Positions 1-64,000 of a stretch of 64,000 nt of DNA are shown in pieces. The notes beneath the pieces were generated by a model that was not told the origin of the DNA, searched no databases, and saw only the letters and a program-made list of their open reading frames with translations. Origin of the DNA: Hyalangium minutum (GTDB taxonomy: Bacteria; Myxococcota; Myxococcia; Myxococcales; Myxococcaceae); NCBI RefSeq assembly GCF_000737315.1, contig NZ_JMCB01000008.1, forward strand, positions 496,001-560,000. The letters run 5' to 3'. The translations under genes and the position numbers were made by a program. Each line of letters starts with the position of its first letter. The first letter of the stretch is position 1.

Positions 1-501
1 GGTGGTGGCCACGGTGGCGGCTACGGCGGCCAGCAGGGCGGTGGCCATGGTGGCGGCTACGGCGGCCAGCAGGGCGGTGGCCACGGTGGCGGCTACGGCG
101 GCCAGCAGGGCGGTGGCCACGGTGGCGGCTACGGCGGCCAGCAGGGCGGCGGTCACGGTGGCGGCTACGGCGGCCAGCAGGGCGGTGGCCACGGTGGCGG
201 CTACGGCGGCCAGCAGGGCGGTGGCCACGGTGGCGGCTACGGCGGCCAGCAGGGCGGCGGTCACGGTGGCGGCTACGGCGGCCAGCAGGGCGGTGGCCAC
301 GGTGGCGGCTACGGCGGCCAGCAGGGCGGTGGCCACGGTGGCGGCTACGGCGGCCAGCAGGGCGGCGGTCACGGTGGCGGCTACGGCGGCCAGCAGGGCG
401 GTGGCCACGGTGGCGGCTACGGCGGCCAGCAGGGCGGTGGCCACGGTGGCGGCTACGGCGGCCAGCAGGGCGGTGGCCACCGCGGCGGCCACGGGGAATA
501 A
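1..501 (+). CDS. 3' end (partial) of a protein with a Gly/His/Tyr/Gln-rich low-complexity tail, (GGHGGGYGGQQG)n
   Basis: Frame +1 reads GGGHGGGYGGQQ repeatedly with no stop until GAA TAA TAG at 496-504. The VATVAATAASRA ORF (2..526) in the track is a frame-shifted shadow of this. Confidence 0.8.
   Translation, partial: GGGHGGGYGGQQGGGHGGGYGGQQGGGHGGGYGGQQGGGHGGGYGGQQGGGHGGGYGGQQGGGHGGGYGGQQGGGHGGGYGGQQGGGHGGGYGGQQGGGHGGGYGGQQGGGHGGGYGGQQGGGHGGGYGGQQGGGHGGGYGGQQGGGHGGGYGGQQGGGHRGGHGE
4..480 (+). repeat. Coding tandem repeat, 13 full copies of a 36-bp unit plus a partial copy
   Basis: Unit ggtggccacggtggcggctacggcggccagcagggc. Variant units starting ggcggtcac occur at 148, 256 and 364 (108-bp super-period). 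Confidence 0.95.
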
Positions 502-681
502 TAGGCGCACCGTCGTCTGGGCATGAGGCGAGGCTGGAGACCGCTGGACGCTCAGCGGCCTCTGCTCCCAGCGCCCTGCTTGCTGCTGGGCTGGCACCGT
601 CCTCTCGAAGGGTGCCCCTCTACGGGTGGCGCACGGGAGGAGGCTCACATGTCGGGGTAAGCTCGCGGGCCACGCGCCCCC

Positions 682-1953
682 ATGACCCGATTCCTCGACG
701 AACTCACAGCCCTGCTGCGGCACTCCCGCAACCTTCCCGCCGCGGAGCCCCTGCCCAGGGTCTCTCGCGACTGGATCGATCGGGAGGCGCAAGGTGCTGG
801 CGTCCACCTGGAAGCGGGGGCCATCCTCGCCTTGTCGCTCCGGCACTGTGGCCTGACGGCCCTCCCCGAGCCGCTCGGCGAGCTGTCCCAGCTCCAGCAG
901 CTCGACGTGACAGGAAATCCCCTCCCTTCCCTACCCGAGAGCCTGGGGCGCCTGACGCACCTCTCGCGGCTCATGGCCGACAACTGCCGGCTCACGCTGC
1001 TCCCGGAGTCGCTCGGGGCCCTGAGCCAGCTCGAGTTGCTCTTCGCGGATGGCAACCAGCTCACGGCCCTGCCCGCCAGCCTGGAGCGGCTGACCCGCCT
1101 CCGGCGGCTGGACCTGCGCGGCAACCAGCTCGCCTCTGTTCCCGAGAGCCTCGGCCGCCTGAACTCGCTCGTGGACCTGCGGCTGGGCAAGAACCTCCTG
1201 ACGTCCGTGCCAGAGTCGCTCTGGAACCTGACGGGCTTGGAGACGCTGGATCTGTCGGAGAACCGCCTTGCGTCCCTTTCGTCCGGCATGGGCGCGCTGT
1301 CCCGGCTGAAGATGCTGGACCTGGGCCATAACGCGCTGACCGCTGTCCCCGAGTCTCTCGGCCAGCTCACCGGCCTCTCGGAGTACCTCTACCTCAGCGA
1401 CAACCAGCTGACCTCCCTGCCGGAGTCGCTCGGGAACCTGAAAGCCCTGAGGTACCTCAACGCCACGGACAACCGGCTGACGACACTCCCCTCCTCCCTG
1501 GGCGGGATACGCGCGCTCATCGAACTCCGCCTCTACAACAACCGCCTCACGGGGCTCCCGGAGGCAATGGGTGCGCTGGAGAACCTCCAAGAGCTCCACC
1601 TGAAGAACAACGCGCTGGACTCCTTGCCCGAGTCCCTCGGCCAGCTCACGCGGCTCCGGAAGCTCAGCCTGGAGAACAACAGGCTGACGGCGCTCCCCTC
1701 CTCCCTGGGAGGCCTCTCGCAGCTCACGGAGCTGGACCTGCGGAACAACCGGCTGGGCTCGCTCCCCGAATCGCTGGGTGCGCTCCGCCACCTGGTCTCC
1801 CTGGACCTCCGAGGCAACCAACTGCGCGCGCTGCCCGCATCCATCGCGGAGCTCCCGAGCCTTGGGAAGCTCGACCTGCGGTGGAACAAGCTGTCCTCGC
1901 CCCCAAGCTGGCTGCAGCGGCTCGAGCAGCGCGGGTGCATCGTGTACCTGTGA
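682..1953 (+). CDS. Leucine-rich repeat protein (423 aa)
   Basis: Many 23-aa repeats of type LPESLGxLxxLxxLxLxxNxLxx; GC3-rich codons. Confidence 0.92.
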   Translation: MTRFLDELTALLRHSRNLPAAEPLPRVSRDWIDREAQGAGVHLEAGAILALSLRHCGLTALPEPLGELSQLQQLDVTGNPLPSLPESLGRLTHLSRLMADNCRLTLLPESLGALSQLELLFADGNQLTALPASLERLTRLRRLDLRGNQLASVPESLGRLNSLVDLRLGKNLLTSVPESLWNLTGLETLDLSENRLASLSSGMGALSRLKMLDLGHNALTAVPESLGQLTGLSEYLYLSDNQLTSLPESLGNLKALRYLNATDNRLTTLPSSLGGIRALIELRLYNNRLTGLPEAMGALENLQELHLKNNALDSLPESLGQLTRLRKLSLENNRLTALPSSLGGLSQLTELDLRNNRLGSLPESLGALRHLVSLDLRGNQLRALPASIAELPSLGKLDLRWNKLSSPPSWLQRLEQRGCIVYL

Positions 1954-2013
1954 GTCCACGCGGCGAGCCGCGGCCGAAAGCGGCGGACGAGCCGGACGAG
2001 CCGGAGCCCTGAG

Positions 2014-2697
2014 TCAGAAGCGCCCGACGAGCCCGAACGTGCCGCCCTTCGGGGACACCGTGAACGAAGGGGCCCACGTCACGCCCGGGGACGGAGACAC
2101 CGGAGCCGCTTGTGACGGCGACTGGCTCAGGGACGCGGACAGCTCATACGCCACGATGGAGGAGACCATCGGGAGCACCATGAGCGGGATGACCGACTCG
2201 GCGTCCTCCGCCAGTCCCGCGTAGAAGAGGCCTGCCCCCGCGCCTCCCGCGGCCAGCCCCGAGAGCAGCGTCGGGAGGAGCCGTCCCTGCCCTCCCATCA
2301 GCTCGCCCGAGGCATAGACAGAGACCGTGGAGCCCACCCCACACCCCACCATGGCCAGGGTCCCCAGGAGGCGGTTGTCACAGACGTCTCCGTTCCGGCA
2401 GTTCAAGCGGTCCACACTCGAGGAGTTCGCCACAATCAGCGTCGCCAGGGTCATCAAGAAGCCTCCCCCGGCGCCTCCGAGTACCTCCACGCTCACCCGG
2501 GCCGGGGACAACGCGTATGGCTTCACCTCGGGCCGCGACACCGCCACCTCCTCCAATGGAGGTCCCGGAATGAACGCGGGCTCCTCCGGTGCCGTCACGA
2601 GGGGAGGCGCCAGCGGGGGTTCCGGCGCGGCAGACTGGGCCAGCACGGCCCCGGGTGCCCAGGCAGCCAGGAAGAGCAGGACACGGATGTCAGGCAT
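2014..2697 (-). CDS. Exported/membrane hypothetical protein
   Basis: Signal-peptide-like MPDIRVLLFLAAW...LAQ, Gly-rich hydrophobic helices, C-terminal aromatic ...GGTFGLVGRF. Start moved to the ATG at 2697. Confidence 0.7.
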   Translation of the reverse strand: MPDIRVLLFLAAWAPGAVLAQSAAPEPPLAPPLVTAPEEPAFIPGPPLEEVAVSRPEVKPYALSPARVSVEVLGGAGGGFLMTLATLIVANSSSVDRLNCRNGDVCDNRLLGTLAMVGCGVGSTVSVYASGELMGGQGRLLPTLLSGLAAGGAGAGLFYAGLAEDAESVIPLMVLPMVSSIVAYELSASLSQSPSQAAPVSPSPGVTWAPSFTVSPKGGTFGLVGRF

Positions 2698-2819
2698 GTT
2701 CGAATCTCCGAGGGTCATCGCACTCTCAGTGGAGCAGCGCACCCGGGGGTTCTGCAATTCCTCAGCCCGAGCGAGACCTTGAAGTGCAGCATGAACAGAG
2801 CTTGGCTGCGGGACGACCC

Positions 2820-3548
2820 ATGCGCCCACACTTCACTCTTTCTTCGCTGTTCGGACGAGCCCTCCCTGCGCTGCTGTGCGCGGCCACCCTGGTGGCGTGC
2901 GAGCCGGGAGACGAGCTCTCACGGTTCTCGGGCCGAGAACTGCGGGCAAGCGTGAACTCCTTCGAGGGCGGGCTCTTGGCGATACTCGACCGGTATGAGC
3001 CCGAGAGAGGCGGCTGCCTCCAGCTGCACCCCGACGTGGTGGCCACCTTCGATGGGGTTCCCCTCGAAACCTCCCCCGGCGGCCCCGTCGTCGAGCGCTG
3101 CGAGTTTCCCAATGATCCACCCTTCTTCACCGGCAAGCTGGACACCGCGCTGTTCTTCGATGCGCCGAGGAACGCGGTGATGGAGATCCGGGCCGGGGAT
3201 GAGGCCATCATCGCGGAGTTCACGAACTTCTTCGGGCGGCACACCTTCACGCTGATCGAACCCGCTCCCGTGGTGAAGCCCGGCGAGGAGATCTTCCTGG
3301 AGTGGGACCCGCCCACGGATGACCTGTCCCAGCTCGAGGGCGTCAGCATGAACGGAACCGTCATCCCGGCAGCGCTGGAGGGGCACGGAGTGCGATTCAC
3401 CGTCCCGGCGAATTTCCCCACGGGCCGGTTCAACGTGGGCCACGTCGGACAGGTCACCATCCCCGCCGCGCGCTGCGAGGGCGTAGCCCGCTGCCGATCC
3501 TTCCCGTGGCCCCTCTACCGGTTCGCGCAGCTGAACATCCAGCCCTGA
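2820..3548 (+). CDS. Hypothetical lipoprotein
   Basis: Lipobox LVAC after a hydrophobic stretch (ALLCAATLVAC); beta-rich body. Confidence 0.75.
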   Translation: MRPHFTLSSLFGRALPALLCAATLVACEPGDELSRFSGRELRASVNSFEGGLLAILDRYEPERGGCLQLHPDVVATFDGVPLETSPGGPVVERCEFPNDPPFFTGKLDTALFFDAPRNAVMEIRAGDEAIIAEFTNFFGRHTFTLIEPAPVVKPGEEIFLEWDPPTDDLSQLEGVSMNGTVIPAALEGHGVRFTVPANFPTGRFNVGHVGQVTIPAARCEGVARCRSFPWPLYRFAQLNIQP

Positions 3549-3605
3549 AGCCTCTCTCTGCCCTGAGCGAAGAGGAGCGCCAGTACCGGCGCGCAAGTCG
3601 AACAG

Positions 3606-5045
3606 CTAAGCGGCACAGAAGGCCAACAGAGCGCCTGCGGCGGTGGCCACCACGTTGACGGTGTCGTTGCCCAGCCAGGACACGCCTCGGAGGGCCCGGG
3701 TGGGCTGACCGCAGTGGTGCACGCGGCGCTCGGTCTCCCGGGCACAGGCCTCGCACCAGCGCACATCCTGCACCGTGGCCCCCAGGAAGCTGTCCACCAG
3801 CGAGCCCACCACCCCCGCCAGCACGAGCCAGGGCAGGAACTGCCACGGGACGCCCGTGACCAGCGCGAGGCTCCCCACGAAGGCAGCCCCGGCGGTGGAG
3901 GCCAGCAGCCCCATGCCCGACACGGCGCCCGAGGTGCCAGGAGCCACCGGCCGCAGGGTGGTGATGCTCCGGGGATTGGAGCGCGAGAGCACTCCCAGCT
4001 CCGTGGCCCAGGTGTCCGCGTTGGCGGCAACCAGTGCTCCCAGCATCGCCAGCAGGAAGCGCGAGTCCCCCGTGAGGCCCAGGAGCACGGCGGCCAGTGC
4101 GGCCACCCCGCCGTTGGCCAGCGCCTGCCCGAAGTCTCGTGTCCCCGTCTTGGCGTACTCGGCCTCCATGGGAGCCTTCCGGTCCCGGAAGGCCTTGGAG
4201 AGCGCGCTCGAGGAGAAGAAGAAGCCGAGCAGGGCCGCCGTCCCCACCGCACCCGCCAGCCCGAACACCGGGGCTCCGACGACAATGGCGCCCAGCACAC
4301 CGCTGGGACTCAGCGAGCCCCGGAACCAGGCGGCCACACCAATGATCAGCGCCACCCCCGCGCCCAGGCCCAGGCCCGGAGCGAAGGAGGCGGGAGTCCA
4401 GCCGAGCACGGCCAGGGCGCTCAGCGGCACCCAGAGGTTGTCCCGTCCCCGGATACCGAGAGCCTCGGCGCAGGTGGCCACCACGGCGCACAGCAGGGCC
4501 AGCGGCACTCGGGGCAGCTCAGGCGCCAGGCCCGGCAGCCACGTGAGCGCGGCCAGCACGGACAGGAAGGTGCCCACGAGCATGGCCAGCGAACCCTCCA
4601 GGCTCTTGCGCTCCCCTGCCAGCGTCTCATAGCGGTGGCGTCCGAAGCGCCGGCCTACCAGCGACGCCAGCGCATCCCCCACCACCATCGCCAGCACGCT
4701 GCCCACTGCCACCGCGGGCCGGTCCCATGCCAGCCAGAGGCACGCCGAGAAGCTGAGCGCGTACCAGACCGTCCCCAGGTTGTCGGGCTCGGTCTCCACC
4801 GCCTTCAGCAGGCGCTTGCGGTGGATGACCCAGTTGGCCACCGCCGCCGTCATCGAGGGAACCACCGCCCACTCCCGGTGCTCGAACAACTTCAACGCGG
4901 CGAAGATCCACAGGCCCACGCCCACGTGGATGAACTTGCGCGAGAACTCCCGGGAGGCCCCCCGCCGCGCCAACACCTCGCCCACCAGGACGCACGCGCC
5001 CACGTAGGCATAGGACAAGAGGAGTGCCTTGAGGTCCTGACTCAT
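3606..5045 (-). CDS. Phytol/dolichol-kinase-like (VTE5/SEC59-type) domain fused to a DUF92 (VTE6/TMEM19-like) domain
   Basis: N-half has SRKFIHVGVG, GDALASLVGRRFG, KSLEGS and DNLWVP; C-half has QALANGG, ANADTWATELG and GTSGAVS. Highly hydrophobic. Confidence 0.85.
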   Translation of the reverse strand: MSQDLKALLLSYAYVGACVLVGEVLARRGASREFSRKFIHVGVGLWIFAALKLFEHREWAVVPSMTAAVANWVIHRKRLLKAVETEPDNLGTVWYALSFSACLWLAWDRPAVAVGSVLAMVVGDALASLVGRRFGRHRYETLAGERKSLEGSLAMLVGTFLSVLAALTWLPGLAPELPRVPLALLCAVVATCAEALGIRGRDNLWVPLSALAVLGWTPASFAPGLGLGAGVALIIGVAAWFRGSLSPSGVLGAIVVGAPVFGLAGAVGTAALLGFFFSSSALSKAFRDRKAPMEAEYAKTGTRDFGQALANGGVAALAAVLLGLTGDSRFLLAMLGALVAANADTWATELGVLSRSNPRSITTLRPVAPGTSGAVSGMGLLASTAGAAFVGSLALVTGVPWQFLPWLVLAGVVGSLVDSFLGATVQDVRWCEACARETERRVHHCGQPTRALRGVSWLGNDTVNVVATAAGALLAFCAA

Positions 5046-5070
5046 GGCCCCCGAGTATAGGGGCCCCCTC

Positions 5071-5268
5071 TCAGTCTGGCTCCTCTTCCTCCGAGGCGAG
5101 CGGGTGCACCGTCACCACGCTTCCGTCCTTGTCCGGGGAAGCGCGCACGGCGTCCAGTTCTTCGGGCTTGGTCGGAGCCCTCTCCGAGAAGTTGTCATTG
5201 TGGAGGTGGCGCTGGCGCTGCTCGCTCGTCTCGCCGTACCCCTCTTGCATCTTCGATTTCTTCGCCAT
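5071..5268 (-). CDS. Small acidic/hydrophilic hypothetical protein (65 aa)
   Basis: ATG preceded by ggag-like sequence; lies co-directionally just upstream of the DUF92 fusion. Confidence 0.5.
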   Translation of the reverse strand: MAKKSKMQEGYGETSEQRQRHLHNDNFSERAPTKPEELDAVRASPDKDGSVVTVHPLASEEEEPD

Positions 5269-5283
5269 GGTCCGCTCCTCGGC

Positions 5284-5532
5284 TCACAAGCCGCCCGGGG
5301 CAACGACTCCTTCGACGATCTCCTCTTCCTCGCGCTCTTCCTCTTCCTCCTCCTCGCGCGCGCGGATCTCGCCGCCGATGTCGCTCTCCTCGGCTTCCTC
5401 GCGCCGTGCGCGGCGCCGTGCGAAAGGCTCCTCCGCCTGTTCGCCATGCGGCCTGCCGTGCTCGCCCTGCTCGAACTCGGCCGACTTGTGTCCCATCGTG
5501 CTCTCGGGTTGCTCCTGAAGATCCGTCCTCAT
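5284..5532 (-). CDS. Small Glu-rich hypothetical protein (~82 aa)
   Basis: Poly-Glu run EEEEEEEREEEE; plausible codon usage; start uncertain. Confidence 0.45.
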   Translation of the reverse strand: MRTDLQEQPESTMGHKSAEFEQGEHGRPHGEQAEEPFARRRARREEAEESDIGGEIRAREEEEEEEREEEEIVEGVVAPGGL

Positions 5533-5640
5533 GGAGGAACGGTGGGGACGGGCCGTTGGCTGGACAAGCTCCCCAAACTGACATTCTTGTCATCTTCGCG
5601 TCAGCTTCGCGCCCGCCCTGCTCACCCAGAATTCCGGGCC

Positions 5641-6804
5641 ATGGTAGCGAACGAACAACGGCCCCATGCTCGGTGGGCCAGGAAGCTGGTTCTCCTCCTC
5701 GTCTCCCTCTCCGCCGCTGGCGGCGGGCTCGGCTGTTCCTCGGAGTCGCGCGCCGCGACGGGGCCTCCGGCTGTCCCCGTCCTCGTCGAGCAAGTCTCCC
5801 GCCGCGACGTTCCTCACTCCCTCCGCGGCATCGGCACCGTCCTGTCGCTTCACAGCGTGGTGGTTCGCCCCCAGGTGGATGGCCTCCTCACCGAGCTCGC
5901 CTTCAAAGAGGGCCAGCTCATCAACAAGGGCGAGCTGCTCGCTCGCATCGATGACCGGGCGATCGTCGCCGAAGTCGCCCAGGCCCGTGCCGAGAAGGCC
6001 CGCAACGAGGCCCTGCTCCACGCCGCGAGGGCCGACCTCGAGCGCTACGGCAACCTCGTGCGCGACGAGGCGATCTCACGCCAGACGGCCGACCAACAGA
6101 AGGCCCAGGTCGAGCAGCTCGAAGCGACCCTCCTCGCCAACGAGGCGATGGTCGCCGCAGCCCAGGTCCGCCTGTCGTACACGCGCATCACCTCGCCAGT
6201 CACCGGGAGGGTCGGCCTGCGCCGGGTCGACCCTGGCAACGTCGTCCGCACCTCCGACGCCCAGGGGCTCGTCACCGTCACCCAGATCGATCCCATCGCG
6301 GTGCTCTTCTCTCTTCCCCAGGAGGCACTTCCCCGGCTTCAGGCACTGCTGCGCGACACGGCGGGTGCCCCTGTCATCGCCTTCGATCGCGACGGTGGGA
6401 CAGCGCTGGCCCAGGGACGCCTGCTGATGATCGACAACCAGATCGATCCCACGACCGGCACCATTTCCCTCAAGGCGGAGTTCCCGAACGCCGAGGGCAA
6501 GCTCTGGCCGGGCCAGTTCGTCACCGTCGAGCTCAAGACGGGAGAGAGCCAGGGGGCGACCGTCGTCTCGGCCCGCGCTGTCCAGCGAGGACTCCAAGGC
6601 CCGTTCGTGTTCCGGGTCGATGATGCCAAAGCCACCGTCGTTCCCGTCACCCTCGGTTACGCGGACGAGCAGCTCGCCGTCGTGACGTCCGGAGTATCCC
6701 CGGGTGAGACGGTGGTCAGCGATGGCCACTCCCGCCTCAAGGCCGGGAGCGCGGTGAAGATCGCCCCGCCCAAGGGCGAGACTCCGAAAGGAGCGGCCCC
6801 GTGA
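5641..6804 (+). CDS. RND efflux periplasmic adaptor subunit (MdtA-like)
   Basis: VVVRPQVDG, ITSPVTGRVG, IDNQIDPTTGT and LWPGQFV motifs. Start at ATG 5641; the track ORF is over-extended to 5044. Confidence 0.92.
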   Translation: MVANEQRPHARWARKLVLLLVSLSAAGGGLGCSSESRAATGPPAVPVLVEQVSRRDVPHSLRGIGTVLSLHSVVVRPQVDGLLTELAFKEGQLINKGELLARIDDRAIVAEVAQARAEKARNEALLHAARADLERYGNLVRDEAISRQTADQQKAQVEQLEATLLANEAMVAAAQVRLSYTRITSPVTGRVGLRRVDPGNVVRTSDAQGLVTVTQIDPIAVLFSLPQEALPRLQALLRDTAGAPVIAFDRDGGTALAQGRLLMIDNQIDPTTGTISLKAEFPNAEGKLWPGQFVTVELKTGESQGATVVSARAVQRGLQGPFVFRVDDAKATVVPVTLGYADEQLAVVTSGVSPGETVVSDGHSRLKAGSAVKIAPPKGETPKGAAP

Positions 6805-9800
6805 TTCACTCGCAGCGCAGCCTCTCCAGCTGGTTCGTGGCCCGCCCCGTCGCCACCGCCCTGCTCACCCTGGGCGTCATCCTGCTGGGCCTCTTCGCCT
6901 ACCCGCGCCTGCCCATCGCGCCGCTGCCCGAGGCGGAGTTCCCGACGATCCAAATCAGTGCTGGCCTGCCGGGCGCCAGTGCCGAGACCATGGCTTCCTC
7001 CGTGGCCACGCCCCTGGAGGTCCAGCTCAGCGCCATCCCCGGTATCACGGAGATGACGTCCACGAGCGCCCTGGGGACGACCTCGATCACCCTGCAGTTC
7101 GACCTCGAGAAGAGCATCGACACCGCGGCGCAGGAGGTGCAATCCGCCATCAATGCCGCCTCCGGCCGCCTCCCGTCGGAGATGCCGAACCTGCCCACCT
7201 GGCGCAAGGTCAATCCGAACGACAGCCCCATCTTCGTCCTGCGCGTCCAGTCGGACCTGTTGCCGCTCACGGAGCTGAGCGACATCGCGGAGACGCAGCT
7301 CGCGCGGCAGCTCAGCCAGCTCTCCGGCGTCGCCGAGATCGCCATGACCGGCCAGCGGCGCCCCGCCCTGCGCATCCAGGCCTCGCCCGAGCGGCTGGCG
7401 TCCCTGGGCCTGACGCTCGCCGATATCCGGGCGGCGGTGCAGGCCGCGAGCGTCAACCAGGCCAAGGGTGCCCTCTTCGGCGACACCCGGGTCTCGACGC
7501 TCTCGACCAATGACCAGATCTTCCGCCCCGATGACTATGACAACCTCATCGTGGCCTACCGCGAAGGCGCTCCCGTCCGCCTCGGAGACGTCGCGCGGGT
7601 GAGCACGGGCGCGGAGAACGACTACGTCCAGGCCTGGCAGAACGGAAAGCCTGGGCTCAACTTCATCGTCCGCCGTCAGCCGGGCGCGAATCTCGTCGAG
7701 ACCGCCGACCGGATCATCGAAGCCCTCCCGCGGCTCCGGGAGCAGCTGCCCGCCAGCGTCGAGGTGGACATCCTCAACGACCGCACCCGGACGATCCGGT
7801 CCTCGCAGCATGAGGTCCAGGTCACCCTGATGATCACCGTCCTGCTCGTGGTCATCATCATGGGCCTGTTCCTGCGGCAGGTGTCGGCCACGCTCATCGT
7901 CGGCGCGGTGCTCCTGGTGGCCCTGGTGTCAACCTTCGCGGCGATGTACGCGCTCGGGTTCAGCCTGAACAACCTCACGCTGGTGGCGCTCGTCATCGCC
8001 GTCGGCTTCGTCGTGGACGACGCCATCGTCGTGGTGGAGAACATCCACCGGCACCTGGAGGAGGGAATGAGCTCTCACGAAGCGGCCCTCGCTGGCTCCG
8101 CGGAGATCGGCTTCACGGTCATGTCCATCAGCCTGTCGCTGATCGCGGCGTTCATTCCGCTGTTGTTCATGGGCGGCATCGTCGGGCGCCTGTTCAGAGA
8201 GTTCGCCCTGACCATGACAGCGGCCATCCTGCTGTCGGTGGTCGCGTCGCTGACGCTCGCTCCGATGCTCGCATCGCGGTTCATGAGGCCCCTGGCTCAC
8301 CGCCCGAGCAGCGCGAGCCCTGGGTTCTCGCAGCGCCTCGTGAACGGGTATGACCGGACGTTGAGGTGGGCGCTGGAGCATCAGCGGCTCACCCTGCTCG
8401 GCTTCGGGTTGGCCCTGGCTGCCGCCGTCGTCTGCTACGTGTTCATTCCCAAGGGGTTCTTCCCCGTGCAGGACACGGCCTTCATCCAGGGGACGACCCA
8501 GGCGGCGCAGGACGTCTCGTACCAGGACATGATCGCCAAGCACAAAGCACTGGAGCGCATCGTCGCGGAGGATCCCGCGGTGCAGGAGTACGCGCATGCC
8601 GTCGGCGCGACGGGCGGCAGCCAGAGCACCTCCAGCGGCCGCTTCTGGATCGTCCTCAAGGATCGCTCGGACCGAGACGTCTCGATCACCGAGTTCATCG
8701 ACCGGCTGCGGCCGAAGCTCGCCCAGGTGCCCGGCATCATGCTCTACCTGCGCCCGGCCCAGGACATCAACCTCGGAGGCGGCCCCTCGCGCGCTCAGTA
8801 CACGTATGCGATGAAGAGCAGCGATGGCGCCCTGCTGTCCGAGTGGGCGGAGAAGCTCACCTCCCGGCTCACGCAGTTGCCGCAACTCCGCGACGTGTCG
8901 AACGATCAGCAACTGGGCGCCAGCGTCACGCGCCTCACCATCGATCGGGCGGCTGCGGCTCGCTTTGGCATCTCGGCCCGTGACATCGACCAGACCCTCT
9001 ATGACGCCTTCGGGCAGCGGCAGGTCAACGAGTACCAGACCGAGGTCAACCAGTACCGGGTGATCCTCGAGATCGACCCCAAGCAACGAGGCACCTCGCA
9101 GAGCCTCGCCTATCTGCACCTCCGCTCCCCCCGCACGGGGGAGGTGGTGCCGCTCTCCGCGGTCGCGAAGCTCGAGCCCCTCTCGACGGGGCCGCTGTCC
9201 ATCAGCCACAACGGCATGTTCCCGGCCGTGAACATCTCCTTCAACCTGGCGCCCGGAGCGGCGCTCGGAGATGCCGTCAAGGCCATCGAACAGGCCGAGG
9301 CGGAGCTCGGAATGCCCACCGCCATCTCTCGCAACTTCCAGGGCACCGCGCGCGGCTTCCAAGAGTCCCTCGCCAGCCAGCCGCTGCTCATCCTCGCCGC
9401 GCTCCTGGCCGTCTACATCATCCTCGGCGTCCTCTATGAAAGCTTCGTGCACCCGCTGACCATCTTGTCCACCCTGCCCTCCGCGGGGCTCGGGGCCATT
9501 TTGTTCCTCTGGCTGATGGGCCACGACTTCTCGGTGATGGCGATGATCGGCATCGTGCTCCTCATCGGCATCGTGAAGAAGAACGGCATCCTCATGGTCG
9601 ACTTCGCGCTCGACGCGCAGCGAACGCGGGGGATGTCTCCTCGAGAGGCGATCCACGAGTCCTGTCTCGTCCGCTTCCGCCCCATCATGATGACGACACT
9701 CGCCGCGCTCCTGGGCGGTATTCCCCTCATGCTGGGCTTCGGGACCGGGTCCGAGCTGCGGCAGCCGCTCGGCATCGCCATCGTGGGCGGCCTGCTCGTC

Positions 9801-9923
9801 AGCCAGGTCCTGACGCTCTATTCGACGCCTGTCGTGTACCTGGCGCTCGATCGGCTCTTCAGCCGCCTGCGGAAGGCGTCTCCCCCGGATCTTCCCAGTC
9901 CCTCGAAGCTGGAGGCGACGTGA
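6801..9923 (+). CDS. RND multidrug efflux permease (MdtB/MdtC-like, HAE1)
   Basis: RPVATALL, PEAEFPTIQI, GFVVDDAIVVVENI, GIVKKNGILMVDFA and RFRPIMMTT; 1040 aa. Confidence 0.95.
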   Translation: MIHSQRSLSSWFVARPVATALLTLGVILLGLFAYPRLPIAPLPEAEFPTIQISAGLPGASAETMASSVATPLEVQLSAIPGITEMTSTSALGTTSITLQFDLEKSIDTAAQEVQSAINAASGRLPSEMPNLPTWRKVNPNDSPIFVLRVQSDLLPLTELSDIAETQLARQLSQLSGVAEIAMTGQRRPALRIQASPERLASLGLTLADIRAAVQAASVNQAKGALFGDTRVSTLSTNDQIFRPDDYDNLIVAYREGAPVRLGDVARVSTGAENDYVQAWQNGKPGLNFIVRRQPGANLVETADRIIEALPRLREQLPASVEVDILNDRTRTIRSSQHEVQVTLMITVLLVVIIMGLFLRQVSATLIVGAVLLVALVSTFAAMYALGFSLNNLTLVALVIAVGFVVDDAIVVVENIHRHLEEGMSSHEAALAGSAEIGFTVMSISLSLIAAFIPLLFMGGIVGRLFREFALTMTAAILLSVVASLTLAPMLASRFMRPLAHRPSSASPGFSQRLVNGYDRTLRWALEHQRLTLLGFGLALAAAVVCYVFIPKGFFPVQDTAFIQGTTQAAQDVSYQDMIAKHKALERIVAEDPAVQEYAHAVGATGGSQSTSSGRFWIVLKDRSDRDVSITEFIDRLRPKLAQVPGIMLYLRPAQDINLGGGPSRAQYTYAMKSSDGALLSEWAEKLTSRLTQLPQLRDVSNDQQLGASVTRLTIDRAAAARFGISARDIDQTLYDAFGQRQVNEYQTEVNQYRVILEIDPKQRGTSQSLAYLHLRSPRTGEVVPLSAVAKLEPLSTGPLSISHNGMFPAVNISFNLAPGAALGDAVKAIEQAEAELGMPTAISRNFQGTARGFQESLASQPLLILAALLAVYIILGVLYESFVHPLTILSTLPSAGLGAILFLWLMGHDFSVMAMIGIVLLIGIVKKNGILMVDFALDAQRTRGMSPREAIHESCLVRFRPIMMTTLAALLGGIPLMLGFGTGSELRQPLGIAIVGGLLVSQVLTLYSTPVVYLALDRLFSRLRKASPPDLPSPSKLEAT

Positions 9924-11311
9924 CGCGCGCGTCCACGAGTCTTCTTGCCGTGCTGCTCGCCCTCACTGGCTGCGCCAGCTCGGCTCCGACGAAGCTGCCT
10001 TCCTCCGAGCTCCAGCAAGGCTGGGAGAGCGCTCCGGCCGCGGAGCGAAGCGCGTCGGTCGACGCGGCGTGGTGGCGGTCCTTCAGCGATCCGGTGCTCG
10101 ATGAGCTGATGGTCCAGGCCGAGCGCCGGAACCTGGACCTTCGCATCGCCGAGGCTCGAATCCGCGAGGCCCGGGCGCTGCGCCAGGGCGCGCGGGCGGA
10201 GCTGTTCCCTCAGATCAATGGCACCGCTGGGATTGGCTACGGCCGGACTGCGTTGGCCAACGAAGAGCGGATCTCCGCTTCGATCGGCGCCGAGGCCAGC
10301 TGGGAGGCCGACATCTTCGGGCGTCTGCGCAAGACGGCCAACGCCGCGGACGCGGACTGGGCAGCGACCGTGGCCGAGCGCGACGGCGTGCGACTGTCGC
10401 TGGCCGCCGAGGTGGCCCAGGCCTATCTGGAATATCGCCTCTACCGCACCCAGACCACCATCGCCGGGGCCAACACGAAGGCCGCGGAGGAGACCCTTCG
10501 GATTGCCCAGGCCCGGTTTGCGCAGGGCGTCTCCAGCCGGCTCGACGTCGAGCGCACGCTGAGCTCTCTGTCCGAGACGCGCGCCCGCGCCGCTCAGCTC
10601 GCGGAGCTGGCCGAGTCCTCGCGCCACCGGCTCGTGCTGCTGCTCGCCACGACCCCGGCGGAGCTGGCAGCCGTCCTACCGGAGACGGGGGCGCTCCCGA
10701 GTGCCAACGCGCTCGGTGTCCTCCTCACCCCCACCGAGGTCATCGGCCTGCGGCCCGACGTGCGTGTGGCCGAGGCCCGGCTGCTCGCGGCCATCTCCCG
10801 GCGGGAAGCGGCTGAAGCCCTGCGGTATCCCCGAATCACCCTGGGCAGCATGCTTGGTCTTCAGAGTGGCAACGAGGCGTCGGCCTTGCTGTCCGGAGGC
10901 TCCCTGATCTGGTCGATCGGTGCGAATCTGCTCGCGCCGTTGCTCGACTTTGGCCGCATTCGGGCCACAATCGACGCCGCGGACGCGAGACAGGAGCAGG
11001 CCTATCTGAGCTACGAGCTGACCGCGCGCACCGGACTCCAGGAGGTCCAGACGGCGCTCATCCTTTATACCCAGGGAGAGATCCGGCGCACCGAGCTCAC
11101 CGCCGCCACGGACTCGGCTCGCAAGGCCGCGGCGCTCGCTCGCCGTCAGTACGCGGAGGGGGCCCTCTCGCTGTTGGAGGTCCTCGACGCCGAGCGCACC
11201 CTCTATGCCCTCGAGCTGCAGGCGGCCCAGGCGACGGCCGAAGTGTCCCTCCGCCTCGTGCGCCTCTACCAGACCATGGGTCTCATGCCCCCGAAGCAGG
11301 AGCCGGCATGA
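9920..11311 (+). CDS. Efflux outer-membrane lipoprotein (NodT/OprM family)
   Basis: Lipobox LTGC; [30 protein letters not shown] and LEVLDAER. Confidence 0.92.
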
Positions 11312-11994
11312 AGATCCTCATCGTCGAGGACGAGTCGAAGACGGCCGAGTACCTGCATCGAGGCCTCAACGAGCAGGGCTACACGGTGGACGTGGCTCGG
11401 ACAGGAACGGATGGGCACGCCCTGGCCTTGGAGCACGACTATGACGTCATCGTCCTCGACGTGATGCTCCCGGAGATGAATGGCTTCGAAGTGCTCCGGG
11501 CCATCCGCGCTCGCAAGCAGACGCCGGTCGTCATGCTCACCGCGCGAGACAGGGTCGACGACCGGGTCCACGGGCTGCGGGAGGGCGCAGACGACTACCT
11601 CGTGAAGCCGTTCTCCTTTCTCGAGCTCGTCGCGCGCCTGCAGGCGGTGACCCGGCGGGGCCGCGCCCACGAGTCGACGCAGCTCCGGATTGGAGACCTC
11701 GAGATCGATCTCCTCAGCCGGAAGGCGTACCGGGCTGGCGGGCGGCTCGAGCTGACAGCGAAGGAGTTTGCCCTACTGGCCTTGCTCGCCCGGCGCGAAG
11801 GGCAGATCCTGTCGAAGACCGTGATCGCCGAGCAGGTCTGGGACATGAACTTCGACAGCAACACGAACGTCGTCGAGGTCGCCATCAAGCGCCTGCGAGC
11901 AAAGGTCGACGGGCCCCATGAGCGCAAGCTGCTCCACACCATCCGCGGCATGGGGTACGTGCTCGAGGCGCGCGAGGACGGGGCGTCACCATGA
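11308..11994 (+). CDS. OmpR-family response regulator (CusR/heavy-metal type)
   Basis: [43 protein letters not shown] and HTIRGMGY. Confidence 0.93.
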
Positions 11995-13382
11995 GGGCCT
12001 CGATCGCCACGCGGCTGGCCGTGATGTTCGCGGTGGCCTCGCTCGGAGTCTTCTCGCTGGTGGGCATCGGGCTGCAGCGCGTGCTCCACCGGGAGCTCGT
12101 CCACCACCAGCTCCGCGAGGTGAACACCCGGCTCGAGTACGCGGGCATGGTGGTCGCCCGGAACGAGAGTCTGGAGCGGTGGCAGACAGTGCGCGCGAAG
12201 CTGGAGGCCATCACGCCACTCGATGGCAGCGTGCGCTTCTGGGTCGTGGGCCCTGACACCCGCTTCGAGTACGGAGACGCGCCCTCAGCACTCCGCGAGC
12301 GGCTGAGCACCCGCGGCGCGACCGGGCCGTTCGAGTTCGAGCTGCAGGGGCACGCGATGCGGGCGGCCTCACGCGCCATCGCCCCCCATGGTGAGCGCCC
12401 CACGGTCCACGTCATCACGGCGGTCGATTCGACGCGGTTCAACGACACGCTGAACTCCTTCGCCGGGGCGCTCGTCGCGCTCTGCCTCGCGGGGGCCGCG
12501 CTCGTCACACTCCTTGGCCATCGCATCGCCAAGGTGGGGCTCGCGCCGGTGAGCAGCCTGTCTCAGGAGGCCCAGTCCCTCAGTCCGAAGGATCTGTCCC
12601 AGCGGCTGCGGCTCTCTCCCCTCCCTCGGGAGCTGGCCGACCTGGTCTCCTCGTTCAACGGGGCGCTCGACCGGCTGGAGCGCGCTTACGCCCAGCTCGA
12701 GGGATTCAATGCCGATGTGGCCCACGAGCTGCGCACGCCGCTGACCAATCTCATCGGCCAGACGCAGGTCGCCCTGGCCAAGGAGCGGACCGCCTCGCAG
12801 CTCGAGGAGGTGCTGCAATCGAACCTCGAGGAACTCGACCGCCTGCGGGCGATCGTCAACGACATGCTCTTCCTCGCCCGCGCGGATCAGGGAGAGAAGG
12901 CGCTCGACCGGGTCCACACGTCGGCCGCGGAGGAGGTCTCGAAGACCGTCGAGTTCTTCGATGCCCTCCTCGACGAGGCGGGCGTCTCGGTGCGAGTGGA
13001 GGGAGATGCCCAGGCGTCTTTCGAGCGCTCCCTGTTCCGGCGAGCCGCCAGCAACCTGCTGCTCAACGCCATCGAGCACTCCGACCGCGGCGCCGAGGTC
13101 GTCGTGGCCATCACGCGGCAGCAAGCCGAGGTGCGCGTCGCCGTCACCAACCCCGGCACTCCGATTCCGGAGCAGCACCTGGAGCGGTTGTTCGATCGGT
13201 TCTACCGGGTCGACGGCGCACGCCGGAACAGCCGCGACAACCACGGCCTGGGCCTGTCGATCGTCAAAGCGGTAGCCAAGATGCACGGGGGCGCCGTCTT
13301 CGCGATGAGCACGGGAGGCCGCAACACGGTCGGCTTCACGCTCCAGGACACCGCCGCCAGCCCTGGCGCCACTCCCGCTTGA
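11991..13382 (+). CDS. Sensor histidine kinase (CusS/heavy-metal type)
   Basis: Two TM helices, [18 protein letters not shown]-box, FDRFYRVD and GLGLSIV. Confidence 0.92.
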
Positions 13383-13388
13383 GAGACC

Positions 13389-16745
<3,357 letters not shown>

Positions 16746-16846
16746 GGATGCGCTCCCGGAGGTTCCGGGTCCTCGATGAAGGAGCGCTTTTTACGACAGG
16801 GCACCGCTGAAGCGGAACCCTCCCGGAATGGGAGGAGCCCCCCGCG

Positions 16847-18415
16847 TCACTTCAGGGGCAGCGACACATAGGACGGGCTGCTCGACGACGAGGAGAGCTT
16901 CACCGAGGAGAAGGCCGGCGCCTTGTCCGCATAGAGTGGATCGGCGGTGTCGACGACCAGCGAGAGGCGGTGGCCGATGGGAACGTCATAGGCCGTCGCC
17001 GGGAAGTCCACGTCCACAGCATAGGGCTGGCCGGCCACGGCGTTGCGGAGCGTGACGGCGACGTGCGTGATGAGGCTCCCCGTCCCGGCCCAGTCCGTGT
17101 CGTAGAGATAGGCGATGACCGTCGTCTGTCCGGAGCTGCCCGGCGTCACGGTCAGGCGCAGGTGCGGGGCGCCGCGCACGCGCTGCGGGCTCGACAGCCA
17201 GTCCGACTGCCACACGGCCCCGTTCAGCCGGTCCACCGCCGGAATCCACGCGGAGATCGGCTCCCCCGTGATGGCCTCCGCGCCGTTCGTCAGCAGCGCG
17301 ACGCCGCCGTTGGCCACGGTGTCTCCCGCGACGAGCGTCTTGTTCCAGGCCGCCTGCGAGCCCGCCGTGAGGTCGCCCTCGTTGCTCCACCAGTGCACCT
17401 CGCTCAGGTTGTAGCGCGCAGTGCTCGTCGAGATGGCGCTCCACGAAGGGAACGACTCATAGGTGCTCTGGCCCCGGAGCTGGAGCTGAACCGGGTTCTC
17501 CGTGGCGATGCCCGTGTTCACGCCGCGCAGGTACTGGTCGAACCAGCGGCGCGTGCTCGTCCAGGCGTCATTGGGCAGTCCGAGGATTCCGGTCAGCTCG
17601 GGGATGGCATGGTCCCCTGGGCGCAGCTCGAGCCGCTTCGGCCCCGCCAGCTGGGTGAAGAAGCCCGTGAGCTGATTGGGGCCGAAGAAGCTGTCGCCGT
17701 AGGCGTTGCCCAGGAGGATGGCCGGACGGTTCGCGTTGAGGCGATCCAGGTACGTCGCGGCGCTGCGGACCTGGGCGTAGGCGATGACGCTGTCCAGGTT
17801 CTGGTTGGCGAAGAAGTTCGAGAGGGCTTGCTGTAGCTCCGCCGAGGGCTTCCCGGTCAGCTCCGCCGAGAGCCCCAGCAGCCCGGCACTCTGCAGGTGG
17901 CGCGTCTGGTGCGAGAACAACGAGTACGGCAGATCCGTCCAGCAGCTCAGCGCGGCGACGGCGCGAATGCGCGAGTCAAAGGCCGCGCCGATCAACGACA
18001 TGCCCGCGCCATAGGAGACACCCGCCGCGCCGATGCGCGCTGGATCCGAGGGCGTCTGGGCCAGCGTCCAATCGATGACCTGGCTCAGGTCCGCGATGTC
18101 CTTGGGGCCCGCCGTCTCGATGAAGCCCCCCGAGGTGTAGAAGCCTCGCGGGGTGTACGAGACCACCACGTACCCTGCATCCGCGAACTTCTGCGCCTGC
18201 ACGAAGTACTCCACGCTGGGCAGCGCCCAGCTGGTAATGAAGAGGATGGCCGGGTACCGCCCCGGAGTGTCGGGCGTGAAGACGTTGCCCTTCAGCGTCA
18301 CTCCATCTCGCATGGTGAGGTCGACGATGCGGAAGGACGAGGACGCGAATGCGGGACTGGCGGCAATGCACAGGGACACAACGACAGACACAGCGATGGC
18401 ACGTAACCAGGACAA
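16847..18415 (-). CDS. Secreted CocE/NonD (peptidase S15) family alpha/beta hydrolase
   Basis: Signal peptide, MRDGVTL, GVSYGA nucleophile motif and C-terminal PepX-like domain (YDVPIGHRLSLVV). Confidence 0.88.
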   Translation of the reverse strand: MSWLRAIAVSVVVSLCIAASPAFASSSFRIVDLTMRDGVTLKGNVFTPDTPGRYPAILFITSWALPSVEYFVQAQKFADAGYVVVSYTPRGFYTSGGFIETAGPKDIADLSQVIDWTLAQTPSDPARIGAAGVSYGAGMSLIGAAFDSRIRAVAALSCWTDLPYSLFSHQTRHLQSAGLLGLSAELTGKPSAELQQALSNFFANQNLDSVIAYAQVRSAATYLDRLNANRPAILLGNAYGDSFFGPNQLTGFFTQLAGPKRLELRPGDHAIPELTGILGLPNDAWTSTRRWFDQYLRGVNTGIATENPVQLQLRGQSTYESFPSWSAISTSTARYNLSEVHWWSNEGDLTAGSQAAWNKTLVAGDTVANGGVALLTNGAEAITGEPISAWIPAVDRLNGAVWQSDWLSSPQRVRGAPHLRLTVTPGSSGQTTVIAYLYDTDWAGTGSLITHVAVTLRNAVAGQPYAVDVDFPATAYDVPIGHRLSLVVDTADPLYADKAPAFSSVKLSSSSSSPSYVSLPLK

Positions 18416-18607
18416 GTCTCACCTCCGGTGAGAGGGGTTGAAGGGGCACTGCATTTCCTGCTGTCGATTCGGGCCGCCGGATGAGCACTTCCACTCCGGG
18501 TGGCTTCCAGGGTTGGCGGGGCAACTTCACAGAGAGTGCTCGTGTGTCAGGCCCCGGGGGTTTGCCTCCGTAGGTGCTCTTTCGATACGAAAGAGAGGGA
18601 GGGTGAC

Positions 18608-19114
18608 ATGACGTTCAGACTTCGTGAAGGCCTGAGGCTGCTCCTCGCCGCGACCCTGTTCTCCGCGCCAGCGATGGGCCAGGAGGCGGACGACGGGGAC
18701 GACGAGTCCGAGGTAATCCTCGATGGCGTGAGCGATGTCGCCCAGGACCTGGTTCAGGAGGGTGTGGAGCGGTCGCTGGAGAATCACCCCGAGCGGGCCC
18801 TCCCCCCGCCCCCTCCACCTCGCGTCATGGTGAAGCCGGGAACGGCGGGCAGCGGGCTTCAGGGCACGGCAGGCCTTGGCGACGATGCGCTGCACACCGT
18901 CCCCGTGGGTTCGTTCGCGGATGATGTGGCGCATGCCGTTCCCGTGGGCTCGTTCGCGGACGACGCGGTGCGTGCCGGTTCCGGCATGGCCTCCGTCGCG
19001 GATGACGCGGCCCGCGTGGCGGGCGGTGGTTGCATCAAGGCCATCGGTGGGGTGTTCGCGGCCCTGGGCGCCCTGCTCGCGAAGCTCTTCGGTGGCGGCA
19101 AGAAGGAAGAGTAA
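18608..19114 (+). CDS. Exported hypothetical protein with short ADD-containing repeats
   Basis: ggagg RBS, signal peptide ending APA-MGQ, and VPVGSFADD present twice. Confidence 0.65.
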   Translation: MTFRLREGLRLLLAATLFSAPAMGQEADDGDDESEVILDGVSDVAQDLVQEGVERSLENHPERALPPPPPPRVMVKPGTAGSGLQGTAGLGDDALHTVPVGSFADDVAHAVPVGSFADDAVRAGSGMASVADDAARVAGGGCIKAIGGVFAALGALLAKLFGGGKKEE

Positions 19115-19152
19115 GGCGCGGCAACGGAGCGTCCATCACCTTGGACTCGACA

Positions 19153-19491
19153 ATGGTTCAGCGCGCGGTCTGGGGCGAGACCCTGCAGCGCGCCATCGAT
19201 CCGGGCACGCAGCAGAGCATCTGTGAACTCTTCCCCAGTGGGCAGCCCACGCCGGACTGCCCCACCCCCGAGTCCACGGATGGGGGTACTGCCACGGATG
19301 CAGGCACCGTCGCGGATGCGGGTACCATTGCAGACGCAGGCACGGGAGCGGATGCCGGAACGCCCGGAGACGGCGACGAGCCTCACGAGGAGCCACCGCC
19401 TCCCGAGAAGTCGGGCTGCGGAGCCACCTCGGCGGCTCCCCTGCTCGGGGCGCTCGTGCTGCTGCTGGGGCTGCGCAGAAGGATGTCCTAA
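19153..19491 (+). pseudogene. Probable 5'-truncated MYXO-CTERM protein (C-terminus resembling matrixin-like myxosortase-dependent metalloproteases)
   Basis: STM..GETLQRAIDPGTQQSICELFP, DAG-rich linker, then SGCGATSAAPLLGALVLLLGLRRR. No signal peptide and no in-frame HExxH. Confidence 0.55.
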
Positions 19492-20045
19492 GAGGCTCGC
19501 GCACGCATCCGGTTGTTCTTGGGCTGGTGCTCGACCTCGGCGAGCCCGAGCGCCTCGAGCACAGGGGGCACGTACACGCCGAAGCGGCCGCGGAGGCCCT
19601 TCTTGAGGCCATACCAGCCACCCACGGGATTCTTCGGCGAGCGGCCCCACGCCTCCACGGTCCCCTCGGCGGCGGGCTTCTGCTCGTCCGCGCCCCCCAG
19701 CGAGAGCCAGTCGCCATGGCGGACGAGCATCGCGTGCAGGTCCTCGATGCTGCGGAGGTGGTAGCGCAGCTCGGTTTTCCCCACGCGCACCACGAGAGCG
19801 GGCGGGTCCAGCGTCTCGTCGCGGAAGGCCTCGAACTCCGACGTCCCAGGGGGAGTCTTGAGCTTCCAGGGCTGCTCACGCGTCCCGAGGCCACCGGCGC
19901 CCGCAGCCTGCTTCTTCGCTTCGGGCTTCTTTGCTGGAGTCTTCTTCGCTGGAGCCTTCTTCGCCGGGGCCTTCTTCGCCGGAGCCTTGGTGGCCGGGGC
20001 CTTCTTCACCGAGGACTTCTTCGCTGCGGGCTTCTTGGCTGCCAT
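19488..20045 (-). CDS. Hypothetical protein: histone-H1-like PAKK N-terminal repeats plus a conserved domain (possibly DUF6855)
   Basis: KKPAAKK/APAKK repeats followed by a globular domain with NPVGGWYGLKKGLRGRFGVYVPP. Confidence 0.75.
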   Translation of the reverse strand: MAAKKPAAKKSSVKKAPATKAPAKKAPAKKAPAKKTPAKKPEAKKQAAGAGGLGTREQPWKLKTPPGTSEFEAFRDETLDPPALVVRVGKTELRYHLRSIEDLHAMLVRHGDWLSLGGADEQKPAAEGTVEAWGRSPKNPVGGWYGLKKGLRGRFGVYVPPVLEALGLAEVEHQPKNNRMRARAS

Positions 20046-20245
20046 GGTGTCCCTCTCAGGGATGGCCGGCGCATGGAGCGCCGACGATGGACCTGAAGCG
20101 GTGACTCTAACTTACTGGAGGCATGTGGACGCTGCGGCAGGAAGCCCTGTGGGCCATCCGCTGGATCCCTCTCTCGGACCTCGACTGCGGCCGCAGGAAG
20201 TCTCCTGACGAGCGCCTACCCTTGAAGTAGGATAGGAGTCACCGC

Positions 20246-21661
20246 ATGCCGAGTGCCTCCTCGCCCCCATCGCTTCACCCCGCTCTGCTCCCACGGGGTA
20301 CCGCCATCGGGCCTTGGCGCGTGGTGGACTGGGTCAACCGGGGCGTCAACGGCGCTGTCTACCGCGCCGTCCGCATCGGACAGGAGCACCTGCTTCCCGT
20401 CGCCCTCAAGCGCGCCCTGCTCGCGGAGGATCCTCGCTTCGAGCGCGAGCGGGAGCTGCTCTCGCGCACGTTGCATCCGCACATCCCCCGCCTGGTGGAC
20501 TCCGGCTACTGGGTGAGCCCCAGCGGCGCGCGCCATCCTTTCGTCGCCATGGAGTGGATCGATGGCGTGCCCTTGTACGACTGGGCACGGATGTTCCTTC
20601 CCTCGGCGGCCCAGCAGTTGCGGCTGCTGGCCCAGGTGGCCTTCACCCTTCAGTATCTCCACGCTCAGGATGCACTCCACCGGGACTTGAAGGGCGGAAA
20701 CATCCTGGTGCGCCGCTCCGACAGCCGTCTGTTCGTCACCGACTTCGGCTCGGGCATCTACCCGGACGCGGCCACGCTGACACCGCAGCAGTTGCCCCCA
20801 GGCACTCCGGCCTACCGCTCTCCCGAGGCCTGGCTGTTCAGCCAACGAAACCGGAACACCTCGGAGCGCTACCGGGCCGGGCCCGCGGATGATGTGTTCG
20901 CCCTGGGCGTCACCGCCTGCGTGCTCGCCACCGGCAAGTACCCGGAGATGGGTGAGCTCCGGAAGGATAAGCAGGGACATTGGTCCCTGGACTCGCTGAT
21001 GCTGCCTCGGGCCTTGTTCTCGGCCCGGGTGCCGCCGCAGCAGCGCGACTTGATTCTGCGCATGCTCTCCATCCTCCCCGAGGAGCGCGACACCGCCGGG
21101 GAGCTGGCCCCTGCACTGGAGCGGGCGGCAGACTCTCTCTCCCATCCCTGCCCGCGTCCCAGCGCTTCGGAGACAGAGCGAGCGCCTTCGCACTCACGGC
21201 CGCCCTGGCTCGTGCTGGCGGTGGCCGCAGGCACGCTGGCGTCGTGGGCGGCATGGCTGACGTGGGCGGCCTTTCTCCCCGCGCGGGAAGAGGCCCCGCG
21301 TGTCTCGCAAGCCACCGCCCCGGCCGAGAGCAAGCCCTCACCCGAGGCGGGGCCTGTGGGGCTTGGCGAGGATGCGGCTTCCGCCCCACCTCCGAGCCCT
21401 GCCCTGCCCTCCACCTCCACGCCCTCGATCTCGGACAGTCCTCCCGATCCGTATGAGGGCCAGGCGCAGCCCGACAAGAAAGGCCGGTGTCCTCACCTTC
21501 AGCAGGTCATTCTCAACGGCGCGTGCTGGGCTCGTCTGGCGCTGACCCCAGAGAAGTGCGAGACCAGCGGCGGCGAGATGTACCAGGGGACCTGCCACGT
21601 GCCGATCTTCCCTCGCGGCGTCAAACGCCCCAACACCTCCGGCCACGAGCATCCCCCATAG
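20246..21661 (+). CDS. Membrane Ser/Thr protein kinase with Pro-rich linker and Cys-rich extracytoplasmic C-domain
   Basis: HRDLKGGNI, DFGSG, GTPAYRSPE and DVFALG; TM segment PWLVLAVAAG; terminal C...CW...C...Y.G.C. Confidence 0.88.
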   Translation: MPSASSPPSLHPALLPRGTAIGPWRVVDWVNRGVNGAVYRAVRIGQEHLLPVALKRALLAEDPRFERERELLSRTLHPHIPRLVDSGYWVSPSGARHPFVAMEWIDGVPLYDWARMFLPSAAQQLRLLAQVAFTLQYLHAQDALHRDLKGGNILVRRSDSRLFVTDFGSGIYPDAATLTPQQLPPGTPAYRSPEAWLFSQRNRNTSERYRAGPADDVFALGVTACVLATGKYPEMGELRKDKQGHWSLDSLMLPRALFSARVPPQQRDLILRMLSILPEERDTAGELAPALERAADSLSHPCPRPSASETERAPSHSRPPWLVLAVAAGTLASWAAWLTWAAFLPAREEAPRVSQATAPAESKPSPEAGPVGLGEDAASAPPPSPALPSTSTPSISDSPPDPYEGQAQPDKKGRCPHLQQVILNGACWARLALTPEKCETSGGEMYQGTCHVPIFPRGVKRPNTSGHEHPP

Positions 21662-21800
21662 GGGTCCTGAAGCCACAGATCTCGGCGAGCCGGGCTTTGT
21701 GCTTCAGAACGTGTTGGGTTCTATGAAAGAGCCGAACCAGGGCGATTCGTGCGCAACCCCCTACGGGGACCCTGCGATAACTCCGAACAGTGAAATCCGG

Positions 21801-22352
21801 ATGGGAAGCCCCTTGGCACTGGCTCGTGATGCTTGGCGCTCTGCCTTGGGTGTCGCCTTAAGCGCGAGCCTGATGGGTGCCATGGGGTGCAGTGCGACAC
21901 ACGCCGCCCACCAGAGCACAGGCGAGTCAGGCTCGACGGCTGGCACCGCTGAGCGCGGCGATGCCCTCGCGCAGCGCGGGGACTCCCTCGCGCAAGCCGC
22001 AACGTGCGGCCCAACAGACAGCACCATCTCGTGCTGCCTCAAGCAGCATCCAGGCGTCTACGAGCGCTGCGGAGCGCTGGACCCCACGAAGGTCCCTACG
22101 CGAGCCCCCACCAAAGCCTCCCAGACGGATCCGCCTCCCCTTCCGCCCCCTACGAGCGCGGCCCCTCCCAACCGGAGAAAAAGGGAAGAGGAGTGCCGTC
22201 AATACTGGCTCCAGTGCATCGCGATGGGAGGCGAGTACGAGAAGCGCGGGCAGCACGGCCAGACGGTCTGCCAATCTTGCTACGAGACCTGTAAGGGAAC
22301 AGGCTCCTGGCCTTCGGAGGTCAACGGCCTCGAGTGTCTCGGAGGCTACTAG
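21801..22352 (+). CDS. Cys-rich lipoprotein, copy 1 (candidate toxin/effector)
   Basis: Lipobox AMGC; CGPTDSTISCCLKQHPG; C-terminal C3W2C..GGEYEKRGQHG..C..C...C..WP.EVN..ECLGGY. Paralog at 44945. Start uncertain (21723 is possible). Confidence 0.75.
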   Translation: MGSPLALARDAWRSALGVALSASLMGAMGCSATHAAHQSTGESGSTAGTAERGDALAQRGDSLAQAATCGPTDSTISCCLKQHPGVYERCGALDPTKVPTRAPTKASQTDPPPLPPPTSAAPPNRRKREEECRQYWLQCIAMGGEYEKRGQHGQTVCQSCYETCKGTGSWPSEVNGLECLGGY

Positions 22353-22855
22353 CTGTGTCGCGCTCGCGCCGCGAATGGTGGAACACGGTTGCAGAGGCCC
22401 GCGAGTGGCTCTGCCTCGGAATGGCTTTCGGTGAAGTGCCTTTTGACGCCTACGTGGGCGCGCTCGTGGATCTGGAGCGGCAGTTTGCACGAGAGGCGCG
22501 CACTCCCTCCGAACGCCTGCACCTCCAGCGTCTGACGGCATTGAATGCCGTGCAAGCAGCGTTCGATCAGGCTCGTCCATGGAAGGACTTTGGCCCATGG
22601 CTGCGCAGGCTCCAGCGGTTGGGATTTCCCAACCTGTGGAACCGCCATCATGTCGCGTGCCTCTACGTGCAGTCCTTGAACAACTTCCCGGACCGGGCCC
22701 GAGACGCCTTTGCGATGTTGGCGGACACGGAGCAAAGGGTGTTAAGGCTCCACAAGGATCGTCGTTCGCAGCAACAGATGCTTGACGGGATCGACCATGC
22801 CCGACGCGAAGCCGCGAGCTACGGGATTCAACCTCCTGAGGAGTTGAAGCGGTAA
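22334..22855 (+). CDS. Helical basic partner protein, copy 1 (candidate immunity; 173 aa)
   Basis: Overlaps the upstream gene by 19 nt; closely similar to 45496..46017 (EVPFDAYV, FAREARTP, RPWKDFGPWLRRL, QQMLDGI). Confidence 0.8.
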   Translation: MSRRLLAVSRSRREWWNTVAEAREWLCLGMAFGEVPFDAYVGALVDLERQFAREARTPSERLHLQRLTALNAVQAAFDQARPWKDFGPWLRRLQRLGFPNLWNRHHVACLYVQSLNNFPDRARDAFAMLADTEQRVLRLHKDRRSQQQMLDGIDHARREAASYGIQPPEELKR

Positions 22856-22862
22856 AACTGGA

Positions 22863-23906
22863 ATGCACTCGCGCGTGGCATTTACCTCCGACGACACCCG
22901 GGACTGGGGCCCGTCTGTGGCGGGTCCGGGCATGCTGCTGGACATTCCCCGCGAGGGACGCTGGCTGCAGCGGCCCTCCCTGCACTTCGAGGTGGCCGCT
23001 CCGTACCGGCTGCGTCTGACGAGTGGCGGGCAGCCGCTGCTCTGGGTGTGCATCGACAGCTATTGGGATCAATGTGGCTTCCTCCGGGGCACCGCCAGCG
23101 CGCCCTGGGGATTGCCTCCGCTGCGGGCCGCCGAGCTCCGCGAGGTGACCCATGAGCCAGGAACCGACCGCTGGTGGGAGGCCTGGACGTGGCGCTTGGG
23201 CCGAGCGCTCACCGAGTCGCTCCATCCCCTGCTCTACGCGGGCCGCTGGTGCCTGCGGCCTGTCCGGGCCATCGACGTGCGCCAGGCCTCGCGCTACCCC
23301 ATCAGCCCCATGGAGTGGGGGTTCGGCGAGGAGATCGCTCCACCCCACTCCCTCGAAGGCCTCTCGCGCTTCGAGACGTTCTGGACCGAGGACTGGGCCA
23401 CGGAGTCCGTGCTCTCAGGCGCGGTGCTCCCGCTGCGAGCCGCTTCCCCGGAAGACGACGGCCGGGTGAAGAGCTGGCGCAAGCACGCTCGGGACCGGAC
23501 GTTGCCACCGGCGCTGCTGCTCTATGTGGACCTCCTGGCGAAGTGGCTGGTGCTGGATGGGCACGATCGCCTGCAGGCGGCTCTCCTCGAAGGGGTGACG
23601 CCGCCCCTGCTGGGGCTCTGGCCGGTCGTCGAGCGGGCGGACCCCTCCCGCGCCGTGTCGCAACAGGGGGCGCTGATTGCCGCCGAGTTCCAGCTGCGCG
23701 CGGGGGAGACTCCGCAGCGCATCGACCAGGTCAACCGCATGCTGGTGCGCAACTTCGCGGGGCCGCGGCGCGGCACCGTCACCCGTGCCTGGCCGCTGCG
23801 GGGTGGCCTCGAGGTGTGGAGGGCCGAGGTGCTGGCCTGGCGCCGGTGGAACACCTTCCCAACAGCCCCCCAGCCCTGGGAGTGGTTTGTGGGCACTACT
23901 TCTTGA
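22863..23906 (+). CDS. Trp-rich hypothetical protein with a ParB/Srx-like LVLDGHDR motif
   Basis: 347-aa ORF starting 7 nt after the previous gene; motif KWLVLDGHDRLQAALLEG. Confidence 0.7.
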   Translation: MHSRVAFTSDDTRDWGPSVAGPGMLLDIPREGRWLQRPSLHFEVAAPYRLRLTSGGQPLLWVCIDSYWDQCGFLRGTASAPWGLPPLRAAELREVTHEPGTDRWWEAWTWRLGRALTESLHPLLYAGRWCLRPVRAIDVRQASRYPISPMEWGFGEEIAPPHSLEGLSRFETFWTEDWATESVLSGAVLPLRAASPEDDGRVKSWRKHARDRTLPPALLLYVDLLAKWLVLDGHDRLQAALLEGVTPPLLGLWPVVERADPSRAVSQQGALIAAEFQLRAGETPQRIDQVNRMLVRNFAGPRRGTVTRAWPLRGGLEVWRAEVLAWRRWNTFPTAPQPWEWFVGTTS

Positions 23907-24441
23907 GAGGCAGTTCCAGCTTCGCCGCGATCTCGAACCATCCGCTGTCGATCACCTCGGCCGAGATCTCTCGCGTGGCGCAGTCCACCCGCAGGCGCAC
24001 GAAGTCCGCGCCGTCGTCTCGCTCCAGGTTGGCGTAGAAGACCAGCTCCTGAGGAGCCCGTCGCGGCGCCTCCCAGCTCGCCAGCCCGCGCTCCCCGATG
24101 GTGCCGCTGTGGATCACCTCCGGCCCCGGCTGATCCAACGTGAGGAAGTCCAGATCCTCCTTGGTGCGAGTCACCTTCGCCCCGGTCGCCAGCTCCACCA
24201 GCTCCATCACCTGCTGGAAGCTCGCCTCCGAATCCAGTTCCGCCTGAGTTCCTCGCAGCGCTTCGCTCAACTCCTCGATGGAGCGCGGCGCTGGCAGATA
24301 CCGCGCTCCGAGCTCCACCCAGACCTGCCAGCGGACCCAGGCCAGCCGCACGCCGGCCCGCTCGGCCCAGCGCTCCGCCCCAATTTCCTCGAGCCTCGCG
24401 CGCAGTGCTGGCTCTGCCTCGTGGAGTTCGTGCTCGCTCAT
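23896..24441 (-). CDS. Hypothetical protein (~181 aa)
   Basis: GC3-biased from MSEHELHEAEP onward; the upstream part of the track ORF overlaps the next gene and is not coding-like. Confidence 0.6.
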   Translation of the reverse strand: MSEHELHEAEPALRARLEEIGAERWAERAGVRLAWVRWQVWVELGARYLPAPRSIEELSEALRGTQAELDSEASFQQVMELVELATGAKVTRTKEDLDFLTLDQPGPEVIHSGTIGERGLASWEAPRRAPQELVFYANLERDDGADFVRLRVDCATREISAEVIDSGWFEIAAKLELPLKK

Positions 24442-24589
24442 CGCTGCCGATGCTACCCCTGGCCTGTTACGCCTGGGAGCTCCCCCCGCTCTTTGGGCTG
24501 CATGGCAGAAGCCTGACGGGGAGACGTGGGCACGCGCCACTTCCGGCGGTGGGAAAAAGTCGGCGCTCGACCATGTTGGCGTTACAGCT

Positions 24590-25984
24590 ATGCGCAAACA
24601 CTCACTGATCATTTCCAGTCTTCTGGCGGTGTGGATCGTCCTGGCATGCAAGGACTCGGCAGCATCGGTGGAGCGGCCTTCCGCCGTAAGCGCGAGCGAG
24701 CTGCCCGCGGAGGACTCGGGGCCGGCACTGCTGCGCCAGCCGTACCTGCAGAGCGTGGGGCAGACGAGCGCCATCGTGGCGTTCCGGACCGGCGAGTCGT
24801 GCACGCCCCTGGTGCGCTATGGCCAAGGGACAAACGTGTCGCAGACAGCGACGGCCAACGAGGCGGGCTGGCGGCACGCGGTGCAGCTCACGGACCTGAC
24901 GCCGGGGCAGACGTACAGCTACGTGGTGGAGGCGTGTGGCTCGGTCACCGGCGTGCGGCAGTTCCGCACCGCGACTCCCGCGACGGCGACGAGCCTCACG
25001 TTCACGGCGATGGGAGACTTCGGCACGGGCGACGAGACGCAGCAGGGGGTGCTATCGCGGCTCGCGCAGCCGGGCAACGCCGGCGAGCTGCTGCTGACGC
25101 TGGGAGACAACGCCTACTCCAAGGGCACCGAGCAGGAATTCCAGGACCGGATGTTCACCCCCATGGCGGCGGTGCTGCGGCAGGTGCCCCTGTTCCCCAG
25201 CCTGGGCAATCACGAGTATGGGACGGACCAGGGCCAGCCGTACCTGGACAACTTCTACCTGCCGGCCAACAACTCGGAGCACTCCGAGCGCTACTACTCG
25301 TTCGACTGGGGCCCGGTGCACTTCGTGGCGCTGGACTCGAGCTGCGCCATTGGCAGGGCCTCGCCGGATCGCTGCACGCTGGAGGCGCAGAAGCGCTGGG
25401 TGGAGCAGGATCTGGCCGCCTCGCAACGGCCGTGGAAGGTGGTCTTCTTCCACCACCCCTCCTGGTCCAGCGGCAAGCACGGCTCGGAGCTGACGATGCG
25501 GAACGAGTTTGGTCCCCTCTTCGAGCAGCACGGGGTGGACCTGGTGCTCACGGGGCATGACCACAACTACGAGCGCACCCAGCCGATGTGGGGCGGTGAC
25601 GTGGCACCCGCGGGGACTCGAGGCATCACCTACGTAGTGGTGGGCAGCGGCGGCGCGAAACTGCGGCGCTTCCCGGAAGAAGCGCCGAGTTGGACGGCGT
25701 ACCGCAACAACACGGACACGGGCTACCTGGAGGTGGCGGTGAATGGTGGCACGCTGACCGCCAAGTTCTACAACCCCAACGGCGAGGTGAAGGACAGCTT
25801 CACGCTGACGAAGACGCTGCCGGCCTCGGCGGGGCGCCTCGAGGCGAGCCCGGCCCCGGCGCTGGAGACGCCTCCGGGACCGGTGGACGATCCGGCGCAC
25901 CCGCCCGCCTGGCTGCACTTCGAAAAGCCCCTGCCTCCCGCGAGCCCGGAGTCGATGGAGGACGACGACGAGCCGTCGCCCTGA
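24590..25984 (+). CDS. Purple-acid-phosphatase-like metallophosphoesterase lipoprotein (FN3-like plus calcineurin-like domain)
   Basis: Lipobox VLAC; GDFG, GDNAY, GNHEY, HHP and GHDH metal-binding motifs. Confidence 0.9.
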   Translation: MRKHSLIISSLLAVWIVLACKDSAASVERPSAVSASELPAEDSGPALLRQPYLQSVGQTSAIVAFRTGESCTPLVRYGQGTNVSQTATANEAGWRHAVQLTDLTPGQTYSYVVEACGSVTGVRQFRTATPATATSLTFTAMGDFGTGDETQQGVLSRLAQPGNAGELLLTLGDNAYSKGTEQEFQDRMFTPMAAVLRQVPLFPSLGNHEYGTDQGQPYLDNFYLPANNSEHSERYYSFDWGPVHFVALDSSCAIGRASPDRCTLEAQKRWVEQDLAASQRPWKVVFFHHPSWSSGKHGSELTMRNEFGPLFEQHGVDLVLTGHDHNYERTQPMWGGDVAPAGTRGITYVVVGSGGAKLRRFPEEAPSWTAYRNNTDTGYLEVAVNGGTLTAKFYNPNGEVKDSFTLTKTLPASAGRLEASPAPALETPPGPVDDPAHPPAWLHFEKPLPPASPESMEDDDEPSP

Positions 25985-26023
25985 GCGGCGCACGCTCGGT
26001 CCCCTCGTGCCCCACCTGCCGTG

Positions 26024-28381
26024 TCAGGGGTTCGCTTGCAGCGGCTTGCGCTCCTTCACGCAGACCTGGACCAGCTCGACCATGCTCATGCTGGAGCCGC
26101 CGACGTCGAACTTGTGGTTCTTGAAATCGGGATACCCGTTCTCCAGGACGCGCCCCGTCACGATGCACTCATTGAACTGTTCGAGCGCCTCGCTCTTGCG
26201 CGACTTGGCCAGGAGCGCCTTTGCCGATTCGTAGGCCTTCTTCGGCCCCTCGTCGAACCGGATCCGCACGTCGACCTGCTTCTGTGGCTCCTGCAGCGCC
26301 TCTGCCTTCTGGGCACACTGAGCCATCACCTCTTTCGGCTTGGCCGGTTGACCGCCCACGAGCACGTCGGACGAGGCGAGCCTGGCGTTCTCCTTCAACA
26401 TCATGGCGCCTTCGTCCTGGCAGGCCTTGAGCTTCTCCATGGCGCTCGCGTACAGCTCCTTCCGCTTGCGGAGATCCGAGGAGGACGTAGCCGCAGCCGT
26501 CGCCGAGGTGGCGGCGTCCAGTGCCTCACCGGTCACCCGGCGCAGCGCCCGCTCCTGCTTCGCGAACTCGAGCACCTCCACCAACCTCAGCAGCTCGTTG
26601 CGCCCCCGCTCCGCGGACGAGGCGTAGCCGGCGTCCTGCCGCTCCAGCTCCATGCGCGTCTCGATCGCTTGCATGAGCGCGTCCACGCTCTTCGAGGCGG
26701 CCTCGATGTCGGCGTCGGTCGTCGTGAGAGCCTTCACGGCTTCGACCTTCTCCCTCGCCGTGGCCACCCGCTCGGTGAGCTGCGCGCGGGCCTCCACCGC
26801 GGACAAGGCGATCTTCCGCCGGGTGATGCGGTCGCTCAGCTCCGCCATTCGCTCCTTCGACTCCTTGGCGTACAGCGCGTAGTCGCGATCTTTCTTGACG
26901 AACGGGGCGCCCGCATCCAGCACCACGCCGATCTGCTTGACCGCGTTCTCCGCCTCCAGCAGCTGCGCCTCGGTGGGCTTGTCCTTCTGGATCTGGGCGA
27001 CCACGGCCGTCGCGTTCTTCCGCGCCTCGTCGACCTTCGCGCGCTGACGCTGCAGATCGACCTCGTACCGGCGCTTCTCCATCGCCGCCTTGCCGTCCTT
27101 GATGAGCTGGCGCGCCTCGGCGGCGGCGGGGCTGATCGCGGGGTTCTTCGCGTGAACCGTCTCGAGCGTCTTCGACAGGATGGTCAGTGCCGTGTTCGCC
27201 TCCTCGAACTGCTCATCGGTCGGCGCCCGCTTCTCGAGATTGCGCAAGGCCTGCACGACGTCGACGCGCGCCGCATCGAGGCTGCGGACCTGGAGCGCGA
27301 CCTCCACCTCGACGAGCGTGTTCTTCACCTCGGTGATGTACTGGCCGATCGCCGGACTCCGCGAGGCCTGCGGCTCGTACTTCTCCACCAGCTTCCGGAC
27401 GACGAACGCCGCGGTCTTGGCCTCGGCGAACTGCTCGGGCGTCGGCTTCCTGGCGCGCAGCGCCTTGGCGGACGCGACGAGCTCATCATGGGCAGGCCCC
27501 ATCTCCTCCTTGACCCGCGAGACGCCCGCCGCCGCCACGCTCTCCTCCATCTTCTGCTTCGCCTGGGCGATCTCGGCGCGAGCCTTGTCCGCCTCCGCGC
27601 GGTACGCCTTGTCGCTCGCCTCGAGCGGCTTGCCCTCGTCGAGCTGCTTCTGCAGCGCCGCCGACGCCTTGTCGGCGGCCCCGAACTTCTCGTCCGACCA
27701 GGCCTTGCCCAGCTCGGCGAGCGCGGTGGACAGGGCCTTGCGGCGCTCGTCCAGGAGTCCTCGCTGCTTCTGGGCCGACAGCGCCAACCACCGCTCGTCG
27801 ATCGCCTTCTCTTGACGGGAAACGGCGGTGTCGACCTCGGTGAGGTACGTGGCGAATTTCGGATCCTGCTTCGTCAGCGACCGGCTCTCATCGGCCAGCT
27901 TCTTGACCTCCGCCACCGCGGCGCGCGCATCGTCCATCTCCTTGGGACCGGGCTCCTTGCCCGCGACCTTGGCCATGCGCTCGTTCAGGGTCGCCATCGC
28001 GCTGTCGATGCGCCGGCGGAACTCGAAGATGTGGATCTTGGCCCGGCGCTCGTCGACGTACTCGCGCTGCGTCCGGTACTCCTTCCGCGCGGCCAGGACG
28101 GCCTTGGCGTAATCGAGGTCCTCCGTCTCGAAGCTCGCTCCTGCGTCGAGCGCGCTCTTCAGTGCGTCCACCGCCGCGAGGGCGGAATCGAGGTCCGCGT
28201 TGCTCGGCGGATCCTTTTCAATCCGTTTGACGGCGGCCGACAGGGCGGTGCGCGCGCTCTCGAGCCGCTTGGTTGCCTCCGCGACGGACTTCGCGGCGCC
28301 AGCCTCTGGCGCTCCGGCGGAAGCATCGACGGAGGCGAGGGCGAAGAACCCGATGAGGATCAGCGTGGGGGTACGTACCAT
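26024..28381 (-). CDS. Exported all-alpha repeat protein (~785 aa)
   Basis: Signal peptide MVRTPTLILIGFFALASVDASA; about seven helical repeats; Cys pairs near the C-terminus. Confidence 0.8.
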   Translation of the reverse strand: MVRTPTLILIGFFALASVDASAGAPEAGAAKSVAEATKRLESARTALSAAVKRIEKDPPSNADLDSALAAVDALKSALDAGASFETEDLDYAKAVLAARKEYRTQREYVDERRAKIHIFEFRRRIDSAMATLNERMAKVAGKEPGPKEMDDARAAVAEVKKLADESRSLTKQDPKFATYLTEVDTAVSRQEKAIDERWLALSAQKQRGLLDERRKALSTALAELGKAWSDEKFGAADKASAALQKQLDEGKPLEASDKAYRAEADKARAEIAQAKQKMEESVAAAGVSRVKEEMGPAHDELVASAKALRARKPTPEQFAEAKTAAFVVRKLVEKYEPQASRSPAIGQYITEVKNTLVEVEVALQVRSLDAARVDVVQALRNLEKRAPTDEQFEEANTALTILSKTLETVHAKNPAISPAAAEARQLIKDGKAAMEKRRYEVDLQRQRAKVDEARKNATAVVAQIQKDKPTEAQLLEAENAVKQIGVVLDAGAPFVKKDRDYALYAKESKERMAELSDRITRRKIALSAVEARAQLTERVATAREKVEAVKALTTTDADIEAASKSVDALMQAIETRMELERQDAGYASSAERGRNELLRLVEVLEFAKQERALRRVTGEALDAATSATAAATSSSDLRKRKELYASAMEKLKACQDEGAMMLKENARLASSDVLVGGQPAKPKEVMAQCAQKAEALQEPQKQVDVRIRFDEGPKKAYESAKALLAKSRKSEALEQFNECIVTGRVLENGYPDFKNHKFDVGGSSMSMVELVQVCVKERKPLQANP

Positions 28382-28589
28382 GCGGGCGTATTTACTACAG
28401 CGGGGTGGAGGGAGCCTCGGGATAATGGCGGCGAAACCCGTTCCGGCTCGCCCGGCTGGAGACCGGAGAGAGAGCCCGCTGGGCGCACGCGTCGTCGCTG
28501 TCGACTGGGACCCAGAGGCGGACAAAAATAGAACGGACCTCCTCTTTCTCATCGCCGACACGGCGGGTCTTTCGAGCCACTCCACACCT

Positions 28590-28965
28590 GGAGACTTCCT
28601 GAATGCTGAAGCGAATCATTCCGGCCCTTGCAGCACTGCTGGTGGCCTGTGTCGGCAACACCGAGTGCAGACTCGATGATCCACACTCATGCTCGTCCGG
28701 CCTCGTCTGCGAGCAAGTGAGCGGGGAGGATGTCCCCCAGTGCTTCGCGCCGGTGCAGGTCGAGGGGAAGGTGTTCGATCTGCTCTCGGGCCAGCCAGTC
28801 GCGGGCGCGGAGGTCACAGCGCTGGACATCAACGGGACCGCCGTAACAGGCGTTGCGGTGAGCGGCCTGGATGGCCACTACACCCTGCCCATCCCCACCG
28901 AGCGCTCGGACAGCGAGGGCACCCCTGTGGGCACGAGGGTGACGTTGCGGGCTGCTGCGCGCAAC
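28590..28965 (+). repeat. 376-bp segment duplicated in inverted orientation at 33453..33828
   Basis: Shared from ggagacttcctgaatgctgaagcg to gcgcgcaac, with scattered substitutions. Confidence 0.9.
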
Positions 28966-30009
28966 TACCGACCGTTCCCCTCGGGCGTGCGCATCTCACT
29001 GCCCCTGGACACCACGGGCGCCACCAGCGCCGGGAGTGAGCAGCCTTGGGTGCTCGCCTCGGCCCAGACGGACGTGGGCTTGAGCGCGGGACTGTCGGCG
29101 GAGCGATTCTGGCTGAACGTGTCCGGCACTGTGGAGCTGCCCACAGGCAAGCCCGCGCTCGTTGTTATTGAGGGCAACGGCCGGGTGTACTCCGCGGTGA
29201 CGGACGCCTCGGGGACGTTCCGGGTGTTCAACGTGACACCGGGGAGCGGCTATACGGTCCAGGCCTATGTGAAGGGCGCCAACTACACGCAGGTGGATCT
29301 CCAGGTGCCGTCGTCGGGCATGGATGTGTCCTCGGTGAGCCTGCGCAGGGCGGGAGACGCGAGCGCTGTGCTGAACGGCAGCGTGCAGTGGGTGGCGGGG
29401 GCCAACAGCGCGGGCACCAGCGTCGTGATGATGGTGGAGAGCACCTTCCATGACGCGCTCGTTCGCGGCGAAGTGCCACCGGGGCTGCGTGCGCCGGATC
29501 CAGGCCAGGCCCCCACGGTGACGGGGGCTTTCTCCATCTCCGGAGTTCCAGACGGCAAGTACGTGGTGCTGGCGGCCTTCGACAACGACGGCAACGTGCG
29601 CGACCCGGACCCCAGCATCTCGGGCACACAGATTGTCCACCTGACGGTGGCCAATGGCATCCCGAGCCTGAGTCCCTCGTTCAAGGTGACGGGCGCCATC
29701 GAGATCACCAGTCCGGGTCCCGGGGAGGCGACCGACCAGGTGACGTTCCCGCCAAAGTTCCGCTGGAAGCCCTACCCCAGCGCCAGTTCCTACGAGGTGC
29801 GCCTGTTCGACTCGCAGGGCAGTGAAGTGTGGGAGAACCTGGCGGTGGCTGCGGACGCCCAGAATGGCTCGGGCTTTGTCCAAGCGTCATATACGGGCAA
29901 GGCGCTGATCCGAGGCCTCACCTATCAGTGGCGCGCCACCGCCAAAGACACCTCGGGCAACCCCATTTCCAGCACCGAGGATCTGCGCGGCCTGTTCATC
30001 GTGCAATAG
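28603..30009 (+). CDS. Lipoprotein with carboxypeptidase-regulatory-like/Ig-like beta-sandwich domains
   Basis: Lipobox LVAC, Cys-rich N-terminus, GKVFD..SGQPVAGAEV and FSISGVPDGKYVVLA. Confidence 0.85.
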   Translation: MLKRIIPALAALLVACVGNTECRLDDPHSCSSGLVCEQVSGEDVPQCFAPVQVEGKVFDLLSGQPVAGAEVTALDINGTAVTGVAVSGLDGHYTLPIPTERSDSEGTPVGTRVTLRAAARNYRPFPSGVRISLPLDTTGATSAGSEQPWVLASAQTDVGLSAGLSAERFWLNVSGTVELPTGKPALVVIEGNGRVYSAVTDASGTFRVFNVTPGSGYTVQAYVKGANYTQVDLQVPSSGMDVSSVSLRRAGDASAVLNGSVQWVAGANSAGTSVVMMVESTFHDALVRGEVPPGLRAPDPGQAPTVTGAFSISGVPDGKYVVLAAFDNDGNVRDPDPSISGTQIVHLTVANGIPSLSPSFKVTGAIEITSPGPGEATDQVTFPPKFRWKPYPSASSYEVRLFDSQGSEVWENLAVAADAQNGSGFVQASYTGKALIRGLTYQWRATAKDTSGNPISSTEDLRGLFIVQ

Positions 30010-30037
30010 CGGCGACGGCCGCTGGGCCCAGCCAACC

Positions 30038-30420
30038 TTGCAGATGCTCCAAGCGGCGGGTTCGATTGCCGTTGCCTCCTGGCCGGAGTTCATGGGTCCG
30101 CTATCAAACATCCGGCCAGTCAAGCGCCTCATTCAACTCGCGCCTTTTGCCCGAGAAACTGTTGGACGGAAACAAGCAGGCAAGACGGAAGACACCGAAC
30201 AGGGGGTCGGCTCTTCGCTTGGAACTGGCGGTGCCGGTCTCCGAAACTGCGATGACGAACACATCCAGTGTTGTTCTCTCGCGTCGACGAAGCGATTGAC
30301 TGGATTAGGACTCACAAGGCTGAAGTGGCACTCGGAATGGTCGTTATCATTGCCGGAACCGCCTTCGTCATCACCACAGGCGGCACTGGCGCGCTGATTC
30401 TCGCTCCTCTTGCACTCTAA
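30038..30420 (+). pseudogene. Frameshifted/internally deleted remnant of a Cys-containing protein with a hydrophobic C-terminal tail
   Basis: One frame gives GTGGAGLRNCDDEHIQC; from 30274 another frame gives FSRVDEAIDWIRTHKAEVALGMVVIIAGTAFVITTGGTGALILAPLAL* (TAA 30418-30420). Confidence 0.55.
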
Positions 30421-30432
30421 CCTGACACGCCA

Positions 30433-30810
30433 ATGACCTATAACTCAAACTTCGACATTGACGCCGTCATGAAGACCGTTGGTACAGTGGGAGCAAAATA
30501 CCCGGAGGGTACGCCGGAAGACGAGGCGCTCCGAATTGTCTCGCTGGCGTTGCTTTACGTTCGCGACATCCAGAAGTTGGATGACTACCGTGAATATTTC
30601 CGGCGATTCTTCACCTACAAGCCTGTGACCATTGCTCAGACATTCGCGACAAGAGACGAAGCGGACACGTGGCTCGCCAGCGGAGAAGCAAAGGACGGCG
30701 ATCTGGTCAAAATCGCTGACCAAGGGTTCATCGTGATAGATGCGCTCAAGGGGTTGAAGTTCGTGCCGACGCGCCTGCCGGAGGAACTGGCACCTCCAGG
30801 TTCGCAGTAG
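30433..30810 (+). CDS. Hypothetical protein (125 aa), partner of the preceding remnant
   Basis: Clean ORF 12 nt downstream; AT-richer codon usage than the flanks. Confidence 0.75.
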   Translation: MTYNSNFDIDAVMKTVGTVGAKYPEGTPEDEALRIVSLALLYVRDIQKLDDYREYFRRFFTYKPVTIAQTFATRDEADTWLASGEAKDGDLVKIADQGFIVIDALKGLKFVPTRLPEELAPPGSQ

Positions 30811-30879
30811 GCCACGCTCGGGCGGTGCGGGCTACTGAGGTGGGCATTGCAGACCGTGTACGCGCGGCCCGCAAGTTCT

Positions 30880-31002
30880 GGCCGCTCGCATCCGTGAGCG
30901 GCTCCCCCCTGGTGGCCGCATGTACCCCCCGTGTGCCCCTCCAGCGGGGAATTGAGGGGTTTTGCTTCCGCCTTGATGCGGGTTCGATTCCCGCCGCTCC
31001 CA
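30880..31002 (+). repeat. att-like element ending in a tmRNA(ssrA)-3'-end-like sequence, copy 1
   Basis: gatgcgggttcgattcccgccgctccca at 30975-31002 (T-arm plus acceptor 3' strand); upstream matches 48473..48672 with an internal gap. Confidence 0.7.
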
Positions 31003-31159
31003 AGCAGAGCAACCCGCCGCTTTCAAGGCGCCGCCCTCTGAGAACGGCGGCGGCGCTCGCATTTTCGGGACCAAATCCGGTTTTTGGGACCCCAAAAGGA
31101 CCAAGCCGGAGACGGAAACGACATGAGCAAGACGTGGCTCGGCAAGTGGAAGCGTATAG

Positions 31160-31838
31160 GCGGGATACGCCTGGCTAGACAACGCGGCCACCATGAGTGG
31201 CCAGGTCATCATCCGAGACCTGGGGCTGGATGGAAACTCCGCCAACAACACCACCGCCGAGACGAATGGCATGGTGTTGCTGGCCGACAACGCTGTCGTG
31301 GAGAACACCCAGATCTTGAACATGCGGGGCTCTGGAATCCAGCTGACGAGCACCAACCGCGCGGGCACTCCAGCGAATGCACTCTCAAGCTCCTTCCCCA
31401 CGCTGGGAGGGCGCATCGCGAAAAATGTCATTTCGAAGCCGGGCGGCCACGGCATCCTCATCAAGGGTGTGGACTGGCTCGTCGAAGTGCTCGACAACCA
31501 GATCGATGGCACCGGCCTGGATGGTATCGTCCTGGACAGCGGTAGCGTGTGTGTGGTGCGCGGCAATGACCTCTTCATGATCGGCAAGAATGGGATCGTC
31601 ACCAAGGCCCATGTGTTCATCACCACCGTAAAGTAGCCTCACCGTGATCGGGAACACCCTTGATGGCGTGGGGGGCACTGGGCTTGGGAACAATGGCCTT
31701 CATTATACCTATGGTGTCGCTCTTTCGAGCACTGGGACCTGGATCATCAAAGATAACTTGATTAACCATATCGGAAGCATACACACGCCGTATTTGAAGA
31801 CGTACCAGAAAACAGATTCGGAATGCAGCAGTTTCTAG
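31160..31838 (+). pseudogene. Right-handed parallel beta-helix (pectin-lyase fold) gene remnant
   Basis: IIRDLGLDGNSANN, VVENTQI, IAKNVI, VLDNQIDG and VRGNDL. Stop at 31634-31636, then a frameshifted continuation LTVIGNTLDG; no intact 5' end. Confidence 0.65.
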
Positions 31839-31920
31839 GCAGCGCGCCGCCAGGCATCAGACATCCTTCCATTCAATTTCTCCATGCACTTTGAGTAGCT
31901 CGCCAGTATAGCGTGATGAC

Positions 31921-33363
31921 ATGAACCGATTCGCCGTCACAATGTTAGTGGTTACGCTGTCCGCGGGGGTGTGCGAGGCGTTGGGCTCCAGCCCGCCAGG
32001 CTACAGCGTTCAGATAACGCGCGCTGGCCTCGACCCCCTCATCAACGGCATTGCCAACCTGTCCGAGGCGTACGCCAAGAAAAGCCCTGCGCCGGACGCC
32101 ACCATGGACATCTCTAACGTCCACTTGATCTTCAAAGGGATGAGCATCAGCACGTTGGAGCGGCCGGCGTTCGTGTACACGTTGCAAGCACCGAACAAGC
32201 TCCTCACCAAGGTCACCTTGCCCAAGGTCATCATCAAGGGCCTCTTTCAGGCGTCGCGACGGACGCAATTCGAGACGCAAGAAGATCAAGGCAACGTCGA
32301 CTTCACCCTGGTCAACGCCACGCTCACGCAGTCCGTCACCCTCGGCACGTTCGAGAACGGCATCCTGAGAGTCGACCAACGCGACTGCAAAGCGACCCTC
32401 GGTTCGACCAACGTGGCCATCCAGAACAACCAACAATCATTCTCGGCCGATGCAGTCAGGGCAGCCGCCCCAGCGGAACGGCAACTGCTCGCCACGAATC
32501 TGTGCAACGTGTTGACCCAGCTGCTGACGAAGAAAGTGGACAGGGCCCTGGCTCAATTGCCAAGCGTGTTGAGCTTCAGCAACAACGTGTCGTTGAAGGG
32601 GCAGCTCACGCCGGCCTTCACAGTCGACTCTGTCAAAGTGAACTTCTCCGAAGAGAGCATCACCGGCTTCGCCAGTGCCTGGGCGCCGGTCCTGTGCGAC
32701 ACGAGCGTGGCAGGCAGTCCGCAGGCCATCCTGACCGTGAGCGACGTCACGTTCAACAAGCTCTTGTACCTGGATTACAAGAGCGGCCTCTTGAACTTCA
32801 CCCTCTCGCCGTCCAGCGCGCCCATCCTGTACCAGAAAATAACGTTGGACTGCGGCGAGTCCGGCGTGTGCCTGGGCAACGTGGACAAGAAGTTGCCCGA
32901 GCGCTTCGGCAAGGACGCAAAGGTCGAGCTGCAGATGGAAGCGCCCATGGCGTCCACCCTCGAATTCAAAGAGAGCAGTACCGCCATGACGGCCAGCTGG
33001 CGCGCCACTGTCTACATCACGAAGAATCAAGAGGGCGCCCCCCGGACGCTGGTGGCCAGCGGCGCTGTGTCCGCCAGCGGGCCGCTGCAAGCGAACATCC
33101 AAGGCGAGAAGGCCTACGGCAGGGTGAACATCGCGGAGCTCAAGCTCAAAGTCGATCAGCCCGAGGTGCAATCCTGGGATCAGGACGCCCAGAGCCTGTT
33201 CAAGGACATCGTCCAAACCTACATCAACGATTTCTTCTTGAAAGACGGACTCTCGTTGCCGTCGGGACTGAGCGTCGAGAACGCGAGCATCAAATTCAGC
33301 CCCCACTGTGGGAAAGCGCCGTTCAGCTTGGACTACACGGGAATCTTGAGCAGCGAAGAATGA
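31921..33363 (+). CDS. Secreted BPI/LBP/CETP-like (TULIP superfamily) lipid-binding protein, 480 aa
   Basis: Signal peptide; PGYSVQITRAGLD (cf. PGxxxRITxxGLDY); C-K-A and LCNVL..LL...V...LAQLP N-domain end; ILTVSDVTFNKLLYLDYKSGLLNF; C...GVCLG; terminal GLSLP..L...NASIKF. Length fits two TULIP domains. Confidence 0.7.
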   Translation: MNRFAVTMLVVTLSAGVCEALGSSPPGYSVQITRAGLDPLINGIANLSEAYAKKSPAPDATMDISNVHLIFKGMSISTLERPAFVYTLQAPNKLLTKVTLPKVIIKGLFQASRRTQFETQEDQGNVDFTLVNATLTQSVTLGTFENGILRVDQRDCKATLGSTNVAIQNNQQSFSADAVRAAAPAERQLLATNLCNVLTQLLTKKVDRALAQLPSVLSFSNNVSLKGQLTPAFTVDSVKVNFSEESITGFASAWAPVLCDTSVAGSPQAILTVSDVTFNKLLYLDYKSGLLNFTLSPSSAPILYQKITLDCGESGVCLGNVDKKLPERFGKDAKVELQMEAPMASTLEFKESSTAMTASWRATVYITKNQEGAPRTLVASGAVSASGPLQANIQGEKAYGRVNIAELKLKVDQPEVQSWDQDAQSLFKDIVQTYINDFFLKDGLSLPSGLSVENASIKFSPHCGKAPFSLDYTGILSSEE

Positions 33364-33392
33364 CCCAAAGAGAGCGCTCCGAGGCCATGCTG

Positions 33393-33815
33393 CTATGGGG
33401 CGCGCGGCGCTCTGGCCCCAATGTCTTGCCCCATGGCACGGGACATCGGAGGGTTGCGCGCGGCGGCCCGCAGCGTCACTCTCTTGCCCACGGGGGTGCC
33501 CTCGCTGTCCGAGCGCTCGGTGGGAATGGGCAGGGCGTAGTGACCATCCACGCCGCTCACCGCGACGCCCGCCACGGCGGTCCCGTTGATGTCCAGCGCT
33601 GTCACCTCCGCGCCCGCGACTGGCTGGCCTGAGAGGAGATCGAACACCTTGCCCTCGACCTGCACCGGCGCGAAGCACTGGGGGATATCCTTCCCGCGCA
33701 CATGCTCACAGACGAGACCGGACGAGCATGAGCGTGGATCATCGAGTCTGCACTCGGTGTTGCCGACACAGGCCATCAGCAGTGCTGCAAGGGCCGGAAT
33801 GATTCGCTTCAGCAT
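33393..33815 (-). pseudogene. Truncated inverted paralog of the 28603 lipoprotein
   Basis: MLKRIIPALAALLMACVGNTEC... matches the first ~120 aa of 28603..30009, then diverges and stops. Confidence 0.85.
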
Positions 33816-33828
33816 TCAGGAAGTCTCC
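33453..33828 (-). repeat. Inverted copy of 28590..28965
   Basis: Direct reverse-complement comparison. Confidence 0.9.
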
Positions 33829-33951
33829 TGGCATGAAGGGGCTCGAACGACCCGATCTGGCCCTGGTACTCCGGACGAAGGCAAGCGAAGTTGCCCCCCA
33901 GACAGCAGGCCCACTACTGTCGGAGCTTTGGTCTTCCAAAGGACCGCACGC

Positions 33952-36609
33952 GTGCGACGCTCCTCTCTCAGCCCTCGGCTCTCCCCCGCATCTTCCTCTT
34001 TCCTGGCCGTCCTGGCCCTGCTCGTCGCGGCTCCCGCCAGCGCGCAGTGGACTGCGGGGCCTGCCATGGCGGGTGCCCACTCGCAGGGGGTGGCTGTCAC
34101 CGATACCAACGGCCGCATCCACGTGATCGGCGGCAGCAGCACCACTGCCAGCGAGACCAGTCTTCACGAGGAATTCAACCCCGCCACCAACACCTGGACC
34201 AGCCGCGCCCCCTTGCCCACCGCCAGTCGTGGCATGGGGGCCTCCCTGGGACCCGACGGACGCATCTACGTCTATGGTGGCTACAGCGGCACGGGCGCCA
34301 CCGGCGCGTTCTACGCCTACAACCCCAGCACCAACGCGTGGACCACCCTGCCCTCCATGCCCACCCCTGTGTGGATGCCTCGGGGCGACTTCGCCTTGGA
34401 CGGAAGGCTCTTCGTCTTCGGTGGAGAGAACAGCTCGGGCACCCCTCTCGACACGACCCAGATCTACAACCCCTCCAACAACCTCTGGACCCTGGGTTCA
34501 AGCATGGGCCTGGCGCGCAAACAGCATGGGGTCTTCCGAGGCTCGAGTGGGAGCCTCTACGTCGTGGGCGGCCAGAACGCCAACGGCGTGGCGATCAGCT
34601 TGGTGTATTCCTACACCCCCTTCACCGGTACCTGGAACGTCGGCCCGAGCATGCCGGTGGCCATGAACTCCTTCGGCCAGGCCCTCTCGGCAGACCGCAC
34701 CCGGTTCTTCGTGCTTGGAGGCTCGAGCAGCAACGGCAACGACAGCGCGCCCTACTTCAACAATGTCTACATGTTCAACGAGGAGACCCATACCTGGTCG
34801 AGCCTCACCCCGCTCACCACGGGGCGCCGCGACCTGGCGGCCAGCGTGATCGGCTGCCGGCTGCGTGCCCTCGGCGGCACCAACGGCACCCGCCTCGCGA
34901 CCCATGAGGTGTTCCAGCTCACCGGCGCGCCAGACGACAATGGCAATGGTCTACCGGACTACTGCGAGAATGGGGCGGACAGGGATGGCGACTCGGTGGC
35001 GGACGCCAACGACAACTGCCCTACCCTCTCCAACCCGGATCAGCGCAACACCGACGGTGACAGCCAGGGTGACGCGTGCGACGCCGACGATGACAACGAT
35101 GGGGTGCCCGACACCACCGACAACTGCTCGCTGGTGGCCAACGCCAGCCAGGCCAACGCGGACGGCGACAGCCAGGGTGACGCGTGCGACGCCGACGACG
35201 ACAACGATGGGGTGCCCGATACCACCGACAACTGCTCGCTGGTGGCCAACGCCAACCAGACCAACACGGACGGAGACAGCCAGGGTGACGTCTGCGACGC
35301 CGACGACGACAACGATGGGGTACAGGACACCGTCGACAACTGCTCCCTGATCTCCAATTCGAACCAGACCAACACCGACGGAGACAGCCAGGGCGACGTC
35401 TGTGACGCGGACGATGACAACGACGGAGTGGCGGACGTCACCGATAACTGCTCCCTCCTCTCCAATCCGGACCAGCGCAACACGGACAATGACAGCCAGG
35501 GTGACATCTGCGACGCCGACGACGACAACGATGGGCTGCAGGACACCGTCGACAACTGCCCCCTGATCTCCAATTCGAACCAGACCAACACCGACAGCGA
35601 CAGCCAGGGTGACGCGTGCGACGCGGACGACGACAACGACGGCGTGGCGGACGCCACCGATAACTGCTCCCTCCTCTCCAACCCGGATCAGCGCAACACG
35701 GACAATGACAGCCAGGGTGACGTCTGCGACGCCGACGACGACGGCGATGGGGTGCCCGACACCACCGACAACTGCGTCCTGATCTCCAACCCGGGTCAGG
35801 CTGATCAGGACAACGATGGCCGAGGCGATGTCTGCGACAACGACGGCGACAACGACACCGTGTCCGATGCGCAGGACAACTGCCCCACCGTCCCCAACGC
35901 GGACCAGACCGACTCGGATGGCGACAACCAGGGCAACGTTTGCGACCTGGATGATGATGGCGACGGAGTGGCGGACGCCACCGACAACTGCTCGCTCATC
36001 GCCAACTCCGACCAGCGCAACACCGACGGAGATTTTGACGGTGACGTGTGCGACCAGGATGACGACAACGACAGCATCACGGACAACGGGGACAACTGCC
36101 CCCTGGTGGTCAACACCGACCAGCGCAACACCGACGGCGACAGCACGGGCGATGCCTGCGACAGCGACAGTGACAATGACGGGGTGCCTGACACCACCGA
36201 TAACTGCGACTTCGTCTCCAACGCCGATCAGGCCAACGCCGACAACGACGCGCAGGGCAACGCTTGCGACTCGGACGACGACAATGACACCGTGGCCGAT
36301 GGCTCGGACAACTGCCCGCTCACCCCCAACACCGACCAGGCCGACAGCAACAGGAACGGCAAGGGCGACGCCTGCGACGTGGACAACGACACCGACAAGG
36401 ACGGCATCGCCAACGCCGTGGACAACTGCCCCCAGGTGGCCAACCCTGACCAGGCGGACTCCGACACGGACGGCAAGGGCGACGCCTGCGAGGGCGACGG
36501 CGAGGGCGGAGGTTGCGGCTGCGGCGCGGGCCCTACCGGCGCCTCGAGCCTGATGGTGTGGGCGCTGGCCAGCCTCGCCCTGATGGCCCGTCGGCGCTTC
36601 GTCCGCTGA
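33952..36609 (+). CDS. Surface protein: Kelch propeller, 14 thrombospondin type-3 repeats and MYXO-CTERM
   Basis: GTG start after aagga; signal ...AAPASA; Kelch GG..(Y/F)NP..N.W; 36-aa DGV.D..DNC..N.DQ.D.DGD..GD.CD units; GCGCGAG-TM-RRR tail. Confidence 0.9.
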   Translation: MRRSSLSPRLSPASSSFLAVLALLVAAPASAQWTAGPAMAGAHSQGVAVTDTNGRIHVIGGSSTTASETSLHEEFNPATNTWTSRAPLPTASRGMGASLGPDGRIYVYGGYSGTGATGAFYAYNPSTNAWTTLPSMPTPVWMPRGDFALDGRLFVFGGENSSGTPLDTTQIYNPSNNLWTLGSSMGLARKQHGVFRGSSGSLYVVGGQNANGVAISLVYSYTPFTGTWNVGPSMPVAMNSFGQALSADRTRFFVLGGSSSNGNDSAPYFNNVYMFNEETHTWSSLTPLTTGRRDLAASVIGCRLRALGGTNGTRLATHEVFQLTGAPDDNGNGLPDYCENGADRDGDSVADANDNCPTLSNPDQRNTDGDSQGDACDADDDNDGVPDTTDNCSLVANASQANADGDSQGDACDADDDNDGVPDTTDNCSLVANANQTNTDGDSQGDVCDADDDNDGVQDTVDNCSLISNSNQTNTDGDSQGDVCDADDDNDGVADVTDNCSLLSNPDQRNTDNDSQGDICDADDDNDGLQDTVDNCPLISNSNQTNTDSDSQGDACDADDDNDGVADATDNCSLLSNPDQRNTDNDSQGDVCDADDDGDGVPDTTDNCVLISNPGQADQDNDGRGDVCDNDGDNDTVSDAQDNCPTVPNADQTDSDGDNQGNVCDLDDDGDGVADATDNCSLIANSDQRNTDGDFDGDVCDQDDDNDSITDNGDNCPLVVNTDQRNTDGDSTGDACDSDSDNDGVPDTTDNCDFVSNADQANADNDAQGNACDSDDDNDTVADGSDNCPLTPNTDQADSNRNGKGDACDVDNDTDKDGIANAVDNCPQVANPDQADSDTDGKGDACEGDGEGGGCGCGAGPTGASSLMVWALASLALMARRRFVR

Positions 36610-36759
36610 GACCTGAGCCCTGGATGGGGCCTTGCTCACAAGCCCAGCCCTCTGACATCCCCCTGCTGCGAGGACAGCCTGGGCAGGGGTGTGCATCATT
36701 CTCCTGCTCGCCAGCTCATTCCTTCCGTGGGGCCATCCCGGCCCCTCGAAAGTGAAACC

Positions 36760-39051
36760 ATGCCTACCCTCCGGCGTCTCGCCTACCTAACCGCGGTGCT
36801 GGTCTTTGCCGTCGCCTGCACTTCCGAGCCCACCGGCTCCGTGCAATTCATCGCCTCTGTCCCTCAGGCCCTCTCCGCCAACGATGTCACCCGCGTCAAG
36901 GTGACCGTCTCCGCCGCGGATATGTCTTCCCTCGTCGTCGAGATGGCACCGTCTCATGGCTCCTGGGGCGGACTCATCGGCAACATCCCGGCTGGCTCCA
37001 ACCGCTCCTTCCTCGCCGAGGCCTTCGACTCCTCCGGTATCAGGCGCTTCCAGGGCCAGAGCTCTGGCGTCACCATCACCGCCAACCAGACCACCGCCGT
37101 GGCCATCACCCTCCAGGAGCTGGCTCCCCCTCTTCCCTATGCCAATGAGGCTCCCGTCATTGACTCCCTGGTGGCCTCCTCCACCTCTGTCCAGGCCGGT
37201 TCCGCGCTCTCGCTGACAGCCACGGTTCATGATCCCAACGCCGGAGACACCCTCACCCTCGCGTGGACTGCCTCCGGTGGCACCTTCACCGCCCCCACGG
37301 CCACGAGCACCTCCTGGACGGCTCCTTCCTCTGCAGGCGTGCAGACGCTCACCCTCACGGTGACCGACTCCCAGGGCGCTGCCGTCGCCGTCTCTCTCGC
37401 CGTCAACGTCCTCTCTGGGGCCTCCACCGGTAACGCCGCCGTCAACATCTCCTTCAACCTCTGGCCCACTGTCTCCAGCGTCTCGGCCTCTCTCCACCGC
37501 CTGGATGCAGGTCAGTCCACCACCGTCTCCGCCCATGCCTCGGATGCCGATGGCGACGCCCTCTCCTACCAGTGGGCTGCGAGCTGCCCTGGTACCTGGA
37601 CGAATGCGGCTTCCAGCTCCGCATCCTTCGAGCCTTCCTCGGTTCCGGCCGGCGTGTGCAACAACTGCCGGCTCACCGTCACCGTTCAGGACGGTCGCGG
37701 CGGGCAGACCACCGGCTCGCTCCACCTCTGCATCGCCTCCTCCTCTACCCAGCGCTTCGCTCCGTCCTTCACTCACTACTACCAGTCCGCTACGGCCGCC
37801 TCCCCGGGCCAGACCGTGACCTTTGACGTCACCGCCCTGGACCCTCAGTCCAGTACTCTGACGTTTGCCTGGGCCTCCAACACTGGCTCGCTTGCCTCGG
37901 CCCAGCACACCGCCAACACCAGCCATGTTGTTTGGACGGCACCGGCCTGCGTGCAAACAGGTGTCACCCCCACCGTCACCGCTACCGTCACCAATGCCTA
38001 CGGCTTGCCGGCCTCCAAGGCGTTCTCCCTTTCTGGCCTGCCGACGTGCGCGGCCGACTGGACCGCTTCAGGCTCCATGTCCGTCGCCCGCCGGTTCCAC
38101 ACCGCCACCCGGCTCGTCTCCGGCAAGGTCTTCGTCACGGGAGGCGACGATTCGTCTGGCTATCACACCGCCGCGGACGTGTTCGATCCGGTCACCCGTT
38201 CCTGGTCCGCCGCGGCCCCCATGGCCGTGGGCCGCAATGCCCACGCCGCCGCCCTGCTCGCCTCCGGGAAGGTCCTCGTCACGGGGGGCAACAATGCTGG
38301 CGCCCTTTCCACCGCTGCGGTGTACGACCCGGATACCAACTCCTGGTCCGCGGCCACCTCCATGACCACGGCCCGTTTCCACCACACCTCCACCCTGCTG
38401 CCCTCCGGCAAGGTGCTTATCGCGGGAGGCCTCAACTCGGCTGGCGGCCTTGCCACCGCGGCCCTGTACGATCCGGCCACCAACTCCTGGTCCGCGGCCG
38501 GGTCTATGGCTTCGGTCCGCTACCAACACATCGCCACCCTGCTGCCCTCGGGCAAAGTGCTCGTCACCGGGGGCCCCGGCTCTCCCCTTGCCGCCGCGGA
38601 GGTGTACAACCCGGCCACCAATACCTGGGCCTCCGCCGGTTCCATGGCCACGGCCCGCCAGCTTCACACCGCCACCCTGCTCTCCTCCGGCAAGGTCCTC
38701 GTCGCGGGAGGTGATCAGCCTGGCCCCCTTGCCTCCGCGGAGGTGTATGACCCGGCCACCAACTCCTGGTCCGCGGCTGCTCCCATGGCCGTGGGCCGCC
38801 GGGCTCACGCCGCCGCCCTGCTGCCCTCTGGCAAGGTGCTCATCGCGGGAGGCCTGGGCACCAACAGTCCCATGGCTGCTTCGGAGGTGTACGACCCGGC
38901 CACCAACTCCTGGTCCTCCACCGATTCCATGACATCGCTCCGCAACTACCACACCGCCACCGCGCTCTCTTCGGGCGAGGTTCTCGTCACGGGGGGCTAC
39001 ACGGCCCTCCACTCTGCCGTCACCTCCTCCACGGAGCTCTACAGGCCCTGA
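36760..39051 (+). CDS. Lipoprotein with Ig/PKD-like domains and a six-bladed Kelch propeller
   Basis: Lipobox AVAC; DADGDALSYQW; six repeats of R..HTATLL.SGKVLV.GG...AEVYDP.TNSW. Confidence 0.9.
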   Translation: MPTLRRLAYLTAVLVFAVACTSEPTGSVQFIASVPQALSANDVTRVKVTVSAADMSSLVVEMAPSHGSWGGLIGNIPAGSNRSFLAEAFDSSGIRRFQGQSSGVTITANQTTAVAITLQELAPPLPYANEAPVIDSLVASSTSVQAGSALSLTATVHDPNAGDTLTLAWTASGGTFTAPTATSTSWTAPSSAGVQTLTLTVTDSQGAAVAVSLAVNVLSGASTGNAAVNISFNLWPTVSSVSASLHRLDAGQSTTVSAHASDADGDALSYQWAASCPGTWTNAASSSASFEPSSVPAGVCNNCRLTVTVQDGRGGQTTGSLHLCIASSSTQRFAPSFTHYYQSATAASPGQTVTFDVTALDPQSSTLTFAWASNTGSLASAQHTANTSHVVWTAPACVQTGVTPTVTATVTNAYGLPASKAFSLSGLPTCAADWTASGSMSVARRFHTATRLVSGKVFVTGGDDSSGYHTAADVFDPVTRSWSAAAPMAVGRNAHAAALLASGKVLVTGGNNAGALSTAAVYDPDTNSWSAATSMTTARFHHTSTLLPSGKVLIAGGLNSAGGLATAALYDPATNSWSAAGSMASVRYQHIATLLPSGKVLVTGGPGSPLAAAEVYNPATNTWASAGSMATARQLHTATLLSSGKVLVAGGDQPGPLASAEVYDPATNSWSAAAPMAVGRRAHAAALLPSGKVLIAGGLGTNSPMAASEVYDPATNSWSSTDSMTSLRNYHTATALSSGEVLVTGGYTALHSAVTSSTELYRP

Positions 39052-39171
39052 GCCTGGAAACGCCCTCTGATAACGCGTGTTTTCGATCGCGGGGATTGCG
39101 GCGAAGCGCGGGATCGTCCACGGCTGGGGACTCTCCGTCCGCCGCCGTGGACGGTTTGTGGTTATAGGGGC

Positions 39172-39528
39172 TCACCGACGCACCCCCGCTCGCGTGAGGG
39201 CCTCAGCCAGGGCCTGGGCAGCGTCTCCCACGGCCTCCAGAGCGCGAGTCCCCTCAAACATGCTGCGCATGGCTTCGTCGTCGCCCACTTCGATGGAGAG
39301 CAGCTCGCAGGCAGCAACGGCCATGCTGAAGTTGTTGAAGGCCAACTTCACGGCCGCCGGCGTGTTCCCTCCGTACTCAGCGGCGATTTCCGCCACCGCC
39401 AGGTACCAACACTCGGTGGCCCGGCGCTGCGCCTCCCATGCCTCCCGGTAGTGCCGAGCCGCCTCCTTCAACTGCTGGGCCGCGTTCCGGAAGTTCGCCT
39501 CGGCCTTGTTCAGGTTGGGGGTGCTCAT
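39172..39528 (-). CDS. Hypothetical helical protein (118 aa)
   Basis: ORF with amphipathic helical composition, just downstream of the tRNA fragment. Confidence 0.5.
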   Translation of the reverse strand: MSTPNLNKAEANFRNAAQQLKEAARHYREAWEAQRRATECWYLAVAEIAAEYGGNTPAAVKLAFNNFSMAVAACELLSIEVGDDEAMRSMFEGTRALEAVGDAAQALAEALTRAGVRR

Positions 39529-39588
39529 TCCGCGTTCGCCCGCCGGGCCTTGGCAATAGCTTCCATTGTTTTTACGAGGGGTTGCGAA

Positions 39589-39639
39589 GCACGCCGAGGG
39601 GGACTTGAACCCCCAACCCTTGGCTTCGAAGGCCGATGC
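39589..39639 (-). tRNA. 3' portion only of a tRNA-Arg(UCG); att-site-like remnant, not an intact gene
   Basis: Minus strand gcatcggcCTTCGAAgccaagggttgggggTTCAAGTccccctcggcgtgc: anticodon arm (one mismatch), T-arm and acceptor 3' strand. No D-arm or 5' acceptor strand upstream. Confidence 0.7.
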
Positions 39640-40239
39640 CGCTGGTTAGCGCCCTTCAGCTGCCAGCACGTGCCTACCTCGGGCGCATTGCTCGCGGCGG
39701 TGGTGCTGCGCACGGTGCGATGGGAGGCGATGCGGCTGCTGCTTCGCTTCTTCCGGGTACTGCTCTTCACTCTGGCGGCGCCCATGGGCCCCCAAAAGCG
39801 AGAGGGCCTGTCGCCGGGGTAGAGTCCCGACAACAAGCCCCTCTCAGGACAGCAGGCGCGGCCAAGCGCCAGCGCTGGCCTCACCCTCCGCCCAACAGGC
39901 TCACGCCGGACTCGCATCCGGGCATGAGTACCCCTATCGGGTGCTCGGGTGCGCATACAGCCTTAGCACGGCCAAGACCGGCCGTCCTAGCGCGCCCCGT
40001 GGTGCTCTACCCACCCCTGCGCGGGGTGGCACCCAGTTCGCACACGGGCTGCACAGGTTTGGCCGCCTGCGCGTGGCACGGCGTTACCCGTGCCCCCGTC
40101 ACGCGCTCAACACTGCGCCCCTGCGCGCACGGGCGTCAAGAGGGTGCTCGCGGCCACCCCTTGTCGCGCAGTCCTCACGCGGGGTTACTGCGCAGGCACA
40201 GCAGGTGCTACGCGCGCGTGGGCCCGCGTGCGTGTCCTC

Positions 40240-41058
40240 CTAGTGAGCGCGCTGCGCAGGCACCGGAGGCACGGGGAGAGTGCTGCTCGGTTCTTTGGGG
40301 GTGGGGATGCTCGGCAGGTAGCACCGGCCCTGCCACTCATACCCGCGCGTCTTGCACGCCGCGCGGCTGTAGACGATCTGCACCCAGCACGCGCGGGTGC
40401 CGTCCTTCAGCTCAATCTCAAACTCCGTGCCGTCCTCGCAGGGGGCCTTGCGCTGGCCCTTGAATGGGCGCGGCGGCAGATCCAAGCCCACTGCTGGGCG
40501 CTGCGCGTCCACCGCCCCCACTGGCAACGCCTCCGGCTCAGCAAGGGCCTCTTCCGCCACAGAGGCCAGAGCGGGCTGCTCAGTCTCCTCGGGAATGGGC
40601 TGCGCAGCCTTCCATGCGCGCGGGGCCAAGGCTGAGCACGCCAGCAGTCCGGCCAGAGCCGCCCACTGCCAGCTGCGCATGCGCGCACGTGGGCGGGCGG
40701 CAGGCGCGCACAGGTGGGCCATGGCCTCGGGGTGGTGCTCCAGTCCCTCCAGCACGCAGGCCAGCGCATCCAGCCCGTCGTTCACCTGGCCGAGGGGGTT
40801 GGTGCCCTGGGGCGCGCGCTCCACCTCCAGCGCCACGTAGGGAGAGGGAGAGGTGCCCGCACGCACGCGCAGGCGGTACTCCTCGGCGGGGGCGTAGTGG
40901 CCTGGGGCAGCAGCCGTCACAAGCAGCGCGGGGCGGCCAGTAGCGGACTGCCACGCGGTGTACAGGCGGCCCACGCCACCCTCGCCGCCGGTCGCGTTGC
41001 GCAGCCTGCGCAGTACCGTGTACGGCCCCACGCGGTTCTTCTGCCAGTTGCTGCTCAT
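40240..41058 (-). CDS. Membrane protein with a kinase-N-lobe-like start, TM helix and Cys-rich C-domain
   Basis: VGPYTVLRRL..GGVGRLY.A; no HRD/DFG; C-terminal PFKGQRKAPC...CW...C...YEWQGRCYLP resembles the tail of 20246..21661. Confidence 0.7.
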   Translation of the reverse strand: MSSNWQKNRVGPYTVLRRLRNATGGEGGVGRLYTAWQSATGRPALLVTAAAPGHYAPAEEYRLRVRAGTSPSPYVALEVERAPQGTNPLGQVNDGLDALACVLEGLEHHPEAMAHLCAPAARPRARMRSWQWAALAGLLACSALAPRAWKAAQPIPEETEQPALASVAEEALAEPEALPVGAVDAQRPAVGLDLPPRPFKGQRKAPCEDGTEFEIELKDGTRACWVQIVYSRAACKTRGYEWQGRCYLPSIPTPKEPSSTLPVPPVPAQRAH

Positions 41059-41257
41059 GTTCCGGCCCTCCCTCGCATCAAGGGCCTTTCATGTACCACG
41101 GCGCACGCTGGGAGGTTGCGCGCCGTCGAAGGCGCTCCGCGCTCTGGGACTTGGTCTGCTGCTGTTTGTGTAGCTGTTGCTGCTCGTGTGTGGTTCCCGG
41201 GTCAGACTAGACGGCTCGGAGAAGCCTAGTAACCTCGTTGAGGCATATGAGCCTTCA

Positions 41258-41372
41258 GGTGGCGTTCAGCTCGTCCAACTCGGCCGTACGCGTCCACCCG
41301 TTCGTCGTCTTTTGGGACGCGGCCGCCTCCGAACAACTCCGTTTCCACCGCGTCGCCTGTCTTCGTGTAGAA
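41258..41372 (-). pseudogene. pduO: 5' fragment of a cob(I)alamin adenosyltransferase (PduO type)
   Basis: [30 protein letters not shown], then a +1 frameshift to ELDELNAT*; matches the YTKTGD.G.T.L.GG.RV.K...RV.AYG..DELN signature. Confidence 0.75.
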
Positions 41373-42074
41373 GTTCTGGGCTGAAGAGCACTGTCACGGC
41401 CAACCGCCTGGGGCCGCATTGACCTCTGGACGATCAGGCGGAGTGTGGTTTCAGAACGACGCAGTTCGCGGAGGCCGATAAGCGCAAAGACCTCGGATCT
41501 CAGGGCAAGGCCCTGAAAACAGCAGCCCGGCGCCCACAGGTTCTCTACCTCCTGCGAGGGCCGGGCTTTCAAAACGACGAGCCCCCAGTTACCCAGGGAC
41601 CGTACTCGTGGGCACGAGATTGGTCATTCTGGACACTGCACCTGCTCGTCGTCAACACGAGCCTTCGGGCTCCGTGCAGGGGGATCGTCTGCCCTGCGCA
41701 AACGCCGTGCTCTTGGTTTTAGAACCCATCGAGAGAAGCGCTGAGGAATACCTCATGACCATTCTGACCGACGTCGTCTCACTCTTTTCTGTGCTGAAGG
41801 GCAACCCCGAGGCAGTCGCTCTTCTGGGGAATCTGCTCGACCGCATCGACCCAGGATGCTTGTTCGTTCTGGCCGTCTGCTTCTGGCGCACTCGTGAGCG
41901 ATCCCCCACGTGCGGAGCGTCAACGGGCGCAGGCAAGCAGACGAAGAAAAGAGCCACACGAAGCAGCTTGAAGAAGAGAAAGGGGCCCACGAAGAAATGA
42001 TGGCGCCTCCTGTCCGCTGGCTGCTGCGTGAAATTTCAGGTGCGCACGGGTGCAATGCGAAGCGCCAGGCGGCG

Positions 42075-42425
42075 GTGAAATTTCAGGTGGTCGGGGACCA
42101 GGGAGCCGAAGGCCGCAAGGCCTTCTTCATCGAGATCGAGGCGCGACCCGGGCAGGAGGACGCGGTGGTGCAGATGCTGCGCGACATCCGTGCCTGCGTC
42201 GAAGACGAGCCCGCCACCGGCCCCTGGTTCGCGGTGCGGTTCTCGACGACGCGCTTCGGCATCTTCGAGGCCTTCCCCGATCTGGCGGGGCGCCAGGCGC
42301 ATGTGGACGGCGGCGGCGGCGACATCTTCCGCGACATCGAGCGGATGAACACGATCCTCAATGTCGCAGCCCGGGTCCATCGGGTCGATGTACTGATGAG
42401 CAAGGACCGGTTCGCTCCTCTGTGA
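42075..42425 (+). CDS. Antibiotic-biosynthesis-monooxygenase-like (dimeric alpha/beta barrel) protein
   Basis: IEARPGQEDAV, GPWFAVRF and FGIFEAF.D..GRQAH. Confidence 0.75.
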   Translation: MKFQVVGDQGAEGRKAFFIEIEARPGQEDAVVQMLRDIRACVEDEPATGPWFAVRFSTTRFGIFEAFPDLAGRQAHVDGGGGDIFRDIERMNTILNVAARVHRVDVLMSKDRFAPL

Positions 42426-42481
42426 ATCCTCTCGTTCCGGCCGGCTTCACACTGAGAACGCTTCCAGGAATTCCCGAATCC

Positions 42482-43264
42482 CTAGACCGTCGGCACCGTC
42501 CCCCCGTCGATCAAGTGCTCCGAGCCCGATATCGAACCCGCGCGCGGTGACACCAGAAAGGTGATCAGGTCGGCGACTTCCTGCGGCTTGGCCGGCCGCC
42601 CGAGCGGGATGCCGCCGAGCGATTGCATGATGATCTGCTTGCCGCCCTCGTAGTCCGTTCCGGCCTGGGTGGCCAGGCGCTCGGCCAGCGCAACGGAGGC
42701 TTCGGTCTCGACCCACCCGGGCGAGACGCGCAGCACGCGCACGCCCTTCGGTGTCACCTCCTTCGACAAGGCCTTGCTGTAGGTGGACAGGGCGGCCTTG
42801 GCCGCTGCATAGGCCGTTGTCGATTCCGGCAGCGGCAGCAGACGCTGGATCGAGCTGACGTGGACGATGACACCCGAGCCTTGCGCCAGCATGGCAGGCA
42901 GCAAGGCGCGGTCGAGCCGCACGGCCGGCATGAGGTTCCGGTTCAACGCATCGAACCACTGCGCATCGTCCAAAGCCGCAAAACCACCACCCGGCGCGCT
43001 CGAGCCGCCGAGCACATTGATCAGGATGTCGACGCCGCCCCAACGCTCTCGCACCGACCGCGCCACCTCGGCGACACCTTCGGCCGTCGAGAGGTCGGCC
43101 GCGACATACGACACGCCGGCGTTCGGCTCCGCGGGCACAGCGCGTGCGGTGGTCATTACCTGCACGCCCGCAGCGTGCAGACCTTGAACGACAGCGGCGC
43201 CAATGCCTTTGGTGCCTCCCGTGACCAGCGCCCGCAGGCCTTTCAGTTGGAGATCGAAGCTCAT
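42482..43264 (-). CDS. SDR family oxidoreductase
   Basis: [17 protein letters not shown] and IDGG. Confidence 0.93.
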
Positions 43265-43590
43265 GCCGTGATCTCCAGCGATGCGATCAGACCCCGCTCC
43301 AGGCGGAACCGATACCGCAGATCGACCGGACTACCGGGGAAGTTGCCGGTGACGTGGGCTTGGACGACCTGCGAACCGGCCTCGCGCTCCAGCGTGAACG
43401 GCTGCGTCGTGTACGTGTACTGGGCCGACGCCGCCGCCTTCCACGCCTTGATGGCGTCGAGGCCGATGTGTGTGTGGCCTTCATCTTTGACCACGGCCTG
43501 AGCGGCAAAGCAGCGGGCCACGGCCTCGGGGTTCTGTGTGTCGGCGGCGAAGTAGGCCGCAATCGGCTCCGGAAGGGTCAGATCGTTCAT
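43261..43590 (-). CDS. NTF2/SnoaL-like protein
   Basis: [31 protein letters not shown]; 4-nt overlap with the SDR gene. Confidence 0.85.
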
Positions 43591-43686
43591 GGTGGTTCCT
43601 CGGTAGTGATGACCGGAGAATGCGCGCCCTGGAGAAATAAGAGAATCATATAGACTCTTCACAGGTTATGTAGAGGTGGCTACAGA

Positions 43687-44595
43687 ATGCGTGGATCGGA
43701 ATTCGCCGAACTGAAGGCTTTTGCCGCAGTGGTCGAGCGCGCCAGCTTCGCGCGCGCAGCAGAGCACCTGGGGGTGTCGCCTTCAGCGCTCAGCCAGACC
43801 ATCCGCCTGCTGGAAGCCCGGCTTGGAGCGCGGCTGCTGAACCGCACCACGCGCAGCCTGGCGCCCACCGTCACCGGAGAGCAGCTGTACAGGCGCATCG
43901 CGCCTCTTCTCCGAGAGATGACCGAGGCGGTGGCCGAAGCCAGTGCAGCGGCCGGGCGAACGCGCGGCACGCTGCGCATCAACACGCTGGGGATGGCCGC
44001 CCGCCAGGTCATCGCGCCACGGCTGGGCCGGTTTCACCGCGCGCACCCGGAGGTGGCACTGGACATCGTGGTCGACGATGCGCTGAGCGACATCGTCGCC
44101 GGCCGCTTCGATGCCGGCATTCGCGTGGGCGTACGTCTGGAGAAGGACATGGTCGCCGTGCGCTTGACGCCGGACGTGAAGATGGTCGCCGTGGCGTCCC
44201 CTGACTACCTCGCGCATCGCGGCATCCCGCGCACCCCCGGTGACCTGCATGGCCACGCGTGCATCAACTGGCGACTCCAAGTCGATGGACGTGCCTACCG
44301 CTGGGAGTTCGAGAAGAGGGGAAAGCGGATCGAGCTCGCGGTCGATGGCCCGCTGGTCACCAACAATGCCGATGTCGGCGTTGCCGCGGCGCTGGAAGGG
44401 CTGGGCATTGCCTATGCGTTCGGCCACGAGGGCGTGGACGAGTACCTTGCCCGAGGAGAGTTGGTCCGGGTGCTCGCGGACTGGTCGATCGCACGACCAG
44501 GGCTGTTCCTGTACCACCCCAGCCGACGCCACTTTCCGGCTGCGCTGCGCGCCTTCATCGACTGCATGCTGGACAAGGACATGCCCGCACCGTGA
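43687..44595 (+). CDS. LysR family transcriptional regulator (divergent from SnoaL-SDR)
   Basis: SFARAA.HLGVSPSALSQTIR.LE.RLG.RLLNRTTRS HTH and DIVAGRFDAGIR. Confidence 0.95.
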   Translation: MRGSEFAELKAFAAVVERASFARAAEHLGVSPSALSQTIRLLEARLGARLLNRTTRSLAPTVTGEQLYRRIAPLLREMTEAVAEASAAAGRTRGTLRINTLGMAARQVIAPRLGRFHRAHPEVALDIVVDDALSDIVAGRFDAGIRVGVRLEKDMVAVRLTPDVKMVAVASPDYLAHRGIPRTPGDLHGHACINWRLQVDGRAYRWEFEKRGKRIELAVDGPLVTNNADVGVAAALEGLGIAYAFGHEGVDEYLARGELVRVLADWSIARPGLFLYHPSRRHFPAALRAFIDCMLDKDMPAP

Positions 44596-44651
44596 CCCGG
44601 ATGGCGCTCACGCCAGCTCGAACACCACGTCCTGTGCGCCTTCCCACAGCT

Positions 44652-44696
44652 CCAGCTCGGCTCAGGGCGCGCGCGTCGGACAGCTCCAGCTCGGGC
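44652..44696 (+). repeat. Left copy of a ~45-bp direct repeat flanking cassette copy 2
   Basis: Core gggcgcgcgcg(t/g)cggacagctccagctcgggc is shared with 46042..46088. Confidence 0.8.
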
Positions 44697-44944
44697 GCCG
44701 CGTACAGGTCCACCTCGGCACGGGGGACATACCGTAGGACTCTCCAAGTCCTATTCAACTACCCGCCCTCTGCGAGCATGAACTTTCCAAGTCGGTGCGT
44801 GCCAGAAGACTTCGTAGGTCATAGGCTGGGATGGCATGGGACTTGTTAGGTCCTAAAATCTCGTCTGACGTATTGGTGTGTGCGCAACCTGTCCCGGGGA
44901 ACTTGCGATAACTCCGATCACTCGGGCTGTGCCCGGGAGGCCCC

Positions 44945-45514
44945 ATGACCCATCACGCCAACTCTTGGCGCCTTAGGTGTGCTCTCCTGATCTGCGCCAG
45001 CCTGTTAGCCGGTGTGGGCTGTAGTTCGACGCAAGCTGCCCATCAGGGCACCGGCGGATCGGGCTCTGCGGATGGGGCTGCCGCATACGTGCAGGAAACC
45101 GCGCAGCGCGGGGATTCCATCGCGCAGGCTGCCCCCGCCCAATGCGGCCCGTTTGACAGCACCGTTTCCTGCTGCCTTAAGCAGCACCCGGGCGAGTTCG
45201 GACGCTGCGGGGCTATAGACCCTGGGAAGGCCCCCACGCGGGCACCCAAGCAAGCGCCCCGGACGGATCCGAATCCGTACCCGCCCCCCACTACGGATCC
45301 GTACCCGCCCCCCACGGATGCAGCCCCTCCCGACAGACGGAAGAGGGATCAGCAATGCCGCGAGTATTGGAATCAGTGCATCGCGCTCGGAGGCGAGTAC
45401 GAGAAGCGCGGGCAGCATGGCCGCACCATCTGCGCGTCCTGCTACGACCAGTGCATGGGGCTGGGCTACTGGCCCAAAGAGGTCAACGACTTTGAATGTC
45501 TCGGAGGCTTCTAG
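44945..45514 (+). CDS. Cys-rich lipoprotein, copy 2 (candidate toxin/effector)
   Basis: ggagg RBS, lipobox GVGC, and the same ten-Cys pattern as 21801..22352. Confidence 0.8.
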   Translation: MTHHANSWRLRCALLICASLLAGVGCSSTQAAHQGTGGSGSADGAAAYVQETAQRGDSIAQAAPAQCGPFDSTVSCCLKQHPGEFGRCGAIDPGKAPTRAPKQAPRTDPNPYPPPTTDPYPPPTDAAPPDRRKRDQQCREYWNQCIALGGEYEKRGQHGRTICASCYDQCMGLGYWPKEVNDFECLGGF

Positions 45515-46017
45515 CCGTGGCCCTCCTTCGTTGGGAATGGTGGAACAAGGTTGCCGAGGAACGCCAGTGGCTCACCCTCGGAATGAGCTTCGCAGAAGTG
45601 CCTTTTGACGCCTACGTGGCCGCGCTCAAGGATCTAGAGCGACAGTTTGCACGAGAGGCGCGAACTCCTGGCGAACGCCTGCACCTCAAGCGCCTGACGG
45701 CAGAGGACGCATTGAACGCGGCATTCAGGATGGATCGCCCATGGAAAGACTTTGGCCCGTGGCTGCGCAGGCTCAAACGGCTGGGCTTCCCGAATCTCTG
45801 GAGCCGCTATCAGATCTCGACGATCTATGTGCAGTCCTTGCACAACTTCCCGGAGCAAACCCGAGACGCTTTTGAGATGTTGGCGGACACAAGGCGCAGG
45901 GTCTTGAGGCGACGCAAGGATCGTTCTTCGCGCCAACAGATGCTTGACGGGATCGAGCACGCCCGACGCGAGGCAGCACAATACGGCATCCAGCCGCCCG
46001 CGAAATCGAAGCGGTAG
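45496..46017 (+). CDS. Helical basic partner protein, copy 2 (candidate immunity; 173 aa)
   Basis: Same 19-nt overlap and same length as 22334..22855. Confidence 0.8.
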   Translation: MSRRLLAVALLRWEWWNKVAEERQWLTLGMSFAEVPFDAYVAALKDLERQFAREARTPGERLHLKRLTAEDALNAAFRMDRPWKDFGPWLRRLKRLGFPNLWSRYQISTIYVQSLHNFPEQTRDAFEMLADTRRRVLRRRKDRSSRQQMLDGIEHARREAAQYGIQPPAKSKR

Positions 46018-46041
46018 GGCACGGGAAACGCCCGCACAATC

Positions 46042-46088
46042 CCAGCTCGGCCCCATGGGCGCGCGCGGCGGACAGCTCCAGCTCGGGC
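46042..46088 (+). repeat. Right copy of the direct repeat flanking cassette copy 2
   Basis: See 44652..44696. Confidence 0.8.
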
Positions 46089-46202
46089 CGGTGGCGCTCG
46101 CCAGGACGGCAGCCATCGTCGCCGCTCCGGTCGCGGGAGGGACGGCCCTTCGCCTCATCGACTCGGGCCGCCCCCCGCACAGATCTCCGGCCCCCTTCTC
46201 GT

Positions 46203-46386
46203 ACGCCAACACCCTGAAGCCTGCCTCCACACCTCAAGCACGCCAACACATCCAGGGCGAACGTCCTTTTCTGCAGCCCGGCCCAGTCCAAACCGGGGGT
46301 GCGCTCCTTCCAAAGGCTCCTCCACCCTCGCGGCAAAGGCGGGGCTCTCCTCCGTAAGCCCCGGCTCCGCCCCTGCTTGAGGGAGC
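46203..46386 (-). mobile_element. IS91-like (Y2 rolling-circle) transposase 3' fragment
   Basis: LDWAGLQKRTFALDVLACLRCGGRL..VLAY; near-identical to 62425..62607. Confidence 0.75.
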
Positions 46387-46411
46387 AACGTCCCCGGCCT
46401 CGGACGTGCAG

Positions 46412-47254
46412 TCAGAGCATCGGGAGCTCGGGCCTGGGCTCGGAGGCAAAGGCCTCGTCGATGAGCGAAATCTCCTCCCGCGTGAGTCGCAGGTCCGCGG
46501 CCCCCGCATTCTCCTCCACGTGCGCCACGCGCGAGGCTTTGGGGATGGCGAAGAGCGAGGGGCGCCGGGTGACGAAGGCGAGCGCCACCTGGCGGAGGGT
46601 GGCCCCGTGGTTGCGCGCGACCTGGACCAGCGCGCGCCCCCTGGGTGACGAGGGAGACGGGAACTGGCCGTGGCCGAGGGGGCTGTAGGCGACCATCGAC
46701 ACCCGGTGGTCCTCGCACCAGGGGAGGACGCGGTACTCGGTGGTGCGCTCCTCCAGGTTGTAGAGCACCTGGTTGCAGGTGATGCGCCCCTCGCCCGTGA
46801 ACCCGAGCGCCTCCTCGAGGTCGTCCACGTCGAAGTTGCTCACGCCCCAGCTGCGAATCTTCCCCTGGTCCACCAGCCGGTCGAAGGCGCCGAACGTCTC
46901 CTCCAGGGGATACTTCCCCCGCCAGTGCAGCAGGTAGCAGTCCAGCCAGTCCGTGCCCAGGCGCTCCAGCGAGCGCTCACAGGCGCCCAGGGTGCCGCGG
47001 AAGCTCGCGTTGGAGGGCAGCACCTTGGAGACGAGGAAGACCTCGTCGCGCCGGCCGGAGATGGCCTCCCCCACCATCTCCTCCACCGCGCCGGAGCCGT
47101 ACATCTCCGCGGTGTCCACGTGGGTCATCCCCAGCTCCAGCCCTCGGCGGAGCGCCCGGATGGCCTCCTCCCGGTGGGCCTGGTCCAGGTACCAGGTGCC
47201 CTGGCCCAGCACCGGCACCTGCCAGCCGGTGGGGCCCCACGCGTGCGTCCTCAT
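46412..47254 (-). CDS. Aldo/keto reductase
   Basis: LGQGTW, VDTAEMYG, FLVSK, DCYLLHW, GVSNF, NQVLYNL and IPKAS. Confidence 0.92.
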   Translation of the reverse strand: MRTHAWGPTGWQVPVLGQGTWYLDQAHREEAIRALRRGLELGMTHVDTAEMYGSGAVEEMVGEAISGRRDEVFLVSKVLPSNASFRGTLGACERSLERLGTDWLDCYLLHWRGKYPLEETFGAFDRLVDQGKIRSWGVSNFDVDDLEEALGFTGEGRITCNQVLYNLEERTTEYRVLPWCEDHRVSMVAYSPLGHGQFPSPSSPRGRALVQVARNHGATLRQVALAFVTRRPSLFAIPKASRVAHVEENAGAADLRLTREEISLIDEAFASEPRPELPML

Positions 47255-47444
47255 GCGGTACCTCCTCGTTGCCCGCAAAGGTTGGGCACGCCGCTCCCTC
47301 CGTGCAGGCGGAGGCCGTCACGACCCAGCGAGGGCTCACCGGTCCCGAGGCAGAGCCGCTCTGGCCGCCGGGCCGGGCCGGACGGACCTTCAGGCGGAAG
47401 GGACGGACGCTGGCGCCGGCGTGGCCGCCGGTGAGGAGGGCAGG

Positions 47445-48107
47445 ATGCGCAACCCCCGGGTCGAGCAGTACAGCACCACGGACACCCGCCGTGCAGAGGG
47501 CTTCGCGGACGCGGTCTTCGCCATCACCATCACCCTGCTGGTGCTCGAGCTGCGTCCACCCGAGGTCCCGCCCGGCCAGCTGCTCGCCGGGCTGCTGCAT
47601 CAGTGGCCGTCGTATCTCGCCTACGTGACGTCCTACCTCTACATCGCGGTCATCTGGCTCAACCACAAGCACGCCTTCCTGCGCATCCGCTCGATGAACC
47701 GGGGGCTGCACTGGGCCAACCTCGGAATCCTCTTCACGACCGCGCTGCTGCCGTTCGCGACCGGGGTCCTGTCGAAAGCGGTGCGGGAAGGCGATCCGGC
47801 CGACGAGCCGACGGCCGTGGCGCTCTACTCGCTGGTCGGCACGTTCCTGTGTGGCACCTGGGTGGTGTTCTTCCGCTACCTCGGCCACCACCCGGCCCTG
47901 CTCGACGAGGGAGTCCCCGCGGAGTTCTTCATCCAGGAGACCACCCGCGCGTGGCTGGGGGTCATCCTCTACGCCGCCGCCGGGGCGTTCGGCTACCTCG
48001 TCGCCCCGGTCATCGCGCTGGTGCTCTTCCTCGCCGTGCCGACCTTCTACGCCATCACCAGCCACGGGCTCTACGAGCTGGGCATCGTGTTGCGTCGGCG
48101 TCGCTGA
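47445..48107 (+). CDS. TMEM175 family (DUF1211) potassium channel
   Basis: gaggag RBS; R.EGFADAVFAITITLLVLEL and WLNHKH motifs. Confidence 0.88.
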   Translation: MRNPRVEQYSTTDTRRAEGFADAVFAITITLLVLELRPPEVPPGQLLAGLLHQWPSYLAYVTSYLYIAVIWLNHKHAFLRIRSMNRGLHWANLGILFTTALLPFATGVLSKAVREGDPADEPTAVALYSLVGTFLCGTWVVFFRYLGHHPALLDEGVPAEFFIQETTRAWLGVILYAAAGAFGYLVAPVIALVLFLAVPTFYAITSHGLYELGIVLRRRR

Positions 48108-48395
48108 CGCTTCGAGGAGGTGGACGCACTCCGTGGAGGAACCTCAGCGGGCATGTCCCACCTCACCCGGGGAACGTGCAGCACCGATTTTCCCTCTCCG
48201 GAAAGCCATGTCAGATTTCAGGGGCCCCGCCCGGGGCTTCTCGCCATGCTCTCTCTTCGCCAGCTCCCCCGCCTCGGCCCGCTCCTCCTCGTCCTCGCAC
48301 CGCTGCTCGCGTGGGCTGCGGGGGGGCGCCCATCCCGCTGAGGGAGGGCTGGCGGCACCGATGGGGGATGCTCCCTCCTGGGCGGGAGCATAGGG

Positions 48396-48452
48396 GCGAC
48401 GAGAAACTCGTCCTTGCCACTCTCGCAGCGCACCCGCGCGAAGCCGTGCGCC
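48396..48452 (-). mobile_element. Short fragment of an IS91-type transposase zinc-binding domain
   Basis: AHGFARVRCESGKDEFLVA resembles LAHGFARVRCESCKDELLVAFSC. Confidence 0.6.
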
Positions 48453-48472
48453 CTGGGAGACCGGGGAACTCA

Positions 48473-48672
48473 GGCCGCTTGCGTCCAAGCAGATTGCCCC
48501 TGTTGGGCCGCATGTGCCCCCAGTGTGACCCTCCAGCGGGGAATTGAACGGGACGAGACGGGACGGAGCGGAGGAGCGATCCACTGTGAGATCAAGGCGT
48601 TAGCCGGTAACAGCGCGACCTGCTTGGGGTTTTGCTTCCGCCTTGATGCGGGTTCGATTCCCGCAGCCTCCA
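48473..48672 (+). repeat. att-like element ending in a tmRNA-3'-end-like sequence, copy 2
   Basis: ggggttttgcttccgccttgatgcgggttcgattcccgcagcctcca at 48626-48672. Confidence 0.7.
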
Positions 48673-48818
48673 AAAGCGGTGAACGTCCGCAACTTGCCCG
48701 CCTAAGCTGCCCCTCATGCCCTGACGGCGAGCAGGACACGCGCGATACTCAGGCCCGGGCCGCGTGCTTCTGGTACAGTGGCCGACCCGCAGAGATAGGA
48801 ATTTCAAAGGAGCGCATT

Positions 48819-50840
48819 GTGCAGCTTGTCTCGGTGCAGGTGGGGCCGTTCAAGTCAATCGACCAACCACAGACGGTCAAGATCGACCCAGAGGTAACCG
48901 TCTTCGTCGGTATGAACGAGGCGGGTAAGACCGTGTTCCTTCAGGCCCTTCATAAATCCGACGATGCCGCCGGTGTTGCCGTGTTCGACCCTGTTGAGGA
49001 TTACCCTCGCAAGGACTTGTCGGCCTATCTCAGGCAACACACGACGAAGCCCGCCCAGGTCACGAAGCTTACCTACAAGCTTACAGCGGGCGAACTGGAC
49101 GAGTTGAACCGCGACCTGCATACGAATCTCCCCGCCGACTTCGAATTTTCCCTGCTCCGGCATTATGACAATACACTACGGATCCAACTGGGGATCGACG
49201 AAAAGCCTGTCCTGGATCATCTACGCCAAGATAGCCGGCTCAGCTCGGATGTGAGGGCAGCGCTAGCGGCAGTCACATCGGTAAGAAGTATCCCCAAAGC
49301 GACCGAGCATCTCAGCCTTACAGACAACGACAAAGGCTGGCTCGCCTCGGTCCAGCAGCGCATCACCAAGACGCAATGGGAATCCGTGACTCAAGCTGAA
49401 GCTTGGAATTGGTTGCAACCCCGCCTCCCAAAGTTTGCCTTCTTCGGAGAGTACGAGCTCCTGCCGAGCAAGCTGAATCTTACCGACTTGGCACGACGTG
49501 TTGAACAGGCGAAGTCAATCACGACGCCCCAGAATGCTCAGCAGGCCAAAGCTTCACAAAAACCTCTGGAGCCTCAGCATCGTGCGGTACTTGCCTTATT
49601 GAGGATGGCTGATATCTCCGTAGAAGACTTCACGCGACCTGGAGGCGGGTATGAGTCCCTCAAGGCTAGGCTTGAAGCCATCTCCATCAAGCTGACCGAC
49701 GAAATACTGGAGTTCTGGAAACAAAACGAAGATCTAGAGGTCGAAGTCGACATTCGGCTCGATCCGGACGAACAGCCGCCTTTCAACAGTGGGCCGAACA
49801 TCTACCTGCGCATCAAGAACCGGCGGCATCGCGGGGTCAGTACACCGTTCCACCAGCGGAGCAGGGGCTTCACCTGGTTCTTCAGCTTTCTGGTGTGGTT
49901 TGACAGCGTGCAACATCAACTAGCTGTTGGCGACCCTGGGGACCGTGACCTCATCCTGCTGCTGGATGAGCCCGGGCTGAATCTCCACGCACTCGCCCAA
50001 GCCGATTTCCTGCGGTACATCGACAGATTGGCTGAGAAACATCAAGTACTCTACACCACGCACTCTCCATTCATGGTCCACTCTGACCGGCTTCACCAAG
50101 TCCGTGTCGTCGAGGATCGCGTAAAGGTGGGTACTGTGCTTTCCGATAATGTGAGCAACTCAGATCCGCGAACCATCTTTCCACTACAGGCGGCATTAGG
50201 CTGGACCCTAGCGCAGAACCTCTTTATTTCGGAGCGAAACCTATTGGTGGAAGGGCCCTCCGACCTGCTGTACCTGCAGGCGATCTCATCCCTCCTTGAG
50301 GCCCAAGGACGAGTTGGTTTGCGTGAGGAAGTAACTATCGTACCGACAGGTGGGCTCGACAAGGTGGTCACCTTCGTTGCGTTGCTTGGGGCAAACGGGC
50401 TCAAGCTTGCGGTCCTTCACGACTATCGGGGAAGGCCAGAGCAGAAACTTGAGGACCTTGTGAAGCAGAAGATGATCGCCCCCAAGGCCTTGCTCGACGT
50501 TTCGCAATTCCGAGATCTCGCCAATATCGGAAAGAGCAGCCGAGCATCGGACATCGAAGATCTCCTGCCGGTGAGCCTGTATCTCGATTACTTCAATAGG
50601 GCTTTCAGCCAGCAACTAGGTAGCACGAAGGTCACCGAAGCGGACTTGCCGGCCGGGGACCGGGTTCTTGATCGGATTGAACGACATCTGTCCACCACTA
50701 GAATACATATCCGCCCCAGTGGAGGCTTCAATCATTACGCCGTGGCCTCCCTCTTCGTCAGTAGTCCTCCATCCAGTCTCGACGCGGATGCCCTGGCTCG
50801 GTTCGAGTCGTTATTCCGGGCAGTGAATGGGCTGTTCTGA
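48819..50840 (+). CDS. OLD-family-like ABC ATPase plus TOPRIM protein (673 aa), candidate anti-phage nuclease
   Basis: Walker A GMNEAGKT, signature RSRGFTWFFSF, Walker B LLLDEPG, H-loop TTHSPF and TOPRIM LLVEGPSD; AT-shifted codons. Start at GTG 48819. Confidence 0.85.
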   Translation: MQLVSVQVGPFKSIDQPQTVKIDPEVTVFVGMNEAGKTVFLQALHKSDDAAGVAVFDPVEDYPRKDLSAYLRQHTTKPAQVTKLTYKLTAGELDELNRDLHTNLPADFEFSLLRHYDNTLRIQLGIDEKPVLDHLRQDSRLSSDVRAALAAVTSVRSIPKATEHLSLTDNDKGWLASVQQRITKTQWESVTQAEAWNWLQPRLPKFAFFGEYELLPSKLNLTDLARRVEQAKSITTPQNAQQAKASQKPLEPQHRAVLALLRMADISVEDFTRPGGGYESLKARLEAISIKLTDEILEFWKQNEDLEVEVDIRLDPDEQPPFNSGPNIYLRIKNRRHRGVSTPFHQRSRGFTWFFSFLVWFDSVQHQLAVGDPGDRDLILLLDEPGLNLHALAQADFLRYIDRLAEKHQVLYTTHSPFMVHSDRLHQVRVVEDRVKVGTVLSDNVSNSDPRTIFPLQAALGWTLAQNLFISERNLLVEGPSDLLYLQAISSLLEAQGRVGLREEVTIVPTGGLDKVVTFVALLGANGLKLAVLHDYRGRPEQKLEDLVKQKMIAPKALLDVSQFRDLANIGKSSRASDIEDLLPVSLYLDYFNRAFSQQLGSTKVTEADLPAGDRVLDRIERHLSTTRIHIRPSGGFNHYAVASLFVSSPPSSLDADALARFESLFRAVNGLF

Positions 50841-50873
50841 TCAACGCCTGTTGGGTAGAAAATGCGCATAAGA

Positions 50874-51250
50874 AGGATAGGGGCAGTGTTGAAGGGAACG
50901 GGCGAGAGCAGAGAGGCAGCCGAGGGCTGCTGACGAGTGCCGGAGGGCCGAGTGCCACGTCGGTGCACCCACAGCGCAGCCTAAGAGGGTACACGCCTGC
51001 TTAAGCCGCCCTCCCATGAGGAAGCGGCAAGCGATGGGCCACTGCTGCTGATGAGCTGATGACTCAACACCACGAGTTCTGGGGGCCCCCGCGCCGGGGC
51101 CAGCCTCCCAGGCAGCGTGGGCAGACCTTAGGTGCTCCAAGAGGGCACGCACCCCACCGGGAGCCGTCACATACGTCAGCACCCGGCGCTTGCCTCCACA
51201 CCTGCCGCACGCGAACACGTCTAGCGCGAAGCTCCTGCGCAGCAGCCCGA
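50874..51250 (-). mobile_element. IS91-like transposase 3' end and downstream terminal region
   Basis: LLRRSFALDVFACGRCGGKRRVLTYVTAPGGVRALLEHL..PT..GRLAPARGP, plus the terminal gatagg..gtgttga motif. Confidence 0.75.
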
Positions 51251-51301
51251 CTTCGTGGTTGGCAGGGTACGCAAATTCGTACAGGAGTAGTATCCGGTCC
51301 C

Positions 51302-60703: not shown

Positions 60704-61846
60704 ATGAAGGCACTCGTCTACGAGGGACCGCGCAAGGTCAGTGTGAAAGAAGTGCCGGACGCGAAGATTGAGCGGCCCACCGATGTAGTGGTGCGCATTC
60801 GCAGTACCAACATCTGCGGCTCCGACCTGCACATGTACGAAGGCCGCACCGACATGGAGTCGGGCCGGGTGCTCGGGCACGAGAACCTCGGAGAGGTGGT
60901 CGAGGTCGGCTCGGCGGTGGACAAGCTGAAGGTGGGCGACTGGGTGGCCGTTCCCTTCAACGTCAGCTGTGGCCACTGCGAGAACTGCGAGCACGGCCTG
61001 ACCGCCTTCTGCCTCAACGCCAACCCGTCGGGGACGGCCGGCGCCGCCTACGGCTTCGCAGACATGGGGCCCTACAATGGCGGGCAGGCCGAGTACCTGC
61101 GCGTGCCCTGGGCCGACTTCAACTGCCTGCGGCTGCCAGAGGACGCCGAGGAGAAGCAGCTCGACTACGTGATGCTCGCCGACATCTTCCCCACCGGCTA
61201 CCACGTCACCGAGCTCGCCGGGCTCATGCCGGGCGAATCCGTCGTCATCTTCGGTGGAGGGCCCGTGGGACAGATGGCCGCGCTCTCCGCCACCATCAAG
61301 AGCGCGAGCAAGGTGATGGTCGTCGACTGCCATCCGGACCGGCTCGCTCTTGCCGAGAAGATTGGCGCCATCCCCATCGACTACTCGAAGGTGGACCCCG
61401 TCGAGCGGGTGAAGGAGCTCACCCACGGCAAGGGCGCCGACCGCGGCTGCGAGTGCGTGGGCTACCAGGCGCACGACCCGCAGGGGAGGGAGCACCCCAA
61501 CCTGACGATGAACAACCTGGTGAAGGCGGTGAAGTTCACCGGCGGCATCGGCGTGGTGGGCGTCTTCATCCCCAATGACCCCGGCGGCCCGGACCCCCTG
61601 GCCAGGCAGGGTGAAATCGTCTTCGACTGGGGCATGCTCTGGTTCAAGGGGCAGCGCGTGGCGACCGGCCAGTGCAACGTGAAGGCCTACAACCGCCAGC
61701 TGCGCGAGCTCATCCACCTGGACAAGGTGAAGCCCTCGTGGATCGTCTCGCACACGCTCCCGCTCGACAAGGCGCCGGACGGCTACCTGCACTTCGACAA
61801 GCGCGACAGGGGATGGACCAAGGTCGTCCTGCAGCCGGCCGCATGA
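60704..61846 (+). CDS. fdhA: Glutathione-independent formaldehyde dehydrogenase-like Zn-dependent dehydrogenase
   Basis: ICGSDLHMYEGRT, GHENLG, C..C..C..G...FC, GGQAEY and LADIFPTG. Confidence 0.88.
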   Translation: MKALVYEGPRKVSVKEVPDAKIERPTDVVVRIRSTNICGSDLHMYEGRTDMESGRVLGHENLGEVVEVGSAVDKLKVGDWVAVPFNVSCGHCENCEHGLTAFCLNANPSGTAGAAYGFADMGPYNGGQAEYLRVPWADFNCLRLPEDAEEKQLDYVMLADIFPTGYHVTELAGLMPGESVVIFGGGPVGQMAALSATIKSASKVMVVDCHPDRLALAEKIGAIPIDYSKVDPVERVKELTHGKGADRGCECVGYQAHDPQGREHPNLTMNNLVKAVKFTGGIGVVGVFIPNDPGGPDPLARQGEIVFDWGMLWFKGQRVATGQCNVKAYNRQLRELIHLDKVKPSWIVSHTLPLDKAPDGYLHFDKRDRGWTKVVLQPAA

Positions 61847-62110
61847 GCCGGCGCTAAGGCGAGGGAAGGAAGGGGCCGCTTGATGGGCCCCCAGGGCCTC
61901 GCGAACCGCGCGTTCGGCGACCAGCCCGACGAGCCGCTTCTAGGCGGGATAGAAGCCATGTTGAGGGTGGAGCGCACCCCAGTGGGGGCCTTACTTCTGC
62001 CGGGGCGCTGAACGCCAAGGGCTGCGGGGCCGCCATCCTGGCGGGCTTCTACCGAGCCAGCATGCGAGCCTGGACACGCGCTGGCTCTACAGATTCCAGG
62101 TTCTAAGACA

Positions 62111-62607
62111 GATAGGAGCTGTGCTGAGGGTGAGGGCTGGTGCAGAGGGGCCGAGGAGGGCCGAGGACGACCGCAGAGGGGGACATGTGGGCTGTGTGCC
62201 AAGCCGGTGGAGAGGCCGCGCAGCCACTTTGAGGTACACGCCTACCCCAGCCGCCTTCCCAGGAGGGGCGCGGCAGGTGCCTGGCTCTCTTGGCTGGCTG
62301 GGGCGGCTTGAGCTTCAACACCACGCGCTCTGGGGCGGCCCTCGCGCAGGGGCCAGGTGCTCACTCGCCGGGGGCAACCCCAGGTGCTCCACTATCGCTC
62401 TCACCCCTCCTGCTCCCTTCACAGACGCCAACACCCTTAAGCCTGCCTCCACACCTCAAGCACGCCAACACTTCCAGGGCGAACCTCCTTTTCAGCAACC
62501 CGGCCCAGTTCAAACGGGGTGTGCGCTCCTTCCTCGGCTCCTCCCCCGTCGCGGCAAAGGCGGGGCTCTCTTCCGTAAGCCCCGGCTCCGCCCCTGCTTG
62601 AGGGAGC
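62111..62607 (-). mobile_element. IS91-like transposase 3' remnant with terminal region
   Basis: LNWAGLLKRRFALEVLACLRCGGRL..ASVKGAGGVRAIVEHLGLPPAS.HLAPARGPP; terminal gataggagctgtgctgagggtg. Confidence 0.78.
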
Positions 62608-62881
62608 GCCTCGGGCGACAGGTGCGCGTACTTCATTATCGAACGGCGGCTATTTTTAGGTGCGCCGTAGAGTGCTTCCGCAGCCGACCCGGGCAGGTCC
62701 ACGCTCCTTTCTCGTCCCCTTGGGCAGCCCCCACGCCACACCAAGCCGTCCGGCGCACGTTGATCAGGCGCCCGGATTCCTCACGGGATTAGACGGCGCC
62801 ATCTTGCCAACCCAACAGTGCCTTGATGCCCTAGAAAAGCATCAGCTACTCAATAGACCATAGGGCGGGTATATTGCTCTT

Positions 62882-64000
62882 ATGATCCATGTGGACCGCA
62901 GTCGCGTCTCTCCTCCACCGAAGTTTTTCGCGGCGGCTCAATCTCTTCTCGATAAGTCACGGCTTTTTTTCAACAATCCAGATAGCCTCAGGAGCCAAAG
63001 CCGCCCCGCCATCTTCGGCCAATTCGTCAACCTAAAGAATGTGGTGCGACCTGCTCTAATCGAACTATTCCACGGCAAGTGCGCCTATTGTGAATCGAGT
63101 GTCGCAGCCACAGGAAGTACCGCAGTGGATCACTTTCGTCCGAGGATGGATGCTGCAAACCTTGATAGGAAGATTTCGCCCATCCACTATTGGTGGCTGA
63201 TGGCCACTTGGGACAATCTCTATCTGGCATGCCTTGAGTGCAATCGATACAAGCGCAACCTTTTTCCGGTGCGCCACCAACGGGCTGTTCCCGAGAGCTT
63301 TGGACAAGCACTTGAGTCAGAAGGCCGGTTGCTTATCGATCCTTGCAACGACGAGCCCGAACAATCCTTCGCCTTTCAGCCCAATGGTCAAGTAGAGCCT
63401 CTTGATGAACACGCCAAGGTAACCATTGAAGTGCTGCAGCTCAATCGCCCTAGTCTTGTCCACATGAGACGGGATCATTATGCTCGCATCACACAGGAAC
63501 TCGGCCTCTGGATATCTAGCCAGAGGCAGACAAGCGTGTCAGGCGATGATCGGCTTGAGGCTGGACTTCGAGATAGGCTTTTAAGCTATACGCACAGCAG
63601 CGCTCCCTATGCAGCCGTTGCGCGGCAGGCACTTAGGCACGTTCTCCATCGCCTGCGAGGAGATGCTCTCCATACGGAAGTCCCTCCGGCACAGAAGAAA
63701 ATCAGGCGAGGGCATCAAATCCCTCGAAAGCTGGAAAAAGCAGCTGAATCGCTCCGAACAGGGTGGATCTCGCGAATAGAAATAGAGAACTTCCGCGGCA
63801 TCGACTCCCTTGCACTTGACTTTCCTCGTCTAGAGCATCGAGATTTCCTTGTAGACGACGAGATGACAGCAATAGCTTCGCCTAGCGAGACAGAAGACCC
63901 TGACATACGCCGCGAACCATGGCTGATGCTAATTGGCCCGAACGGTGTCGGGAAGAGCAGTGTCCTCAAAGCGGTCGCTCTAGCCCTCGTAGATGAGCCA
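62882..64000 (+). CDS. HNH endonuclease (PtuB/retron-associated type) fused to an ABC ATPase (PtuA-like); partial, runs off the window
   Basis: Open from ATG 62882 to the edge: FHGKCAYCES, VDHFRP, YWWL..TWDNLYLACLECNRYK, LLIDPC, LNRPSL, then ISRIEIENFRGI and Walker A GPNGVGKS. AT-rich; absent from the ORF track. Confidence 0.88.
   Translation, partial: MIHVDRSRVSPPPKFFAAAQSLLDKSRLFFNNPDSLRSQSRPAIFGQFVNLKNVVRPALIELFHGKCAYCESSVAATGSTAVDHFRPRMDAANLDRKISPIHYWWLMATWDNLYLACLECNRYKRNLFPVRHQRAVPESFGQALESEGRLLIDPCNDEPEQSFAFQPNGQVEPLDEHAKVTIEVLQLNRPSLVHMRRDHYARITQELGLWISSQRQTSVSGDDRLEAGLRDRLLSYTHSSAPYAAVARQALRHVLHRLRGDALHTEVPPAQKKIRRGHQIPRKLEKAAESLRTGWISRIEIENFRGIDSLALDFPRLEHRDFLVDDEMTAIASPSETEDPDIRREPWLMLIGPNGVGKSSVLKAVALALVDEP

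What the first reader, a model, noticed from the sequence alone, without database searches (positions are those of the whole stretch)
21801..22855. Duplicated two-gene cassette: ten-Cys lipoprotein plus overlapping cytoplasmic helical partner (candidate new toxin/immunity family)
The cassette occurs twice (21801-22855 and 44945-46017) in unrelated contexts, with a conserved 19-nt overlap, an identical 173-aa partner length and invariant GGEYEKRGQHG and ECLGG(Y/F) motifs. A lipoprotein followed by a coupled cytoplasmic gene is the layout of myxobacterial SitAI toxins delivered by outer-membrane exchange, but I do not recognise these domains. The conserved rather than polymorphic C-terminus may instead indicate a signal/receptor pair.
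Basis: partly seen in the sequence, partly recalled or inferred. Interest (0 to 1): 0.7.

Follow-up and report, generated by a model that had tools for sequence, protein, structure and literature searches.

The report
Mini-lipoprotein effector with coupled immunity-like partner
A myxobacterial genome carries two copies of an unannotated two-gene module, a small cysteine-rich lipoprotein plus a tightly coupled cytoplasmic helical-repeat protein. In a distant relative the lipoprotein's end domain sits at the tip of an Rhs toxin-delivery protein, so the pair is most likely a new toxin/immunity family, though toxicity is untested.

Summary
Two paralogous A–B cassettes lie at 21801–22855 and 44945–46017 (A 59 % identical, B 74 %), among unrelated neighbours. 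No Pfam, NCBIfam, PADLOC or PDB family matches either protein.

One detail is wrong. The "19-nt overlap" comes from taking the longest ORF. Homologues show that B starts at a GTG 2 nt after A's TAG, with a GGAGG ribosome-binding site inside A's last Gly-Gly codons.

- **A** is a lipoprotein: a disordered tether, a 4-Cys motif, a Pro-rich spacer and a 55-aa 6-Cys helical-hairpin end domain (CT).
- **B** is a basic, cytoplasmic, 7-helix TPR-like solenoid (pLDDT 94).

Distant B relatives gave the key result. One follows a 1869-aa Rhs protein whose post-core tip is the same CT domain. Another follows a 95-aa lipoprotein made only of signal peptide plus CT. Orphan B genes and "CT-stub + B" remnants also occur.

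One end domain on different carriers, an adjacent partner gene and orphan copies are the signature of polymorphic toxin/immunity modules. The layout resembles SitAI, but the pair is not a SitA/SitI member: it has no escort domain, and the CT is conserved and not a nuclease. Toxicity, neutralisation and delivery route are untested.

The parts
21681..21694 (+). Terminator-like hairpin between the upstream Ser/Thr kinase gene (20246–21661) and cassette 1
   Evidence: Consensus scan. It suggests that A1–B1 is a transcription unit separate from the kinase gene.
21749..21786 (+). Conserved upstream element of cassette 1 (GTGCGCAACC-N14-TGCGATAACTCCGA)
   Evidence: Shared with cassette 2, L004 and L009. 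No RNA fold is supported by covariation. Function unknown; a promoter, operator or 5'UTR is possible.
21801..22352 (+). Gene A1, a Cys-rich lipoprotein of 183 aa from the ATG. The homologous start position is TTG 21813. Signal peptide 21801–21887, lipobox Cys 21888–21890, 4-Cys motif 22005–22070, CT domain 22176–22349.
   Evidence: dN/dS 0.2–0.3 against relatives.
22341..22345 (+). GGAGG Shine-Dalgarno for B1, embedded in A1's terminal Gly-Gly codons
   Evidence: It lies 9 nt before GTG 22355. The junction is conserved in 10 of 10 loci.
22355..22855 (+). Gene B1, a cytoplasmic basic TPR-like helical-repeat protein of 166 aa.
44645..44720 (+). Upstream array of GC-rich ~35-nt repeats bracketing cassette 2
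   Evidence: The same arrangement is seen in L004.
44831..44859 (+). Sigma-70-like promoter match upstream of A2 (ATGGCA-17-TAAAAT)
   Evidence: a consensus match only. The region is partly conserved with cassette 1.
44880..44917 (+). Conserved upstream element of cassette 2
44945..45514 (+). Gene A2, a Cys-rich lipoprotein of 189 aa. Signal peptide 44945–45019, lipobox Cys 45020–45022, 4-Cys motif 45143–45208, CT domain 45338–45511.
45503..45507 (+). GGAGG Shine-Dalgarno for B2 inside A2's last codons
45517..46017 (+). Gene B2 (166 aa)
46035..46090 (+). Downstream copy of the GC-rich repeats bracketing cassette 2
   Evidence: A 32-nt core is 31/32 identical to 44665–44696. Zero matches are expected by chance.

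Best explanation
The cassette is a two-gene effector/immunity module of the polymorphic-toxin kind.

**A (inferred from sequence).** A is exported by Sec and lipidated at the lipobox Cys. With Ser at +2 it is probably sorted to the outer membrane. It displays a 55-aa C-terminal domain (CT) on a long flexible tether, which consists of a Gly/Ser-rich disordered stretch, a 4-Cys mini-module and a Pro-rich spacer.

**CT (inferred from the AlphaFold2 model and Cys spacing).** The CT is a helix-loop-helix plus a short hairpin. Its Cys pattern is C-x6-C … C-x2-C-x3-C … C, so each helix carries Cys residues seven positions apart. This suggests a hairpin stapled by three disulfides.

**B (shown by sequence).** B is made from the same mRNA by translational coupling. 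Its ribosome-binding site lies in A's last codons and its GTG start is 2 nt after A's stop. It stays in the cytoplasm as a basic 7-helix TPR-like binding scaffold.

**The CT + B unit (shown by comparative genomics).** CT + B travels as an evolutionary unit behind different carriers: the full lipoprotein, a minimal lipoprotein and an Rhs cage. It survives as orphan B genes or as CT-stub + B remnants.

**Inferred function.** The CT is the delivered effector, and B binds and neutralises the cognate CT in kin cells. Several diverged cassettes per genome would then act as compatibility markers. For the lipoprotein form the most plausible delivery route is TraAB-dependent outer-membrane exchange, by analogy only.

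**Least supported step.** The CT's activity is unknown. No polar catalytic residue is conserved across the family, so stoichiometric binding of a target or action on a membrane is more likely than catalysis.
For: - **A directly precedes B** with a 2-nt gap in every Archangiaceae locus examined except L006, and in both window copies.
- **The B family is real and wider than the genus-level hits.** A B profile finds 122 cluster representatives at E<1e-3 among 1.84 billion proteins.
- **Rhs context.** Distant member P0194 (E 2e-8) overlaps the end of a 1869-aa Rhs protein, with RHS_repeat at 33.9 bits and TIGR03696 Rhs core at residues 1145–1218 of the 1330 held. Its last ~52 aa match the CT HMM: E 2.4e-5 among 3175 ORFs, and 30 bits against at most 12.7 bits in 2000 composition-preserving shuffles.
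- **Minimal lipoprotein.** P0146 (E 4e-28) follows a 95-aa lipoprotein made only of signal peptide plus CT.
- **Full A-type lipoprotein with a distant B.** P0250 follows one.
- **Orphans and remnants.** L005 has an intact inverted B preceded only by the last ~35 aa of the CT. L006 has a lone B. L014 has a truncated CT fused to a truncated cas3-like gene, followed by B.
- **Several paralogues per genome**.
- **Atypical composition and mobility.** Cassette GC3 is 0.72–0.75 against 0.81–0.86 in the neighbours. Cassette 2 is 92.6 % identical to L004, but the flanking genes differ.
- **Protein properties.** The B model has pLDDT 94 and is a helical repeat. B has no transmembrane segment and a pI of 9.8–10.7. 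A has a lipobox and is disordered after it.
- **Host range.** The named host genera carry traAB (PMC6372800).
Against: - No toxicity, binding or delivery has been tested.
- The CT has no recognisable toxin fold or catalytic motif.
- The CT is the most conserved part of A, not a hypervariable one. There is no gene-wide positive selection, with dN/dS of 0.2–0.5.
- B is more conserved than A, which is unusual for immunity proteins.
- A disulfide-rich, extracytoplasmic effector paired with a cytoplasmic immunity protein is topologically awkward.
- Only one Rhs fusion was found.
- All loci were retrieved through B, so A without B could not be assessed.
- No copies were found on viral contigs.
Confidence: 0.5

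Rival explanations
1. The pair is a non-toxic surface signal or adhesion module. A would be a tethered cysteine-stapled ligand displayed on, or exchanged between, cells. B would be a cytoplasmic TPR-like adaptor or receptor feeding into Ser/Thr-kinase signalling, a signal/receptor pair.
For: - The CT is conserved rather than polymorphic and has no catalytic residues.
- B is a generic peptide- or protein-binding fold, with weak Foldseek resemblance to PlcR, PrgX and 14-3-3 (all E>0.3).
- Ser/Thr kinase genes lie within 4 kb in 6 of 18 loci. They are directly adjacent in window cassette 1, L010 and L013.
Against: - An Rhs cage is a delivery device for toxic cargo, not for signals.
- Intact orphan B copies are kept where A is destroyed or absent.
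- B has no DNA-binding or enzymatic output domain.
- The kinase is not conserved next to the closest cassette (L009), and a terminator-like hairpin separates it from A1.
- Myxobacterial genomes are dense in kinase genes (my own knowledge, not tested here), so this proximity may be chance.
Confidence: 0.17
2. B is a dedicated cytoplasmic biogenesis factor for A. It would hold the Cys-rich precursor export-competent, or regulate its expression, rather than act as an immunity protein.
For: The strict 1:1 translational coupling and 2-nt spacing. B is cytoplasmic while A is exported.
Against: - Sec-dependent lipoproteins do not normally need private chaperones.
- B is retained without a functional A (L005 inverted copy, L006).
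- The partner gene lies downstream of the Rhs C-terminus, which is the immunity position, whereas Rhs chaperone genes usually lie upstream.
Confidence: 0.1
3. The pair is a genuine, divergent member of one of the SitA/SitI families.
For: A has a lipobox, a disordered region after it and a coupled downstream gene. There are several copies per genome, and the hosts carry traAB (features from PMC8546572 and PMC5562445).
Against: - Mature A is only ~155–165 aa, with no room for a ~375-aa escort domain.
- The CT is a conserved 55-aa Cys-rich domain, not a polymorphic nuclease.
- No NCBIfam or Pfam model matches A or B.
Confidence: 0.05
4. Gene A is a spurious ORF in high-GC DNA, and only B is a real gene.
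For: NCBI annotations of six genomes do not call A. Others call only a 42–95-aa stub.
Against: - All ten mature Cys positions, the lipobox and the CT are conserved over 30 or more sequences.
- dN/dS is 0.2–0.5.
- The CT HMM hits sit exactly upstream of B in distant lineages.
- The CT model has pLDDT ~90.
Confidence: 0.01

Closest known systems
SitA/SitI lipoprotein toxin–immunity systems of myxobacteria, delivered by TraAB outer-membrane exchange (PMC5562445, PMC8546572)
   Same: - Type II signal peptide with a lipobox.
- A disordered stretch right after the lipobox.
- A cytoplasmic partner gene immediately downstream in the same operon.
- Several diverged copies per genome.
- Hosts are Cystobacterineae genera that carry traAB.
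- Like SitA4, SitA6 and SitA7, all members carry one toxin-domain family rather than a modular set.
   Different: - No ~375-aa escort domain. There is only a ~22-aa 4-Cys motif and low-complexity linkers.
- The CT is 55 aa, Cys-stapled and apparently non-enzymatic, whereas Sit CTs are nucleases.
- There is no sequence-family match.
- No sitB-like gene is present.
- The cassettes are not seen on prophage-like or viral contigs.
[quoted passage not shown] 2012, as cited in PMC8546572)
   Same: - The same C-terminal domain is attached to different trafficking modules: an Rhs core in L012 and lipoproteins elsewhere.
- The partner gene abuts or overlaps the 3' end.
- Orphan partner genes and displaced 3' stubs occur.
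   Different: - In the window the carrier is a minimal lipoprotein, not an Rhs, CdiA or T6SS protein.
- The CT is conserved rather than one of many interchangeable tips.
- Neither the CT nor B belongs to any Pfam Tox, Ntox or Imm family.
Disulfide-stapled helical hairpins (CHCH twin-Cx9C domains, plant alpha-hairpinins); a structural analogy recalled from memory, not tested
   Same: Two antiparallel helices, each carrying Cys residues spaced to fall on one face (here C-x6-C on both helices).
   Different: The spacing is different. A third Cys pair ties on a C-terminal hairpin. No sequence or Foldseek match was found. The disulfide pattern was not verified.
RRNPP-type TPR peptide receptors (PlcR, PrgX)
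   Same: B is a small cytoplasmic TPR-like solenoid encoded next to a gene for a secreted product. The Foldseek list includes PlcR and PrgX.
   Different: The matches are weak (E 0.4, TM 0.42–0.47). B has no HTH or other output domain. This family is known only from Firmicutes.

Membership tests
SitA/SitI (OME lipoprotein toxins) | Type II signal sequence with a lipobox Cys | tested here: met
   A PROSITE-like lipobox rule matches A1, A2 and 23 of 30 family members. The rest have G-P-A-G-C or are N-terminally truncated.
SitA/SitI (OME lipoprotein toxins) | Intrinsically disordered region directly after the lipobox | tested here: met
   In the AF2 model pLDDT is below 50 for residues 22–64 of A2, a Gly/Ser/Ala-rich stretch. 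The feature is described in PMC8546572.
SitA/SitI (OME lipoprotein toxins) | Family-defining N-terminal escort domain of ~375 aa | tested here: not met
   Only ~100 aa lie between the lipobox and the CT, mostly low complexity plus a 22-aa 4-Cys motif. No NCBIfam or Pfam match. Direct comparison with SitA1–7 sequences was not possible.
SitA/SitI (OME lipoprotein toxins) | C-terminal polymorphic nuclease toxin domain | tested here: not met
   The CT is 55 aa and conserved: 69 % identical between the two window copies, and the best-conserved part of A. It has no nuclease or other toxin family match.
SitA/SitI (OME lipoprotein toxins) | Immunity gene immediately downstream in one operon | tested here: met
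   The layout is met: B starts 2 nt after A's stop, with its SD inside A, in 10 of 10 loci. Immunity function itself was not tested.
SitA/SitI (OME lipoprotein toxins) | Found only in traAB-carrying species; TraAB-dependent transfer | tested here: inconclusive
   The named hosts (Stigmatella, Hyalangium, Cystobacter) are genera with traAB alleles (PMC6372800). Metagenomic members were not checked. Transfer is not testable here.
Polymorphic toxin/immunity module (general definition) | The same C-terminal domain fused to different N-terminal trafficking modules | tested here: met
   The CT HMM matches the tip of an Rhs protein (L012), a minimal lipoprotein (L013) and full lipoproteins (window, L001–L011, L016). 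0 of 2000 shuffles reach the observed scores. Only one Rhs example was found.
Polymorphic toxin/immunity module (general definition) | Cognate partner gene immediately 3' of the toxin tip; orphan partner or tip cassettes | tested here: met
   B or a B-like gene is adjacent in 16 of 19 cassettes examined. Orphans or remnants are seen in L005, L006 and L014.
Polymorphic toxin/immunity module (general definition) | Hypervariable or interchangeable C-terminal tips on a conserved N-terminus | tested here: not met
   Every A-type lipoprotein found carries the same CT family, and the CT is more conserved than the N-terminal part.
Polymorphic toxin/immunity module (general definition) | Toxicity of the tip and specific neutralisation by the partner | not testable with these tools
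   This needs expression and competition experiments. The AlphaFold-multimer option was not available.
Rhs toxin (applies to relative L012 only) | YD/RHS repeats, an Rhs-associated core, then a short C-terminal cargo | tested here: met
   PF05593 at 33.9 bits (cut-off 22). TIGR03696 at 42.2 bits (cut-off 32.5) at residues 1145–1218. TIGR01643 also matches. A 112-aa tail ends in the CT.
TPR / RRNPP receptors (for B) | Recognisable TPR motifs; for RRNPP, an HTH or phosphatase output domain | tested here: not met
   B has no Pfam TPR hit. The fold is a TPR-like solenoid, but the best PDB hits have E>0.02. The B profile weakly matches a TPR protein (P0197). The 166 aa leave no room for an output domain.

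The most novel reading that the evidence does not exclude
The CT is not a poison. It would be a contact-delivered identity signal: a disulfide-stapled miniprotein passed between cells on lipoproteins by outer-membrane exchange (or by Rhs in other lineages) and read in the recipient's cytoplasm by the TPR-like protein B. That would be a Gram-negative, contact-dependent counterpart of peptide/TPR quorum sensing, possibly feeding the neighbouring Ser/Thr kinases.
Probability: 0.1. Interest if true: 0.85.

Novelty: new variant of a known kind. Interest (0 to 1): 0.55.

Why it matters
If the pair is a toxin/immunity system, it would add a family to the kin-discrimination repertoire of social myxobacteria that is unlike the known Sit toxins. 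It is very small, has no escort domain, and ends in a cysteine-stapled, apparently non-enzymatic domain that is also used as Rhs cargo.

That raises two concrete questions. What does a 55-aa disulfide-rich domain target? And how can a cytoplasmic protein protect against it?

There is also a practical annotation point. Gene A is missing or truncated in the public annotations of every NCBI genome examined, so surveys based on annotated proteomes will not see this family.

Tried and rejected
**Searches that found nothing**
- Pfam, NCBIfam and PADLOC scans of A, B, the CT and the neighbours found nothing for A or B.
- PDB sequence profiles found nothing.
- Foldseek against the PDB gave only generic helical-repeat hits for B, all with E>0.02. 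It gave zero hits for A.
- A CT-domain profile search of the 5.8-billion-protein set returned only truncated calls of the same gene and no new architectures.

**Locus retrieval with poor yield**
- The genome scan gave only 3 loci.
- The single metagenome scan gave one B-like locus without a CT.
- The viral-contig scan gave none.

**Ideas considered and set aside**
- *An RNA structure in the conserved 5' element.* RNAalifold shows no compensatory pairs.
- *A functional link to the neighbouring Ser/Thr kinase.* The kinase recurs in 6 of 18 loci, but it is not conserved next to the closest cassette and a terminator-like hairpin separates it from A1. I left this as unexplained.
- *The 347-aa ORF 8 nt downstream of B1 as a third module gene.* It is absent from all other loci.
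- *The 54-nt flanking repeats as a target-site duplication of an interrupted gene.* The flanks are short arrays of a GC-rich repeat, and the minus-strand ORFs across them have low GC3.
- *The Cas3–CT fusion in L014 as a real architecture.* The Cas3 domains end at residue 651 and the CT lacks its first Cys, so a rearrangement remnant is more likely.
Full report
**1. Checking the observation**

ORF listing shows both cassettes on the + strand at the stated coordinates.
- Cassette 1 has A1 at 21801–22352 and B1 ending at 22855.
- Cassette 2 has A2 at 44945–45514 and B2 ending at 46017.
- A1 and A2 are 59 % identical (E 1e-69). B1 and B2 are 74 % identical (E 2e-90).

At the DNA level the similarity runs from about 55 nt upstream of the A start to the B stop, then ends abruptly.

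The neighbours are unrelated:
- Cassette 1 lies between a Ser/Thr kinase gene and a 347-aa ORF with no family match.
- Cassette 2 lies between a LysR regulator gene and a convergent aldo-keto reductase gene.

The window has 66.7 % GC. The cassettes have GC3 of 0.72–0.75, against 0.81–0.86 in flanking genes.

**2. The overlap is an artefact**

In the window and in eight related loci the junction reads TGY-CTC-GGA-GGN-NNN-TAG-NN-GTG.
- B's GTG lies 2 nt after A's stop.
- A GGAGG lies 9 nt upstream of it, formed by A's terminal Gly-Gly codons.
It has no ribosome-binding site and is missing in the divergent locus L007.

The genes are therefore translationally coupled, but by a 2-nt gap. Part of the conservation of the 'ECLGG' motif may be due to B's ribosome-binding site.

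**3. Anatomy of A**

The alignment of 29 family members shows these parts in order:
- a signal peptide ending in a lipobox (…G-C-S/T; a PROSITE-like rule matches 23 of 30 members);
- a Gly/Ser/Ala-rich stretch;
- a 4-Cys motif (C-x9-CC-LKQHPG-x4-C);
- a Pro-rich spacer of variable length;
- a 55-aa C-terminal domain (CT) with six invariant Cys.

The AlphaFold2 model, built with that alignment, is disordered for the tether (pLDDT below 50 for residues 22–64 and 100–126). It is confident for the CT (pLDDT ~90): helix 131–147, a loop, helix 162–173 and a short hairpin.

Both helices carry Cys residues seven positions apart. I infer a disulfide-stapled helical hairpin, but I could not verify this.

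A is a real gene. dN/dS is 0.2–0.5 for its N-terminal part, its CT and B in nine pairwise comparisons. Even so, NCBI annotations of six genomes do not call it. Others, including the window's own record, call only a 42–95-aa stub.

**4. Anatomy of B**

B has no hydrophobic segment (maximum Kyte-Doolittle 19-residue mean 1.3) and a pI of 9.8–10.7. The AlphaFold2 model has mean pLDDT 94.3 and shows seven helices forming a TPR-like solenoid.

Foldseek against the PDB gives only designed repeat proteins, PCI/TPR proteins, 14-3-3, PlcR and PrgX, all with E>0.02. B is therefore a generic binding scaffold with no specific relative.

**5. No known family**

Pfam, NCBIfam, PADLOC and PDB sequence profiles give nothing for A, B or the CT. 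Foldseek finds nothing for A.

**6. Distribution**

Close homologues are all 'hypothetical'. The named ones come from Stigmatella, Hyalangium and Cystobacter. There are several paralogues per genome, at least 4 in Stigmatella sp. ncwal1 and in Hyalangium rubrum.

A lies directly upstream of B in every Archangiaceae locus except L006 (Cystobacter fuscus), which has a lone B 148 nt after an unrelated gene.

Cassette 2 is 92.6 % identical at the DNA level to L004 of Stigmatella sp. ncwal1 over 44826–46094, yet the flanking genes differ. Both copies are bracketed by short arrays of a GC-rich ~35-nt repeat. This points to relocation of a ~1.4-kb unit.

**7. The decisive comparison**

A profile of 81 B sequences, searched against 1.84 billion cluster representatives, finds 122 at E<1e-3. 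Nearly all are 150–180 aa and come from metagenomes or Myxococcota MAGs. I looked at the contexts of distant members:

| Locus | B relative (E-value) | What precedes B |
|---|---|---|
| L012 | P0194 (2e-8) | 1869-aa Rhs protein; its C-terminal tip is the CT |
| L013 | P0146 (4e-28) | 95-aa lipoprotein: signal peptide, lipobox, CT only |
| L016 | P0250 | full A-type lipoprotein |
| L014 | P0160 (1e-17) | CT lacking its first Cys, fused in frame to a cas3-like gene |
| L005 | second, inverted copy | only the last ~35 aa of a CT, plus a B fragment |
| L015, L017 | marginal or distant B-like | no CT |

Details for the main cases:
- **L012.** The B-like gene overlaps the end of the Rhs gene. RHS_repeat scores 33.9 bits. 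The Rhs-associated core lies at residues 1145–1218 of the 1330 held. The 112-aa tail after the core is a hydrophobic stretch, a Cys/Gly/Asn-rich linker and a domain with the pattern C-x6-C-x17-C-x2-C-x3-C-x3-G-x-WP-x8-C.
- **L014.** The Cas3 domains end at residue 651 of 744, and B follows 2 nt after the stop. This is most simply a rearrangement remnant.

An HMM built only from Archangiaceae CT sequences scores these tails as follows:

| Tail | Score (bits) |
|---|---|
| L012 (Rhs) | 30.1 |
| L013 | 29.6 |
| L014 | 36.6 |
| L016 | 49.2 |
| Best of 2000 composition-preserving shuffles | 12.7 |

In each locus the hit is the ORF end immediately before B.

**8. Interpretation**

Three features together are the comparative-genomic signature of polymorphic toxin/immunity modules:
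- one C-terminal domain on different carriers (Rhs cage, minimal lipoprotein, tethered lipoprotein);
- a small cytoplasmic partner gene that always abuts the 3' end;
- partner genes kept intact where the effector gene is broken or absent.

An Rhs tip is cargo by construction. I therefore read the CT as a delivered effector and B as its immunity protein. The window's two cassettes would be two diverged alleles.

For the lipoprotein form, outer-membrane exchange is the obvious candidate route. A has the lipobox and the post-lipobox disordered region described for SitA (PMC8546572; PMC5562445). The host genera also have traAB (PMC6372800).

Toxicity, binding and delivery are inferred, not shown.

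**9. What does not fit**

- The CT has no conserved catalytic-type residue. Only the Cys scaffold, one Gly and the Trp-Pro pair are conserved.
- The CT is the best-conserved part of A rather than a hypervariable tip.
- B is more conserved than A, and there is no gene-wide positive selection.
- A disulfide-rich exported domain with a cytoplasmic protector is topologically awkward. In both the Rhs and lipoprotein forms the CT follows a membrane anchor (a hydrophobic helix or a lipid), so it may act at a membrane.
- I found only one Rhs fusion. All loci were retrieved through B, so A without B was not assessed.

**10. Comparison with known systems**

The cassette works like SitAI in layout but fails two defining features. 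It lacks the ~375-aa escort domain and the polymorphic nuclease C-terminus, and it matches no family model. It is not a SitA/SitI member.

It fits the general definition of a polymorphic-toxin module except for tip hypervariability. I classify it as a new variant of a known kind: a minimal, escort-less lipoprotein effector with a cysteine-stapled, probably non-enzymatic tip and a TPR-like partner.

**11. Rivals**

- A non-toxic signal/receptor pair, possibly linked to the Ser/Thr kinases found within 4 kb in 6 of 18 loci, remains possible (about 0.17). It explains the Rhs fusion and the orphan B genes poorly.
- A private chaperone role for B (about 0.1) is contradicted by orphan B genes and by B's position downstream of the Rhs tip.
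- True SitA membership (about 0.05) and a spurious gene A (about 0.01) are unlikely.

**12. Verdict**

The duplication and the protein features are real, and the overlap detail is wrong. The toxin/immunity reading is the best-supported explanation (confidence about 0.5), on contextual evidence only. Interest is moderate to high (0.55), for two reasons: this is an unannotated and unclassified family, and it pairs an unusual effector domain with a cytoplasmic partner that is hard to explain.

Noticed in passing
window 21801-22352 and 44945-45514; L004, L005, L007, L009, L010, L011: Gene A is absent from the NCBI annotations of six related genomes. Elsewhere, including the window's own record, it is called only as a 42–95-aa 3' stub. 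It is nevertheless clearly coding (conserved Cys pattern, dN/dS 0.2–0.5).
   Followed up: yes
window 20246-21661; L010 4025-5398; L013 4699-7887; L003 8670-10023; L005 8668-10029; L007 6508-7911: Ser/Thr protein kinase genes lie within 4 kb of the cassette in 6 of 18 loci, and three are directly adjacent. Several are full-length homologues of the window kinase (38–57 % identity), which has a TM helix and a 4-Cys periplasmic tail. The kinase is not conserved next to the closest cassette (L009). Whether this is chance or a functional link is unresolved.
   Followed up: partly
window 44645-44720 and 46035-46090; L004 4140-4320 and 5500-5620: Cassette 2 is bracketed on both sides by short arrays of a GC-rich ~35-nt repeat (core GGACAGCTCCAGCTCGG). 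The 32-nt core is 31/32 identical between the two sides and occurs nowhere else in the window. The same bracket surrounds the 92.6 %-identical cassette in Stigmatella sp. ncwal1, whose flanking genes differ. These may be recombination or mobility sites.
   Followed up: partly
window 21749-21786 and 44880-44917; L004 ~4360-4397; L009 ~5394-5431: A 38-nt conserved element, GTGCGCAACC-N14-TGCGATAACTCCGA, with an imperfect inverted repeat (TGCGCAA / TTGCGAT), lies 15–30 nt upstream of the A start codon. No RNA structure is supported by covariation. It may be an operator or promoter element.
   Followed up: partly
L014 2764-4998: A cas3-like gene (Cas3_HD, DEAD, Cas3 C-terminal domains ending at residue 651 of 744) reads in frame into a CT domain that lacks its first Cys. 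A B-like gene follows 2 nt later, next to a resolvase gene and an AAA ATPase gene. This is probably a rearrangement remnant rather than a functional fusion.
   Followed up: partly
L005 3497-4410 (minus strand): Head-to-head with an intact A–B cassette lies a second, intact B gene. It is preceded only by the last ~35 codons of a CT and by a fragment of a third B gene. This shows recombination among paralogous cassettes.
   Followed up: partly
window 22863-23906 (+) and 23896-24804 (-): A 347-aa ORF starts 8 nt after the B1 stop, and a convergent 302-aa ORF follows. Neither has a Pfam or NCBIfam match; only the 347-aa ORF was scanned against PADLOC, also without a match. Neither is found next to any other cassette.
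   Followed up: partly
P0116 (metagenomic A homologue): One A-family member keeps the lipobox, tether and CT but lacks the N-terminal 4-Cys motif. Together with the 95-aa L013 protein, this shows that the 4-Cys motif is dispensable for the architecture.
   Followed up: no
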